Positions 1-64,000 of a DNA stretch of 64,000 bases are shown here, piece after piece. Origin of the DNA: Pyrobaculum sp. GTDB taxonomy: Archaea > Thermoproteota > Thermoprotei > Thermoproteales > Thermoproteaceae. The notes under the pieces were generated by a model, which saw nothing but the letters and a program-made list of their open reading frames with translations, did not search any database and was not told the DNA's origin. A program made the translations under genes and the position numbers. Location of the stretch: positions 1 through 64,000 of the forward strand of contig JBKBOT010000007.1 of NCBI GenBank assembly GCA_046293555.1, given 5' to 3'. How positions within the stretch are numbered: the stretch's first letter is position 1; every line of letters starts with the position of its first letter.

Positions 1-630
1 ACAGACGCACAACAAGCACTAAGAAGAATAATGGAAATATACGCACAAAACACAAGATTCATACTACTGGCAAACTACGTCTCCCGTATTATAGACCCCA
101 TTGTGTCTAGATGTGCCATCTTTAGGTTTTCCCCAATGCCGCGTAACCTCATGGCCGATAGGCTTAGGGAAATTGCGAAAAGAGAGGGGATAGAGCTGAA
201 AAACGACGCCATCGACGTGATATATGAGCTTTCTGAAGGCGACATGCGTAAAGCAATAAACTTGCTGCAGATAGCGGCGGCGTCAAGCAAGATAGTGGAT
301 GTAAACGTGGTGATGTCTACAGCCGCGGTCATCAAGCCCACAGATGTAGTAGAGCTATTTAACTCCGCCCTAGCTGGCGACGTGTTAAAAGCCAGAGAGA
401 AGTTAAGAGAGCTTATGTACATCAAGGGGGTAGCGGGGGCGGATTTGATAAAGGCATTTCAAAGAGAGCTCGTGAAAATACCTCTAGAGGACGAAATAAA
501 GGCGGAGATTGCGGAAATTCTCGCAGATGTGGATTACAGACTGACTCAAGGCTCGGACGAGGAGATACAACTTATGTACCTTATAGCTAGGCTAGGCGTG
601 GTGGGGAAAAGGGCTAAGAAGAGGAAGTGA
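1..630 (+). CDS. rfcS: Replication factor C small subunit (5'-truncated by window edge)
   Basis: Frame is open from base 1 ([12 protein letters not shown]); has the SRC motif and GDMRKAIN; lies directly upstream of rfcL. Confidence 0.95.
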
Positions 631-1874
631 TGTGGGTAGAGAAGTACAGGCCAAAAACCTTCTCTGAGGTAGTAAACCAGGAGGAAGCCAAATATACATT
701 AGCCTCCTGGATTTGCCACAAGTTTAAAGCCCCGAAGGAGTTCTGCAGCCGTTGGGCTAAGAGAAGTGTAGACGCCAAGGCGATACTCCTGGCGGGGCCG
801 CCTGGCGTGGGGAAAACCACGTTGGTACACACACTCGCGAGGGAGATAAATTACGAACTTGTGGAACTTAACACAAGCGACGTGAGGACAGGCGAGAGGA
901 TAAGACAGGTGGTGGGGAGGGGACTTAGGGAGGCCCCCCTTTTCGGCCATTTAGGCAAGTTAGTTCTATTTGACGAGGTAGATGGCATCCACGTCAAGGA
1001 GGACATAGGGGGGCTAGAGGCGGTAATAGAGGTTGTGGAGACGGCGAAGGTGCCGGTAGTCATGACGGCAAACAACCCGTACGACCAGAAACTCAGACCT
1101 CTTAGAGAGATCGCCCTGGTGGTTAACCTAAGGCGGCTTTCTGAAGAGGAGGTAGTCACAGTGCTTAAAAGAATCTGTACAAATGAGGGAGTGAAGTGCG
1201 GAGAGGAGGCGTTGAGAAGTATAGCCAGATCCTCGCTGGGCGATCTAAGAGCCGCCATAAATGACCTCCAGCTGTATCTAGCTAGGGGCAGGGGGTTGAC
1301 TACAGACGACATAAGGAGGGCGGGGGAGAGAAACCCCCAGCTGTCTATGTTTGAGATCTTAGATAGGGTATACAAAGCCCGTTGGTTTGACGAGGCGAGA
1401 GCCGTGTCGTTTAACCCCTCGTTTGACTGGGAGCAGTATTTCATATGGGCTCTTGAGACCATACCCACGGTTTATAAAGACGTGGAGCATATGTCTAACG
1501 CCTACGACCGCCTTAGTAAAGGCGACATATTTCTAAACAGGATAAAACAGACGCAGGAGTGGGAGTTGTTGCCCTACGCCTTGGGGCTGGCGCTAGGCGG
1601 CGTCTCGCAGATAAGAAACAAGCCCAGACTACCCCCCTTCATCAGATATGGCTTCCCGCAGAGGCTTTTACTACTGGCAAAGTCAAAAGAGGCCCGCAGG
1701 CGGAGAGAGGCGCTTGTGGGCTACCTAGCTAAAAACCTCCACATGTCTAAATCTGCGGTAAACCTGGAGATTATCTATGTGCTCTCCGCGATAGCTAGAC
1801 ACAAGCCGCAGGTGGTAGATAGGCTTAGCAAAGCCTTGGGGATAAACGCCATAGATATAAAAAACTTGCTCTAA
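627..1874 (+). CDS. rfcL: Replication factor C large subunit
   Basis: WVEKYRP, Walker [24 protein letters not shown]. Confidence 0.95.
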
Positions 1875-2146
1875 CCAAGGCGGTTTGACAGCGCCTCCTC
1901 TGCCTCTACTAACGCCTGTGCTAACGCCGCTATGAATTCCTCTTTACGTAATTTCACGAGGCGGGCTCTCCCAATACGTTTCTCTTCCACAATGCCGTAT
2001 TTAGAAAGTAGCTGTATGTGTTCTGCCAATAGTTTGTAGTTAGCCTTAAGCCTATTTGCAAGCTCCGTCACGTTTATCTCTCCATATTGCCACAACGCCA
2101 TGATTATACGTATACGTAACGGCGCGCCTAAAACCACGTCGATCAT
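1871..2146 (-). CDS. ArsR-like winged-helix DNA-binding protein
   Basis: LRIRII...INVTELA...HIQLLSKYGIVEEKRIGR wHTH pattern; start overlaps the cdc6 stop. Confidence 0.85.
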   Translation of the reverse strand: MIDVVLGAPLRIRIIMALWQYGEINVTELANRLKANYKLLAEHIQLLSKYGIVEEKRIGRARLVKLRKEEFIAALAQALVEAEEALSNRLG

Positions 2147-3312
2147 CTAAGCTCTTCTCTAACCATTTGGGTAAGTACAGACTCTAAGGTCTCGAGAGGC
2201 TCTGTGCCTATAGATATAAAGGTGGTACGCCCGCGGACGCCCTCGCCTCTCTTGTTCTGTCTAGTCTCTATAATGCCTCTATCTCGCAGGTTGTTTAGAT
2301 AGGTCCAGAGCTGGCTATGCACTCTAGGCTTTTCGCCAAACTCCTCACAGACAATCTCGTAGGACTCCTCGGCGTCTCCAAAAGCCACATAAGACGTGCG
2401 AGAGATTTTTAACGACCTCACTATGGCCAACAGGAATAACTTCTCATGTAGAGACAAGCCCCTAAGTATTTCTTCAGAAATGCCAAATAGTACCTCTTTT
2501 GACGACTTCCTCACGTCTTCTGGCGTTATTTGCCTCCTGCCGTTTTGTTGTGCAATATATGCAGCCCGGTATAAGATGTCTATAGCCAACCTGGCGTCGC
2601 CCCTAGTGGTGTCAAGAGGGCTTTGGGCGCCAGTGATGTCGGCAATCATCTGTAATACATCCTCGCTATAAGACCCATCTGCGAGACCCGCCGCCGCCCG
2701 GGCTAACAGAATTTCAAAAACCTGGTCTTTAGTATAGGGGCTAAACCTGATGACGTACTTGCCCATAATGCCGCGTGTGGATTGGTCCAGGTTGTTTAGT
2801 ACGTTTTCATTATGTCCCACAATAGCCAGGGCGATTCTGAAGGCCCCCAGCTTGTCCACCTCCTGTCCAAGTCTTATAAATGTGGATAATATCTCGGTGG
2901 CTAAATTAAAGGCGTCGTCAAGCACCAGAAATATGTATAAATCTCTTTCACGTAGGTGTTCTATAAGAAGGGCGAGAAACTCGTCTTTACTCAGCCCACG
3001 TCTGGGAAATGGGATGTTTAACGTCCTGGCTATCTCGCCCAGTATGGTGGTGAAGTTTCTATAGATAAAGCCGTTGATATATACAAAACGCGCCCTAGAC
3101 CCCCCTTGATGTAACTCCCAAAGCTTCTTTAAGGTGACTGTCTTGCCTGTACCCGGCCTGCCGAGAAGTGTCATCCTGGGGTAGTGGCGACCCGGGTCTT
3201 TAAGCCAGCCGGCAGTTAACATCTCTAGCTGTTGGAGCTGAGTTTCCCTGTGGGGCAACTTCTCCGGTATGTAGCTAGGCGAGAATACTGCCTCGTTAGT
3301 TATTACGTTCAT
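2143..3312 (-). CDS. cdc6: Orc1/Cdc6 replication initiator
   Basis: FSPSYIPEKLPHRE, GRPGTGKT, LVLDDAF, GDARLAIDIL, C-terminal winged helix with GVRGRTT. Confidence 0.96.
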   Translation of the reverse strand: MNVITNEAVFSPSYIPEKLPHRETQLQQLEMLTAGWLKDPGRHYPRMTLLGRPGTGKTVTLKKLWELHQGGSRARFVYINGFIYRNFTTILGEIARTLNIPFPRRGLSKDEFLALLIEHLRERDLYIFLVLDDAFNLATEILSTFIRLGQEVDKLGAFRIALAIVGHNENVLNNLDQSTRGIMGKYVIRFSPYTKDQVFEILLARAAAGLADGSYSEDVLQMIADITGAQSPLDTTRGDARLAIDILYRAAYIAQQNGRRQITPEDVRKSSKEVLFGISEEILRGLSLHEKLFLLAIVRSLKISRTSYVAFGDAEESYEIVCEEFGEKPRVHSQLWTYLNNLRDRGIIETRQNKRGEGVRGRTTFISIGTEPLETLESVLTQMVREELR

Positions 3313-3389
3313 ATGTATATAGATAAGTTGGATATAAATACTTTCAATCTACATGAAGCATAGACAATATGTGTGTACGATAAGTTTTA

Positions 3390-3686
3390 CTACACCCAAC
3401 GCACAAAAAACTTTCCCCCAACTTCAACTACAACACAATTACTACATCTAGGTCTCTCTAGAGAAATTTCATCAAAATACTCCAAACCTTTTATAACTTT
3501 AGAGAAATACCTCATGTTTACACATCTTTCGAGACCTTCCATATGTGTATAGATAAGAAACCTCCCTGGAGATAAAACCTCGCATCTAACCTCGGCGTCG
3601 TGGTAATATATGCAGTCACATAAATCTCTCGCAACTATGTGCTCTTTCTTAGGTAACGTCTTTATCAAAACGTATAGACGCCTCAC
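3390..3686 (-). CDS. Hypothetical protein resembling the N-terminal ferredoxin-like domain of THUMP proteins
   Basis: LIKTLPKKEHIVARDLCD pattern; fills an otherwise empty gap. Confidence 0.6.
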   Translation of the reverse strand: MRRLYVLIKTLPKKEHIVARDLCDCIYYHDAEVRCEVLSPGRFLIYTHMEGLERCVNMRYFSKVIKGLEYFDEISLERPRCSNCVVVEVGGKFFVRWV

Positions 3687-3715
3687 GTAATGTTTTTCAA
3701 TAGGAGATATTAACT

Positions 3716-4300
3716 ATGGGCGCTAGATTTGAGCGATATGTTGTCGACTTGCTGCCATCACTTGGATTTACGCCAAAGGCTGTACGCTATAAGATATATC
3801 GAGAGGGGGTAGAGGTTGGCGAGGTGGACATATTGGCGGTTGACGAAAGGGGTGAGACATACGCCATAGAGGTAAAGGCGGGGAGGGTGGACATAAGCGG
3901 GATACGTCAAGCCTACATAAACGCCAGGCTATTAGAGGCGAGGCCGTTGGTGATAGCACGGGGATATGCAGATGAGGGCGCCAAAGAGCTAGCTAGAGAG
4001 CTTGGAGTAGAGGTGATCTTACTTCCAGACTATATATTTCTCTCAATTGACGACCTATATACAGCACTGACAAACTCTCTAGCTAGATTTATAACTACCC
4101 TGTTATTCATATATACAACTCTTACTAAAGAAGAGATAGACGTAATAGAAAGTTGTCAAGATTTTCAATGTATATGCCAAAAGTTAGATTGTCAGACACT
4201 ATTTACGAAACTGCCAAGAGAGGCGAAAAACTTTGAATTTCTATCTACCGCCGTAAGACTTAGGCAGTTAATCCCATTGCTCTGTACAGAAAAAAGATAA
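3716..4300 (+). CDS. PD-(D/E)xK restriction-endonuclease-like nuclease (RecB/Mrr-like)
   Basis: RFE...GEVDILA...IEVK...IRQ...Y motif. Confidence 0.8.
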
Positions 4301-4322
4301 ATGTGCCGCCTCCAGTCGCCCC

Positions 4323-5429
4323 ATGGCTGTAGAGAAGATAAAACAAAACTTCAGCCCTAGAGTTAGGCCTATTGTGTGGCATGGCGACAGGCTGGTATTA
4401 CTCGACCAGAGGTTATTGCCTTTTGAAACTAGGTTTGTGGAGTTAAAGACTGTAGCAGAGGTGGCGGAGGCTATACGTAATATGGCCGTAAGGGGGGCGC
4501 CGGCAATTGGCATCACTGCGGCATTTGGCATGGTGCTTGCATTATTGGAAAAACGGCATCACACAGTAGAGGAGGCCCTTAGGAGCCTCCAGACGGCAAA
4601 AGAGATGTTATCTAAAACAAGGCCCACCGCAGTTAATCTCTTTTGGGCACTCGACAGGATGTATGACAAGGCTGTGGAGCTTGCCTCAAAGACCCCCTCG
4701 GCGAGAGAGCTGACAGAATCGCTAGAGGAGGAGGCAAAAAGGATATTTGACGAGGAGCTAGATGCAGAGATAAGAATGGGGCTGTACGGCGCGGAGCTTC
4801 TAGAGGAGGGAGATAAGGTGTTGACTATATGTAACGCCGGGGGGCTCGCCACGGGCACGGGGCTTGGCACAGCCACGGCGCCTATCTACATAGCCGCCAT
4901 GTTGGGAAAACAGGTTTCTGTAATTGTGCCAGAAACACGGCCGTGGCAACAAGGAGCCCGCCTGACGGTGTATGAGCTAACAGAAAACAAGATACCAACT
5001 ACGTTAATTGCAGACACGGCCGTGGGCCTAGTTATGTACAAGAAACTTGTCGACATAGTAATGGTAGGCGCAGATAGGATACTTCTCGACGGACATGTGT
5101 TCAACAAGATTGGCACTCTAAACGAGGCGGTACTTGCCCACGAGTGGGGCATACCCTTTTACGTCCTGGCGCCTACAAGCACTATAGACACAAGAAGCAA
5201 GGCGGCAGATGTACATATCGAGGAGAGAGATCCAGAGGAGGTCCGCACTGTTAGATATCCACAAGGCAGGACATATGTCACCTTAAATAACGTCCCTGTC
5301 TACAACCCCGTGTTTGACGTCACGCCGCCTAAATACATCACGGGTATTATTACAGAAAGGGGCGTGGCCACACAGCCGCTAGATAAAAACTTACGCAAAT
5401 TATTGAACAAAACTTTCGACAATAGATAA
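4323..5429 (+). CDS. mtnA: Methylthioribose-1-phosphate isomerase (eIF2B-like family)
   Basis: [54 protein letters not shown]. Confidence 0.92.
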
Positions 5430-5517
5430 AAGAAGTTACAATAAATATTTAAATATTTAGATCTCTAAATGTAGTTAGTAGAAGAAAGTTTAAAATTAGG
5501 CTAATTCCATAGATGTA

Positions 5518-5835
5518 ATGTCTCTTGAAGCAATAGAAAAAAGACTCATAGAGGCGTTAATCCTTCTCTTGCTAAATGCCAAGGGGAGGATTGTGAGCAT
5601 AAAGGCGTCCACGTTGGCCAAATTTGCAGGCCTCGGCTCTAACCACAGCGCCATTCTCAAAGCCGCTAGGATACTACAAAGGCTTTCAAAATACCGCTTT
5701 TTGATGCCTGTTTATGAAAACAGGAGGTATAAGACATATCGCTACGTCTTAAGATTTAACGACGAGCTTTGGCAAATTGCCAGGAGAGATCCAGAAAGGG
5801 CAAAGGAAATTCTCGTCAAGACGTTGGCGGCTTGA
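5518..5835 (+). CDS. Basic putative winged-helix DNA-binding protein
   Basis: IKASTLAK...AARILQRLSKYRFL...YRYVL pattern; TTTAAA about 29 nt upstream. Confidence 0.65.
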   Translation: MSLEAIEKRLIEALILLLLNAKGRIVSIKASTLAKFAGLGSNHSAILKAARILQRLSKYRFLMPVYENRRYKTYRYVLRFNDELWQIARRDPERAKEILVKTLAA

Positions 5836-6950
5836 ATCTCTACGGCATAGAGATAGATAAAGAACTATACCAACACTTTTTGGAGTTTCTCTCTGATAGC
5901 GAAATTGACGCCCTTTTTAAGTCAATCACCACGCCTCCCCCCCGTTACTACATTAGGGTAAATACCTCGAAAGTATCTCCACAGGAGTTAACAAGGCGGC
6001 TAAACGCAAGGGGGGTCACAACCTATAGAGATGAACACCTCGAAGAGGCCTTGTGGATGCCCGTACAAGGCCCCTTTAGAATCCCCACAGCCAGAAAGAC
6101 CGTGGTGGTAGACAAAAGGGCTGCAGAAAGCGTAATGTTGGGAGCAGACCTATATGCGCCAGGCGTCTTGAAGACAGACCGTATATCTAAAGGCGATGAG
6201 GTAAACATAGCCACAGACAGGGGACATGTGGTGGCTTTCGGCATCGCCGCCGAAAACAGCGACGAGATTTCAAAAACGAGAAGGGGGCTATACGTCAAGG
6301 TGGAGAGATCTCTCTACAAGACTCCAAAAATTAGAGATCTGCCGGAGTACAGAGAGGGGCTTTTTTACAGCCAGAGCCTTCCAGCCATGGCGGTGGGCTT
6401 TGTAGCTAGAAATATGGCTATCTCAAACGCAGTCGATCTCAACGCGGCCCCCGGGGGTAAGGCCACGCATCTAGCCCAATATGGGGTCAAAGTAGTTGCA
6501 ATAGATAGATCTTGGCAGAAAATAGAAAGACTAAAAATGGAGGCATCTAGACTTGGGCTAGATGTAGATATTATCCTCCACGACAGCAGGTATCTAGATA
6601 GAGACTTCCCACGGCTGAAGGCAGATCTCGCCATAGTGGACCCCCCTTGTACCGACATTGGCGTCCGTCCGAAGATATACCACCACGTGACTTTCAAAAC
6701 TGCGAAAACTCTAGCTAGATATCAGATACAGTTTTTAAAGACGGCCTTAAAGATTGCAAGATATGTGATTTACTCCACCTGTACGTTGACATATATAGAA
6801 AATGAGGGCGTTTTAGAGAGCGCCGACGTGGAGGTTTTAGATACGGGACTTGACATCGGCGCGCCTGGATGGGGGTGTGGCGAATGTAAGAGATTTTTCC
6901 CACATATACACAACACCCCTGGGTTTTTCCTAGCTGTGGCTAGACGTTAG
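5832..6950 (+). CDS. PUA-domain RsmB/NOP2 RNA m5C methyltransferase (NSUN6-like)
   Basis: IRVNT, GADLYAPGV (PUA), AAPGGKATH, DPPCT, YSTCT; TTG start at 5832 overlaps the upstream TGA. Confidence 0.9.
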   Translation: MNLYGIEIDKELYQHFLEFLSDSEIDALFKSITTPPPRYYIRVNTSKVSPQELTRRLNARGVTTYRDEHLEEALWMPVQGPFRIPTARKTVVVDKRAAESVMLGADLYAPGVLKTDRISKGDEVNIATDRGHVVAFGIAAENSDEISKTRRGLYVKVERSLYKTPKIRDLPEYREGLFYSQSLPAMAVGFVARNMAISNAVDLNAAPGGKATHLAQYGVKVVAIDRSWQKIERLKMEASRLGLDVDIILHDSRYLDRDFPRLKADLAIVDPPCTDIGVRPKIYHHVTFKTAKTLARYQIQFLKTALKIARYVIYSTCTLTYIENEGVLESADVEVLDTGLDIGAPGWGCGECKRFFPHIHNTPGFFLAVARR

Positions 6951-7169
6951 GTATTTCAAGGTCTTGGAGATATAGGCGTCACACTGTTTTTTATACATAC
7001 AGAAATTACACGCCGTGGGGCTTTCGCCTCTCAGCCTACGCTCTACTGCCTTACATAAATTTTTGACGTAATACTGGGGAAAACATTCTTTACAAATAAA
7101 GATGTTTTGATATATATATATAATATTTTTAAAGTTAACTTCCTTATTACATATTGAACATGTTGGCAT
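6930..7169 (-). CDS. Small Cys-rich zinc-finger protein
   Basis: CSIC...CKEC...C...CNFC...C. Confidence 0.75.
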   Translation of the reverse strand: MPTCSICNKEVNFKNIIYIYQNIFICKECFPQYYVKNLCKAVERRLRGESPTACNFCMYKKQCDAYISKTLKYLTSSHS

Positions 7170-7205
7170 ATAGCAACCAATTTATTACTTTAAAACACTA
7201 TTTCC

Positions 7206-7865
7206 GTGTTTAGACCTTACACCCTTGAGGAGGGGACCTATCTAGTAAAGGCCGCCAGATCCGCCGTAGGGCACTACTTAAGATATAAAAAAATAGTAAT
7301 GCCGGAAAATCCACCCCAGAGGACGTTACAAGATAGCTACGGCGTCTTTACAACCATCGAGGTCCCCGCCGGCAGTAGGTATGAGCTCCGTGGCTGTATA
7401 GGCTATCCAGAGGGTCATGTAAACACGCTATATGCCACAATCCACAGCGCAATAGGCGCATGTTGTCAAGACCCGAGGTTTCCCGCCTTGCGGCTAGAGG
7501 AGTTGCCACATGTGGTATTTGAAGTGTCTATACTAAGCCCCCTACAGCTCTTAGAGGAAAAGCCTAGGAGATATCCAGAAATCGTCCAGATAGGTCGCCA
7601 CGGCTTGGTGATAAAAAGGGGGCCCTACGCGGGGTTGCTGCTCCCACAGGTGGCTATAGAGGAGTGTTGGAACCCAGTGGAGTTTCTCATACATACATGT
7701 ATAAAGGCGTGGCTGCCGGGAGACTGTTGGCTAGACCCCAGGACTAGGGTGTATATCTACGAGACACAGATATTTCGAGAAAGGCAGCCAGAAGGCGAGG
7801 TGTATGAACGAGACCTAGCTACAGAGCGGTGTAGTCAAGAAACTCAGAAAGAAAACGGTAGGTGA
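7206..7865 (+). CDS. AMMECR1-domain protein
   Basis: GVFTT, LRGCIG, DPRF, EVSILS, LLLPQVA. Confidence 0.93.
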   Translation: MFRPYTLEEGTYLVKAARSAVGHYLRYKKIVMPENPPQRTLQDSYGVFTTIEVPAGSRYELRGCIGYPEGHVNTLYATIHSAIGACCQDPRFPALRLEELPHVVFEVSILSPLQLLEEKPRRYPEIVQIGRHGLVIKRGPYAGLLLPQVAIEECWNPVEFLIHTCIKAWLPGDCWLDPRTRVYIYETQIFRERQPEGEVYERDLATERCSQETQKENGR

Positions 7866-8295
7866 GGTAGTCTAGGTACTGGCTCCCCACAGCCACAAGT
7901 TTTTTCCCGCCACGCCTAACTATATATACATAAAGCCCACCTACATGTGCCTGCATGTAGTCTACCTCAAGTTTTTCAAACATATCCATAAAGGCGGGCC
8001 TCATCCCCAGTTCTCTTTCTCCAACCTTTATATACTCGAAACCAAGAAGCTCTCTTAGCTCTTCAGGCGATGAGGGCACATACCCCACCCGCCCGTAGGG
8101 CGGTATCATTTTCTCTATTCTCTCTCTCACCTCCTCTAGTTGCTTCATGATTTCCTGCTCCCCAGGGGTGTACCTAGCCCCAGTTTCGAAGACCAGAGGC
8201 TGTGGGGGTGGCTGCCTTCTTGAAATAAAGAATATAAGTAATACCAAAACAGCCATAGCTACAGCCAGTATTATGACCTCAAGCTGGAGGTACAT
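7819..8295 (-). CDS. Membrane-anchored hypothetical protein
   Basis: N-terminal TM helix, short coiled segment, soluble C-terminal domain. Confidence 0.75.
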   Translation of the reverse strand: MYLQLEVIILAVAMAVLVLLIFFISRRQPPPQPLVFETGARYTPGEQEIMKQLEEVRERIEKMIPPYGRVGYVPSSPEELRELLGFEYIKVGERELGMRPAFMDMFEKLEVDYMQAHVGGLYVYIVRRGGKKLVAVGSQYLDYLTYRFLSEFLDYTAL

Positions 8296-8334
8296 TAAAC
8301 ATCTATAGCCGTGTAAATATATAGCTTACGTTTA

Positions 8335-8541
8335 TCAGCATGGGCTTTTCTTCACCCTTCTGGAGACCCTTAGCTCTTCACATCTGCCTCCCCTCTGGAG
8401 ATATAAAAGAATTTTTCCAAATATATGTAGATTGCCGATAAGCAACATGACAAGCCCCACTACGGCGAGCTCGACCTCGTTGCCCACAACCCCCATTAAC
8501 GTCACCACAGCCCCGTATATAGTCAACATGTAGATAAACAC
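8335..8541 (-). CDS. Small two-TM membrane protein
   Basis: Two hydrophobic helices; downstream of nfeD. Confidence 0.55.
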   Translation of the reverse strand: MFIYMLTIYGAVVTLMGVVGNEVELAVVGLVMLLIGNLHIFGKILLYLQRGGRCEELRVSRRVKKSPC

Positions 8542-8576
8542 AGATAGGCTTCAACTCTTTATTATAAGGCCGGTGT

Positions 8577-9863
8577 TTAACATCTCACCGGCTCTACTTT
8601 AAGCACGTCGCCCTCCATCTCCACCACACGGACTCTACACCCATTTTTTATGGGGGTTATAGACACGGCCTTCCAGTACTCTCCCAACACTATCACAAAA
8701 CCCGGCTTGTCCGGCCCGATGTCCTCCACAGCCACGCCCTCTACGCCTCTTAACGTGGTTAACATCTCCGATGGGGGCCTCTGTCTATGTACCCCAACGA
8801 CCTTATATATCACCAACGCCAAAAAGCCCAGGAGGATGGCTATGTTGATATAAAGCCCCAGCTGGATAAGCCACCAGCTCTCTATATGTATAAGCTCCCC
8901 ACTAAAGATGTTTGCCGGATATGTGGAGATAAATCCAGCAATTAGCAAGACGGCCCCCACGGCGGCTACAACACCGTGTGTGGCAGCCCCAGTCAAGATC
9001 TCCACCATTATCAACACGGCCCCCAGTATTATGAGGGCCACGCCCAACCACACCGTGGGCAATATGGAAAACATGGAGATCACCAGGATCAATATAGCCG
9101 CGGCGGCCACCGCCGGGTGGCCTGTGAAGAGTGCCGCCAGCAGGAGGATAAAGGCTAGTAACGACAACAGGCTTGAAACCACCGGGTCGCTAATCCACGC
9201 CTGTAGGGCTTCTGTAAACGTGGGCGGCACCCGCCGGAAGCTCTTGCCGGCAACTACCAGCACCTCCCTCTGGCCTCGGAGCAATATGACGCTGCCGTTA
9301 ATCTTCTTCACCAGGTCGTCGGGATCTGACGCAATTAGGTCTACTACCCCATATCTGAGAGCTTGTTCTGCGTCTAGATTCACGTTTTGAGTTATACAAA
9401 GCCTGGCAAAAGTCCCGTTGCGTCCATAGGACTTAGCCACGGCCTCCAGATAGCCCACCAGCGCGTTTAAAACCTTAGACTCGTTGATGGGCGTCTCCCC
9501 GGCGACGGGCTGACAGGAGCCAATAACCGTATGTGGCGCCATGGCCGCAATGTGTGTAGACATGAGGACATAGGTGCCTGCAGACCAGGCGTAGCTGTAG
9601 TCCGGGTAGACATAGCCGATAACCGGCGCGGGGGAGTTGCCAATTTCTTTCATTATCTGTAGTGTGGCGTCTGCCAGGCCGCCTGGAGTAGACAGCAGTA
9701 AGATCACCGCGCCTCTCTCCTGTTCTGCCATTGAGATAGCTCTCTGAACTTGCGACAGAGTGTAAGGCCCTATTACCCCATCTATCTCCACGACGTAAAA
9801 AAGGTGGGCCACATATGCCTGAGATAAGGCGACAGCCAGCAGTAGGAGGAGGCTACTTCTCAT
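8577..9863 (-). CDS. NfeD / stomatin operon partner membrane serine protease
   Basis: Signal peptide, STPGG, AWSAG, MAPHTVIG, TM bundle, C-terminal GEYWKA OB domain. Confidence 0.93.
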   Translation of the reverse strand: MRSSLLLLLAVALSQAYVAHLFYVVEIDGVIGPYTLSQVQRAISMAEQERGAVILLLSTPGGLADATLQIMKEIGNSPAPVIGYVYPDYSYAWSAGTYVLMSTHIAAMAPHTVIGSCQPVAGETPINESKVLNALVGYLEAVAKSYGRNGTFARLCITQNVNLDAEQALRYGVVDLIASDPDDLVKKINGSVILLRGQREVLVVAGKSFRRVPPTFTEALQAWISDPVVSSLLSLLAFILLLAALFTGHPAVAAAAILILVISMFSILPTVWLGVALIILGAVLIMVEILTGAATHGVVAAVGAVLLIAGFISTYPANIFSGELIHIESWWLIQLGLYINIAILLGFLALVIYKVVGVHRQRPPSEMLTTLRGVEGVAVEDIGPDKPGFVIVLGEYWKAVSITPIKNGCRVRVVEMEGDVLKVEPVRC

Positions 9864-10647
9864 CTTGTTGTCTTTTCGTGAGGGCTAGCGGCAGCGCCAC
9901 GTATTCAAAGGTTGGCGGCGTCACGATTATTAGGTTACGTTCTCTAGCGATTTCTATCAAGGCGTCTATCATTCTCAGCTGAACTGCAGTGGGGTTTTGG
10001 GAATAACGCGCGGCGGCGTCGAGATAAATCTTGCTGGCTTCGTATTCCGCAGAGGCCAGCGTGATTTTTGCACGTTTTACCCTCTCGGCCTCCGCCTGGC
10101 TGGCAATAGCCCTGAGTAAGACCTCTGGAAGTTTTATGTCTTTAATGGCCACCGCCGTGACCTTAACGCCCCAGGGGGTTACGTGTTCGTCCACAATAGA
10201 GGCGATCTTTTTTGCGATCTCGTCTCTATGTGTCAACACTGTATCTAAATCCACCATGCCTATGACGTCACGTAAAGTAGAAGAGGCGTAGATCGCCACT
10301 GCAGGCACGTGGCTTTTTACAGTTAACGCGGTCTTTAAGGCGTCAACTACCCGGAGGTAAATAGCGGCATCTACAGTTACTTCTACGTTATCTTTTGTTA
10401 AAGTCCTCTGTGCGGGCACGTCTACCACCTCTACTCTCAGATCGTATATTACTATCCGGTCTATGATGGGAATTATGAAAACTAGCCCGGGGCCTACGAC
10501 GCCCACCACGCGGCCTAGCCTAAACTTGACAGCTCTCTGATATTCAGGAATTATACGGATGGCAGAAGAGAGTATAGCCACAAGTATAACTAACGCAAAG
10601 AGAATTAACAGCCCGAAGGCCATCTGTTCCACAACCTGAAGTAACAT
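9853..10647 (-). CDS. SPFH/band 7 stomatin-like protein
   Basis: EYQRAVKFRLGR, GPGLVFIIP, TKDNV, PWGVKV, QAEAER. Confidence 0.95.
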   Translation of the reverse strand: MLLQVVEQMAFGLLILFALVILVAILSSAIRIIPEYQRAVKFRLGRVVGVVGPGLVFIIPIIDRIVIYDLRVEVVDVPAQRTLTKDNVEVTVDAAIYLRVVDALKTALTVKSHVPAVAIYASSTLRDVIGMVDLDTVLTHRDEIAKKIASIVDEHVTPWGVKVTAVAIKDIKLPEVLLRAIASQAEAERVKRAKITLASAEYEASKIYLDAAARYSQNPTAVQLRMIDALIEIARERNLIIVTPPTFEYVALPLALTKRQQDEK

Positions 10648-10687
10648 GATTTAAGATATGTGTGTATATATAAACTTCAGAATCTAC

Positions 10688-10743
10688 CGTATGAGGTGAC
10701 GTGGGGACGGGCTGACTGTGATGAAAAATCCGCGCGGCCGATC
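10688..10743 (+). ncRNA. Box C/D guide sRNA candidate
   Basis: C ATGAGGT 10691, D' CTGA 10712, C' GTGATGA 10718, D CCGA 10738; TATATA at 10665. Confidence 0.7.
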
Positions 10744-10792
10744 AGCCGCGAGAAGTCTCTTCACCACTCTGACAGTCCTGGAGACATCATTT
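10740..10792 (-). ncRNA. Box C/D guide sRNA candidate
   Basis: Minus strand reads ATGATGT-ctccaggactgt-CAGA-gtg-GTGAAGA-gacttctcgcgg-CTGA, with two 12-nt guides. Confidence 0.8.
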
Positions 10793-10815
10793 TTATATAA
10801 CATGTAGTTATCTCC

Positions 10816-11133
10816 ATGTTTAAAATTGACGAGATTTTAAAAAGGCTAGAGGAGATAGATAGAGTTATCAAAACAATTAATGAGACAAAAACAGAAGTAT
10901 CATTACATATAGATAATATTTCAAATAAATATAAAGAAGAGGTTATTAAAAAAATAGAGGAAATTATAAATCAAGCTGTTGAAAAATATAAAATAGAAAT
11001 TCTTGAAAACACCAAGAGAGAAATCGAAAAAATACATAGAGACGCCGAGGAAAAGATAGGGGATATCCTCGAGAAATACCAACAGAGAAAACAAGAGCTT
11101 GTCGACAGGGCGTTAGAGCTATTTAACATATGA
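10816..11133 (+). CDS. A-type ATP synthase peripheral stalk subunit H-like coiled-coil protein
   Basis: E/K-rich helical protein of 105 aa, coupled (ATGA) to subunit C. Confidence 0.7.
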   Translation: MFKIDEILKRLEEIDRVIKTINETKTEVSLHIDNISNKYKEEVIKKIEEIINQAVEKYKIEILENTKREIEKIHRDAEEKIGDILEKYQQRKQELVDRALELFNI

Positions 11134-12158
11134 CCTTTGTGGCCAAGAGGCCTTCTCTAGGGCCACGCGTCAGGGGGTTACGGATCAAAGAGCTGCCAAG
11201 AGACAAGCTTATCGCAATAGCCTACGCCAACACTCTAGACGAGCTTCTTAACACGCTAAAAACAGCATATGGGATAACGTTAGACAGACTCACAAAGGAG
11301 AATATTGGAGAGCTACGGGGTGAGCTCATAAAGATATATCTAGACAAAATCCGCTCCATATATCTGGGTTCAGACAAAGACGCAAAAGAGGTGGTATTGT
11401 CTTCCCTCAAGTTTTTTGAGTATGAGAACATACGTAATATAGCCATAGCCATAAGGGCTGGAAAAAGCCCAGATGACTTCGTCTTCTGGGCGCCGCTGGA
11501 ATTTACACGTAGGCGTCACATTGTGGCCAGCCTACTTGGCGTAAAAAACCTAGAGGACATGAGAGAGAGGTTGAGACAGTTAAAACACCCAGCCCACAGG
11601 GCCTTTGAGCTCGCGGCAAGATATGGGGAGGATAAACTCAGCATATTTGTCGACAGACAGTGGATTGAAGACTTCTCTAAAGCCACCATAGCCAAGAAAG
11701 ACAGGTCATTCCAAATGTTTACAGAAGACCTCAAGGAGTATTTCAACGTGTTAATTACCTTAAGGTCGCGGCTATGGGGTCTCTCTGAAGAAGTAGGCGA
11801 GCTTGTTGTGGGGAAGCCCACCCCGATGGTAACCTCAGCGGCTAAAGACCCCCCCGCGCGGTTTTTAGAAAACGCAACCTCTGTGCCTTGGGGCAGAGTC
11901 TTGGTCGACATTGTGGCAGAAATGCCGACGTTAGAAAACATAGCTATAGCCATGGATAATATATATCCCGCATATGTGAGAAAGCTGGCTGATACATACA
12001 TGGTAAAATTTTCAGAATTTTCGCTAGGCGCCCTGGCTGCCCGCCTGGAGTACATGCGGGCAGAAGTCATGGCGATAATTAGGGCGGCCTCACTAATAGC
12101 AGAGGGGGTGTCTCTAGAAAAAAGAAGAAAAATTTTCGAGGCGCTGGCTAGAGCTTAG
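11130..12158 (+). CDS. atpC: A/V-type ATP synthase subunit C (V0 d-like)
   Basis: PRVRGL, FEYENIRNI, LEYMRAEVMAI; ATP synthase gene context. Confidence 0.8.
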   Translation: MTFVAKRPSLGPRVRGLRIKELPRDKLIAIAYANTLDELLNTLKTAYGITLDRLTKENIGELRGELIKIYLDKIRSIYLGSDKDAKEVVLSSLKFFEYENIRNIAIAIRAGKSPDDFVFWAPLEFTRRRHIVASLLGVKNLEDMRERLRQLKHPAHRAFELAARYGEDKLSIFVDRQWIEDFSKATIAKKDRSFQMFTEDLKEYFNVLITLRSRLWGLSEEVGELVVGKPTPMVTSAAKDPPARFLENATSVPWGRVLVDIVAEMPTLENIAIAMDNIYPAYVRKLADTYMVKFSEFSLGALAARLEYMRAEVMAIIRAASLIAEGVSLEKRRKIFEALARA

Positions 12159-12424
12159 AAGATCAGCAGCAGGCTTATAAACAGGCCGTAGATGGCGATA
12201 GCCTCCGCCAGCGCTATGAATATTAGGTACCACACCTTCTCCTCTGGCTTTTCTATATATGCGGATATAGCCGCGGCGCCGGCTATGCCCACCCCTATGC
12301 CGGCGCCAAGTCCCGCCAGCCCTACTGCAAGCCCGGCCCCAATATATCTCGCCTCCCCTCCCGCGGCTTGCGCCATTGTAAACATCGCCAGTAATATAAC
12401 TGCAACAGCCGCAGCTTTGTACAT
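12155..12424 (-). CDS. atpK: A-type ATP synthase proteolipid subunit K/c with signal peptide
   Basis: GAGLAVGLAGLGAGIGVG, ALAEAIAIYG; a single hairpin. Confidence 0.95.
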   Translation of the reverse strand: MYKAAAVAVILLAMFTMAQAAGGEARYIGAGLAVGLAGLGAGIGVGIAGAAAISAYIEKPEEKVWYLIFIALAEAIAIYGLFISLLLIF

Positions 12425-12430
12425 AGATGG

Positions 12431-12589
12431 CTAACTTTCTAGATTTTTTAAATATTGACGTAACTCCTCTATCTTTCTGTCAATTATGGCTGTGGTGTTT
12501 TTCACCTCCTCCCTAATGTCGGCCATGGCTTTCTCAATTTCTTTTTCGATAAGCTCTTTAATAAACGCGTTGAGATCTCTTATAGACAT
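12431..12589 (-). CDS. 52-aa coiled-coil protein, putative small ATP synthase subunit (not in ORF track)
   Basis: Hand translation MSIRDLNAFIKELIEKEIEKAMADIREEVKNTTAIIDRKIEELRQYLKNLES; fills the atpD-atpK gap. Confidence 0.8.
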   Translation of the reverse strand: MSIRDLNAFIKELIEKEIEKAMADIREEVKNTTAIIDRKIEELRQYLKNLES

Positions 12590-12610
12590 GCCCTTCTTGA
12601 TTTTCTATAT

Positions 12611-13210
12611 TTAAATATATGACGTGATTATCTTCCTACGGATAAACTCCTCTCTCTCCCCTTCTTCTAGCGCCAGAGATATAAACTGCATGTTTTCTAA
12701 AATCCGTGGAATTATGACGTAATCTATGGCGTTTATCATCCTTTGGTATTCCCGCACCCTGTTTAGAAGAGTGTAGAAAAGAGTTTCTTTTTCTGCAAAG
12801 TCTATAAGCTTCTTTAATAGCTCTCTCATTTTTGTTAACGCCACGTCTAGCTCAGCCGCCTCAGAGGCCAGACTGTAGATAGGGTAGGTTACATAGTTAG
12901 ACACCTCAAGCCCCACATAGTTTTCTCTAGCGACAAGCTCCACCCTCACGGTTTTTGGAGTTAACTCCGCCAGACTCTCTATTCTATCTATGCCAGATTT
13001 AGCCACAGCCGCCCTGAAGTTTTCAGACACCTCTAAAAAGCCCTCGGCAATCTCACGCCTTAATTTTTCCAAATCTGTAATTAACACTCTTATCCTCTGG
13101 ATTGTGGAGTTTCTAGCGTCTTCTAGCGTTTTTCTAATTCTTTTGAATAAAGCCATTTGTCTCCTTAGACGTATTAACACAAGCCTTGAGGGCGGCGGCC
13201 TAGTGGACAC
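12611..13210 (-). CDS. atpD: A-type ATP synthase subunit D
   Basis: PSRLVLIRLRRQ; QRMINAIDYVIIP...LEEGEREEFIRRK. Confidence 0.9.
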   Translation of the reverse strand: MSTRPPPSRLVLIRLRRQMALFKRIRKTLEDARNSTIQRIRVLITDLEKLRREIAEGFLEVSENFRAAVAKSGIDRIESLAELTPKTVRVELVARENYVGLEVSNYVTYPIYSLASEAAELDVALTKMRELLKKLIDFAEKETLFYTLLNRVREYQRMINAIDYVIIPRILENMQFISLALEEGEREEFIRRKIITSYI

Positions 13211-13257
13211 AGATGGTGGCTCTCTACATTTTTTAAATATTTACCACATGCCCCAAT

Positions 13258-14034
13258 GTGAGGGAGACCTGGAGACTAGTGCGGAAAGTCCTAGAAGATG
13301 GAGACTTGGCGTTAGAAGTAATAGATGCGAGAGACCCGGCTGCGACCAGAGTGGAGGAGGTAGAAAAGCTATCTGACAGACTAGGCAAGCGGCTACTGGT
13401 GGTGATAAACAAGGCTGATCTCGTGGAGAGAGCGGTCTTAGAAAAGTGGAGGGCATATATCAAAAGCCTAGGCCGCGAGGCTGTATACATTAGCGCAAAA
13501 CACAGGCTAGGCACCAGAAGGCTGGTGGCGGCAATTAGGTCTCTCGCCCCCAGGATACCTACAAAAGTGGTGGTGGTGGGGTATCCAAACGTGGGGAAGT
13601 CCACAGTAATAAATTACCTCAGGGGGAGACACGTGGTGTCTACAAGCCCAAAGCCCGGATGGACCAAGGGGGAGCAGTTGGTAAGGGCGAAAAGCTGGCT
13701 TTTAGTCCTAGACACCCCTGGAATAGTCAAGGCTGCCCCCTCCGGGGAGCTTGACCTCGACGTGATTAGAGGCCTTGTGGATCCCGGAACTGTGGAGGAC
13801 CCAGTTCCCTACGCCTATGCGTTACTAAAGCGGGTGGTTAAATATAACCCCTCGGCTCTGTTTGAAGCCTACGGCGTGGGGTGCGCCGTGGAGGAGGCCC
13901 TCGAGGTGGTGGGAAAGACGAGAGGCATGTTGTTAAAAGGAGGCAAGGTGGATATAGATAGGGTAGCTAGGACGATACTTAAAGACTGGGCTGCGGGCAG
14001 ACTTAAGTACTCCATCCCGCCTCCTAACCTATAA
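13258..14034 (+). CDS. Circularly permuted YlqF/RbgA-family GTPase
   Basis: DARDP, NKADL, SAK, GYPNVGKS, DTPG in permuted order. Confidence 0.93.
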   Translation: MRETWRLVRKVLEDGDLALEVIDARDPAATRVEEVEKLSDRLGKRLLVVINKADLVERAVLEKWRAYIKSLGREAVYISAKHRLGTRRLVAAIRSLAPRIPTKVVVVGYPNVGKSTVINYLRGRHVVSTSPKPGWTKGEQLVRAKSWLLVLDTPGIVKAAPSGELDLDVIRGLVDPGTVEDPVPYAYALLKRVVKYNPSALFEAYGVGCAVEEALEVVGKTRGMLLKGGKVDIDRVARTILKDWAAGRLKYSIPPPNL

Positions 14035-14056
14035 ATAGGAGACCTTATTTTACACA

Positions 14057-14551
14057 ATGCTACTAGTCGTACTGGCCGTGGTTCTTACAATCCTCATCAC
14101 GGCTGTAGAGCCTTTTGTCACCCCGCTATACGCCACAGACTTTGTAAAAATTGGAAATTTTAAAATCACCGTAGGAGATAAAGACTATAGGTATGTTGAA
14201 CTCCCTTGGCCTCAGGCAGTAATTACGGCAATGGCGTTAATAGCCCTGTCTCTATATCTAGAGGCCTCACGACGTTTCTGTGGGTGGGGGAGATGTCTAA
14301 AGGCGACCTCACGTGGCTTAGAGATAGCTATAGCCATTGTCGCAATTCTCCACGCGTCGCCACTTCCATACATCTTTGTCACAAGTCACGACGTCGTTAT
14401 CGTGTTTAGTAATTATGCCAGGTATTTCTCACTGCCGTTATTCGCCCTGGCGTTATTTATCGCAATTTCTGAAAGACTGTTGGCAGCCCCAAATAGGGCT
14501 AGAGTACTTGCAGATCTATCTACCACGGAGGAGAAGACCTTAAAGACGTGA
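14057..14551 (+). CDS. Hypothetical integral membrane protein
   Basis: About four hydrophobic segments. Confidence 0.7.
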   Translation: MLLVVLAVVLTILITAVEPFVTPLYATDFVKIGNFKITVGDKDYRYVELPWPQAVITAMALIALSLYLEASRRFCGWGRCLKATSRGLEIAIAIVAILHASPLPYIFVTSHDVVIVFSNYARYFSLPLFALALFIAISERLLAAPNRARVLADLSTTEEKTLKT

Positions 14552-14805
14552 TTAGATGTTTTTTCTGTACTAAAAAAATTGATACTTATAACATAGCGAG
14601 CTTGAAAGTAGAGCTTTCGTTAAATATATATGTATATATATGTAATGACTGTCTAATAAAGTATAACAACTTTATCCTTGAAGTTATTAAAAGAGGTGAG
14701 AAAATCCCCTATCTTCTCTATAGAAACTATAGGAACTCTGTTAGAAATAAGGCTGACGCCAGTAGATATCACAAGAGGCACCACAAGGGGGGCAAAGGCA
14801 AGTAG
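14548..14805 (+). CDS. Possible small zinc-finger protein
   Basis: CFFC...CNDC; GTGA-coupled start; the 3' half overlaps the opposite-strand nuclease. Confidence 0.4.
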   Translation: MIRCFFCTKKIDTYNIASLKVELSLNIYVYICNDCLIKYNNFILEVIKRGEKIPYLLYRNYRNSVRNKADASRYHKRHHKGGKGK

Positions 14806-15210
14806 CCAAGAGAGACATCGCCGCGTTTTTTCCAGGTGGGAAGCCGCCACCTCTCTCCACGCGCCACTTTTCCACTTCTTTGCCTCTACTACATATACAA
14901 CTTGTCGATTCCAAGCCACCACGTCGAACTCAGCCCCCCCGCCGCAATTTAGCCTCAAGTTACTAACCACGTTGAAGCCAAACTCTATAAACACATTTCT
15001 TATAAACTCCTCAAACTCGCGCCAGTCTAGATACTTGGCGTAGTCTATTACGTCGATTCCACACTTTAACGCCTTGTAGAGCACATACCCCCTAGAGGGG
15101 GGCTCTCTCTCTGAGATAAGACCCAGCTCTTTTAGACATTGAAACGCAGAGTGGTCTCCAGAGATATAACTCTTCACACAGAGGCGTAGAGACTGGCGTC
15201 TTGACGACAC
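14653..15210 (-). CDS. PD-(D/E)xK nuclease (Mrr/NERD-like)
   Basis: LDWREFEE, EFDVVA, VEAKKW. Confidence 0.82.
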   Translation of the reverse strand: MSSRRQSLRLCVKSYISGDHSAFQCLKELGLISEREPPSRGYVLYKALKCGIDVIDYAKYLDWREFEEFIRNVFIEFGFNVVSNLRLNCGGGAEFDVVAWNRQVVYVVEAKKWKSGAWREVAASHLEKTRRCLSWLLAFAPLVVPLVISTGVSLISNRVPIVSIEKIGDFLTSFNNFKDKVVILY

Positions 15211-15259
15211 GGCTAATATCCACAGATATTTAAGTACATATAACCCCCAGCCAGTTTCT

Positions 15260-15312
15260 CTTGTGATGAATATAGCTGTTGGATTACGTGACAGAGGTCC
15301 AAAGCGCTGACT
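15260..15312 (+). ncRNA. Box C/D guide sRNA candidate
   Basis: C GTGATGA 15263, D CTGA 15307, degenerate D' TGGA and C' GTGACAG; intergenic. Confidence 0.65.
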
Positions 15313-15352
15313 TGCGGCACCACAACTTTTATACTACAGACAAGCCAACGCC

Positions 15353-16729
15353 GTGAGGTGTGCTTCTGTAACTCACTGCGAGCCGCAAGCCTCACGTGAG
15401 GAGGAGCTAGATGTAGACGTGCTTATAGTAGGCGGAGGGCTGGGGGGATTGGCCGCAGCGTTAGAGCTGAGGAGATATGGCTACAGCCCGAAGATCGTCC
15501 ATTTGGGCATGTTGGGAGGTCACCACGTCCTGGGCGACGCCCCTAGATATACGGAGGTAGATATACAGGGTCTCGTCAACAGGGCCAGAGAGCTAGATAT
15601 CTCCTACGGCTTTTTCGACGGCTTTTATATCTACAGCGGCGACGTGAGATATAGGGCTAGGTATAGACACCTGATATTAGCCACAGGCGGCGTGGATATC
15701 CCCATCACATTTCCTCAAAGCCTCAAGGCGCCTCAGAAAGCCGCAGAGGAGGTGCTGACAGAGCCGCCTAGCGGCCTGAATGTCGTCGTTTGGGGCACCA
15801 CAGAGTGGGGTCTCAGAACTGCGCTTAGCTTAAAGAGAGACAACGAGGTGGTGGTGTTGGACAATTCTGCATATTTAAGAGACGTGAAGTACTACGAGAA
15901 GGTAAGACCGAAGCTAGATATAACGACCTCTGTAAGGCTGCTGAAATACGACGGCGGGCTGGCGTATGAAGTCATTACTGAAAAAGGCAGGGAGACAAGT
16001 AGGCTTAAGGTAGACCTAATAGTCTCTACAGTAAGGATAGCTAACCCCCTAGCGGCCACGAGGCTAGGCTTTAGAGTTTTCTACAGCTTTGAGCTCAACT
16101 CTCTAGTTCCCAGAAGGAGCAACTATGGCGAGCTCCTAACTGTAGAGAAGTCAGGCAGGTCTGTAGGAGGGAGCAATGTGTACGCCACAGGACATCTCTA
16201 CGGGGCGTTAAGGGAAAGCCATATAGTAGAACAGGGAAAACTTCTGGCGGCATATATAGCCTCAAAAGACGGCGTGGAGAGTTTAGACAAGACGAAAGAA
16301 CTTCTAGATAAATACTTGGTGCAACTCACCATAGAGGCCAACTGGCTTTACAACCTGGGGAACAGGCTGGAGAGGGGTACTGACGACACTGGCCGATACG
16401 TGGAGCCTAACGTCATCGATGTGCCTCACTGGGCCTCCTTTTGGCCTCAGATAGATGAGGTAGAGGACTTTGTGATATGTCCATGTGATGGCACCACGCT
16501 AGGGAGATACCTAGAGGAAGTCAAGAAGCTAAACAGGAGAGAGGTGAAAATAAGGATAACACACGATGAGACCGACGCCTTGAGGCAACTTAACCTCCCC
16601 AAACTTGTCTTCACCTCCACATGTGGGGAGACCGTATGTATGCCATATGCCGCCATAATTTTAGGCGCGGTGTTGGCACAAAAGCCGTCTTACTTCCTTT
16701 ACGGCAAGCCGCAAATGCTCTACGCCTAG
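15353..16729 (+). CDS. FAD-dependent oxidoreductase, sarcosine oxidase/proline dehydrogenase alpha-like
   Basis: VLIVGGGLGGLAAA, LILATG, NVYATG, C-terminal ICPCDG...TCGETVC. Confidence 0.8.
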   Translation: MRCASVTHCEPQASREEELDVDVLIVGGGLGGLAAALELRRYGYSPKIVHLGMLGGHHVLGDAPRYTEVDIQGLVNRARELDISYGFFDGFYIYSGDVRYRARYRHLILATGGVDIPITFPQSLKAPQKAAEEVLTEPPSGLNVVVWGTTEWGLRTALSLKRDNEVVVLDNSAYLRDVKYYEKVRPKLDITTSVRLLKYDGGLAYEVITEKGRETSRLKVDLIVSTVRIANPLAATRLGFRVFYSFELNSLVPRRSNYGELLTVEKSGRSVGGSNVYATGHLYGALRESHIVEQGKLLAAYIASKDGVESLDKTKELLDKYLVQLTIEANWLYNLGNRLERGTDDTGRYVEPNVIDVPHWASFWPQIDEVEDFVICPCDGTTLGRYLEEVKKLNRREVKIRITHDETDALRQLNLPKLVFTSTCGETVCMPYAAIILGAVLAQKPSYFLYGKPQMLYA

Positions 16730-16737
16730 ATGCCGAG

Positions 16738-18018
16738 TTACGGCAGTAGCTGGCTGAGTAGTTTTTTTAACTCATCTATTCCCTCCCTTGTATACGACTC
16801 AATCTTTACCCTCACCACCGGTTCTGTGTTGCTAGGCCTAATTAGGAGCCTGCCCCCGCCCGTCCTTATATCTACGCCGTCTAGCTCGTAGTATTCAAGC
16901 CCCCTGGCCTTTGTCTTTATGGCCTCCACAGCCCTTCTGGGGTCTCCAGACCGTATGTCCACCCTTTCTTCATATACACGGGGGGCCTCCTCTAGCACCT
17001 TGTCTAGAGTGGTGTGTGACAACACAGAGAGGATTTTCAAGGCGGCGTATATCCCGTCGTCAAAATAGTTATGTTCCTTAAAGCCTATGTGCCCGCTGTA
17101 TTCAGCCCAAAAGAGGGCGTTAGCCCTAACGGCGGTGGGCTTCTGGAAGCTATGGCCGACCCTCTGCCTAACTATCCTCACCCCCCTCTCCTCGGCGGTT
17201 TTTTCTAGATATAGCGGCATGGTGACGTCGAGAACCACCACGTCGCCAGGCTTGGCGTAATAGTTAAGCAGGGCGTAAACCATCTTCTCCGGCCTGAAAA
17301 TCCTGCCTTGCGCCGTGACGAGACCTAGGCGGTCACAATCGCCGTCTAGAGCTATGCCGGCATCTAGGCGGCTATCTGCCACAAGGCTTTGGAGTTGCCG
17401 CAAGTTCTCCGCCTTTTCTGGATCTGGCAGATGTGCGGGAAAACGGCCGTCGGGGAGGTGGTTTATAGCCACCACCCTTTTAAACACCCGTTCCAACAGG
17501 GGGGTAAGTATGACGCCAGCCGCGTTGGCTGGGTCGAACCCTATGGATACATCCATCCTGCCGAACCTCTCTGATAGATAGTCCACATATTTAGACAAGA
17601 CTTCCTGCACGTAGACAACTCCACGTCTTGTCTGAGGCGGCTTTTTTAACATAGAGGCTAACATCTGGATCTCGTGACTCTCCAGGTCAAGTCCCCCACG
17701 CCTCATGACCTTCATGCCGTTGTACTCTGGGGGGTTATGAGAGGCTGTAATCATGACTGCCGGCTTGTCTAAAATATGGGAGGCATAGTGGGTGATGGGG
17801 GTGGTGGAGGTGCCGATAAAGATAACGTTGCCTCCCGCAAGTAGGCCTCTAGACAGAGCCTCCGCGATTTTAAAGGAGTGGCTCCTTACGTCTATCCCCA
17901 CAACGACGTCGTCGCCTTCAAAAAACTGGGCGAGGGCGTAGCCGATCTCCTCCACAAGGCCCTCTGTGAGCTCTATGTCGACAACCCCACGTATGTCATA
18001 CGCCTTAAATACAGACAT
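16738..18018 (-). CDS. Phosphomannomutase/phosphoglucomutase
   Basis: FKAYDIRG, ITASHNPPEYNG, DGDCDR, RPSNTEP. Confidence 0.95.
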   Translation of the reverse strand: MSVFKAYDIRGVVDIELTEGLVEEIGYALAQFFEGDDVVVGIDVRSHSFKIAEALSRGLLAGGNVIFIGTSTTPITHYASHILDKPAVMITASHNPPEYNGMKVMRRGGLDLESHEIQMLASMLKKPPQTRRGVVYVQEVLSKYVDYLSERFGRMDVSIGFDPANAAGVILTPLLERVFKRVVAINHLPDGRFPAHLPDPEKAENLRQLQSLVADSRLDAGIALDGDCDRLGLVTAQGRIFRPEKMVYALLNYYAKPGDVVVLDVTMPLYLEKTAEERGVRIVRQRVGHSFQKPTAVRANALFWAEYSGHIGFKEHNYFDDGIYAALKILSVLSHTTLDKVLEEAPRVYEERVDIRSGDPRRAVEAIKTKARGLEYYELDGVDIRTGGGRLLIRPSNTEPVVRVKIESYTREGIDELKKLLSQLLP

Positions 18019-18038
18019 GTCTCTAAAATTGTGTGAAT

Positions 18039-18638
18039 TTAAATTTCTGTAAAACAGGTGGGCCTATAGTGGGCCCACTGAGAGACTCTAGCCAGATCTT
18101 CAAGCACATATCTCCCCACAATCTCAAAGTCGGCGCCTGCCCTAATGGCGCCGCCCGGCGCGCCGCCTTGAGGGCCTATGCCCGGCGATATGACCCTATA
18201 TCTACATCCCAGCTCCCTACGTGCCTTAGTTATAACCTCAGGCTGGTTGCCTGGTAGCACCACGCCTCTGACGTCACCCGTTTTTTCTAACAGCTGTTCC
18301 CAAACCCCGTCGTACATAGTCTCTACGGTCATTTTTAGCAATATGTATATATGTGGGCCCCGGGGGATGGAGGGGTATAAGAAGCCGTGGATAATTACAC
18401 AACAGGCGCCATGTCTGACAAGCTTCTCGATTACCCTATTTGAGACATGGGGGATGTCCGCAATTTTTATATCTACAATAACCTTCCCAAATCTCGAGAT
18501 CTCGCTGACAGTAGACACGCCGCCTTCAAGTATGAGATCCCACCCCACCTTATACCCCGCCACAAGATCTCTCAGGCGTCTTGCCACATCTAGCGCCTTC
18601 AACACGTCTGTATCTAGGGCCACGACGAGTGGGGTCAC
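18039..18638 (-). CDS. pyrF: Orotidine 5'-phosphate decarboxylase
   Basis: VALD, DIKIADIP, SPGIGPQG, IVGR. Confidence 0.93.
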   Translation of the reverse strand: MTPLVVALDTDVLKALDVARRLRDLVAGYKVGWDLILEGGVSTVSEISRFGKVIVDIKIADIPHVSNRVIEKLVRHGACCVIIHGFLYPSIPRGPHIYILLKMTVETMYDGVWEQLLEKTGDVRGVVLPGNQPEVITKARRELGCRYRVISPGIGPQGGAPGGAIRAGADFEIVGRYVLEDLARVSQWAHYRPTCFTEI

Positions 18639-18673
18639 ATCTCAATTTTTTTAATAGTTAATAACTTCCACAC

Positions 18674-19585
18674 GTGTGGCGTAAGAGAGATGTAATATCT
18701 GCAAGAGATTTTTCTCGAGGAGAGCTAGAAGAGCTTTTTGAAACCACGAGATATATGGAAAAATATGCGAAATCCCGCGTAGATTTTCTTAAAGGCAGAA
18801 TTATGGCTTTAGCCTTTTTCGAGCCTTCTACAAGAACGAGGCTGAGCTTTGAGGTAGCCATGAGGCGGCTAGGTGGCGATGTGGTGGGCTTTTGGGGGCC
18901 AGAGGGCACAAGCGTGGAGAAAGGCGAGACTCTGGCAGATACCATAAGGATGCTCGACGCCTATTCTGACATCATCGTGATTAGACATAGATACGAGGGC
19001 GCGGCGAGACTTGCCGCAGAGGTGGCAGAAAGCCCTGTGGTAAACGCAGGCGATGGGGGCTTTAACCACCCCACACAAGCCATGTTGGACGTCTACACCA
19101 TCTGGAGAGAGCTGGAGACTGTGGACAGGCTAAATATCGGCATTATGGGCGACTTGAGACACGCCCGTGCGGTCAACAGCCTTCTCGAAATCCTCACAAA
19201 CTTTAGCCCCAGTATTTACCTAATATCGCCAGAGTTCTTAAAGCCAAGAGCTGAGGTTCTCGACTATATCCACTCTAGAGGCGTGAGGCTTAGCTTTCAC
19301 CACAGCCTAGACGAGATTCTCCACGAGCTAGACGTGCTGTATGTAGTGAGGATACAAAAAGAGAGGTTTTTAGACCCTCTAGAATATGAGAGGGTAAAGG
19401 GCAGCTATAAGATAACTCTCGAGACGTTAAAAAACGCGAAAAAAAGCCTCGTCGTGTTACACCCACTGCCTAGAGTAGACGAGATAGACCACAGGGTTGA
19501 CCAAACGCCGCACGCCAGGTATTTCAAACAGGCGGCATTTGGCGTGCCGTTAAGAATGGCACTTATATACCTCATCTTGTCTTAA
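18674..19585 (+). CDS. pyrB: Aspartate carbamoyltransferase catalytic subunit
   Basis: [23 protein letters not shown]. Confidence 0.97.
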
Positions 19586-19587
19586 CC

Positions 19588-20118
19588 ATGATTGTCGACG
19601 TTAAGACAGAAGGTGTGCAGAGGCTTGTGGGGAAAGACGGGAAGACAATATACATAATACGGGAGGCCGCCCTAAAAGACCTAGAGGACGTAATTAAGAT
19701 AAATAAGGCGGTCCTCCCCGAGAACTACCCCACCTGGTTTTTTGTAGAACATTTTGAACAATACCCGAAGGCCTTTATTGTCGCCGAGATAGAGAACAAG
19801 ATCGTGGGTTACGTGATGTCGCGGGTGGAATATGGGTGGGGCAACTTGGCCAGGGGGAAGCCGGTGAGAAAAGGCCATGTGGTGTCTGTAGGCGTCTTGC
19901 CTGAAGCCAGGAGGTTAGGAATTGCCACAGCCATGTTGTCTAGGTCTATGAAGGCAATGAAGACATACTACGGCGCCGTGGAGGTATACCTAGAGGTACG
20001 TGTCTCCAACACCCCCGCCATCTCTCTCTACGAGAAGCTAGGCTATAGGGTGGTGGGGAGGGTGCCTAGATACTACAGCGATGGGGAAGATGCATACATA
20101 ATGGCCTGTCCACTATAG
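19588..20118 (+). CDS. Ard1/RimI-type protein N-acetyltransferase
   Basis: LPENY, GHVVSVGV, RRLGIA, LEVRVSN, YYSDGEDA. Confidence 0.93.
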   Translation: MIVDVKTEGVQRLVGKDGKTIYIIREAALKDLEDVIKINKAVLPENYPTWFFVEHFEQYPKAFIVAEIENKIVGYVMSRVEYGWGNLARGKPVRKGHVVSVGVLPEARRLGIATAMLSRSMKAMKTYYGAVEVYLEVRVSNTPAISLYEKLGYRVVGRVPRYYSDGEDAYIMACPL

Positions 20119-20157
20119 CCTACAGTAAAAAATAATAAGGAGGGGATAGTAAAGAGT

Positions 20158-21675
20158 GTGGCCTCAATTACAAGATGGCTATTGAGAGGTATTGAAAACA
20201 CGGACTTAGACCCACTCCGCTTTAAATACACCGCGAGGCTCTTCAACCTGCTCAGTATCGCCGTAGTGGGAGTAGGCGCGTTTTTAACGCTAACTGGCGC
20301 GTTCCCCCTAGGCCCCCTGGTGTTAGGCATAGGCGCCTTCCTTTTCTTCTTCCCAAAGTTCACAATTTCTCTCAGGGCTGGCTCCATAAGAGAGCTGTTA
20401 AAAACGGAGATGGTGTTTTTCACGGCGCTCATCCAGATGGCCTTCGCCACTAAGGCGCATCTAAACCTCGTGGTGGAACGCATGACGCGGTACAAGGAGC
20501 TGCCCGGCGTGAGGACTCTCGCCATTGCCGCATGGAATAACGCCAGGATGTTAGGAATGGAGCCTTTTGACGCCATAAAAAGTGCCGTGGAGAAGCTAGC
20601 CCCCCAGAAGTTGAGATATCGTTTTAACTCGCTTTACACAGCCCTTAGGATTGGAGAAGATGTAGTAGCCAAGCTCTCCCTCTATATGGATATGGACATC
20701 GTGGAGTTCTCCTCCGCCATGCAGAGACGTCTAGATAGGCTTACCTCCCTGATATCATCTCTGGTGGTGGGCCTGGCCATGTTGTCTGTCACCGCGGTGG
20801 TCATAGGCAGGGGGAATCCGGCAATGCTTATACTAATGGGGGGCCTCATGCCGGCAGTGTTGGGAGTAGTCATGTCGCTTGTTATTAACGTCCCCTTGAT
20901 GAAAATGGAGTTTAAAATCCTCCCGCTGGCTTTCGGCGTGGCGGCAGCCATTGCGCTAATTACAGCCGGCTTTACCCCCATGGCTACTTACGCGCCTCTT
21001 TTAGCTCTCGGCGTGGCTTTAGCCGGCTGGGTTATTACACGCGAAAGGACAGACGCCAAGGCTTTTGAAAGAGGGTTCTCAGATTTTATCTATACGGTAT
21101 TCGACGAGTTAAAAAGAGCGCCCTCTGTATACAGAGCTGTGGAAAACGCCATCACTTTTGGCAACTACGGCCCCTTTAACAAAACCGCAGCTGCGGTGTT
21201 ACAAGCCATGAAGATTGGCGACAGCAGGCTTGAAGATGTGTCTTTAAAAGGCCTGCAGCCTGTGATGTCTGTGGTGTTGAGAATGTTGTTCGATATCTAC
21301 CGGCTGGGCACACTGCCTCGCGCCACTGTGGACCAGCTACAGAACTTTATAGTCAAGCTGTTTGAATTTAGGGCAGAGATCGGCAGAACTTTAAATATCA
21401 CCCGTTTTCTCGCACTAGCTGGCGCCGCCATGGTGGCCTTTGTGAACACCTCGATGATTAGACTTACCGAGGCCTTATCTAAGATCTCAGGCGGCGCCCA
21501 GCTAGGCGGCGTTGGGATGGGCATGCTCTACCTGGCGCTTGGCATTATGTCTATTGGTTACTACCTCCTCTTCGCGAAAATTAGCTTTTCCACCAGAGGG
21601 GGGCTATTATATCTAGGCCTGCTGTATTTAGCCATATTCTTCGCGTCTCTAGCCTCAGGCCTCATGTTGGTATAA
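20158..21675 (+). CDS. TadC/GspF-like membrane platform protein
   Basis: Two cytoplasmic domains alternating with TM clusters; directly upstream of a secretion ATPase. Confidence 0.75.
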   Translation: MASITRWLLRGIENTDLDPLRFKYTARLFNLLSIAVVGVGAFLTLTGAFPLGPLVLGIGAFLFFFPKFTISLRAGSIRELLKTEMVFFTALIQMAFATKAHLNLVVERMTRYKELPGVRTLAIAAWNNARMLGMEPFDAIKSAVEKLAPQKLRYRFNSLYTALRIGEDVVAKLSLYMDMDIVEFSSAMQRRLDRLTSLISSLVVGLAMLSVTAVVIGRGNPAMLILMGGLMPAVLGVVMSLVINVPLMKMEFKILPLAFGVAAAIALITAGFTPMATYAPLLALGVALAGWVITRERTDAKAFERGFSDFIYTVFDELKRAPSVYRAVENAITFGNYGPFNKTAAAVLQAMKIGDSRLEDVSLKGLQPVMSVVLRMLFDIYRLGTLPRATVDQLQNFIVKLFEFRAEIGRTLNITRFLALAGAAMVAFVNTSMIRLTEALSKISGGAQLGGVGMGMLYLALGIMSIGYYLLFAKISFSTRGGLLYLGLLYLAIFFASLASGLMLV

Positions 21676-21677
21676 CC

Positions 21678-23162
21678 ATGCTGGACTTTAGGATAGACTC
21701 CTGTAAAGGCGCAGTGGTGGAGGAATACATGTCGGAAGGGGCACGTATACAGGTCTTCCAGTCGGAAGACGGCTACTGTTATAACGTCTCCTACGCCTTT
21801 CCCTATTCTGAAAAAATTGGGGAATATGCCTACAAGGTTGTAGAATACCTTACGGCACATCAGATAATAAGGCCTAACGTGACTAGAGAGGAGCTAGGCA
21901 AACTCATCGAGATGGCTATGGCAGACGTGGGGGTGCCTAAACAACTACGTGCGGCCGTAAGGTATTACGTCCAGCTTGAAGCCGCCGACTATTCATACCT
22001 CACCCCAATTCTATACGACGTGAGGCTTGAAAACATAAACATAAATGGAACTAATAACCCCATTTATGTAGACCATAGGGAATATGGCTACAACGTAAAG
22101 ACAAATGTCATACCTACAAACAAGGAGACTTTAGTCAAGATCGTGGGGAGGGTTTATGCCGAGACTGGACGCCCTCTTAACGAACAGTATCCAATACAAG
22201 ATACATACATGCGGCTGAGAAACGGCGCCTTGTTACGTTTTGCCACAGCTATGTCCGGCAGAGTGGGGAGAAACCCGCCCTATGTCTCTGTACGCGTCCA
22301 GCCGCCTTATCCCATCTCGCCGACAGAGCTCATCAAGCGGCGCACAATCTCCCCACTCGCCATGGCCTACCTGTGGTACCTTTTTGAACACCACAAGTCT
22401 GTGGTAGTTGTTGGCGGCACGGGCACTGGGAAGACCACTCTGTTGAACGCATTGCTTGTACTTCTGCCACATAAGAGGCTCGCCATAGCCGAGGAGACGC
22501 CGGAGATAAGAATGCCCCCTAGTTACCAAAATGTGGTCATGTTGTACACATCGCCGATGTATGACTACATGAAGAACCTGCCTGGGTCTGAATCCGCCAT
22601 ATACCTAATAGACTTAGTGAAATATCTCCTCCGCGCCAGGCCTGACATCATAATAATCGGCGAGAGCCGCGGCCGGGAGATCCACGAGCTTATACAAGGC
22701 GTGTTGACAGGCCATGGAGGCGGCACTACCTTCCACGCAGAGGACATCATAGAGGTCTTAATGCGCCTCACCGGCGAGGCTATGGGGGTTGCGGCAGAAC
22801 ATCTCTCCGCATTTCACGTCTTGGCGACAATTAAGAAGTTCGACCTCGGGAGGCGCGTGACGAGAATCACCGAGTTGGTGTGGCTAAGGGCTTACCCGTA
22901 TCCAGCTGTGTCAAAAATAAAGATTAAAGAAGAGGAATTTGCCTTTATTGACGTGGGCGGATATAACCCCAAGACGGACTCTGTCGAGATAGACTTAAGG
23001 AAGTCATATTGGCTACAGAGACTCGGGGGATATGAGGAGATAATAGAGAGGGCTAAGTTCCTCAGCTCTCTCGTAGATAAAGGGGTATTAGACTCAGAAA
23101 AAGTGGGCGAGGCCGTGAGAGAGTACTACCGCCAAAAACATGCTATTTTACGGAAGGCCTGA
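21678..23162 (+). CDS. VirB11/TadA/FlaI-family secretion ATPase
   Basis: LENINING, GGTGTGKTT, EETPE, RARPDIIIIGESRG, TGH, TFHA. Confidence 0.93.
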   Translation: MLDFRIDSCKGAVVEEYMSEGARIQVFQSEDGYCYNVSYAFPYSEKIGEYAYKVVEYLTAHQIIRPNVTREELGKLIEMAMADVGVPKQLRAAVRYYVQLEAADYSYLTPILYDVRLENININGTNNPIYVDHREYGYNVKTNVIPTNKETLVKIVGRVYAETGRPLNEQYPIQDTYMRLRNGALLRFATAMSGRVGRNPPYVSVRVQPPYPISPTELIKRRTISPLAMAYLWYLFEHHKSVVVVGGTGTGKTTLLNALLVLLPHKRLAIAEETPEIRMPPSYQNVVMLYTSPMYDYMKNLPGSESAIYLIDLVKYLLRARPDIIIIGESRGREIHELIQGVLTGHGGGTTFHAEDIIEVLMRLTGEAMGVAAEHLSAFHVLATIKKFDLGRRVTRITELVWLRAYPYPAVSKIKIKEEEFAFIDVGGYNPKTDSVEIDLRKSYWLQRLGGYEEIIERAKFLSSLVDKGVLDSEKVGEAVREYYRQKHAILRKA

Positions 23163-23352
23163 AGAGCTTATAAACGCTGTATTACGTGAGATAGAGCTAT
23201 TAAACTCTCTGCTAAATAGAGACAAGAGGCTAGACGCATTTATAAAACGTAAAGTCGAGTTACTAAACCTCTGCTTACAGCAACTAAAAAGACTTGCGCC
23301 GGGGGAATACCAACTGGTGGCTCTAGAGAGCTGCGAAATTGTGCCACTATGA
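23140..23352 (+). CDS. Small helical hypothetical protein
   Basis: Overlaps both neighbours, as in an operon. Confidence 0.65.
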   Translation: MLFYGRPEELINAVLREIELLNSLLNRDKRLDAFIKRKVELLNLCLQQLKRLAPGEYQLVALESCEIVPL

Positions 23353-23888
23353 TTGACTTAATAATCGCCGGGGTTTTAGCCATAGTGGCCGGCCTCGGGG
23401 GGGTTTTCATCAAAGACCTAAAGGCGTTATTAATCTTCACCGCGCTTATAGCCGCCGCTGCGTTTTTAATCTCCCTGTTGATAAACATGCCTGTAGTAAC
23501 CTTAGGGCTTGCCGGCTTACTTACCGCAGTTGTAAAAATCTCTATGAAGATATCGCCCAGAGGTGAGTCAAAGCCGTTACCTCCTGAAGTCTCGCGGAGT
23601 AGGGCCAGGGTCTATAGGTCCCGGAGGAGGCTAAGGGCATTGGAGGAACTCACGAGAAGGTTACCTCAAGACATTGTGGATATAATCCCGGCGGGCTCAA
23701 GGAGGGTCATACACCCCAAGTTGGTCCAACTGGTCTCTTTAGCTAACGAGGCTTACGCCAAAGGCTACGTGGTGGAAGAACCCCAGTGGTTTAGAGAGGT
23801 GAGGCAATATCTGGCGTTTATAGGCCCCAACTCCTCTCCAGATAAGACAAAAGTTGTGTCTAGATACGAGATTGTGGATCTAGAGTGA
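23349..23888 (+). CDS. Membrane protein with N-terminal TM helices and a basic C-terminal domain
   Basis: Hydrophobic first ~60 aa; 4-nt overlaps with both neighbours. Confidence 0.7.
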   Translation: MIDLIIAGVLAIVAGLGGVFIKDLKALLIFTALIAAAAFLISLLINMPVVTLGLAGLLTAVVKISMKISPRGESKPLPPEVSRSRARVYRSRRRLRALEELTRRLPQDIVDIIPAGSRRVIHPKLVQLVSLANEAYAKGYVVEEPQWFREVRQYLAFIGPNSSPDKTKVVSRYEIVDLE

Positions 23889-25363
23889 CAGTGTTTGAAA
23901 TTGTGGCAAAAGACCTCGCGGGGAGGGTGGGGAAGCTCTATACGAAAAGCGGCGTTGTGGAGACGCCAGCCCTGTTTCCCGTAATAGATGTTAGAAAACA
24001 GGAGGTCCCCACAGAGGTTATTGAGAAATATTTCGGCCAAGTTATCACAAATGCCTATTTTGTATACAGACTGGCGAGGAGAGCCGTAGACCTAAAGGCT
24101 TTGTTGAAATGGAGGGGGGTAGTGATGACAGACTCTGGGGCGTATCAGATCTTGAGATACGGCACTGTGGACATAGACCCAGACGAGATCTTACTATACC
24201 AGTCAAAAATTGGGAGCGATATAGGCGTGATTCTCGACCTGCCTTTTGACTACCAGGAGTCTTACCACAGCGCCGTGTTGAAAGTAGAGGAGACCTTAAG
24301 GAGGGCCAAGAGGGCAGCCGCCCTGATAGACCAGCTAAACATGTTGACAGTAGCCCCAATCCAGGGGGCGTTATATACTGACCTCCTCCTTAGGTCTATA
24401 GAAGAGCTTTCTCAATACCCCTTCCACATATACGCCATCGGGAGCCCCACCACCCTTCTAGAGGAGTATCGCCTAGATCTAGTCCTCGAGATTGTGGCTA
24501 TGGTCAAATCTGCCCTAAGGAGAGAGGCCCCCATCCATCTCTTCGGCGCGGGCCACCCCCTTGTCCTCCCATTCGCCGTCGCCCTGGGCGTGGATCTTTT
24601 CGACAGCGCCTCCTATATACTCTACGCGAGAGATGGACGTATTATGTTGAGAGACCGCACTATCCATCTAGACGACGTGAAGATAGATTACCTCCCCTGT
24701 AGCACAAAACTTTGTCAAATCCCCACAAAAGAGCTAAGAGAGATGCCCAGAGAGGAGCGGGTAATCTATATCGCGGAGCACAACCTAGCCACATTGAGAG
24801 AAGAGATACTGGAGATAAAACAGAGGGTTCATGAAGGCACGTTGTGGGAATACCTAGAGATAAAGGCTAGGGCCCATCCAACTCTCTACAGATTTCTAAA
24901 AAGCCTCTATAGATATAGAGATATGTTAGAAAGCCTAGACCCCGAGACCCACCCCGAACCCCACGGGCTGGTGTTCTATCACGACACGGCCCCCTCAAGA
25001 CCCGAGCCGTATAGACATCAGAACAGGTTGACACACATAAACACCACCAGAAAGGCCATAGTTATCAAGGTGGACACAAAGCCATATAACAGAAGTTGGG
25101 AGTACAACTACGTGAAGTCCATAGTGGGGGACCAAGTCCACATATTGTTTTACGACCCGGCTTTCGGCATAGTGCCGGAAGAGCTCGCCGAGGTCTACCC
25201 GCTTTCTCAAAACGAGACAGAAGGCGAGTCAGAAGAGGCGAGGGCATATGCCTATCAGTGGCTTGAGCGTTACGACGAGGTGTATCTCTACGGGGTAGAC
25301 CTATGGGTGTTAGGCAAGTCGAAAAGATTGAACTCCCTAGAGGAGGCTAGATATATAGCCTAG
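23885..25363 (+). CDS. tgtA: Archaeosine tRNA-guanine(15) transglycosylase
   Basis: KDLAGRVG, MTDSGAYQ, IHLFGAGHP, DLFDSASY. Confidence 0.95.
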   Translation: MTVFEIVAKDLAGRVGKLYTKSGVVETPALFPVIDVRKQEVPTEVIEKYFGQVITNAYFVYRLARRAVDLKALLKWRGVVMTDSGAYQILRYGTVDIDPDEILLYQSKIGSDIGVILDLPFDYQESYHSAVLKVEETLRRAKRAAALIDQLNMLTVAPIQGALYTDLLLRSIEELSQYPFHIYAIGSPTTLLEEYRLDLVLEIVAMVKSALRREAPIHLFGAGHPLVLPFAVALGVDLFDSASYILYARDGRIMLRDRTIHLDDVKIDYLPCSTKLCQIPTKELREMPREERVIYIAEHNLATLREEILEIKQRVHEGTLWEYLEIKARAHPTLYRFLKSLYRYRDMLESLDPETHPEPHGLVFYHDTAPSRPEPYRHQNRLTHINTTRKAIVIKVDTKPYNRSWEYNYVKSIVGDQVHILFYDPAFGIVPEELAEVYPLSQNETEGESEEARAYAYQWLERYDEVYLYGVDLWVLGKSKRLNSLEEARYIA

Positions 25364-26060
25364 ATTCCTCCCGCCTCTGTTGTTCTGCCAGACGCGCCCG
25401 GGCCTCTTCAAGCTCTCTTTCAAGCTCCTCGGCGATTTGTCTCAACTGGCCTACATCTAGGGCGAAGTTAAAAAGCTTCGAGAAGAAGTCCACTGCGATA
25501 CTGGCCGCGTAGGGGTCTGCAGGTCGGCTCATATCTGCATAGGGCAGGATGACTAAAGCTGGGAAGTCAAGCTCCTCAAAGAAGGAGAGTAGTAACGCCA
25601 GGGGTCCCACAATCTGGAGGCCAGACTCCAGCGTCTTGGCGCCCCCTGTGGGCAGCCCGGTGCGTCTATAGGCAGAGGTGTAGGCCACCCGCAGTAAGTC
25701 CTCCCCCCTTCTCAACCTGCCGTCTAGGCCGCCGAACAGCACGGCGGCCTTAAAGCCATTGGCTACAACCCAAGAGGCTAGAGCCTTTGTGTAATCATAC
25801 ACCGCGGCCTCATGTATGCCGTAGTTATTCACCACCCCCACCACCTTGCCGCAAGAAAAGATCTCGTTTTGTAACAAAAGTCTGTCGCCCTCTATAGACA
25901 CAATAGGCGGCTCACCCCTGTATCTCACTACTCCCACCACCTCGCAGTTTCTAGATATGTACTTGGTGGCGATGTGGCCCACTATCCCTATCCCCGCAAA
26001 GCCTGTAACAAAAAGCTCGAAATTTTCCACATATTTAAATATCCTGAATTCTACCTTCAT
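25347..26060 (-). CDS. PAC2-family proteasome assembly chaperone
   Basis: GFAGIGIVGHIA, FGGLD, IVGPLALLL, DPYAA. Confidence 0.88.
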   Translation of the reverse strand: MKVEFRIFKYVENFELFVTGFAGIGIVGHIATKYISRNCEVVGVVRYRGEPPIVSIEGDRLLLQNEIFSCGKVVGVVNNYGIHEAAVYDYTKALASWVVANGFKAAVLFGGLDGRLRRGEDLLRVAYTSAYRRTGLPTGGAKTLESGLQIVGPLALLLSFFEELDFPALVILPYADMSRPADPYAASIAVDFFSKLFNFALDVGQLRQIAEELERELEEARARLAEQQRREESRLYI

Positions 26061-26569
26061 AACTTTTCTAACTTTTCATATATTTTTGTCAACTTTCTTA
26101 TCTCGTCTATATTTTCAAGATATTCAAGCGTGGTTCCACATACGGGGCAAATGCCCCCCTTATTTACCGCGTCATCTAGGCTATACCTCATGAAGCAGTG
26201 GGGACATATGTAGTAAGCCCCCTCGGCGAGGCTTCTAATCAGTAGAGAGATTTTTTCTTTTACAACTTTTGTCTTGGCTTTAATGGCCTGCCATACTACC
26301 TCATCGTCGACATGCCAGGTGTATTCAATACGGTAGTCTTCTGTAGTCCTCTTCTTGACGCCCACCAGGTTGTGTTTCATTAGGTACTGGAGTATCCTCC
26401 TAGTCTCCGCGGTAGAGATATTTAACAGGATGGCCACCCTGTCGTCAGTAAGGTCTTCTCTCCTCTCGTAAAGCATCTCCACGATCTTTCTGGCAAGTCT
26501 GCCATATTCGGCACTGTCGAACTCCCACGCCACGCTCTTCTCTACGACATATAGATAAGCCTCTCTCAC
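26057..26569 (-). CDS. tfe: Transcription factor E alpha
   Basis: LTDDRVA...ETRRILQYL winged helix plus CPHC...CPVCG zinc ribbon. Confidence 0.92.
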   Translation of the reverse strand: MREAYLYVVEKSVAWEFDSAEYGRLARKIVEMLYERREDLTDDRVAILLNISTAETRRILQYLMKHNLVGVKKRTTEDYRIEYTWHVDDEVVWQAIKAKTKVVKEKISLLIRSLAEGAYYICPHCFMRYSLDDAVNKGGICPVCGTTLEYLENIDEIRKLTKIYEKLEKL

Positions 26570-26590
26570 CTCTCCCCATTCTACACGCCT

Positions 26591-27763
26591 TTAAAAATAT
26601 TTATTAGTCCGAAGGTCCCACTGGGCTGGCGCTGGCACAAAAACCACCTCGCCAACACGTAGCCCTCTGGCCTTTGGGTCGTAAACCTTATATATCTTAT
26701 AGCCAGGAGTTTTGAAAAACAACATGACTTTTAACGCATCTAGGCCGAACCCAGTCAAGGCGGAAGTGGGTATAAACCACCTGAAGTACCGCCCTATAGT
26801 CTCCCTAATTGTTTTTACATGTCTTAACTCTATTTTGTCCACCTTGTTTACCACCGGGATTATTCTATCCCTATGTATCCCCACCTCGCCCAACGTCTCT
26901 AGAGATGTCCCCACTTTTCTCGAGACCTCCTCCGGGGGGTCAGAGCCGTCTACCACCAGAAGTACTATGTCGGAATCTACAATCTCCTGAAGTGTGGAGT
27001 TAAACGACTCTATCAACAGTGGGGGTAGGTCGTCTATAAAGCCTATGGTGTCTGTTAAGACTATCTTAACCCCCCAGAGGTCTAACAGACGGCTGTAAGT
27101 CTCAAGCGTGGCGAAAGGCCTCCCGTCTATAAACTTGTTTTCCTTCACCAGCCTGTTGAAAAGCGTGGTCTTACCGGCGCTGGTGTAGCCTGTTATAACC
27201 GCTTCCGGCAGGCCGACTTCCCTCCGCCTACTGATGTGGGCAATTCTCCCTCTACGTACCTCTTCCAGTTTTTTCTTTATTGTGGAAATCCTTCTAACCA
27301 TGTGGCGGTAGTAAGAGTCTATTGCATACTCGCCGGCGCCTAAAAAGCCCAGCTGTTCGCCCATCTTAGCCCTTCTTAAATACTCCTTGACTTTTGGAAG
27401 GTCGTACCGCAGTCTGGCTAGCTCAATCTGTAGCTTAGACTCTATACTGCCGGCTCTCTTCTGGAAGATTTCAAGTATTACCTGTATCCGGTCCATAACC
27501 CTCTTTTTAAACAAATTTTCTAGATTATACTGCTGTAGAGGGGTAAGGCTGTGGTACGCAATAAATACATCAAATTCGTGCCTAGAGACCTCCCTGGCCT
27601 TGCCGAGACCGAGATAAAACCTTGTGTCTGACTTCCCAAATTGTGTCACCACTCCAGCTGGCTCAAAGCCGGCCACTTGAGCCAACGAGATGAATTCCTC
27701 CAGCTTGTAGCCTAGGTTGGGAGCCTTGGGGCCTACGTAGGCTAGAAGCGCTTTACTCCTCAC
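26591..27763 (-). CDS. hflX: GTPase HflX
   Basis: KLQIELARLRY, GYTSAGKTT, FATL, DTIGFI, NKVD. Confidence 0.95.
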   Translation of the reverse strand: MRSKALLAYVGPKAPNLGYKLEEFISLAQVAGFEPAGVVTQFGKSDTRFYLGLGKAREVSRHEFDVFIAYHSLTPLQQYNLENLFKKRVMDRIQVILEIFQKRAGSIESKLQIELARLRYDLPKVKEYLRRAKMGEQLGFLGAGEYAIDSYYRHMVRRISTIKKKLEEVRRGRIAHISRRREVGLPEAVITGYTSAGKTTLFNRLVKENKFIDGRPFATLETYSRLLDLWGVKIVLTDTIGFIDDLPPLLIESFNSTLQEIVDSDIVLLVVDGSDPPEEVSRKVGTSLETLGEVGIHRDRIIPVVNKVDKIELRHVKTIRETIGRYFRWFIPTSALTGFGLDALKVMLFFKTPGYKIYKVYDPKARGLRVGEVVFVPAPAQWDLRTNKYF

Positions 27764-28214
27764 CTTCGTCTCTAACTTCTGCCACTTCTCCCAAGGTGAG
27801 CTCTTTGCCGCGTCCGCCTCCCCCCTTCACCTCGCCGTAGTCAGAAGTCTCCACTAAAAGCTTTACGCCAAGTGTTTTCTCCATCTTTCTCGCCAGCGCG
27901 AGGTCTGGCTGCAGTTGGCCAGACTCAATTCTCTTCAACACTGTCTCCTTAACGCCCAATATTGCCGCCAAGGTCTCGCGGGAGAGGCCCAGGTTTTCTC
28001 TAGCCTTTTTTATAGCTATGTGGAAGTCCTCCACTAGCTCGAGCTCCCGCCTGGGGGGCTTGGGGGCGGGCCTGGGGCGCGTCCTCTGTGGTGTTGAGGC
28101 CACCCTCTTGCCGTAACTTGCCGCACAGTTACGGCAGGCGTATAAGACGGCTTTGTCTACCTCTATTGGAATAGGTTCGCCGTCAATAAGGCGGCCACAT
28201 ATTTCACAATACAC
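27753..28214 (-). CDS. mbf1: Archaeal multiprotein bridging factor aMBF1
   Basis: CEICG...CRNC zinc ribbon plus HTH and TLGE motif. Confidence 0.92.
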   Translation of the reverse strand: MYCEICGRLIDGEPIPIEVDKAVLYACRNCAASYGKRVASTPQRTRPRPAPKPPRRELELVEDFHIAIKKARENLGLSRETLAAILGVKETVLKRIESGQLQPDLALARKMEKTLGVKLLVETSDYGEVKGGGGRGKELTLGEVAEVRDEGEE

Positions 28215-28245
28215 GTCTTAACAGTTTTTTTAGGTAATATATTTT

Positions 28246-28689
28246 GTGTCAGACACAGTGTTAAACCTGTTGGCATATCTCTACGGACGGGAGACCATAG
28301 AGAAGATGGGGGGAGAGGTCAAGGTGGGGTACAACAAGGCTGGGCGCGTTAAATATGTATACATAGGTGGAAAGCTGGCATTTGTCTTGAGGAATAACGA
28401 CGGCTACCTGTTGCCCACCACATATGGCGCCATGTTTTTACCAAAAAAAGTTGTGATTTCTCAAGAAGCTGTGAAATATGTAAAAGAGGGACGTAACGTG
28501 CCGGCTAAATATATAATCGACATAACGCCCCACGTGAGGCCATACGGAGAGGTGGCCGTATTTAGCCCCACTGGAGAGCTTGTGGCTGTGGGCAGACTTT
28601 TATATAGCGTAAGAGAGCTGAGCTTAGGGAGGGGCTACGCGGTGAGAACTAGGCTCGTAAGTAAGAAAACACCTCCTCGAGAGTCTTAA
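28246..28689 (+). CDS. Stand-alone PUA-domain protein (TgtA C-terminal-like)
   Basis: LRNNDG, GRNVPAK, GELVAVG, AVRTR. Confidence 0.85.
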   Translation: MSDTVLNLLAYLYGRETIEKMGGEVKVGYNKAGRVKYVYIGGKLAFVLRNNDGYLLPTTYGAMFLPKKVVISQEAVKYVKEGRNVPAKYIIDITPHVRPYGEVAVFSPTGELVAVGRLLYSVRELSLGRGYAVRTRLVSKKTPPRES

Positions 28690-28930
28690 ACTCTCCAATA
28701 AGCTCAGAGCCCCTGTAGATCTCCACTTTTTTTAACCCACACTGAGAGAGAACGTTCTGGGGGGCCACCCCAGGGAAGACTTTAGGCCAGGAGGCCGGCC
28801 TGCCCTCCTCGTCGAGAGCTTTAACCTCCCTGTCTATACCCACCTTACCCCTACATTTTGTAAAGTGTAGTACAAAACGTAGGCCGCGGCTTCGCGAAAG
28901 CTCTACTAGTTTTTCAAATGTTTTCAACAT
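28649..28930 (-). CDS. Hypothetical protein
   Basis: Overlaps the endonuclease-subunit stop; plausible composition. Confidence 0.65.
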   Translation of the reverse strand: MLKTFEKLVELSRSRGLRFVLHFTKCRGKVGIDREVKALDEEGRPASWPKVFPGVAPQNVLSQCGLKKVEIYRGSELIGEFKTLEEVFSYLRA

Positions 28931-29210
28931 GGTGTATATTATGTGGCAGTCTTATACGGCGTACGAAATAGTAAGTTACAGTCCCGTCACTACTAACTAA
29001 AGCTAGCACCATCTGCATAGATAACATCTCTGCCATGTTTATAAGGTTAAGCAAGGTGGAGGCCCCCACCTCTACCCCCTCAATCATTATGTATACTAGG
29101 TGTTTCCCCTTTTTCTCTACTACATACAGCCTCTCCCCAATTTTCTCCAGTATCTTAAACCCCCTGCTCTGCAGGTCTTTAAGCACCTGTTCAGACAAGA
29201 CGTCGGCCAT
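28914..29210 (-). CDS. tRNA splicing endonuclease structural (beta) subunit
   Basis: DLQSRGF...EGVEV...VLALVSSDGTVTYY loop-L10 motif; divergent from SmAP1; start moved to MADVLS. Confidence 0.85.
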   Translation of the reverse strand: MADVLSEQVLKDLQSRGFKILEKIGERLYVVEKKGKHLVYIMIEGVEVGASTLLNLINMAEMLSMQMVLALVSSDGTVTYYFVRRIRLPHNIHHVENI

Positions 29211-29258
29211 GGCGACGAACTTGAAGATAATTTTATATATGGCCATCTAATCTGGGCT

Positions 29259-29501
29259 ATGGCTACAGAGGTGTCGAAATGTTTCGCCACGTTAGGCGCC
29301 ACTCTACAGGATGCAATTGGAAAACAAGTCTTGGTAAAACTAAGAGATAGCCACGAGATAAGGGGAATTTTACGGTCTTTCGACCAACATGTCAACCTGC
29401 TTATCGACGAGGCTGAGGAGATCATAGAGGGGAAGATATATAAACGCGGCACTCTGGTGGTAAGGGGAGAAAACGTGTTGTTTATCTCGCCGGCGCCATG
29501 A
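29259..29501 (+). CDS. Sm-like archaeal protein SmAP1
   Basis: [18 protein letters not shown]; start moved to MATEVSK. Confidence 0.95.
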
Positions 29502-29656
29502 AGGGAACGCCGTCAATGGGTAAACACGGCAGGGGGAAGACACATATCAGATGCCCTAGATGCGGCAGACATTCATACAACGTGGCTAAAAAATACTGCG
29601 CCTCTTGTGGCTGGGGTAGAAGCAGACGCCTCAGGAGATACAACTGGGCTAAGTAA
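29498..29656 (+). CDS. rpl37e: 50S ribosomal protein L37e (not in ORF track)
   Basis: [52 protein letters not shown]. Confidence 0.97.
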
Positions 29657-29711
29657 AGATGGAGAGGGCCTGCCATCACTGAGGGGTGACTGAAAAATCT
29701 GGGTTCTGACA
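29656..29711 (+). ncRNA. Box C/D guide sRNA candidate
   Basis: D' CTGA 29679, C' GTGACTG 29686, D CTGA 29706; degenerate C (AAGATGG) at the rpl37e stop. Confidence 0.55.
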
Positions 29712-29739
29712 ATATTTAAAGACATAACTACACGGCCCT

Positions 29740-30651
29740 ATGGTGAAGATAAATGTCCGCGGCCAGGCAGGCCCGCCGGGATCACTCGCCAGCCTTCTTA
29801 AGGGGATTAAACTAAAGCTCGTGACCATCTCGGGTAAAGGCGGCGTGGGGAAGTCGCTTGTCACCACCTCTATCGCCGTGGGGTTCGCCATGAGGGGGTA
29901 CAAAGTGGGGGTGCTAGACGGCGACGTATATGGCCCCACGGTCCCCAAAATGTTGGGCTTGTCGCAAAACATTCTTTATGTAGAGGAAAAGACTGGAGAG
30001 ATAATCCCCGTGACGGGGCCCTTGGGGGTTGAGGTGGTCTCAATAGAGTTCGCCCTACCTGGCGACGACACCGCTGTGATCTGGAGGGCGCCGCTAGTCA
30101 ACCAGGCGTTAAGAGATTTTATCTCACAGGTGAGGTGGGGGCCTTTAGACGTGTTAGTTATAGACTTGCCTCCAGGCACTGGCGACGCCCCGCTTACCAT
30201 TGCCCAAAGCCTACAGGGTGGACTAGATGGCAGCATTATTGTCACCATACCCACAGATATCTCCCGTAGGATTGTACTAAAGTCTATAGACTTCTCACGG
30301 CGGCTTAACATCAGGGTGGCGGGCGTGGTGGAAAACATGTGTTGTTTCAAATGTCCTGACACCGACAAGGTTTACTACATCTTTGGGAAAGATGCGGGGA
30401 GAAAAATAGCGGAGGCGGCAGGAGTGCCGTTTTTAGGCGGCATACCCATAGACCCGGAGTTTTCCCAATATCTAGACGCGGGGAAACTACACGAGTTCTT
30501 ACAGAGAGACAACGAGACTGCAAAAGCCGTCTTGTCTATAGTAGACAAACTGGCGGAGGCCTATAAAGACAGGTTGACACAAGTCCAGCCAGAGGAGAAA
30601 AAAGAGAGGATTTCTCTCCTTAAGCTCCCCGGAGATGAGGAAGAGGCCTAG
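29740..30651 (+). CDS. Mrp/NBP35 (ApbC) Fe-S cluster carrier ATPase
   Basis: SGKGGVGKS, DGDVYGP, DLPPGTGD, ENMCCFKCP. Confidence 0.94.
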   Translation: MVKINVRGQAGPPGSLASLLKGIKLKLVTISGKGGVGKSLVTTSIAVGFAMRGYKVGVLDGDVYGPTVPKMLGLSQNILYVEEKTGEIIPVTGPLGVEVVSIEFALPGDDTAVIWRAPLVNQALRDFISQVRWGPLDVLVIDLPPGTGDAPLTIAQSLQGGLDGSIIVTIPTDISRRIVLKSIDFSRRLNIRVAGVVENMCCFKCPDTDKVYYIFGKDAGRKIAEAAGVPFLGGIPIDPEFSQYLDAGKLHEFLQRDNETAKAVLSIVDKLAEAYKDRLTQVQPEEKKERISLLKLPGDEEEA

Positions 30652-31019
30652 GGGCTAAAGCCCATGGGGAGTAACTCCCCTAATTTCGCCACAACTACCT
30701 TACTACGGCTCGCCATAACCACTGTGGCGTCTTTATTAAACTCCGCGATGACTTGCCTACAGGCGCCACAAGGCGGCGTGGGCTCCTCGGTGTCGGTATA
30801 AACAACCACAACTTCAATATCTCTATTGCCTTCAGACACAGATTTAAACACCGCTACTCTCTCGGCACATATGGTCAACCCGAGAGAGGCGTTTTCTACG
30901 TTAACCCCCGTATATGTCTTGCCGCCTTTTGTCTTGACTACTGCCGCCACCCTGAATTTCGAATAGGGCGCATAGGCGTTTTTCAAGACTTCTTTCGCCA
31001 GCCTTATGAGTTCCTCCAT
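30648..31019 (-). CDS. cdd: Cytidine deaminase
   Basis: AYAPYSKF, NVENAS, CAERVA, PCGACRQ; start moved to MEELIR. Confidence 0.94.
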   Translation of the reverse strand: MEELIRLAKEVLKNAYAPYSKFRVAAVVKTKGGKTYTGVNVENASLGLTICAERVAVFKSVSEGNRDIEVVVVYTDTEEPTPPCGACRQVIAEFNKDATVVMASRSKVVVAKLGELLPMGFSP

Positions 31020-31047
31020 ATTGATGTTTATATATGAAATTTTAGAG

Positions 31048-31983
31048 GTGAGGCCCGTGGCCGCGGGGGATGTGAGAAAGAGAGTTGTGGAATATGGCGC
31101 CTCTATACGCGACAAGGCCATAGAGACTCTGCCCCATGAATACAGCCTGGTGGTAGAACAGATAAGGTCTATATCGCGCACCTATAGAAACGATCTAAAT
31201 ACATTAATTCTAAATTTGGCAAATATAAAAAATCTCGATTTATTTGTAATTTATGTCACCCTCCTGGCTGTTACAAATAGATACAAGGCCTTAAGTTTTG
31301 ACGAGCTAGCCAAGTTGGCTCGGTCATTTCAGATGGAGGTAGATATTTTTTCTGCCTCTAGGCTAAAAAGGGCCCTAGTGGGGGCTGGCCTCAGTAAAGA
31401 GCTTACAGACGCCGTTATTTCAGACTTGATAAAATCTTTAAACACTATTAGAAATAAATATAAATCTCTACATATATGGATTGTAAGGCAGAAAAGAATT
31501 TCTATTTTTGAAAATAAGGTAAGATCTCTCGTCTTTAGAGGCCAAGGCGGGGGCGGCGTGGGGAGAGGCGTAAAGCTCTTCCTTAGGCTCTTTATACACG
31601 AGACCAACGCGCCGCTGGCCCCCCGTATAGCCTACACACAGGAGGTTAAGAAATATATACTGCATGGCGATATATATACTGCATATGTGACGTTAAGATC
31701 CGGCGCGTTTGAAGATATAAACTCGCTAACTTCAGAAAGGGTAAAGGCCCGTGTGGCCAAAAGACTTCTCTGCGGGGCTAGGGGGGAGAGGTGTCGCGAC
31801 GTCGTGTTAAGACTAGAGAGCGTCCGGGGGCTAGTCCGCCATGTGGGTAAAATAAGCGGGGACCCCGTGTTGTACGAACGGGGGGCACACGACATTGGGG
31901 TTAAGTACTGTAGAGATCTACGCTGCGAGATTTGCCCCATAAGAGACGTGTGTAGGAAGTACCTCTTCATAAAGATTAAATAG
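31048..31983 (+). CDS. Divergent HhH-GPD/EndoIII-like protein with C-terminal Fe-S motif
   Basis: GVGRGVKLFLR, HGDIY, terminal C-x4-C-x2-C-x5-C; start uncertain. Confidence 0.6.
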   Translation: MRPVAAGDVRKRVVEYGASIRDKAIETLPHEYSLVVEQIRSISRTYRNDLNTLILNLANIKNLDLFVIYVTLLAVTNRYKALSFDELAKLARSFQMEVDIFSASRLKRALVGAGLSKELTDAVISDLIKSLNTIRNKYKSLHIWIVRQKRISIFENKVRSLVFRGQGGGGVGRGVKLFLRLFIHETNAPLAPRIAYTQEVKKYILHGDIYTAYVTLRSGAFEDINSLTSERVKARVAKRLLCGARGERCRDVVLRLESVRGLVRHVGKISGDPVLYERGAHDIGVKYCRDLRCEICPIRDVCRKYLFIKIK

Positions 31984-32002
31984 GGGTTGGGGGAGGTGAT
32001 TT

Positions 32003-32782
32003 ATGTTGTTAAAAGGGAGGGTGTCGATAGTTACCGCCGCAAGTAGAGGCATTGGCGCCGGCGTGGCCACAGTCTTCGCGAGAGAGGGGTCCCACCTGGT
32101 GTTAGCCGCCAGAGATGTAAAAAGGCTGGAGGAATTGGCGTCAAGGCTGTCCGCATTTGGGGTCTCGGTGGCGCCAGTGCAGGCAGATTTGACGAAAAGA
32201 GAGGACGTGAGGAAAGTCGTACAGGAGGCGATACGTCATTTCGGCCGCGTAGACGTGTTGGTATACAACACGGGCCCCCCAAAGCCCGGGACTTTTCTAG
32301 AGCTGACGGAGGAGGATTGGGACTACGGCGTCCGGCTTCTGTTGATGAGCGCCGTGTGGATCACCAGAGACGTCTTGCCACATATGGTAGAGAGGGGGGG
32401 AGGCCGCCTTATTTACATCACCTCCTCCACCTTAAAGCAGCCTATCCCCACACTTACGTTATCTAACGTGGTGAGATTATCTCTAGCCGGCTTGATAAAG
32501 ACGTTGGCATATCAGCTGGGGAGATACAACATATTGGTTAACGGCATCATGCAGGGCTATGTAGACACGGAGAGGGTGAGGGAGGTGGCGGCCGCCAGGG
32601 CGCAGAGGGAGGGGCGGGGGGTGGAGGAGGTACTTAGAGAGATGGCTGCCGAGATACCTCTAGGCAGGTTGGCAAGACCTGAGGAGGTGGGGGAGCTGGC
32701 GGCCTTCCTGGCTTCAGACAGGGCTAGCTACATATCTGGCTCGTTGGTGCTCATAGACGGGGGCCGTACCCTATGTATATAG
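32003..32782 (+). CDS. Short-chain dehydrogenase/reductase
   Basis: [32 protein letters not shown]. Confidence 0.92.
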
Positions 32783-34051
32783 ATTAAGCGAGCGAAAGAC
32801 CTCGTCTACTATCCCCCCCTCTATCTTGAAGCCGTATTTAATCTCGAGAAAAGACTTGCGGAATTCAGACACCTCCCGCCTCACCTTTTCTAGATCTCCG
32901 CCGTGGAGCGCCTCGGCGATAAATCTAGCCACCTCTCTCATCTCCTGCGGCCCCATCCCAAATCTGGTCACCTCCTGTACGCCCAGCCTGATGCCGCTGG
33001 GTTTCAACACGCTTTTGTCCCACGGCAGCGCGTTTTTGTTCACAATTATGTTGACCTCCTCCAGCAATTTAGCCACTTTGTCCCCACCCCCAAATTTAGA
33101 CACATCTACAGCCACCTGGTGTGTTTTCGTGTAGCCTAGCCCCTCCGCCACAGGCCTGATGCCCTCTTCCGCCAACGCGCTTGCCAACGCCTGCGCGTTT
33201 TTCACGACGGCGCTGGCGTACTCCCTGCCAAAAACCTCCATTTCTACCAGCGTTATGTAGGTAGAGACATATCTATGTAGGTGGTAATTTGAGGTAAATA
33301 CCGGAAATACAGACCTCTGGAGCTCCCCCCCGTCTAACATAGCTGCAATAAGCCCCCCCTGGGGGCCTGGAAAAGTCTTGTGGGTAGAGGACGTAATGAC
33401 GTCTGCCCCCTCCTTTAGGGGGTTGGGAAACGCCCCGCCTACTATAAGTCCCAACACGTGGGCAGAGTCGTGGAGGAGGTAAGCCCCCACGGAGTTGGCG
33501 ACTTCGGCCAACTCTCTCACTGGATGTGGGAAGAGGTAGAGAGATGCGCCCAGGATTATGAGGTTAGGCCTTTTCTCCTCGACAACCCTCCTGGCGGCGT
33601 CTATATCTACGTTAAACATGTCGAAATCCCACGGGAGCTCCACGGCCTTAAGTCTAAGCGCCTTTATCCCCCCCACGTTGTTGTGACTAATGTGGCCCCC
33701 ATATCTAATGGGGAGAGAGGCCACCAGGCCCCCCTCGGGCACCAGCGCGAAATATGTGGCCAAGTTGGCCACAGTCCCCGAGATGGGCCTTATGTCTACA
33801 AATCTCGCCTCTAGCACAGAGGCGAACCTTTTAGAAAGGAGTTCCTCCAACGTGTCCACATATCTCGTCCCCTGGTAGTACCTATTCCCCACAGTGCCCT
33901 CTGCGTACCTCCCGCCTAGGTCGTTTATATAAAATAGCTCCGCCAGAGGCGACATGACGTTCTCAGAGGCGATCAGGTTTATAGTCTCCCGCCTCCGCCA
34001 GATGTTGTGACGTAATGCGGCTTCTAACACCTCTCTGAGCTCTGGATGCAT
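32771..34051 (-). CDS. glyA: Serine hydroxymethyltransferase
   Basis: [36 protein letters not shown]. Confidence 0.97.
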
Positions 34052-34054
34052 AGA

Positions 34055-34789
34055 CTAGTTTGTCGATATTTTTATAACTCTTGTCTGTGGGTATTGCCCC
34101 CCCTCGTCTTTCTCAAATTTTTTCAACATGTCCCATATAGTCAAGAAGGCGACCCCCACCGCGAAGAGGGCCTCTGGGGCGGGGGAGAGGTCCCTGGCCT
34201 TTATCTCCACCGCCGCGGCAACGCCTTCAGTCACGTCTATCTCCATCTTGAAGTACTGTATATGTGGACAGGGGCCGCCTACAAGCTCACATAGCCTCTT
34301 GGCGTTAAGAGCTGCAGCCGTCTGTGCGGCATATAGAGGGTGGCCCTTCTCCACAGGTCTTTTCACCATCTCGAGATTTCTCATAGCCAACTCGCCATAG
34401 GCCGCCGCCCTGAGGTCCCCAGCCCTTTCTAACATAAATCCCTCAGATCTGGCGGGGGGGAGCTCTCTCTGGATGCCCTTTATTTTCTCCACAGTTAGCT
34501 CTCTAACAAGGGTGGCTCCCGACGCCACTGCTCCCGCCAACGCGCCGAACAACACGTCCATCTCCACGCCGGTTTGCCACTGGGAGAGCCCCTCCACATA
34601 TAGCCTCCTCTCTGTGCAGTAAGCCGACGTGGTTAACGGAAGTGGGTGTAGAAATGGGAGATACCTGTAGGCCTCTAACGCCGCCTTTAGGGCCACGGCT
34701 GTGTTGCACCTCTCTACATCCAGCTCTATAGAGGCTTTGGCGTATCTATAGACATCTGGCTTTCTGGAGATATCTACAATCATAGACAC
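34055..34789 (-). CDS. moaC: MoaC cPMP synthase with tandem-duplicated domain
   Basis: VDISRK, LPFLHPL, TGVEMD in the first half; [13 protein letters not shown] in the second half. Confidence 0.85.
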
Positions 34790-35094
34790 CTCTCGGCCTC
34801 TGCATATAGGCCTTTTAGATGCCTACGCCTCTCTGCCTTATGTATAAGAATATTTGTCGCAAGGACTCTGGCGTCCCTCTCGTCAAGCTCTCTAGAAAGC
34901 AGGGAGAGCAACTTGTCGCAGTTTTCTACCGGCTCCTCGACATACCTCTCGAAAAGCTTGGCCTTTTTTATCTCTACCTCAGCCCAGCTGTAATCCACAT
35001 GGGGAAACGGCTGTCTATATCCACAAGACTTACAGAGAAAGTCCCCACTTGGGGTTAACACGAGGTCTCTAGAGCCACATTTGGGGCAAGACAC
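34780..35094 (-). CDS. Zinc-ribbon hypothetical protein
   Basis: CPKCGS...CKSCGY. Confidence 0.75.
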
Positions 35095-35123
35095 AAGACC
35101 CCCAAAACCTCCTATATAAAATT

Positions 35124-36182
35124 TTAGCAGGTAAGCCTCCGTTGTTCAATCCAGCTCTTAAGCCTTAAGCCGTAAACTCTCGGCACTGTGGCCAGTTGGG
35201 AAACCCGCCGTACCCCCAGTAAAAACATAGATATCTTGACCTCTGTGGCTACCGCCGTTATCTCCTCTCTCAGCCTCCCCTCTAGCGCCGCCTTGAGGAG
35301 GGGTTGAGACATAGTGAAGAAATTTGCCCCAAGGGCGAGTGCCCTCACGCCGTCTAGCCCGTTTCTGATCCCCCCGGAGGCCACGACGTAGCCGTTATAT
35401 ACAGACCTCACCTCACATATAGAGGCGGCTGTGGGTATCCCCCAGCTTCTAAAAACCTCAGAAATCCTCTTATGTAGCTCAAGCCCCGCCTCTGCCGCCC
35501 TGGCGCCTTCAATAGACACAAAAGAGGTCCCGCCGAGGCCCCCCACGTCTATTGCGTCGGCTATCCCCACAAGCCGTGTGGCCACCTCTCTAGAAATGCC
35601 GTTACCCACCTCCTTCACTATTACCGGCTTGCCCACAGCCCTCCTGACGGCCTTTATTTTTTCCAACACGCCTCTGAAATAAGGCTCTCCCTCCGGCTGT
35701 ATTACCTCCTGTGCGGCGTTTAGGTGGATGGCTACGGCATATGCGTCAACCATCTCCACGGCTTCAGAAGCCCACTCCGCCAGCTTTTCTTCAGGTAGAG
35801 ACGCCAGCTGGGGGGCGCCGAGATTTGCCACCTTGGGCACAGAGGGGGCGTTTTGTTTAACCACCTCAAAGCTCCACCTCACCTCTGGCCTGACTATCGC
35901 AATTCTCTGAGAGCCTACATACATGGGGATTTGGAACCCCTCGGCGGCTTTGGCTAACTCCGCGTTTATTTTTCCCGCCAGCTCTGTGCCTCCAGTCATG
36001 GCGCCAATGCCAAAAGGCGCTGCCACTTTTACCCCCAGGAAGTCCGTGGATATGTCCACCTCAGATAGGTCGAGTTCCGGCAGCGCGTTATGTATGAGAA
36101 AAACCTCCTCAAGCCAGCTGGTGCCCACCTGGGAGATGTCAGAAGCGGCTAGATGTATGTGGTCGTCTTTCCGCCTGTTCAC
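35124..36182 (-). CDS. fni: Type 2 isopentenyl-diphosphate isomerase
   Basis: RKDDHI, AMTGG, VGSQR, QPEGE, KEVGNG, SGGIRNG. Confidence 0.96.
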
Positions 36183-36907
36183 TGTTTGCTCTGCGCCCTA
36201 GCTCTCACACAGCCGCGGCCAGAACACCTCGAGCCAAAGAAGCCCACCTTTTGTCCAGGGGGCGCCGTTTTTGGCACCGGCGTGCCTCCCTTCTGGTGTG
36301 ACCCCCCTCCATGTGGGTGGGCATAAGGCGACATGGCCTTACCTCTCACCGTGGGGTACTTCCAAGCCTTGGCTCTAGCCCTGTGGAACTTCTTGCCCGC
36401 CTTTACAAACGGCTTTTCTACCCTACCGCCGCCAGCCACAATGCCTATAGTGGCCCTCCCCCTTGAGTCCACCTCTATAGTCCGGCCGCTTGGCAGCCTC
36501 ACGATGGTCTTATTCTCCCCAGGCTTCTGGCCTATCACCAGGGCATATGTCCCGCCCGATCTGGCAAACCTGCCCCCATCTCCCGGCCTCTTCTCGACGT
36601 TAAACACCATAGTGCCCTCAGGTATCTTCCCAAGAGGCAGGATGTTGCCAGTCTTGGGGGGGCCCCCCACCTCTACCACTTGCCCCACGTAAAGGCCCTC
36701 TGCGGCGTAGTTAAAAAACTCGGCGCCGTCTTCAAGCTTGATTCTAGCCACCGGCGCGTTGAGGCCAGGCTGGTGTAATATCTCCACGACGTGCCCCCTG
36801 CCTGCAATAGCCGGGGGGTATCTCACAGCGCCGTCTCTCTTCCAGCTAGGCGATCTAAACTGAGATCCCCCCCTCCCCCTACGTTGTGCCAAAATCCTCT
36901 TGCCCAT
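36179..36907 (-). CDS. rpl2: 50S ribosomal protein L2
   Basis: [22 protein letters not shown]. Confidence 0.98.
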
Positions 36908-36947
36908 CGCCCCTTGAAGTGGCTTTATTTATAAAATTTTTGTAAAA

Positions 36948-37000
36948 ACGTGATGTGATGCACCTCGCCAGACTGTATGACGAAAGGCGGCACGCTGAAT
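36948..37000 (+). ncRNA. Box C/D guide sRNA candidate
   Basis: C GTGATGT 36950, D' CAGA 36969, C' ATGACGA 36977, D CTGA 36995; TTTATAAA upstream. Confidence 0.8.
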
Positions 37001-37031
37001 AAATTTAAATATGTCTACAGCCACGCGGCTT

Positions 37032-37244
37032 ATGGGCAGAGTTAGGCCTAGGTACATAAAGGCTCTTGCGGAAAAACTCCTAGAGATGTATCCAGACAGA
37101 TTTGGGGAAGACTTTCAGGAAAACAAGAAGAGGGTGGCCGAGCTGGCTGAGATACCAAGTAAGGCCGTGAGGAATAAGACAGCTGGCTATATAACTAGGC
37201 TGGTAAAGAGGGGGAAGGCCCAGGAGAGGGCCGCTGGGGGGTAG
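37032..37244 (+). CDS. rps17e: 30S ribosomal protein S17e
   Basis: [25 protein letters not shown]. Confidence 0.96.
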
Positions 37245-37246
37245 CC

Positions 37247-37933
37247 ATGCCTCTCTCCAAGGGCGACTACATACTTCTTGACTACACGATAGTGATAAAA
37301 GATGACAACAAGGTGGTAGAGACCACACAGGAGGAGGTGGCAAAAGAGGCGGGGATATATAGGCCCGAGGAGGCCTATAGGCCGCGGCTTGTGATACTTG
37401 GCGAGACCCCCCTCTGGGAGGCAGTAGAAAACATGTTGATAACTCTAGAGGAGGGCCAAGCCTTTGAGATAGAGGTGCCTCCAGAGAAGGCATACGGCGT
37501 GAGAGATCCCAACAAGATAAAGACCGTGTCTATCAGAGAGTTTCACCGCCACGGGTTTGTGCCCAGAGTAGACGACGTGGTAGAATATGAGGGCCAGAGG
37601 GCCAGGGTGGTGTCTATATCCGGCGGACGTGTGGTGTTAGACTTTAACCACCCTCTAGCCGGCAAGACGTTTGTAGTGAGGGGAAGGGTGGTAAAAAGGC
37701 TGACGTCTCCAGAAGAGAGGGCGGCGGCGTTGTTAAGACCACACCTCTCCAGAGTTGCGGAAGACAAGATTAAGGTCACCCTAGAGGAGGGGGTCTTAAC
37801 TGTGGCGCTTCCGGCAGAGGTCTTGCTTTATGAGAGAATTGGGGGGGCCTTACTTCAATACGCCTCAGAGATCTCCACAAAACTTGACGTAAAGAAGGTG
37901 AGATTTATCACAGAGGTGGAACTCAAGACTTAA
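37247..37933 (+). CDS. Long FKBP-type peptidyl-prolyl isomerase (SlyD-like)
   Basis: PPEKAYG, LDFNHPLAGK. Confidence 0.93.
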   Translation: MPLSKGDYILLDYTIVIKDDNKVVETTQEEVAKEAGIYRPEEAYRPRLVILGETPLWEAVENMLITLEEGQAFEIEVPPEKAYGVRDPNKIKTVSIREFHRHGFVPRVDDVVEYEGQRARVVSISGGRVVLDFNHPLAGKTFVVRGRVVKRLTSPEERAAALLRPHLSRVAEDKIKVTLEEGVLTVALPAEVLLYERIGGALLQYASEISTKLDVKKVRFITEVELKT

Positions 37934-37956
37934 AAAGCCTTTTTACAACTTTCACG

Positions 37957-38562
37957 ATGACCACCACTGTAGGGATGGCGGTGAGAGACGGCGTAGTTCT
38001 TGCTGCAGACAGAAGGGTGACTGCGGGGTACTATATTGCACACAAGAGGGGGGAGAAGTTGTGGAAAATAGACGACCACGTCGCCGCCACGATGTCTGGC
38101 GGCGTGGCGGACCTACAGACCGTGTTGACATTTCTCACACTACAGGCCAGGAGGTATAAGATAGAACACAAAAGGCCTATACCCATCGGGGCGTTGGTAA
38201 ACTACCTCTCGCTCATTCTTTTCTACTCGCGACCATATATATACCTCGTACACTCTATCTTCGGCGGGGTGGACGAGAGAGAGGGGGCAGTGTTATATAT
38301 GGTAGACTGGCTGGGGACAGCCACCAGAGAGAGGTATGTAGCCACGGGCAGCGGATCGCCTTACGCAAAAGGCGTGTTAGAGGTGGGCTATAGAGAAGAC
38401 ATGGCTCTAGACGACGCTGTGGAGCTTGCCGTGAGAGCCATAAAGGCGGCTATTAGAAACGACCCGGGCTCTGGCGAGGGTGTAGACGTGGTTGTGATAA
38501 CGCCAAGAGAGGGATTTAGGAGAGTCCTCAGTATAGAACAAAAGGTGATAGTGACGGAGTAA
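37957..38562 (+). CDS. psmB: Proteasome beta subunit
   Basis: MTTTVG, AADRRVT, GSGSPYA, DPGSG. Confidence 0.95.
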   Translation: MTTTVGMAVRDGVVLAADRRVTAGYYIAHKRGEKLWKIDDHVAATMSGGVADLQTVLTFLTLQARRYKIEHKRPIPIGALVNYLSLILFYSRPYIYLVHSIFGGVDEREGAVLYMVDWLGTATRERYVATGSGSPYAKGVLEVGYREDMALDDAVELAVRAIKAAIRNDPGSGEGVDVVVITPREGFRRVLSIEQKVIVTE

Positions 38563-38589
38563 GATATATACCCCCACACTTGTTTAGCT

Positions 38590-39828
38590 ATGGAGATACT
38601 AGACGCCACAATTAGGAAGGTGTTTACAGGCAGGGGGGATGTCACCGTAGAGGTGGAGATATCTACCGAGGAGGTGGCCACAAGAGTCGCGGCGCCGGCC
38701 GGCGCCTCAAGGGGGGCCTACGAGGTGGCCTACTTCCCCGAGGGGGGAGTAGACGCGGCAGTTGCCGCCTTCGAGAAGCTGGTAGCTCCCGAGGTCGTGG
38801 GGCTAGAGGTAACTAAGGCCTATGTGGTAGATGGAAAGCTGGAGGAAATAGACGGCACGCCTAGGTTTGAACGGATTGGGGGAGCCGTGGCTATAGCCAC
38901 CTCTCTAGCTGTGACAGAAGCCGGCGCCGCTTCTTTAGGCATCCCCCTCTTCTCCTTTATAGGCGGCGTTTTTGCCAGACGTCTGCCTTTACCTCTCGGC
39001 AACATAATTGGCGGCGGTAAACACAGCAGGGGGCTTGGGCCAGACATACAGGAGTTTTTAGCCATCCCGCTAGACCCCCCTGACGTATATACGGCTGTGT
39101 TTACAAATGTGGAGATACATAAAAAAGCCTTAAAGTACATACTTAAGACAGACCACAGCTTCACTGGCGGTAAAAACGACGAGGGCGCCTGGACGCCACG
39201 TATTTCTTCACACACGGCGTTGACAATTTTAAGAGAGGTAGCTAAAGAGGTTGAAAAAGAGCTCGGCGTGAGGGTAGGCATTGGCGTAGATATGGCGGCG
39301 TCCAGCATGTGGGGTGGCGGCAGGTATGTCTACAGGAACGAGGGGGTTGAGAGGGGGCCCCGGGAGCAGCTAGACTTCGTCTCTAGGCTAGTTGAGGAGT
39401 TTGACCTCATCTACATAGAGGACCCCTTTCACGAGGATGACTTCCAGTTGTTCGCAGAGCTGGCAGACAGGTTTAGAGAGAGGCTTGTAGTGGGAGATGA
39501 CCTCTTTGTGACAAACCCAGAGAGGATACGGCAGGGGGGGAGGCTAAAGGCGGCTACAGGCGTTATCATCAAGCCGGACCAGATAGGGACCCTACTTAGG
39601 GCGCACCAAGCCGTGGCCGCAGCTAGGGAGTACGGAATGGTGCCTATAGTTTCCCACAGGTCTGGAGACACGGAGTACAGAACTCTGGCGCATATAGCCG
39701 TGGGCTTTGGCGCCGAGGTGATAAAGACCGGCGTCATGGGCGGAGAGAGGACGGCCAAGTTAAACGAGTTGATTAGAGTTGGGGAGTATTTAGGCAGGTG
39801 GGCTACACTCCCCAAATTTATTAAATAG
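38590..39828 (+). CDS. eno: Enolase
   Basis: PAGASRG, DIQEF, IEDPF, VGDDL, SHRSGDT, ERTAKLN. Confidence 0.95.
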   Translation: MEILDATIRKVFTGRGDVTVEVEISTEEVATRVAAPAGASRGAYEVAYFPEGGVDAAVAAFEKLVAPEVVGLEVTKAYVVDGKLEEIDGTPRFERIGGAVAIATSLAVTEAGAASLGIPLFSFIGGVFARRLPLPLGNIIGGGKHSRGLGPDIQEFLAIPLDPPDVYTAVFTNVEIHKKALKYILKTDHSFTGGKNDEGAWTPRISSHTALTILREVAKEVEKELGVRVGIGVDMAASSMWGGGRYVYRNEGVERGPREQLDFVSRLVEEFDLIYIEDPFHEDDFQLFAELADRFRERLVVGDDLFVTNPERIRQGGRLKAATGVIIKPDQIGTLLRAHQAVAAAREYGMVPIVSHRSGDTEYRTLAHIAVGFGAEVIKTGVMGGERTAKLNELIRVGEYLGRWATLPKFIK

Positions 39829-39843
39829 GGAAAACAGGTTGCT

Positions 39844-40230
39844 GTGGCTATTAAGATAAAAAGCCGCATATGGGTTGACAAAGATGGCCACGAGGTCTTG
39901 GGGCCCGGCATTTATAACATCCTTAAGGCTGTGGAGGAGACCGGCTCTATAGCCTCAGCAGCTAGACGTCTTGGATATTCATATAAGTTCATCTGGACCT
40001 ACATAAAAAAGCTAGAGGACGTGCTGGGGGCCCCCCTCGTGGAGTCCAGAAGGGGGGGCAGGGAGAGGGGGGTTACCGAACTCACAGAGGTGGGCAAGCT
40101 GTTGGTTAAATACTACGAGGAGATGCAGAGAGAGATAGAGGGGGTAGTAAAGAGGTGGGAAGATAGGTTCAGAGTCTTGGAGGGCCTCCCCCCCAAGTCT
40201 GAAGAGGAGATTCCCTACTACGAGGAGTAG
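39844..40230 (+). CDS. ModE-family winged-helix regulator (no TOBE domain)
   Basis: LGPG, TGSIASAARRLGYSY, RGG...G.TELTE. Confidence 0.88.
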   Translation: MAIKIKSRIWVDKDGHEVLGPGIYNILKAVEETGSIASAARRLGYSYKFIWTYIKKLEDVLGAPLVESRRGGRERGVTELTEVGKLLVKYYEEMQREIEGVVKRWEDRFRVLEGLPPKSEEEIPYYEE

Positions 40231-41147
40231 AGTTTAAATCTGGGCTCCCTCTGGCCCAGCGCCGTGTTTATCGCGTAGATTGCGCCCTCTCTATCTCTCT
40301 TTTTTATATACGTCGTGAGGTCTACAGAGGGCTCTGCGTAGATACATGTCTTAAGTTTGCCGTCACTTGTGAGCCTCATGGTGGTACAGCCGCTACAAAA
40401 GGTGGGATTGTTGAAATTTTTTATCAGCTCTATCACGACGCCTCCTAGCACATATAGAGGCCTGTGGTGTAACTCGCGACGCAGGCCTGTAGGCCTCCCC
40501 CCCAACCTCTCGACGATCTCTACTATAGACTCTATAGGCTCGTAAAACTGGCTAAAGGCCTCTATGCCGAGTCCTGAAGGCATGAGCTCTATGAACTGCA
40601 GCGAGGCGTTTAGCTCTGACGCCAGCTTTACAAGCCTCTTTACGCTCTCTCTATCTGTATTGACGTCTCTCAACACGACGGCGTTTATCTTGAGGTCTAT
40701 CCCAGCCTTTCTGCTCTCATAGAGGCTATATACCACCTCTTTAAACACGTTGGGGGGCATCCCGGTGATTTTGCCATATCTCTCTGGGTCCGGCGTGTGG
40801 AGAGATACGTTAAGCCTCTTGACTCCCGCCCTCTCGAGTTTTGGCAGCCACTTTCTCAACAGGTAGCCATTTGTGGTGATAGACACAACGCCGCCGTTTT
40901 CTGTTATGCTCTTTACAATCTTGTCTAGATCTGGCCTGAGTAGCGGCTCGCCGCCTGTGATCTTAAAATCTCTTACCCCTAGAGAGATAAAGATGGGGGT
41001 GATAAATCCGTAGTCTTCTGCCGTGAGGAATGCGCCTTGGCGTCTATGTTGACCCTCAAAATGGCAAAAGATACAAAAAAAATTACATTCGTCATTGACT
41101 ATATACCTAAGCTTCAGGAAAGGTCTCCCGAACTTGTCTATAGCCAC
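40218..41147 (-). CDS. moaA: GTP 3',8-cyclase (radical SAM)
   Basis: DKFGRP, CNFFCIFCHFEG, TGGEPL, FCSGCTTMRLTSDGKLKTC. Confidence 0.95.
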   Translation of the reverse strand: MAIDKFGRPFLKLRYIVNDECNFFCIFCHFEGQHRRQGAFLTAEDYGFITPIFISLGVRDFKITGGEPLLRPDLDKIVKSITENGGVVSITTNGYLLRKWLPKLERAGVKRLNVSLHTPDPERYGKITGMPPNVFKEVVYSLYESRKAGIDLKINAVVLRDVNTDRESVKRLVKLASELNASLQFIELMPSGLGIEAFSQFYEPIESIVEIVERLGGRPTGLRRELHHRPLYVLGGVVIELIKNFNNPTFCSGCTTMRLTSDGKLKTCIYAEPSVDLTTYIKKRDREGAIYAINTALGQREPRFKLYSS

Positions 41148-41166
41148 ACCTAACTTCCGTCTCTGG

Positions 41167-41197
41167 GTTATATACGTTTACGTATAGCATACGTATA
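41167..41197. promoter_or_regulatory. moaA TATA box with overlapping palindromic operator candidate
   Basis: TATACGT-TT-ACGTATA (41171-41186) and TACGTAT-AGC-ATACGTA (41179-41195). Confidence 0.5.
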
Positions 41198-41222
41198 CAT
41201 AAACACGACCTAACTTTTTGTC

Positions 41223-42695
41223 ATGTATACCACATTGGCGGCATTGATGTCACTTGTGGCAACCACGTTTCTATTATATCAACACTACATGGCCACCATG
41301 TGGGTTACCACCTCGATTTTTCTCATCTTGTTTTCTGTGGGGGAGGCCTTCCTGATAAACAGCATGTTGATCACCCTGGTGGTCTTAAGGGGCGTCTTTG
41401 AGAGATTTAAGAAAGAGCTCGTGGCGGCGTTTGTTGTAACCACCTTGATAAAAATGTACCTCTTGACCAACTTCTATCTTGAGGAAAAACTCCCCTATGT
41501 ATACTACATAACAGACGCCATATTTACGTCCCTCTCTATATTTATCATGTCCTTTGGCCGCAAACTGCCTGAAATAAGGCGGGCGACATGGCCCGCCGTC
41601 TTTACGACAGTTCTTAACTCCTCTCTAGCCACACCCCTCTCTCTAGCCTCAGGAGTGGTCTTGGCGCTGGGGGACATGCCGCCATATTTTGCAACAGCCC
41701 TCCTTCTAGCTAACCTCATGTATCTATACCTCGGGGGAGACCCCCACTTCTTCTTACCCCCACTGGCTTTCGGCCTGGCGTATTTTCTTACATACAGGAA
41801 GACATCTTATATCTCGCCCACCCCGCCTCTGGGGTGGCTCTACTCGTGGCTTGGGGGGAGGTATAGAGTTCTGCGGGTGCTGGGAGCCGGGGGCTTTAGT
41901 TACGTCTTGGCGGTAAGACACAGGGGGGTCACATATGCCGCCAAGGTCTTGAGATATAGAGATGATTACAACATGCCGCTTGCGGGAGATGAGAACATCC
42001 TGGCGGCGTTTGGACAGGAGATGAACAAATATCTGGGCATAAAGTCCCACCACGTCGTCAGGGCGTATGAGGTGTACCTACCCGCGGTGCCCTACAGAGA
42101 CGTGGCTCAATATATGAAGAACCCCCCATACATCCTATTGGAATATATGGACGGGGGCACTTTAAGAGAGAGGCTAAGAGCCGTGGGGAGACTCCCCCTA
42201 CGGGAGGCGCTAGAGATGTTTAAACAGCTGGCGGGGGGGCTTTACGACATCCATAGACATAACGTAGTCCACCTAGACATAAAGCCTGAAAACATCATGT
42301 TTAGAGACAAGCTGGTGAAAATAGGCGACATGGGGATAGCCAAGGTGATCACCGGGAGTTATGTCTATAGTAGCTACATGTCTCCAGCATATGCGGCCCC
42401 TGAGGTCAAGAGGGGGCAGGCCACCTACGCCTCAGATATCTACTCGCTGGGGTGTGTCATATATGAGGCCCTAACTGGGATAAACCCCAACGTCTTTATG
42501 GAAAATAGGCACCAGATACCGCCCCCCAGTACATACAACAGGGAGGTGCCCCCCTGGCTGGACCGCCTGTTGTTAAAAATGCTGGCGGCAGATCCCGCAG
42601 AGAGGCCCACAGCCGCCGAGCTAGTTACTTTTTTAAAGAGGGCTGTGGAGGTAGACAATGCCGTGGAGATGTCCCATATGCGGCACGGAGAATAG
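41223..42695 (+). CDS. Multi-TM Hanks-type Ser/Thr protein kinase
   Basis: Hydrophobic N-terminal half; GAGGFS, AAK, HLDIKPEN, DMG, APE, SDIYSLG. Confidence 0.93.
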   Translation: MYTTLAALMSLVATTFLLYQHYMATMWVTTSIFLILFSVGEAFLINSMLITLVVLRGVFERFKKELVAAFVVTTLIKMYLLTNFYLEEKLPYVYYITDAIFTSLSIFIMSFGRKLPEIRRATWPAVFTTVLNSSLATPLSLASGVVLALGDMPPYFATALLLANLMYLYLGGDPHFFLPPLAFGLAYFLTYRKTSYISPTPPLGWLYSWLGGRYRVLRVLGAGGFSYVLAVRHRGVTYAAKVLRYRDDYNMPLAGDENILAAFGQEMNKYLGIKSHHVVRAYEVYLPAVPYRDVAQYMKNPPYILLEYMDGGTLRERLRAVGRLPLREALEMFKQLAGGLYDIHRHNVVHLDIKPENIMFRDKLVKIGDMGIAKVITGSYVYSSYMSPAYAAPEVKRGQATYASDIYSLGCVIYEALTGINPNVFMENRHQIPPPSTYNREVPPWLDRLLLKMLAADPAERPTAAELVTFLKRAVEVDNAVEMSHMRHGE

Positions 42696-43092
42696 AGACG
42701 AGGTAACCACCTGTAGGGTCTGTGGGGCCTACAAGCCGGAAGCCACCACGAAAAAGGTGGGGATACCTGAGGTGGCCACTGTAGTTATCGAGGTGGTGGA
42801 GAGCTCCATACAGTCGCTAGTGGGGAAGAGATTTGAGCTTAAGGCCAGCTCCCCCGGCCTAGTTATCACCGTGGGGAGAGCTGTGGATAACAACGTGATA
42901 ATCCCAGACCCGGCGGTTTCCCGTAGACATCTCAGACTTGTGGTGACGTCTGGCGGCATTGTGGTGGAAGATCTAGGCAGTAGTAACGGCACCTATTTAA
43001 TTACAGATGGAGAACGTCTGGTAAAAGTGGAGAACGTGGGGCGGCAGGCCTATTTACGTATTGGCAGCACCAAGATAAGAGTAAGTATATAA
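42658..43092 (+). CDS. RanBP2-type zinc finger plus FHA protein (ArnA-like)
   Basis: WRCPICGTEN-x6-CRVC; VGR, SRRH, SSNGT. Confidence 0.9.
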   Translation: MPWRCPICGTENRDEVTTCRVCGAYKPEATTKKVGIPEVATVVIEVVESSIQSLVGKRFELKASSPGLVITVGRAVDNNVIIPDPAVSRRHLRLVVTSGGIVVEDLGSSNGTYLITDGERLVKVENVGRQAYLRIGSTKIRVSI

Positions 43093-43115
43093 AGCCCCTA
43101 GTTAGCCGTCTTCAT

Positions 43116-43733
43116 ATGGCTGAAGAGAAGTATGAATACCTAGTGCCTCTAGAGCGATATCTCTCCGCCGGCGTGAGGCTTGGGACAAGGCTTTCGAACA
43201 GGTACCTAGAGGAAAAAGGCTTTATCTTCGCCGTGAGGCCAGACGGCCTTAGGATATTTGACATAAAGAAAATAGACGAACGCCTCAAGATAGCCGCCAG
43301 GCTCGTGGCGAGGTATAGTCCAGACAGAGTTTTAGTACACACCACAAGGCCTTATGGCTTCAAGCCGGCGCAGATGTTCTGCAAGTTTGTAGGCTGTAAA
43401 GCCCTTACGGGCAGATTTATACCAGGCATCTTGACAAACCCCAACCTTACTCACTACCAGGAGGTAGACCTGTTGTTTGTAGTAGACCCCAAGCTAGACG
43501 CACAGGCTGTGGCCGAGGCGGCCAAGATGGGGGTGCCGGTGGTGGCGCTGGTGGATACAGACACGCCACATCAATATATAGACTTCATGATCCCTTGTAA
43601 CAACAAGGGGAGGAAAAGCCTCGCCTTGATCTTCTGGATCTTGGCGAGAGAGGTTTTAAGAGAGAGGGGAGAGCTAAAGCCGGACCAAGAGCTGCCGGCA
43701 ACGCCTGAAGAGTTTGAAACCCGCCTAGTTTAA
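43116..43733 (+). CDS. rps2: 30S ribosomal protein S2
   Basis: [27 protein letters not shown]. Confidence 0.97.
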
Positions 43734-43735
43734 CA

Positions 43736-44578
43736 ATGCGTGTCAGAAAGCCGGCGGTAGCTGGCTATTTCTATGAGGCAGATAGAGACGAGTTGGTAGA
43801 ACAGATCGAGTGGGCTATAAGCCACGAGCTGGGGCCCAAGGCGTTACAACTGCCTAAACTAGGCTCCGACGCGTTGGGAGGCGTTGTGCCACATGCCGGC
43901 TATATGTACTCAGGGCCTGTGGCGGCCTGGCTATACTCCATGTTGTCAAGCTACGGGAGGCCGGAGGCTGTGATCATCATGGGGCCTAACCACTACGGCA
44001 TCGGGGCCCCGGTGGCCATCATGAAGTCCGGCCTCTGGGAGACCCCCCTAGGCCGTCTGGAGGTAGACCAAGAGCTGGCCTCTAGGATAATGAAATATCG
44101 CGAAATTGAGGAAGACCCCCCCGCCTTTTCAAAAGAACACTCCATAGAGGTACAACTGCCCCTTGTCCAACACTATTTTGGCAACGTCAAGATTGTCCCC
44201 ATCGCCATATGGAGACAGACGCTCTCCACGTCGCAGGAGTTGGGGAGAGCTGTGGCTAGAGCTGTGAGGGAAGACGGGAGGAGGATATATATTTTGGCTA
44301 GCAGCGATTTTAACCACTACGAGCCTCATGACGTCACTTTGAAAAAAGATGAGATAGCTATCGCCAAGATCCTCAAGCTAGATGAGGTGGGGCTTTTCGA
44401 CGTGGCCTCTAGGTTTGAGATATCCATATGCGGCATTGCCCCCATCGCCGCCCTCCTCGTGGCGGCTAGAGAGCTGGGCTACACCCACGTGGCGTTATTA
44501 AAACACGCCACTTCTGGCGACACCAGCGGCTTTAAGGAGGAGACCGTGGGTTACGCCAGCGTGCTTTTCTACCGCTAG
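43736..44578 (+). CDS. MEMO1-family protein
   Basis: [37 protein letters not shown]. Confidence 0.94.
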
Positions 44579-46458
44579 AGGGCCCTGACCCTCTCCCCCA
44601 CCTTTGGGATTACTGTAGTTATCTTATACCTAAGCTCTATCGAGGTGGCTAGACTGACCGTCTTGGAGGGCTCCCCGTGGATTAACACCACCTTCCGTGG
44701 CTTTGGCTCGATGTGTTCTACATACCTCATTAACTCCCTCCTGTCGCTATGGCCGGAGAAACCCGGTATAGACGCCACCCCCATCTTCATGCCTATCTTC
44801 ACGTCGCCTGCCGTCAAGCTCCTGGCCACAAGCTCCCTCTCGCCGCTTAATATCCTCCTGCCGAGTGTCCCCTCAGCCTGGTATGAGACAAAGATAAGCT
44901 TATTTCTCTCGTCGTGTGCCAACTGGACGAAATAATCTAAGACAGGTCCCCCGTTTAACATGCCGTGTGGCGCAATTATGACGGCAGGCTCCTCGCTTTG
45001 TGCAATCTTGGCCACCTGGTTTATCCTCTCCTCCACCCGCTTTGCCCTCTCCACAATCGTCACGCTGCCAGAAGTGGTGAAGGGATTTATCCCGCCGTAT
45101 ATCTCCTCAGCCACCTCGGGGTTTAGGTAGTGGGGGTACATCAGGTAGACATTTAACGTCTCTACAATCATGCCGTCTACATACACCGGCACTCTCGGCA
45201 CGAGGCCCCCCTCAACCATCTTGTTGAGAATATAGAGGATCTCCTGCCCCCTCCCGGTGCTAAAAGCCGGAATTAACACCTTCCCCCCTCTCGACACCGC
45301 CTCGGCTATATGTCTAGCCAGGGCGTTCTCTGCCTCCACTCTCGGCGGCTGTAAGTCATCTTTGCCGCCATAGGTGGACTCCATGATTAACATCTCCACC
45401 CTTTTGAACCTGTTGGCAGCCCTGTTTAAAAGCCGGGTCTTGCCATACTTAAAGTCGCCAGTATATAGGATGTTATACCTCCCGTTGCCGATGTGGAGAT
45501 GGGCCATGGCCGACCCTATCTCGTGGCCCGCGTCGTAAAAGGTGAGTTTTATATCTGGCGTTATGTCTGTCACCTCCTCGTAGTCTAGCGTAACTGCGTG
45601 GTAAATCACAGACTCTATATCTGCCTTAGAGAAGCTGGCGGCGGCGCCCTCCCTCTCCTTTAGCTCCACGTAGTCTGTAAGAAGTATGTAGGTCTGATAT
45701 TTAGTGGGGTCCGTCATGTAGACCGGGCCCCGGTAGCCATATTTATAGAGCAGGGGGAGACACCCCACGTGGTCCATGTGGGCATGTGTTAACACCACGG
45801 CGTCTAGCCTGTCTAGATCCAACATGTCGAGCTGCGGGAAGTCCTCATCCCCCTGGCTGGGCTTAAGGCCGCAGTCTAGCAAAACGTTGCTCTCCACTGT
45901 GCTTACCAAAATGGCGCTTCTCCCCACCTCCATGGCGCCACCTAAAAACGTCACAGTGATAGGCCCCTCTTTCACCACCGGCTCCTGGTGTATATAACGC
46001 GCCAACGTCTCCATAAGCTCCCTCCTCTGTACGTAAGCCTCGTGAAAGATCTGCCTAACTCCCAACACCTCGTGGGTGGGCAGCCTGTCTTTAGGCACGC
46101 CGCTTTCCACCACAGCCCTCCAGCCGGTTTTTACAAAAACCTCTCTCGCCACGCCCCTAAGCTCCTTCTCCCTGGCGGGCCTGGAGAGGTAGATATACAC
46201 GTCGCCGCTGTCTTCAAAACGGATGTCCTCCACATTGCCCACAGCCTCTCTTATCAGCTGGGCCGCCTTGTTTTTAGGAAGCCTCTCCTCAGTCCGTAAC
46301 ACCACCCGCTTCCGCAGGGCTTTAGCCACCTCGCCCACCAGGTCTAAGGCCTCCCCCACAGGCCTCCTTATGTAAATACATAGGTTAGGCCCCTCGTAGG
46401 CCACCCTACTTACCTCCACCCCAGAGAGGATAGACTTAACCTTAATATCAAAAGACAC
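44575..46458 (-). CDS. KH plus beta-CASP ribonuclease aCPSF1 (FttA)
   Basis: N-terminal KH domains, THAHMDH, ESTYGG, FSGHSD, HGE. Confidence 0.95.
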
Positions 46459-46502
46459 GGGCGGTTGTAAACACCTATTTAAATACTTGTCTTAAAAGCC
46501 CC

Positions 46503-47930
46503 GTGCGTATATACAACACAGCCACGAGGCAGCTGGAGGACTTTACAACCTACACCCCCAGGCTGGCTAGAGGCTACGTCTGCGGTGTTACGCCATATGA
46601 CCACATACATGTGGGACACGGCAGGGTATACGTGGTTTTTGACATATTTAGGCGCTACCTGGAGGCCAGCGGGCACGAGGTGAGGCTGGTGATAAACTTC
46701 ACAGATGTAGACGACAAGATTATAAACAGGGCCAGAGAGGAGTTCGGCCAGGAGGCTTACAGGAGGTGGCGGGAGATACCCGAGAGGTATATAGCGGAGT
46801 TTTTCGACATGTCGAGAAGACTTTACATAAAGCCAGCATACGCCTACCCCAGAGTTACAGAAAATATAGAAGACATGGCGGGCTGGATAGCTGCGTTGGT
46901 GGAGAAGGGCTATGCCTACATTGCGCCAGACGGCTCTATCTACTTCCAGGTGGAGAAAGTGCCTAATTACGGCACGCTCTCTAGACAGAAGATAGAAGAG
47001 CTTATAGCCGGCGCGCGGGTAGAGCCGGAGCCGGGGAAGAAAAACCCGCTGGACTTCGCCCTCTGGAAGAGCTGGACGGCAGGCGAGCCCTGGTGGGACT
47101 CCCCCTGGTGCCCCGGGAGGCCGGGTTGGCACCTAGAGTGTGTCGTAATGTCTACCAAACATCTAGGCGCCCCCTTTGACTTCCACGGAGGCGGCGCAGA
47201 CCTGATCTTCCCCCACCACGAGAACGAGATAGCGATAGCTAGGGCATATTTCGGCGTGGATAATTTCGCCAGGTATTGGATCCACGTGGGTTACCTCACC
47301 GTGAGGGGGGAAAAGATGTCTAAATCTCTAGGCAACGTGATAACGCTCAGAGAGGTGTTGGAGAAACACGGCGGCGAGACGTTACGGATGGCATACGCTC
47401 TTAGCCACTACCGGAAGCCCATGGAGTTTAGCGAGGAGGCGTTAAGACAGGCGGAGGAGATGGTGAAGACCATATACACCGCATACGACGAGTTAAGCCA
47501 AGCCGTGAGAGACGCCGGAGAGAAAGACGTGGAGGAAATAGGGCTGGGGAGATACACAGCCGCGTTTTATAACGCCATGGAGGACGACCTATCTACGCCA
47601 GAGGCGGCACAACAGCTCTACAACGCGGCCCGCTATATAATCTCCACGGCGTTACACAAGATAGAGAAGATTTCCAGAGAGAGGGCAATGCAGATATTGA
47701 CAGAATTCGTAAAGATGGCAGACATACTCGGCGTCTTGGAGAGACGGGAGGTGTCAAGCCAGCTGAAAGAGGCAGTAGAGGCGCTGGTAGAGGCCAGGAC
47801 AAGGCTGAGACAGGAGAGGCAATACCACCTGGCGGACTACATAAGAGAGAGGCTGAGGACAATAGGCGTGGAGCTACACGACTTCGGCCCAAAGACGTAC
47901 TACACAATAAGGCGAGTGGAGAGACCTTAG
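46503..47930 (+). CDS. cysS: Cysteine--tRNA ligase
   Basis: CGVTPYD, HVGH, GRPGWHLEC, FPHHENE, KMSKS. Confidence 0.97.
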   Translation: MRIYNTATRQLEDFTTYTPRLARGYVCGVTPYDHIHVGHGRVYVVFDIFRRYLEASGHEVRLVINFTDVDDKIINRAREEFGQEAYRRWREIPERYIAEFFDMSRRLYIKPAYAYPRVTENIEDMAGWIAALVEKGYAYIAPDGSIYFQVEKVPNYGTLSRQKIEELIAGARVEPEPGKKNPLDFALWKSWTAGEPWWDSPWCPGRPGWHLECVVMSTKHLGAPFDFHGGGADLIFPHHENEIAIARAYFGVDNFARYWIHVGYLTVRGEKMSKSLGNVITLREVLEKHGGETLRMAYALSHYRKPMEFSEEALRQAEEMVKTIYTAYDELSQAVRDAGEKDVEEIGLGRYTAAFYNAMEDDLSTPEAAQQLYNAARYIISTALHKIEKISRERAMQILTEFVKMADILGVLERREVSSQLKEAVEALVEARTRLRQERQYHLADYIRERLRTIGVELHDFGPKTYYTIRRVERP

Positions 47931-48070
47931 CCGCCCGCCTCCAACGGCGCCAACAGCCTTCTGCCTAAAGACCCACCAGACGGCGCCATAGCTGCGTCAC
48001 AAACCTGGGGATTTTTGGCCCCGTCACGGCCGGCGCCCCAGGTCGTGGCCCTGAAGAGCCCCCTACGGCC
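47929..48070 (-). ncRNA. Unassigned structured RNA candidate (~142 nt)
   Basis: Terminal helix plus three hairpins whose G-U pairs form only on the minus strand; TATA about 30 nt upstream. Confidence 0.55.
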
Positions 48071-48092
48071 TGGGGGAATAAGGGCGCCTACA

Positions 48093-48100
48093 TTTATATA
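48093..48100. promoter_or_regulatory. Likely bidirectional TATA box
   Basis: TTTATATA lies 25 nt from ATG 48118 (+) and 30 nt from position 48070 (-). Confidence 0.55.
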
Positions 48101-48117
48101 CCGCACTATTGTGTATC

Positions 48118-50052
48118 ATGGTTAAGGCGTATCTCCTGCTAGCGGCAGCTATAGCCCTCGTGGCGCTTTATATGGCCCTAACCGTGGTGGCTCCCGTCTT
48201 GACGACCACGCCGACCCCCACCGCCACCCCTCCCGCTGCCACCACGCCACAACACGCCACGCCCCCAGCCACCACGCCTACAGCCACGCCGCCGGTTACC
48301 ACCACCGCCACGAGCCCAATTACGACAAGCCCAACGGAGACAGTAACCACGCCGCCTCCAACGCCGAGGGGGGTGGCTAGATTCGTGGCGTGGATAGAGG
48401 CGCCAGAGGCGGTAAACGTCACGGCGTTGCCCGCCCTGTTGAACTACACTATCCGCGTGAAAAATGTCGGCAATGACACAGGCGTCGTGAGGATTGGAGA
48501 TGTGGAATACAGGCTGGCGCCGGGGCAGGAGGCCGCGGCTGCCGGCAGCTTGAAGATAAGCCGCGCCGGCGTGTTTGAAATATCGGTGGAGATCTCCGCC
48601 GGGGGGGTTATTGCGCGGAAAGAAGTGAGGGTGTATTACCTCACACCCGTGTTTAGAGCTAAGGCCATAAGCCTGACGGTAGATAGACTGCCAGCTAACG
48701 TCACGGTGGCAATAGAGGTGGAAAATGTCGGCAATTACACCGGCCGTATCGCCGGGGTGGAGGTGCCGCCCGGCGGGGTGGCGTGGGTAAACAAGACGAT
48801 ATATGTAGAGGCGGCGGGGAGCTACGAGATAAGGCTGGACAACCTCTCCATACCGCTTGTGGTGACATACCTCACGCCAAACCTCATGTGGCGTGTGGGC
48901 GGGGTGACGGAGATAGAGGCGCTGCCGGGAGAGAAGGTGTGGGCTTGGCTCTGGCTTAAAAACGTGGGTAACGCCACGGCGCGACTTCAGATAGACGGCA
49001 GAGATCTCGACCTCGAGCCAGGCCGCGAGGCCAACGTCACTAAGTCCCTCACCGTAGAGAGGGCTGGGTCTTACGTCGTGGAGTACCAAATTAGGGGCAG
49101 CCTAAACGCCACAATTAGACACACGACAAAAGTCCACGTGGTGACATATACAGTCGAGTTTGTAATATGGAGCCCCCGCCTCTCTAGAGACTGGCCCCGT
49201 CCGGGGGGCACCAGCAGGATGACAGTAGAGGCGGAGCAGAAGTCAGTAGAGGTGTCCTGGGGCTATATACTGTCCACAAACGCCACCAGGAGGGCCATAA
49301 CGCTTGTGGTGAACATATACGGAAATGTGGAGAGGTACCTAATACCGCCGGGAGCCGCCGTGGGGAAAAACTTCACCACGTCGATACAGGCGCCCGGCTC
49401 TACCGCCGTCACAATTGAGGTAAACAACACTAGATACACCCTAGAAATTAAGGCATGGCTAAAACCGCCCCGCATAACTATCGCCGACATCTCTAGGATA
49501 GATTTTGACGACAGAAGGCCTTTAAGGGCCCTTAGGATAAAATGTGGAGATATCGTCTTCCAATTTGACTTACTACAGATAACAGGCACTTTGAGATATA
49601 CGGCCGAAGGAAGAGAGGTAGAGGGCACCGCCGTGTTGAAACGTGTAGACACCTACACCGCCAGCTTCACCGGCTTTGTGGGAAGCGCCGGGGGGCACTT
49701 CACCCTAACTATTGCGGGCCATCAGATACGGATAGAGACAGACGCCTCCGGCAACCCCACCAGACTGTTAATAGACGGAAATCCCTACAATTGCGACGTG
49801 GATAGATCTCTAATACCCAGGCTTCTATATGGCGAAAAGCCGCTAGCCAACAACGAGGAAGTCACGTCATATGTCTACAGGCTGCTTGCCAGCTATCTCG
49901 CAAAAAGCGATAGCGACAAGCCCCAGTCTGTCGTCTGGAACGGAGAATATGTAGAGATAAGAGACAGAGGGGGCAACATACTTAAGGCGTATATAAGGGG
50001 CGGGAGGATAGAAATAGAGGGCGCCCTAAATGCTGTCATTTATTTCAGCTAG
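48118..50052 (+). CDS. Surface glycoprotein with Thr/Pro linker and three CARDB/Ig-like repeats
   Basis: N-terminal anchor or signal, TTP-rich linker, three V/LxNVGNxT motifs, many NxS/T sequons. Confidence 0.85.
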   Translation: MVKAYLLLAAAIALVALYMALTVVAPVLTTTPTPTATPPAATTPQHATPPATTPTATPPVTTTATSPITTSPTETVTTPPPTPRGVARFVAWIEAPEAVNVTALPALLNYTIRVKNVGNDTGVVRIGDVEYRLAPGQEAAAAGSLKISRAGVFEISVEISAGGVIARKEVRVYYLTPVFRAKAISLTVDRLPANVTVAIEVENVGNYTGRIAGVEVPPGGVAWVNKTIYVEAAGSYEIRLDNLSIPLVVTYLTPNLMWRVGGVTEIEALPGEKVWAWLWLKNVGNATARLQIDGRDLDLEPGREANVTKSLTVERAGSYVVEYQIRGSLNATIRHTTKVHVVTYTVEFVIWSPRLSRDWPRPGGTSRMTVEAEQKSVEVSWGYILSTNATRRAITLVVNIYGNVERYLIPPGAAVGKNFTTSIQAPGSTAVTIEVNNTRYTLEIKAWLKPPRITIADISRIDFDDRRPLRALRIKCGDIVFQFDLLQITGTLRYTAEGREVEGTAVLKRVDTYTASFTGFVGSAGGHFTLTIAGHQIRIETDASGNPTRLLIDGNPYNCDVDRSLIPRLLYGEKPLANNEEVTSYVYRLLASYLAKSDSDKPQSVVWNGEYVEIRDRGGNILKAYIRGGRIEIEGALNAVIYFS

Positions 50053-50064
50053 TTTTTTGAGCAC

Positions 50065-53000
50065 CTAGAACCCACGTAGTTTGGCTACCACTAATAGGAG
50101 CGCCAGGGCTAGATATAGAAATGGCTCTACCTGTAACAAGGTCCTGGCTAGAGTTACGCCGGAGGAGTCGCCGGCAGCCAGCTGTCTGTCTACCAGCCAG
50201 CGGCTTGCCACAGAGAGAGGAGTCTTGGCGTTATATACCTCCACCACCTGGCTTACTAGATCCCAACGGCCGGTGGCCACGGCCTTTTCTAGCAGATATG
50301 TGAAATACGGCCTGGCGGCTGGAGAGAGGCTTTTGTTCACCTCCACCGCGGCCAGATATCTATCTGCCGGCACGGCGTAGCCCAGGAAGGTGGTGGCGTT
50401 TGTGATGCCCATATGGCCCGTCTCGGCTGTATAGTTCACAAGGCCCAGCTTGTCGAAACTCCCCACTAACTTCACATTTAACGCCACGTCTTTCAGCCTT
50501 GCGGACGCAGTAAGGCTGCCCACGGCGAATATGGGGAGTCCCTTCAGCTCTCCAAGCTTCTGGTAGCTAAAGGAGATGGCCAGCGAGGCCCACTCCACTG
50601 TGGCTACACGCCTACTGGAGTTGGTGTACACAGAGATGTTGGCGACACATGGCCTCTCTGCCTTTAGAGATATGGTGGAGTTTATGGAGGTTTTCGTGGC
50701 GAGGTTTGTACAGCCGGTTACCTCCACTACGGCGGAGACTCGCCGCGGTGGGTACACCCAGCCGGATACGCGTATGGCCACCTCCCTCCCTATGGGCACC
50801 AGCCTCGGCGTGTCTACAGCCAACCTCACCTGGTACCACGTCACGTATGTCCAGTTGGAGTAAGGCCCTAGGGAGAGAGACACGTTGTAATCCCCCGCCC
50901 CTTTGGGGGAAGGCACCCTTAACGTCACGTTAGCCACACCGCCGGTGATATTTAGAGGTAAAACGCCGCCGTGAGAGGACCTCAGCTCCGACTCTATATA
51001 CAGCTCTGGAGGCGACCTGATTGTCACCGCCAGCTCTGCCGCGTTGCCTATTTCCGCAAAGGCGGGGGGAGCCACTATGTACAACTGAGGCCTTTCTATA
51101 ACCTCTTTCCCAAAGCCGTAGTCTAACACCGCGACGCCTCCTGTCGGCGTAAGAGTCCGGTTGATAACGGCGACGCCGGAGACTCTCTGCCCCATCACTA
51201 TATAGGTATAATTGCCGGGCGTCTCAATTAGCACTTTTACCTCTACAGCCTCAGAGCCGTTACGTATAGACCACCGCCTCAGCTCCACCGCCACCCTTGG
51301 CGGGGGCACAGAGATGTTGTAACTATAGACGCCCAGAGAGGTAGAGATGGCGAAAGCCGCCCGCTGGTGGCTGTAGCCAGCGGCTTTAGGCACCTCCAGC
51401 CGACTTGACTCACAGCCGCCTTTAGGCACCTCTAGCGTTATCTCTCTGCCCTCCACCTCTACGACGTATTTTACATTTACTGCCGGCCTGCATGCATTTA
51501 GCTTTACTTGAAGCACGGCGTCAATTCTCTCCGGGCTGACCACCACCTTTACGGCCGTGATGTTTACCCCAGGGCTGGGCACCAGCTCGTTGAAGTGTTT
51601 CAGCTCTACATCTGCCACGGCGTCTTCTGCGGCGAGAGCCACGCCGCTTCCCACAAGGGTGACCTTAATGAATAGAGTTATGCGGCTTTTGTTAACCACA
51701 GCATATATGGGGGTGGCGTTAGCTATGACCTCAAAGGCCAGCCTCCCTATAGACATCCTATACCGCCACCCCGGCTCAAACTGTAGCGTTAGGCTATGCC
51801 CACCGCCGCTGTAGTAACCCCACCTACTTCCATTTATATAAATCGTGCCGTTATAGTTAGCCTCCACGTCGCCTTTGAGGAAAAGCTCCCCTTGGTAGGT
51901 AAGAGGCCTTGTGTTTATGAGAGAGAGGCGGAGCTCCGGCGTGGGGGCCGGCAGGCTCACCACCGCCGCCACGTAGCCGCTGTAGTTAACCGTGACTACA
52001 TGCGGCAGGGGCCCCACCCCGTATCTCCCCGTATTGTCGCCAAACCAGACGGTAAGCACCCCCGCATTTTTATCCAGGTTGTAATCAAGCCGGTACCGCG
52101 GCTTGTATATAGCTACCCTCCTCTCCACGTCGCCACATCTCACCACCGCCCCCTCTGACCCCTCCTCGGCCTCGAAGGGAAGCCTATAGGCATTTTTTAC
52201 ATAAAACTCGCTCTGGCTAAACTTAAGGCCCTTCGCCGTACATCTTATGGAGAGGGGATTCGGGTTGTTTATAGTGAGGTTTAAAACACCCCGCCCGCCC
52301 GGGCCGAGGTAAAGAACGTCGGGAGATATCTCCACCTCTATTTCTGAAAAGTTGAGCGGCAGGTACCTCCCCTTGTAGTTTAAGACATAGGGCCGGAGAG
52401 AGCCCGAGAAGTTATAAACCCCCACCCCCTCCGAGAGGGGGATCTTGGTGCCGTTTATCTCCACCACGCCGCTTGCCGGCCGGCCCCCCTCCTCTATGTA
52501 TAGCCTTAGGGAGAAAAAGCCGCCGTAGTAAACGCCGTCTAGGAGCTGGATCTTTAAAGTCTTGAACCGGATCTTAAACACGGCTGTGGTGGGGCTAGTG
52601 CCGTTATTCACAATAGCCAGGTAGAGAGTGCCGTTGTCCACAAAAAACTCTCTATTTAGCAACAAGTTGGAAACAACCCCCTTCGCCTCGACCTCCACCA
52701 GCCCCGGCCCGGGTAACTCCACCTTAAAGTAGGCGGCAGAATAGCCGCCAACCTCTTTAGACACCTCGGTGTTGACCTGCAGCGTGTCTCTCTGCGGCTC
52801 GAAGTAGCTTCCCCCCATCCACACGCCCCGCGCGAGGCCGAGTAGGAACTGGACGTAAAGCCTGGCGGCGCCACGCTTGTCGACAGCTTGTAGGACAAAC
52901 CTCCAGTCTGAGGCGTTTTGTATATGCCAAACAAAAGCCGCGCTGTAGTAATACCACTCCTCCTGTAACTCGCCATAGGAGAAGGGGTTTTCGCCATATA

Positions 53001-53424
53001 GCCCTTTCTTAAAGTAGAGACGGGGGAAGTAATAATTTTTGCTGAACACAGCCGCCATGGCTTCCGGCAAGGCCTCGGAGGCCCAGAAGTAGTTGTCAGG
53101 GTAGTCGGTAATTGGTATAAATATGTGGGCCACCTCGTGTGCCACAAGCCTCTTGGTGTAAGACGGGTTGAACTTAATGTCGTAAATACAGCCCGAGGTG
53201 CCGAAGCTAGTTAACCCACCCTCTACAGCGGGGTCGAGATATACCGGATATTTCTGCCCGCCGCAGGGCGGCTGGGGGGTAAGCCCCCTGTCGCGATAGT
53301 ACTGATAAGCCTCTTCAAGAAATTGCCCCAGCTGCCTGTCGTCAGAATGTACCACAAAGTGGTCTGTCTCATATACTGCAAGCAGTAAGGCTGCCGCCAG
53401 CAATGCCAACAACACAACACGCAC
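50065..53424 (-). CDS. Large membrane-anchored secreted protein with a gluzincin-like metallopeptidase domain
   Basis: Signal peptide, VAHEVAH...WASEALPE, beta-rich stalk, C-terminal TM helix. Confidence 0.8.
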   Translation of the reverse strand: MRVVLLALLAAALLLAVYETDHFVVHSDDRQLGQFLEEAYQYYRDRGLTPQPPCGGQKYPVYLDPAVEGGLTSFGTSGCIYDIKFNPSYTKRLVAHEVAHIFIPITDYPDNYFWASEALPEAMAAVFSKNYYFPRLYFKKGLYGENPFSYGELQEEWYYYSAAFVWHIQNASDWRFVLQAVDKRGAARLYVQFLLGLARGVWMGGSYFEPQRDTLQVNTEVSKEVGGYSAAYFKVELPGPGLVEVEAKGVVSNLLLNREFFVDNGTLYLAIVNNGTSPTTAVFKIRFKTLKIQLLDGVYYGGFFSLRLYIEEGGRPASGVVEINGTKIPLSEGVGVYNFSGSLRPYVLNYKGRYLPLNFSEIEVEISPDVLYLGPGGRGVLNLTINNPNPLSIRCTAKGLKFSQSEFYVKNAYRLPFEAEEGSEGAVVRCGDVERRVAIYKPRYRLDYNLDKNAGVLTVWFGDNTGRYGVGPLPHVVTVNYSGYVAAVVSLPAPTPELRLSLINTRPLTYQGELFLKGDVEANYNGTIYINGSRWGYYSGGGHSLTLQFEPGWRYRMSIGRLAFEVIANATPIYAVVNKSRITLFIKVTLVGSGVALAAEDAVADVELKHFNELVPSPGVNITAVKVVVSPERIDAVLQVKLNACRPAVNVKYVVEVEGREITLEVPKGGCESSRLEVPKAAGYSHQRAAFAISTSLGVYSYNISVPPPRVAVELRRWSIRNGSEAVEVKVLIETPGNYTYIVMGQRVSGVAVINRTLTPTGGVAVLDYGFGKEVIERPQLYIVAPPAFAEIGNAAELAVTIRSPPELYIESELRSSHGGVLPLNITGGVANVTLRVPSPKGAGDYNVSLSLGPYSNWTYVTWYQVRLAVDTPRLVPIGREVAIRVSGWVYPPRRVSAVVEVTGCTNLATKTSINSTISLKAERPCVANISVYTNSSRRVATVEWASLAISFSYQKLGELKGLPIFAVGSLTASARLKDVALNVKLVGSFDKLGLVNYTAETGHMGITNATTFLGYAVPADRYLAAVEVNKSLSPAARPYFTYLLEKAVATGRWDLVSQVVEVYNAKTPLSVASRWLVDRQLAAGDSSGVTLARTLLQVEPFLYLALALLLVVAKLRGF

Positions 53425-53509
53425 ATACCTCCCATATAGCTACTAAAAATACATAACTATCATAACTCAAACCAGAGAAAAGCTTAAAAACTGCAATAAT
53501 CTCAAGATT

Positions 53510-56500
53510 ATGCATAACCCAACCAAAACGCTACTACTACTAACAATACTAGCACTGACGGCAGTGGCATATGCCCAGTCACAAGGCCCCGGCGTGGGGG
53601 TGCCAGTGGGCATAGATATCCTCATGCAGATAAACGACGCCAGAGGTGCCCCCACCGGCTACGAGCTATGTACCCCCTGGCCTAAAGGCTTAAATCACAC
53701 CAGGCCCTACTCCTTCGCCGCCGGCAAGAACTTCACATTAATCATTAGGGAAATAGCCACAGATAGGAAGTACCCTGATGCCTTTAGAGACCTCCGCATC
53801 AGCGCGGTGGCTAACGGCACCGGCTTTGTGAGGTTCTCCTATACAACAACGGGCATAGATCCCACCAAAGCTACCAAATGGTATGTGGCTATTGTGGTAG
53901 AATGGCCAGCCAAGGGCTATTACTTCCTGGTATACAACGAGACTTTTGATCAAATTTCACTTCTAGATCTACAATACAGGCTCTCCGGCAACCCAGAGGG
54001 GAGCGGTGTAGAGTTCAGAACAGGGCCTTGGGGCGTGTTGACTTTAAAACATGGCAGCGGCAATTTCGGCAACCTTTCCTCTAGTGTTATCCACACCTTC
54101 TATGTGGGTGTAGATACGTTGGGCAAGCAGTATGACCTCACTTTCACTAGGACGGTCACAATTGCCGGCAAGACTTTCACACTTGACGACGCCGTCGCGC
54201 CTAGGAAAGGGCCTACGGACTATGTAAAGGGCATAGATCCCCGGGTCACGGCGGTGTTTGGCCCCTTCACATATCTCGGCACTTATATCACCAGCTTTGG
54301 CGACCCCGGCAAGGCTAACATCCAGGTAGATAACACCAAGGTAAAACTCAATCACTACATCCACGTGACAATTGAGGGCTACAGGGCTGTAATTATTCAG
54401 AGCGAAAACAAGATCTTTACTACAGACACTGTGGCGCCCAACTTAAGGCACTTCGCAATTACGTTAAACATGACTACTACCAAGAGGGCGATGTCTTGCG
54501 GCTTGATCATCTGGAATATCACTGCCTATACGTTTAAGGTCACAGGCCTTTATGACCTTAAGGGCAACCCCATATTCAATCCGGAGGCCTTTAGGTTTAA
54601 ACTCCAGGCCAGAGTGGGCGATAGGTGGCTTACCTTAGATAGAGTGCAGGGCGCGTGGCGTACAGACATACCTAGCGTCGTTAGTGTCATTATGGAGGTA
54701 TGTGGCTTCGACTCTGCAAACGATATTACTCCTGCCAACTTGTTGCAATGCTACAGGAATTTGGGCAAGGAGGGGTTTGCAAATGCGGTGTTTAGCCTAT
54801 ATGAGCCCGTAGTTTTGACGCGGCTGGCTTCTGTCAAACTGGTAGACGACGGAACGCCAGAGGTAAGCCCACAGGGCTTCCCCACCAAGCTTGTAGTGGA
54901 GTATGTCTACTACGAGGGGTCCAATGTGGTAAATGCCTTGGTGTTAGAGGCGCCGCTTGCCGCTGCGGTTAATTATGAAGGCCGTCTGACTGTCTCCATA
55001 TTGCCCATTCAGATCAAGTTATGGCGTTGGGGTAACGCCACGTTGCCGCTAGGCGAGAGGCAGTATTTCTACACGGACCCGCTTGACTTGGCCTCGCTGA
55101 AGTTTGTGGCGCAGGGCGACACCATGTATGTCGCCAAGGTGGGGACAGAGGCCGTCTCGCTAGACCCGTGGACTGGCCAGGCCGTGTGGGTGCTGCCGCC
55201 ATACCAACTGGTGCCCGGGCTTGTGGGTAACGTCAAGGCGACACTATTAGTGGGCTTTAACGCCAGCGGCTATCTGCCAATGCCCACACTTGTGGCCAAC
55301 CTGACCGACGACGGCAAGATAAAGTACTTCAACGAGACAGATGTGGCTGAGAACAGTAATTTCTTCGCTAAATACAACATTGCCCTTAGGTCGAGCTATG
55401 AGTACGGCTTTAGGATCTATAAGGACGACGCTTTAGTGGGCACCGCCAACCTTATTGCGTACTACCCGATTGTAAACCAGAGCGGCTTTATCTTCCACAT
55501 ATATGCAAACAAGACGCTAGAGGCGAAATATGGCGAGAAAGAGCGTAAAGATATGTACAACTTAGTTGTCGTAACGCCGGGACGTTTCTACGACCGTGAG
55601 CACGTATTACACATTGCCATAATTAGGGTGTTACAGAACATACTGATTAAAGACGCCTGTGGCAACCCGTTGACAGGCATTAGGGCTGGCGCCTTCTTGA
55701 CGTTAACTATTAACATGAATGGCCGCAACTTGACAATTGCCCGCCTGCCGTTAGGCAGCGAGGTGCCGGTAGATGTGGCAATCCCGATCGACGAGTGGGG
55801 CAATCCCTTAATGGACATCAAGGGCGGTTATATAACTGCGACAGGAGTTGTAAGCTATTTCGGCTATGAGCTCTACGCCGTGGATGACCCCAAGAAGATC
55901 CCGGCCTCTGCCCCGGCGCCGATAAGGATACCCATAAGGCCCGTGGGCGCTGTGGCCAAGCCGGAGATATACATACCGGTGGCCGCCGTCACGTTCTTCG
56001 TCGAGGGCTTTGCCGTCTCTGTGGATTATGACCCGTCTATCGGCGGGCTGATGGGCTTTGTGGTTAGTGTCTCCAGCGTAAAAACTAAGGAGGAAATCGC
56101 CCGGGGCATATCTAATAAAGACGGCTTAGTGTACATCCCAGGTGTGCCTGTAGGCAAGAACGTATCTATAACTATCCGCACTATTGACCCGGGGAAGGAC
56201 AGGAGGTATTCCTACACCTTTGAGCAGAGGGAGAGAGATAACAGCTACGATAAATACGCCAAGGCGCTAGGCCGTACGCCAGCTGACAACGTGTATACAT
56301 TAGGCACTAGAGGGGCTATAGACAGCGGCCTTGTGGTAAATACCACCATACTGGCTGTTGGAGTTGACCAAATATGTGGGAAAAAGAACGTGCCGCTAGG
56401 AGTAGTGGTGTATGACTTAGTGGTCCGTGTATACGACAAGACTGGTAAGTACCTTCTGAGAAGTCAGCCGGTCTACTTTGGCCCATACCCACAGGCAACA

Positions 56501-59500
56501 AGAGCGGTGTTGTTAAACGTCACGTTGTTACTGGCAGATACGACATATCCAGACGCCACGTTGTGGAGAGACTACAATGTAAGAGATTACTATGTCTTGA
56601 CAGACTTCAGGGCTATGGGCATCACCGCCATGAAGTCCATCTATAGGAGTCTAGCCGAGAGATATCTCTCTGAGGCTAAGAAGGCCGCCAAATGTGGCGC
56701 TGTCGGCACGCCAGATTACGCTGCCGCGATTAATGCATACGCGCTTGCCAGCATGGCGGGCTTCGTGGCTGAGACCTCTACTGACCACTTCAACGCCGAG
56801 TTCTTGTTAAGATCTAGACAGCCCAAGTCCTTTGGCCTCAACCTCTGCGAGATGACTGTCGACCAGCTGGCCACAGCCGAGACGGCAAGACTGTTCCTCA
56901 AAGGCCAGAGGCTGAGATTTGTGGTGTGGTACATGGGCCAGAAGGTGTATGACGACTATGTCACCATCACAGGCCCCGAGGTGAGGATATTTACAGATGT
57001 CTACCCGGTCAACATAACTGCCTACACGAAAAGCCTCAGGCTGCCGGTAGACGCCTTTGTGGGCTTCACGCTGACAGACGTCTACCTGGGCTTGGCGTTG
57101 AATAAGACAAACAGCATTTTTGCAAACAAGACGTTGGTACCTCAGTTATTAATGCCATTTGACGCCATGTATAAAAATTACGGCTTAGAGCACCTCCTGA
57201 AAGATGCGCTAGCTAAGACGACGGCTCTCTACAACGTTAATGTCACCACGCCGACTGGGCCAGTATACTACGGCAGTTATGTGCCTATCAACTTCGGCGG
57301 CGACTTTGCCTATCTACCCAACATAATGGTGTGGAGAAATGCTACCCAAGCTGTGTACCAATACACAGTAGTCACAAATATTACCACAACTGTTACAGAG
57401 CCCATAGAGAGTTGTACCGATATGCCGACTTCCGGCAGATTCTCGGTGCCCGCCTTGGGTAACATAACAATTACGTTAAATGGAACCTACATTGAGGTTC
57501 TCTCATTTAGCAATAAGACATATGCTGTGATTATAGCTCATGGCAATAAAACTATGTGGGCAAGTATGAAGGTCAACGGCACTGTTTTAGTTAATGACAC
57601 AATTGTGGGCACTATCAAGCCGGTATATGCAAATAAGTCTATCACGTTGACCATAAAGACGGCTGTCGACGGCTCAATCGCAATGCAATCAGATGATCCC
57701 ACTAAATTAATAATTAAAGTATACGCTGGTAGTGAAAAGGCTAGGATTAACTACATAGCTACAAACATGAGTTGTATTGAAATATCTAAAGTTGTGACGG
57801 TATCTCCCGGTAGGGAGTATGCAGTGACGTTTGACAGGTGGCTGTTGGCACCTGGTGGACAGCTCTATCACGCATTCGGTATGGTGAACCGTGAGGATGT
57901 GTTAGGCGTCTTGACTCACGCCGGCGCCCGTAGGTGTGCAACTCAAGTGGGTGTAGTTGAGCATGAGGAGGACGACGAGTATGTCTACAGGCTGACCCTA
58001 AAGGGCGTCGAGGTGGCGAACTTCCGCACGTTGTTTGTGAGGTTGCCGTGGCGGATTGCTGGCGACGGCAAGGCGTTGGTGAACATCACCGCGGCCTTTA
58101 GGAATAACGGCACGCGTATCGACTCTGTGGTTTATAACTTGACTGAGATCTTGGCTGGGGTTAGGGCGAATGAGGTAAATGTCACGTTGTCGTTGAATTT
58201 CGGCAAGGTGGCTGCCAAGGCTTATGACATCGCCAGAACTGGCGCCGAGGTGGAGTACACCATTAGGTTCTATATGTACAGACCTACAGCAGGTCCGATG
58301 TCTGTATGTGCGATAACCTTGGTGCCGCTTGGCGCTAACTACACCAAGGTCTCTATGTATGAATGTGAGAGGCCCGTGGCGCCCGGCCTGCCGGAGAGGA
58401 TAGACCCAGAGGACGTAATATATGCCCTAGACCCGGCGCTGTCTAACCAGTATGGGTTCAACAAGACGTTTGACACCTACGCCGGCTTCGGCACGCCTAT
58501 AACCTACGTGGTTAAGTCTGGCGACGTCGCCTTGCTGCCAGCTTGGTATGGCAAGACCTCTGTGGCTGGCTCCCGTATCGCCAGGGTATGGATAATTGCG
58601 GCCAACAAGGAGCCGTCTAAGGGCCCCGCCTTGGGCACAGAGTATGAAGTGAGAAATGTTTCTGACTACAAGGGCAAGGTGACTCTACCTGTCTACAAGT
58701 TCTACAAGTATCTAGTGGTGAACTACGTGCCCAACATCTGCAAGGATGGGTGGGTCAGCAGGACCTTCCTAGACGAGTTTGACGGCTCTGGCCGTATTAC
58801 AGGCGTCGGCTTTGGCACAAGCGGCACCAGCACGTTGGTGATTAGTAACTACACTAGGGCGAAGATGTGGAACTCCACCGCCATGTGGCTAGCTGGCGGC
58901 AGGTTCAAGCTGCCCACCGTGGCGCTAGACGCGTTGACCGTCAAGAACGACGCCGACTTCCCGATATATGTAACCTCCCTATTTGTACAGTTCCGCGACT
59001 GGAAGTACGAGGTGCCGATGGATGCAGTGCGGGTTGACGCCAAGACCACTGTAGAAAGGTCGCCGCTTAAGGGCTACGGCTTTGGCAGGACCTACATGTT
59101 TAATATCACAGACGTCTGGGCCTTTAGGCTAGTACAGCCTAACTACAAGTACGGCCTGAAGGTATACCACGGCGGTGTGGTTGACGCCTTGAGGCACTTC
59201 GGGCTGCCTGTAGGCGACATCTTGAAGAAACTAACCCCGCTGACCGCTGAGGCCTTTGTACAGAACGTGTTGTATGCCAGCCATGCCGAGGAGACAAGGT
59301 GGACCTACAGGATTCTATATGGCAAGATTGAGGAGATTACTAGAGGCATGTGGAACGATCTGCGTGTAGATGCCAACGACACTGACTACAAGTACGTCTT
59401 CTCCATGCCCACACTGCCGTTGGTAGAGGTGCGCGACTGGAACGACAGGCCGTTGGCAAACCAGACGGTGGCGCTGTTTGACAGACAGGGCAACGTTTAT

Positions 59501-61411
59501 GCGGTTGTACATACCACAAACGACGGGAGGCTAAGATACCCGCTGCCTAAGATAGACAACGCGGTTGTTAGAGTCTCGTGGTTTAACGGCTACCTCCGTG
59601 AGCTGCTTGGACACGGGCCTCAGTACACCATCTGGATATACGACAGCGCTATTAGCAGAGATGTCACCGAGCTGGGTGACGCCACTAGTGTGCCTAAGAT
59701 CAGGACTTATGTCTATCCGCTGACTGTAACTGTAAGTGACCCCGCCGGGAGGCCGCTGGCGGGCCTACGTGTAAAGGTGTATGACAGCTCGACTGGCGGC
59801 CAGCTGGTGTCTGCAATGGGTACTACAGGTACGGACGGCTCGATGCAGGTAGTTGACTTGCGGGTATCTAAGTACCCCACCGGCGTGATCTCGCAGGTGC
59901 CACCCACGTCATATACCTACGAGGTGTACTACAAGCTTGACGATGTTTGGGTGATTGGGGCTAACGGCACTTATGAAATACAGCGTGGCGCCAGTGTGCC
60001 AGCCGCTGGCTTCAACCTGGAGGTGAAGTTGTCTACAGTGACTGAAATACCGGTGACAAACGCTGGGACTAAGGGCTATATACTGTTTAAGAACGTCAAG
60101 ACGCTCGATGGCGTAAAGGACATCACAGTGCCCTTCACAATCCGTAATAACGTCATGAAGCTAGAAAAGGAGGTGCCTAGCTTTGCTTACGATGTTGAGG
60201 TGTATGTAACTCACGTGACTGTAGGCGGCGTTGAGTTCCCGGTGGCTGGGGGCAAGCGGCTTGTGTGGAGTGGCAAATTTGACGACCTCGCAGCCAGAGG
60301 CCTTGACTTTGCCGAACTTGGCGTTACCGCCAGGGTGAAGCTATATGCAAAAGATGGCGCTGGCGCAGTGAGGCCAGACTGGACTATTACGGTGAAGTTA
60401 GGAGATGCCACAGTCGCCACAGGTAAGGGCGAGATAGATGTGGTGCTGCCCAGAACTGACGTAATTGGCAAGGACTATACAGTGACTGTGGTGACGACAG
60501 CCAGGAGGGCTGACGGCACAGTTGTCACAGTGACGCGGTCTCTTGCAGTTGTCAAGAGTAGCGTGGAGGAGTCTATACCTGTGGAGACCATAAAGGTGAC
60601 TGTTCGCGTAGTTGACGGCTTTGGCGTAGTGCGTGCCGACTGGCCTGTAGAGGTAGATAAGGTGGAGAGCGGCAGTGGGCAGATTACTGTAGAGCTAGTA
60701 AAGGGCGAGAAGTATGTCGCCAGGGCCACAGGTCTGGGGAGGACAGAGAAGGTAGAGTTTACTGCAGACGTGACCACAGTCGACGTGAGGATACCCACCG
60801 CCAAGATTATCGCCCAAGTTGTTGACGGCTTTGGCGCGGTGCGCGACTGGCCCGTGGAGGTGTCTGGCCCAACTCCTGGCAGCGGCCGCGGGTCTGTAGA
60901 AATGGAGGTGCTGGCTGGCAGCTATACTGTCAAGACGGCTGCCTTTGGCAAGGAGTTTACAGCATCTGCCGACGTGAAGGTTGGCGAGGTGAAATCCATC
61001 ACTGTGAAGGTGCCTACCGCCAAGCTGAGTGTGAGGGCTGTGGACGACGAGCGTAAGCCGCTTGACATATATGTCACCGCCGTGGAGATCTCCGGCCCCG
61101 TGAGGCTGCAGTTCGCCAAGCCGCCTGAGGCTGTGGAGGTGCTGGAGGGTAGCTATACCGTCACGGTGTCTGCACTTGGCAAGCAGGCCTCTGCGTCTAT
61201 CACGCTTGCCTCTGGCGCCGTGCAGACGTTAGAGGTCGTGGTGCCGGGCACCGCCGGGCTTGACTTCTTTGGCACGAGGATTCCGCTGCCCACCTTGGTG
61301 CTATATGGCCTGTTGTTACTTGTGATAATTATAATATTGGCGATATTGATTATTGAGTATAACAACTGGAGGAGGAGGCGGTTGATGCAAATATTGGCGC
61401 CGCCGAAGTAA
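53510..61411 (+). CDS. 2633-aa cell-surface, probable S-layer glycoprotein
   Basis: Signal peptide, beta-rich sequence, dense sequons, C-terminal Ig-like repeats, TM helix followed by WRRRR. Confidence 0.85.
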   Translation: MHNPTKTLLLLTILALTAVAYAQSQGPGVGVPVGIDILMQINDARGAPTGYELCTPWPKGLNHTRPYSFAAGKNFTLIIREIATDRKYPDAFRDLRISAVANGTGFVRFSYTTTGIDPTKATKWYVAIVVEWPAKGYYFLVYNETFDQISLLDLQYRLSGNPEGSGVEFRTGPWGVLTLKHGSGNFGNLSSSVIHTFYVGVDTLGKQYDLTFTRTVTIAGKTFTLDDAVAPRKGPTDYVKGIDPRVTAVFGPFTYLGTYITSFGDPGKANIQVDNTKVKLNHYIHVTIEGYRAVIIQSENKIFTTDTVAPNLRHFAITLNMTTTKRAMSCGLIIWNITAYTFKVTGLYDLKGNPIFNPEAFRFKLQARVGDRWLTLDRVQGAWRTDIPSVVSVIMEVCGFDSANDITPANLLQCYRNLGKEGFANAVFSLYEPVVLTRLASVKLVDDGTPEVSPQGFPTKLVVEYVYYEGSNVVNALVLEAPLAAAVNYEGRLTVSILPIQIKLWRWGNATLPLGERQYFYTDPLDLASLKFVAQGDTMYVAKVGTEAVSLDPWTGQAVWVLPPYQLVPGLVGNVKATLLVGFNASGYLPMPTLVANLTDDGKIKYFNETDVAENSNFFAKYNIALRSSYEYGFRIYKDDALVGTANLIAYYPIVNQSGFIFHIYANKTLEAKYGEKERKDMYNLVVVTPGRFYDREHVLHIAIIRVLQNILIKDACGNPLTGIRAGAFLTLTINMNGRNLTIARLPLGSEVPVDVAIPIDEWGNPLMDIKGGYITATGVVSYFGYELYAVDDPKKIPASAPAPIRIPIRPVGAVAKPEIYIPVAAVTFFVEGFAVSVDYDPSIGGLMGFVVSVSSVKTKEEIARGISNKDGLVYIPGVPVGKNVSITIRTIDPGKDRRYSYTFEQRERDNSYDKYAKALGRTPADNVYTLGTRGAIDSGLVVNTTILAVGVDQICGKKNVPLGVVVYDLVVRVYDKTGKYLLRSQPVYFGPYPQATRAVLLNVTLLLADTTYPDATLWRDYNVRDYYVLTDFRAMGITAMKSIYRSLAERYLSEAKKAAKCGAVGTPDYAAAINAYALASMAGFVAETSTDHFNAEFLLRSRQPKSFGLNLCEMTVDQLATAETARLFLKGQRLRFVVWYMGQKVYDDYVTITGPEVRIFTDVYPVNITAYTKSLRLPVDAFVGFTLTDVYLGLALNKTNSIFANKTLVPQLLMPFDAMYKNYGLEHLLKDALAKTTALYNVNVTTPTGPVYYGSYVPINFGGDFAYLPNIMVWRNATQAVYQYTVVTNITTTVTEPIESCTDMPTSGRFSVPALGNITITLNGTYIEVLSFSNKTYAVIIAHGNKTMWASMKVNGTVLVNDTIVGTIKPVYANKSITLTIKTAVDGSIAMQSDDPTKLIIKVYAGSEKARINYIATNMSCIEISKVVTVSPGREYAVTFDRWLLAPGGQLYHAFGMVNREDVLGVLTHAGARRCATQVGVVEHEEDDEYVYRLTLKGVEVANFRTLFVRLPWRIAGDGKALVNITAAFRNNGTRIDSVVYNLTEILAGVRANEVNVTLSLNFGKVAAKAYDIARTGAEVEYTIRFYMYRPTAGPMSVCAITLVPLGANYTKVSMYECERPVAPGLPERIDPEDVIYALDPALSNQYGFNKTFDTYAGFGTPITYVVKSGDVALLPAWYGKTSVAGSRIARVWIIAANKEPSKGPALGTEYEVRNVSDYKGKVTLPVYKFYKYLVVNYVPNICKDGWVSRTFLDEFDGSGRITGVGFGTSGTSTLVISNYTRAKMWNSTAMWLAGGRFKLPTVALDALTVKNDADFPIYVTSLFVQFRDWKYEVPMDAVRVDAKTTVERSPLKGYGFGRTYMFNITDVWAFRLVQPNYKYGLKVYHGGVVDALRHFGLPVGDILKKLTPLTAEAFVQNVLYASHAEETRWTYRILYGKIEEITRGMWNDLRVDANDTDYKYVFSMPTLPLVEVRDWNDRPLANQTVALFDRQGNVYAVVHTTNDGRLRYPLPKIDNAVVRVSWFNGYLRELLGHGPQYTIWIYDSAISRDVTELGDATSVPKIRTYVYPLTVTVSDPAGRPLAGLRVKVYDSSTGGQLVSAMGTTGTDGSMQVVDLRVSKYPTGVISQVPPTSYTYEVYYKLDDVWVIGANGTYEIQRGASVPAAGFNLEVKLSTVTEIPVTNAGTKGYILFKNVKTLDGVKDITVPFTIRNNVMKLEKEVPSFAYDVEVYVTHVTVGGVEFPVAGGKRLVWSGKFDDLAARGLDFAELGVTARVKLYAKDGAGAVRPDWTITVKLGDATVATGKGEIDVVLPRTDVIGKDYTVTVVTTARRADGTVVTVTRSLAVVKSSVEESIPVETIKVTVRVVDGFGVVRADWPVEVDKVESGSGQITVELVKGEKYVARATGLGRTEKVEFTADVTTVDVRIPTAKIIAQVVDGFGAVRDWPVEVSGPTPGSGRGSVEMEVLAGSYTVKTAAFGKEFTASADVKVGEVKSITVKVPTAKLSVRAVDDERKPLDIYVTAVEISGPVRLQFAKPPEAVEVLEGSYTVTVSALGKQASASITLASGAVQTLEVVVPGTAGLDFFGTRIPLPTLVLYGLLLLVIIIILAILIIEYNNWRRRRLMQILAPPK
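60340..61250 (+). repeat. About four degenerate ~70-85-aa Ig-like repeats in the S-layer-like stalk
   Basis: AKDGAGAVRPDW / VVDGFGVVRADWPVEV / VVDGFGAVRDWPVEV / AVDDERKPLD; gttgacggctttggcg at 60611 and 60821. Confidence 0.75.
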
Positions 61412-61415
61412 ATAA

Positions 61416-61444
61416 CTTTTTTAAACCCCTCCTTTTTTCTCTTT
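61416..61444 (+). terminator. T-tract terminator candidate
   Basis: T7 and T6 runs just after the stop of the 2633-aa gene. Confidence 0.55.
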
Positions 61445-62026
61445 GTGTTTGGCCTCACTCTTATCTCTTACGTCAGGTCTGCCATGGTGAATAAGCTCCG
61501 GGGCCTCCCGGTCCCCGAGGAACATCCCGACCTATCCCACATTAGGGCTGGCGTCTTTATTTCCCTTGAGGCTTTGGTGAGATCTGGCTCTCTTGAGCGT
61601 AGAGAGCTCCGAGGCTCTCTCGGCGTGTTGACCCCATACCGCAATCTGGCGTACGATTCGGCCAAAATTGCCGCAAAGCTTGTCACCTCTATCCCCAGGT
61701 TTAACGAGCTGGATTTACGTAGGTCTGTTGTAGAGGTGACTCTTGTGGAGGGGCTGGCGAGGTGGGATGGGTCGCTTGAGGGTTTTGTCTGGGGGCGTGA
61801 TGGGGTTTACGCAGAGGCTGGGGGGAGGGGCCTGGTGGTGCTTCCCCAGACTATGGTGGAGAGACATGTTTTTGGCTCCGCCCTCTTGAGGTATGTAGAG
61901 TCTGCCGTCGGGCCGCCGGAGAGGCTTTTCAAGTTTTCCACAAGGATTTTCTACGAGGTGAGGCCCATGGGGGAGGTGGTGGAGAGAGAGTTGTGGAAAA
62001 ACCGCCTACTTAAAAATATACATTAA
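61445..62026 (+). CDS. Divergent AMMECR1-domain protein
   Basis: GVFISL, LRGSLG (Cys replaced), PRF, VEVTL, VLPQ. Confidence 0.8.
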
Positions 62027-62055
62027 CTTTATATACCACTGCACCCAATTTGGCA

Positions 62056-62748
62056 ATGTATGTTGAGCTATTTGTGGTGGCTGGCCAGAATGTGGAGGTT
62101 GAGGCTGGCCTCAAGAAGGCTGTAGAGGAGCTGCGGGCTGCCGTCAAGAGGCCCGACAAGGTGCGTCTCGCCACTGTGAAGATTAGGCCAGACGCCGTGG
62201 AGCAGGTGTTGAAGCTTGTAGGTGACCCTATAGAGAAGGTGCCGCCTCACTACAGGTCTCTAGTAAACATGTTGAAAAAATATGGTATTTCTAAATTCCC
62301 GGCGGTTGTGGTAGATGGCGTCAAGGTGGGAGAGGGCGAGATAGATCTCGACAAGATTTTAAGAGTTGTAAACGAACAGGCGCGGAAGGAGTTTCCAGAA
62401 CTAGCCGAGGTCGCCCCACCCCCACTGCCTCAACCACCCCCTCCACCCCCTTCGCCACTCCCCACACCTCTGCCGCCTGCCGAGCCCCCGCCTAAGCCAG
62501 CTGTAGAGGAGATCAGACCCCTGGAGGAGAGCCGCCTCCCCCCTCCCCCGCCCTCTCCGCCGGGGGCTAGGGTGGAGGCTAGGCCTATTACTGCCGTTGT
62601 GAGGCTGGTGTTGGGGAGGCCTGAGGACTGTAGGGAGTGTGCCTATTTTGGCTCCTTGACTTCGCGGTGTTTTCTATTTGGCTTTTCTGTGGCTGACCCC
62701 GCCTCGCCGCCCTGTAGGCAGTATGTTAGAAGTAGAGATAAAGTTTAG
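62056..62748 (+). CDS. Thioredoxin-like domain, poly-Pro linker and Cys4 domain protein
   Basis: KYGISKFPAVVVDG; PPPLPQPPPPP; CREC...C...C. Confidence 0.75.
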   Translation: MYVELFVVAGQNVEVEAGLKKAVEELRAAVKRPDKVRLATVKIRPDAVEQVLKLVGDPIEKVPPHYRSLVNMLKKYGISKFPAVVVDGVKVGEGEIDLDKILRVVNEQARKEFPELAEVAPPPLPQPPPPPPSPLPTPLPPAEPPPKPAVEEIRPLEESRLPPPPPSPPGARVEARPITAVVRLVLGRPEDCRECAYFGSLTSRCFLFGFSVADPASPPCRQYVRSRDKV

Positions 62749-63250
62749 GGCTGTCGATGGCGTTGAGGATAGGCTGAGGGGGTTGGGTTTTTCTTTTTCT
62801 GGCGAGAGAGAGGAGGTGGATATATACTTCCAGCACCCCTGTAGGGATTTCTCTCTTACTGACGAGGCCCTTAGGGTCAGGCTTGTAGACAGCGGCGTGG
62901 AGGTTACCTACAAGGGGCCTAGGTCTGGCCGTGGCGCCAAGACCCGTTGGGAGGCCTCCACCCGCGCCGGCTTGGAGGTTTTGGAGATATTGCGCCGCCT
63001 GGGGTTTGTGGAGGTGGCTAGAGTTAGGAAGCGGCGTAGGTATTTCGAGAGGGGGTCTCTCTCCGTGTCTCTAGACTGGGTGGAGGGGTTGGGACAGTTT
63101 GTGGAAGTGGAGGCCGTGGTGGAGAGATTTGAGGACGTGGGGGAGGCGGTGGAGGCGGTGAGGGAGGTGGCGAGGTCGTTAGGCCTCGTCGAGGAGGTTA
63201 GGGAGACCTATCTGGAGCTGGTGCTCAAGACTTTTAAATCTGGGGGGTAG
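62723..63250 (+). CDS. cyaB: CYTH-family protein (class IV adenylate cyclase-like)
   Basis: [33 protein letters not shown]; start moved to MLEVEIK. Confidence 0.9.
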
Positions 63251-63257
63251 GCCTGTC

Positions 63258-64000
63258 GTGGAGTTTTTAGAGCTGGCCAGGGCGTTGGGGGCTATTGAGT
63301 CCACCACCCAGAGGACCACAATTGTTAAGCTCCTGGCGGCGCTCCTCAAGAGGGCTGAGGTGGGGGAGGTGGACAAGGTGATATATTTCATCTTGGGCGA
63401 CTTGAAGCCCCCCTGGGAGGGGGTGGAGCTGGGGGTCGCCGAGAAGCTTTGTCTCAAGGCTTTGGCCAAGGCCGCCGGCTTGTCGGTAACGGAGCTGGAG
63501 GGGTGGTACAAAAGGGCGGGAGACGTGGGGGAGGCCGCCAGGAGGGCTCTCTCCTCCAGGAGGGCGGCCCCCCTCTCTTTTGGCCAACAGAAGCCGCTGG
63601 AGGTCTCTGAGGTGTATGACGTCTTGCTGAAAGTCGCCCAGGCCGCCGGCGAGGGGGCGCAGGACCTTAAGATCTCCCTACTGGCCTCCCTGTTTGCCAA
63701 GTCGACGCCGGAGGAGGGGAAGTACATCGCCAGGTTTGTAGTGGGTAAGCTCAGGCTGGGGGTGGCAGATATGACCATCCTCGAGGCGTTATCTACTGCC
63801 TTTGGGGTAGATAGGGGGGCGTTAGAGAGGGCCTACCACCTCTTTCCGGACTTGGGGAGGCTGGCTAGACATGTGGCCGCGGGGAGGCCTCTGGAGGAGA
63901 TAAAAATCACGCCTGGGGTGCCGGTCCTCCCCATGTTGGCACAGAGGCTCTCCTCGGCGTCTGAGATCTTGGCGAGACTTGGGGGGGCGGCCATATGTGA
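63258..64000 (+). CDS. lig: ATP-dependent DNA ligase (3'-truncated; not in ORF track)
   Basis: Hand translation [10 protein letters not shown]...ELGVAEKL...LRLGVAD...PDLGRLA...[10 protein letters not shown]...AIC, open to the window end. Confidence 0.95.

Follow-up and report, generated by a model that had tools for sequence, protein, structure and literature searches.

Putative sR105 and sR58 orthologs form a convergent box C/D sRNA gene pair with abutting D boxes in a Pyrobaculum genome

Introduction

Can two small RNA genes that end against each other, with no nucleotide between them, both be conventional guide genes, and if so, is their contact kept by selection or simply tolerated? Archaeal box C/D sRNAs are recognized by a C box (RUGAUGA) and a D box (CUGA), which together form a kink-turn. 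The RNA assembles with L7Ae, Nop5, and fibrillarin and methylates the nucleotide paired to the fifth guide base upstream of the D or D' box, and it is the RNP, not a dedicated terminator, that determines the 3' end of the mature RNA. We analysed a 64,000-nt stretch of a Pyrobaculum genome (positions 1 to 64,000 of contig JBKBOT010000007.1; hereafter the window), in which a preliminary description had proposed two box C/D sRNAs packed tail to tail with abutting D boxes, as well as a third unit overprinted on the pair. Here we ask what these genes are, what they may guide, and how their junction arose.

Results and Discussion

Reading the sequence again, we found all box positions and all four guide strings of the preliminary description to be correct. 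The two genes are convergent, the D box of the plus-strand gene ends at 10741 and that of the minus-strand gene at 10742, and with 0 nt between them this is the tightest non-overlapping packing possible. Together they occupy the 168-nt gap between two divergent protein genes. The features of the locus are as follows.

9853-10647, minus strand: SPFH/Band 7 gene (Pfam PF01145, E 3.7e-39)
10665-10674, unstranded: AT-rich TATA-like element read from the sequence, candidate sR105 promoter
10691-10741, plus strand: putative sR105 ortholog, box C/D sRNA of 51 nt (from the sequence, a 13-sequence alignment, and published box calls)
10691-10697, plus strand: sR105 C box, ATGAGGT
10698-10711, plus strand: sR105 D' guide, 14 nt
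10712-10715, plus strand: sR105 D' box, CTGA
10716-10717, plus strand: sR105 D'-C' loop, 2 nt
10718-10724, plus strand: sR105 C' box, GTGATGA
10725-10737, plus strand: sR105 D guide, 13 nt
10738-10741, plus strand: sR105 D box, CCGA
10738-10745, unstranded: D box/D box junction, CCGA followed by TCAG, spacer 0 nt
10742-10790, minus strand: putative sR58 ortholog, box C/D sRNA of 49 nt (from the sequence, an 11-sequence alignment, and published rows)
10790-10784, minus strand: sR58 C box, ATGATGT
10783-10772, minus strand: sR58 D' guide, 12 nt
10771-10768, minus strand: sR58 D' box, CAGA
10767-10765, minus strand: sR58 D'-C' loop, 3 nt
10764-10758, minus strand: sR58 C' box, GTGAAGA
10757-10746, minus strand: sR58 D guide, 12 nt
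10745-10742, minus strand: sR58 D box, CTGA
10816-11133, plus strand: 105-aa ORF, coiled-coil-like, with the same start in relatives
10819-10827, minus strand: TATA-like TTTAAAATT read from the sequence, candidate sR58 promoter, in the same layout in relatives
11130-12158: V/A-type ATPase subunit C gene (PF01992, E 2.6e-15)

Both genes have terminal C and D boxes able to form a kink-turn (AUGAUGU/CUGA in sR58 and the deviant AUGAGGU/CCGA in sR105), and both carry internal D' and C' boxes and guide spacers close to 12 nt in length (14 and 13 nt in sR105, 12 and 12 nt in sR58). In the window's sR105, C-box position 5 and D-box position 2 form a G:C pair, and across 23 orthologs the combination is G:C in 13, G:U in five, C:A in two, and A:U, U:U, and U:C in one each, the single U:C case being an ambiguous box call. 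The usual U.U of the kink-turn is thus mostly swapped for a Watson-Crick or wobble pair in this family. The two positions covary across the 23 orthologs. The C box of the window's sR58 (AUGAUGU) differs from the UUGAUGA found in all 10 other g1 (Pyrobaculum-genus) orthologs parsed, and the g3 orthologs carry GUGAUGA or AUGAUGA.

A strict composite C/D pattern, run over the 1.75-Mb genome, gave 20 raw (18 unique) candidates, compared with 0, 1, and 1 when the genome was locally shuffled three times. The 18 include both genes, which form the sole convergent pair no more than 60 nt apart by this pattern, which catches part of the sRNA set, so that other pairs are possible. The pair is more than chance. 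Two further candidates of the strict pattern lie in the window, at 8335-8381 on the minus strand, just downstream of an NfeD-like gene (8577-9863, minus strand), and at 36950-36998 on the plus strand. Poor conservation of the boxes, which the preliminary description had named as evidence that would count against the pair, was not what we observed: in alignments of 13 sR105 and 11 sR58 sequences, the boxes and guide cores are invariant, and the variation falls in the loops and in the 2 nt adjoining the D boxes. In a BLAST-type search, 17 of 40 relatives contained the region, 14 of them from the same genus, with conserved boxes and guides in both genes.

Comparison with published Pyrobaculum sRNA families, the check that the preliminary description had proposed, was the right one. 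In Lui et al. 2018 (PMC6009581), a family is defined by its guide sequences and by synteny, and the guide and box strings of our two genes match six published sR105 and six published sR58 genes (Supp. Table S1 of that study). The plus-strand gene shares with sR105 the atypical C box AUGAGGU, the D box CCGA, the D' guide core GGGGACGGG, and the D guide core UCCGCGC, these cores being identical to those of the six published members (PMC6009581), and, like its counterparts in relatives, it lies between the Band 7 gene and its neighbor sR58. Likewise, the minus-strand gene has the sR58 guide cores CCAGGACUG and CUUCUCGC in identical form (PMC6009581), the same site before the ATPase gene block, and the same divergent orientation to the 105-aa ORF as in relatives. 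Our own sequence models, R1 for sR105 and R2 for sR58, score 57.4 bits (E 1.5e-15) and 58.1 bits on the respective window genes, each of which was in the training alignment of its model. Because the R1 and R2 matches in six genomes coincide with the coordinates published for six species (PMC6009581), orthology to the two families is fixed, and with it the genus. On guide sequence and synteny, we therefore assign the plus-strand gene to sR105 and the minus-strand gene to sR58, both known families with known predicted targets. In two of the six published species, the coordinates of sR105 and sR58 already touch. Neither name occurs in the main text of PMC6009581 or in the available text of PMC3388794, and we found no read counts for either sRNA singly in these sources, expression being reported at the level of family building.

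Rfam offers little guidance at this locus, as there were no matches at gathering scores in the whole window. A permissive search returned sub-threshold matches to four other Pyrobaculum C/D families, sR35, sR9, sR23, and sR33 (for sR35 at the sR58 locus, 27.7 bits against a gathering score of 60). Because these matches are driven by the box motifs, they do not give a family, and we rejected all four as identities. It can be held against the sR105 assignment that its boxes are deviant (C box AUGAGGU, D box CCGA) and that it has no Rfam family at gathering score.

To assign targets, we scanned the guides against rRNA and tRNA. No SSU or LSU rRNA was matched in the window genome (a 145-contig assembly, 96% complete by marker genes), and since its own rRNA is unassembled, the 23S rRNAs of five relatives were used, and the rRNA sites given here are sites in those genes. 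The tRNAs were the 43 of less than 200 nt predicted in the window genome by aragorn with introns allowed (48 calls, of which five over 200 nt were dropped as false). The preliminary description had recognized no guide targets and had suggested such a scan; when it was done, all four guides paired over 9-11 bp, placing a target nucleotide across from the fifth base before D or D'. The four guides thus have plausible targets, three of which are the published ones.

For sR58, the D' guide pairs with 23S rRNA through 10 Watson-Crick pairs and one G.U, and the D guide through 10 Watson-Crick pairs, in all five relatives. The two sites are separated by 21 nt and were published as U2159 and G2180 (PMC6009581), and sR58 is predicted to be a dual guide for both nucleotides. 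The two bases adjoining each D box of sR58 are unpaired with the target and are the most variable guide positions. The D' guide of sR105 forms 11 Watson-Crick pairs with the genome's own tRNA-Ser(CGA) and also matches Ser(UGA) and Ser(GGA), and the U that it would target corresponds to the published tRNA-Ser U44 (PMC6009581). The same guide forms nine Watson-Crick pairs and one G.U with 23S rRNA in four of the five relatives, at the site published as U1574 (PMC6009581, Supp. Tables S1 and S4), with no match at threshold in the fifth (G008, L025). Numbered from where the model match begins, our 23S positions exceed the published U2159, G2180, and U1574 by 4. The sR105 D' guide is thus predicted to direct 2'-O-methylation of tRNA-Ser U44 and to pair with 23S U1574 too.

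The D guide of sR105 is the one that departs from the published set. In the window genome, which lies outside the published six, it reads AAAAUCCGCGCGG, and guide positions 2-10 match tRNA-Val(CAC) through eight Watson-Crick pairs and one G.U, with G39 opposite the fifth guide base; by this match it is predicted to direct methylation of G39. A tRNA-Val target was predicted in two of the six published species and none in the other four (PMC6009581), but the conserved core UCCGCGC matches this anticodon-stem site in each of these species, falling below the threshold of that study in the other four. Points against this assignment are the lack of a published target in those four species and the length of the match, only 9 bp including the G.U. 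Genes for fibrillarin, Nop5, and L7Ae are present in the window genome, and from their family membership, the sR105 and sR58 RNAs would each be expected to assemble with these three proteins and to direct methylation of the nucleotide that pairs with the fifth guide base, counted upstream from D or D'.

To follow the junction through the lineage, we ran the models built from 13 sR105 and 11 sR58 sequences over 62 genomes of the order and read the junctions from the DNA. Both genes occur in 22 of the 62 genomes, with the following spacers.

0 nt (12 genomes), window's genus: G000 (window), G006, G007, G008, G013, G017
0 nt, continued, sister genus: G019, G021, G022, G023, G060, G061
1 nt: G058
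6 nt: G002, G005
7 nt: G009
136 nt: G016
387 nt: G012
2.7-3.3 kb apart on the same strand, separated by inversions: G004, G014, G015, G024

As the 0-nt junction is found in six genomes of each of two genera, the arrangement predates the split between them. In other families of the order, R2 has matches in 16 of 31 genomes and R1 in two of 31, weakly and on other contigs, and sR58-like genes of other families and genera have no adjoining sR105 and, where read, have T-rich sequence after them. The simplest history that these distributions suggest has sR58 as the older gene, with sR105 coming to lie against it before the two genera diverged. Four genomes (G010, G059, G018, and G020) have sR58-like or partial matches only, and the models found neither gene in G003 and G011. 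In G001 (L015), of the window's genus, sR105 is kept before the same 105-aa ORF and no sR58 is recognizable at the locus or elsewhere in the genome, so that 23S U2159 and G2180 may be without a guide there.

At least seven breaks of the junction have followed, namely inserts of 1, 6, 7, 136, and 387 nt and two inversions. Six-frame comparison showed that the first inversion, in G015, G004, and G014 (L038-L040), turned a block corresponding to window positions 10742 to about 14030, which carries sR58 and the 105-aa ORF together with the ATPase C gene and two others. The second, in G024 (L037) of the sister genus, involved a shorter block, from 10742 to about 13213. In both inversions one breakpoint falls precisely where the two D boxes meet, and their far ends differ (about 14030 and about 13213); in different genera, they are apparently independent events. 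Of the 387-nt insert of G012 (L010 1114-1500), a 26-29-nt piece recurs at four other places in that genome at 93-97% identity. The insert as a whole is not repeated, which led us to discard the idea of a repeated element, and it contains only short ORFs of at most 70 aa.

Because both genes were kept each time that the junction opened, the contact appears to be tolerated and not required. We favor neutral compaction, in which deletions would strip the spacer down to the D boxes and no further, making 0 nt the limit of the process. Retention in 12 of the 22 genomes could alternatively reflect selection, with the junction held by functional coupling of the two genes, either as a mutual 3'-end context in which polymerase collision or an RNP roadblock replaces a terminator, or through readthrough antisense that links the amounts of a tRNA guide and an rRNA guide. 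That exactly 0 nt is preserved in two genera, with flanking spacers that differ in length, speaks for such coupling. Against it stand the repeated losses described above, the retention of sR105 without sR58 in G001, and the fact that a deletion bias would reach the same 0-nt end state without selection.

The candidate sR105 promoter at 10665-10674 is placed roughly halfway from the sR105 C box to the start codon (10647) of the divergent Band 7 gene. The candidate sR58 promoter, TTTAAAATT, falls within the opening codons of the 105-aa ORF and precedes the sR58 C box by about 30 nt, and a second TATA-like run at 10792-10799, adjoining that C box, faces the ORF. On the plus strand, the first T-run after the sR105 D box is at 10790-10794, and with none before it, the primary transcript of sR105 probably runs across the whole of sR58 in antisense. 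On the minus strand, a T5 run (plus-strand positions 10724-10728) follows the sR58 D box after 17 nt (starting 18 nt downstream), where relatives have T3 only. Trimming back to the RNP would then define where the mature RNAs end. The antisense claim of the preliminary description holds by geometry, as a transcript that runs on beyond either D box copies the other gene in antisense.

The late T-run makes readthrough across sR58 plausible, and the T-rich sequence directly after partnerless sR58-like genes in other genera is also in keeping with a functional contact. A published parallel points the same way: the convergent sR113a and sR08 genes of P. aerophilum, with a 1-bp spacer, were called 'highly unusual', with possible transcriptional interference (PMC6009581). 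We rejected a junction hairpin that would serve as a conserved terminator or processing signal. Among 14 junctions folded (G009 was not in this set), z-scores ranged from -2.5 to +0.4 and reached -1.9 or lower only in G000, G017, and G007, and structure at 90 C was found in three of the 14 only (G000, G017, and G021), at -0.3 to -1.8 kcal/mol. Weighing these points with the losses of the junction, we consider it unlikely that the 0-nt contact is selectively kept by functional coupling.

The junction sequence itself, CYGATCAG, is palindromic, and in some species the palindrome reaches 14-18 nt. The site may be fragile, or these breakpoints may simply be the only ones that could be survived. A fragile palindrome, if real, would explain why two inversions and several insertions all fell at the same point. 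We regard as unlikely the fuller account in which selection keeps the junction through mutual termination and antisense coupling of the tRNA and 23S guides, with the palindrome acting as a fragile site.

The 105-aa ORF beside the pair has a 5' part (10850-11050) of 17-29% G+C, compared with 52% for the genome. Its product is K/E/I-rich with a sub-threshold Pfam match and, judging by where its gene sits, ahead of that for the ATPase C subunit, could be a small stalk subunit of an A-type ATPase.

The preliminary description also read plus-strand readthrough as a third, overprinted C/D unit (10718-10772, plus strand), and saw the locus as a possible birthplace of sRNAs. The motifs of this unit are literally present in the window genome, namely GTGATGA at 10718, CTGA at 10769-10772, and a 5-bp complement between GACTG at 10714-10718 and CAGTC at 10773-10777. 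They do not hold up across relatives, however. None of the 16 other sR58 orthologs parsed by regular expression (five of 22 were unparsed) has CTGA at the homologous place, leaving the window's gene alone with it, and this CTGA arises because the sR58 D' box CAGA is preceded by U. The GACTG arm falls in the variable D'-C' loop of sR105 and is otherwise seen only in G009, and the stretch from 10742 to 10768 lacks a C'-like box, so that neither a conserved D box and stem nor a set of internal boxes was found. sR105 shows no sequence similarity to the antisense of sR58. We therefore read the third unit as a chance by-product, and consider a third sRNA made by readthrough, with the locus as a site of sRNA birth, to be very improbable.

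Convergent C/D sRNA genes with nearly no spacer have been described before in these archaea, in sR113a/sR08 and in sR34/sR40, the latter 16-78 nt apart in three species (PMC6009581). The sR105/sR58 pair resembles both, and differs from sR113a/sR08, which belongs to other families and was reported in one species, in having a spacer of 0 nt that is common to 12 genomes of two genera. In Pyrobaculum, C/D sRNA genes that run toward protein genes and meet them at their 3' ends have also been reported, together with sRNA-sized antisense reads (Bernick et al. 2012, PMC3388794). In those cases the partner is an mRNA, in contrast to the present locus, where it is another guide RNA.

Conclusions

Taken together, we think it very likely that the locus holds two independent, conventional box C/D guide genes, convergent orthologs of sR105 and sR58, whose 0-nt junction is a tolerated compaction and whose apparent third unit is due to chance. 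The modestly new elements are the instance in the window genome, the tRNA-Val match of its D guide, and a 0-nt packing that is ancestral to two genera and yet repeatedly broken. For annotation, the gain is two correctly typed guide RNA genes with predicted targets at a place where Rfam finds none. The natural series of spacers (0, 1, 6, 7, 136, and 387 nt, and inverted) lends itself directly to asking whether convergent transcription affects sRNA 3'-end formation or abundance. The survival of a 0-nt convergent pair in two genera suggests that C/D sRNA genes of archaea can do without their own terminator sequence downstream, and that a packing described in print as 'highly unusual' (PMC6009581) can stay stable over long times.
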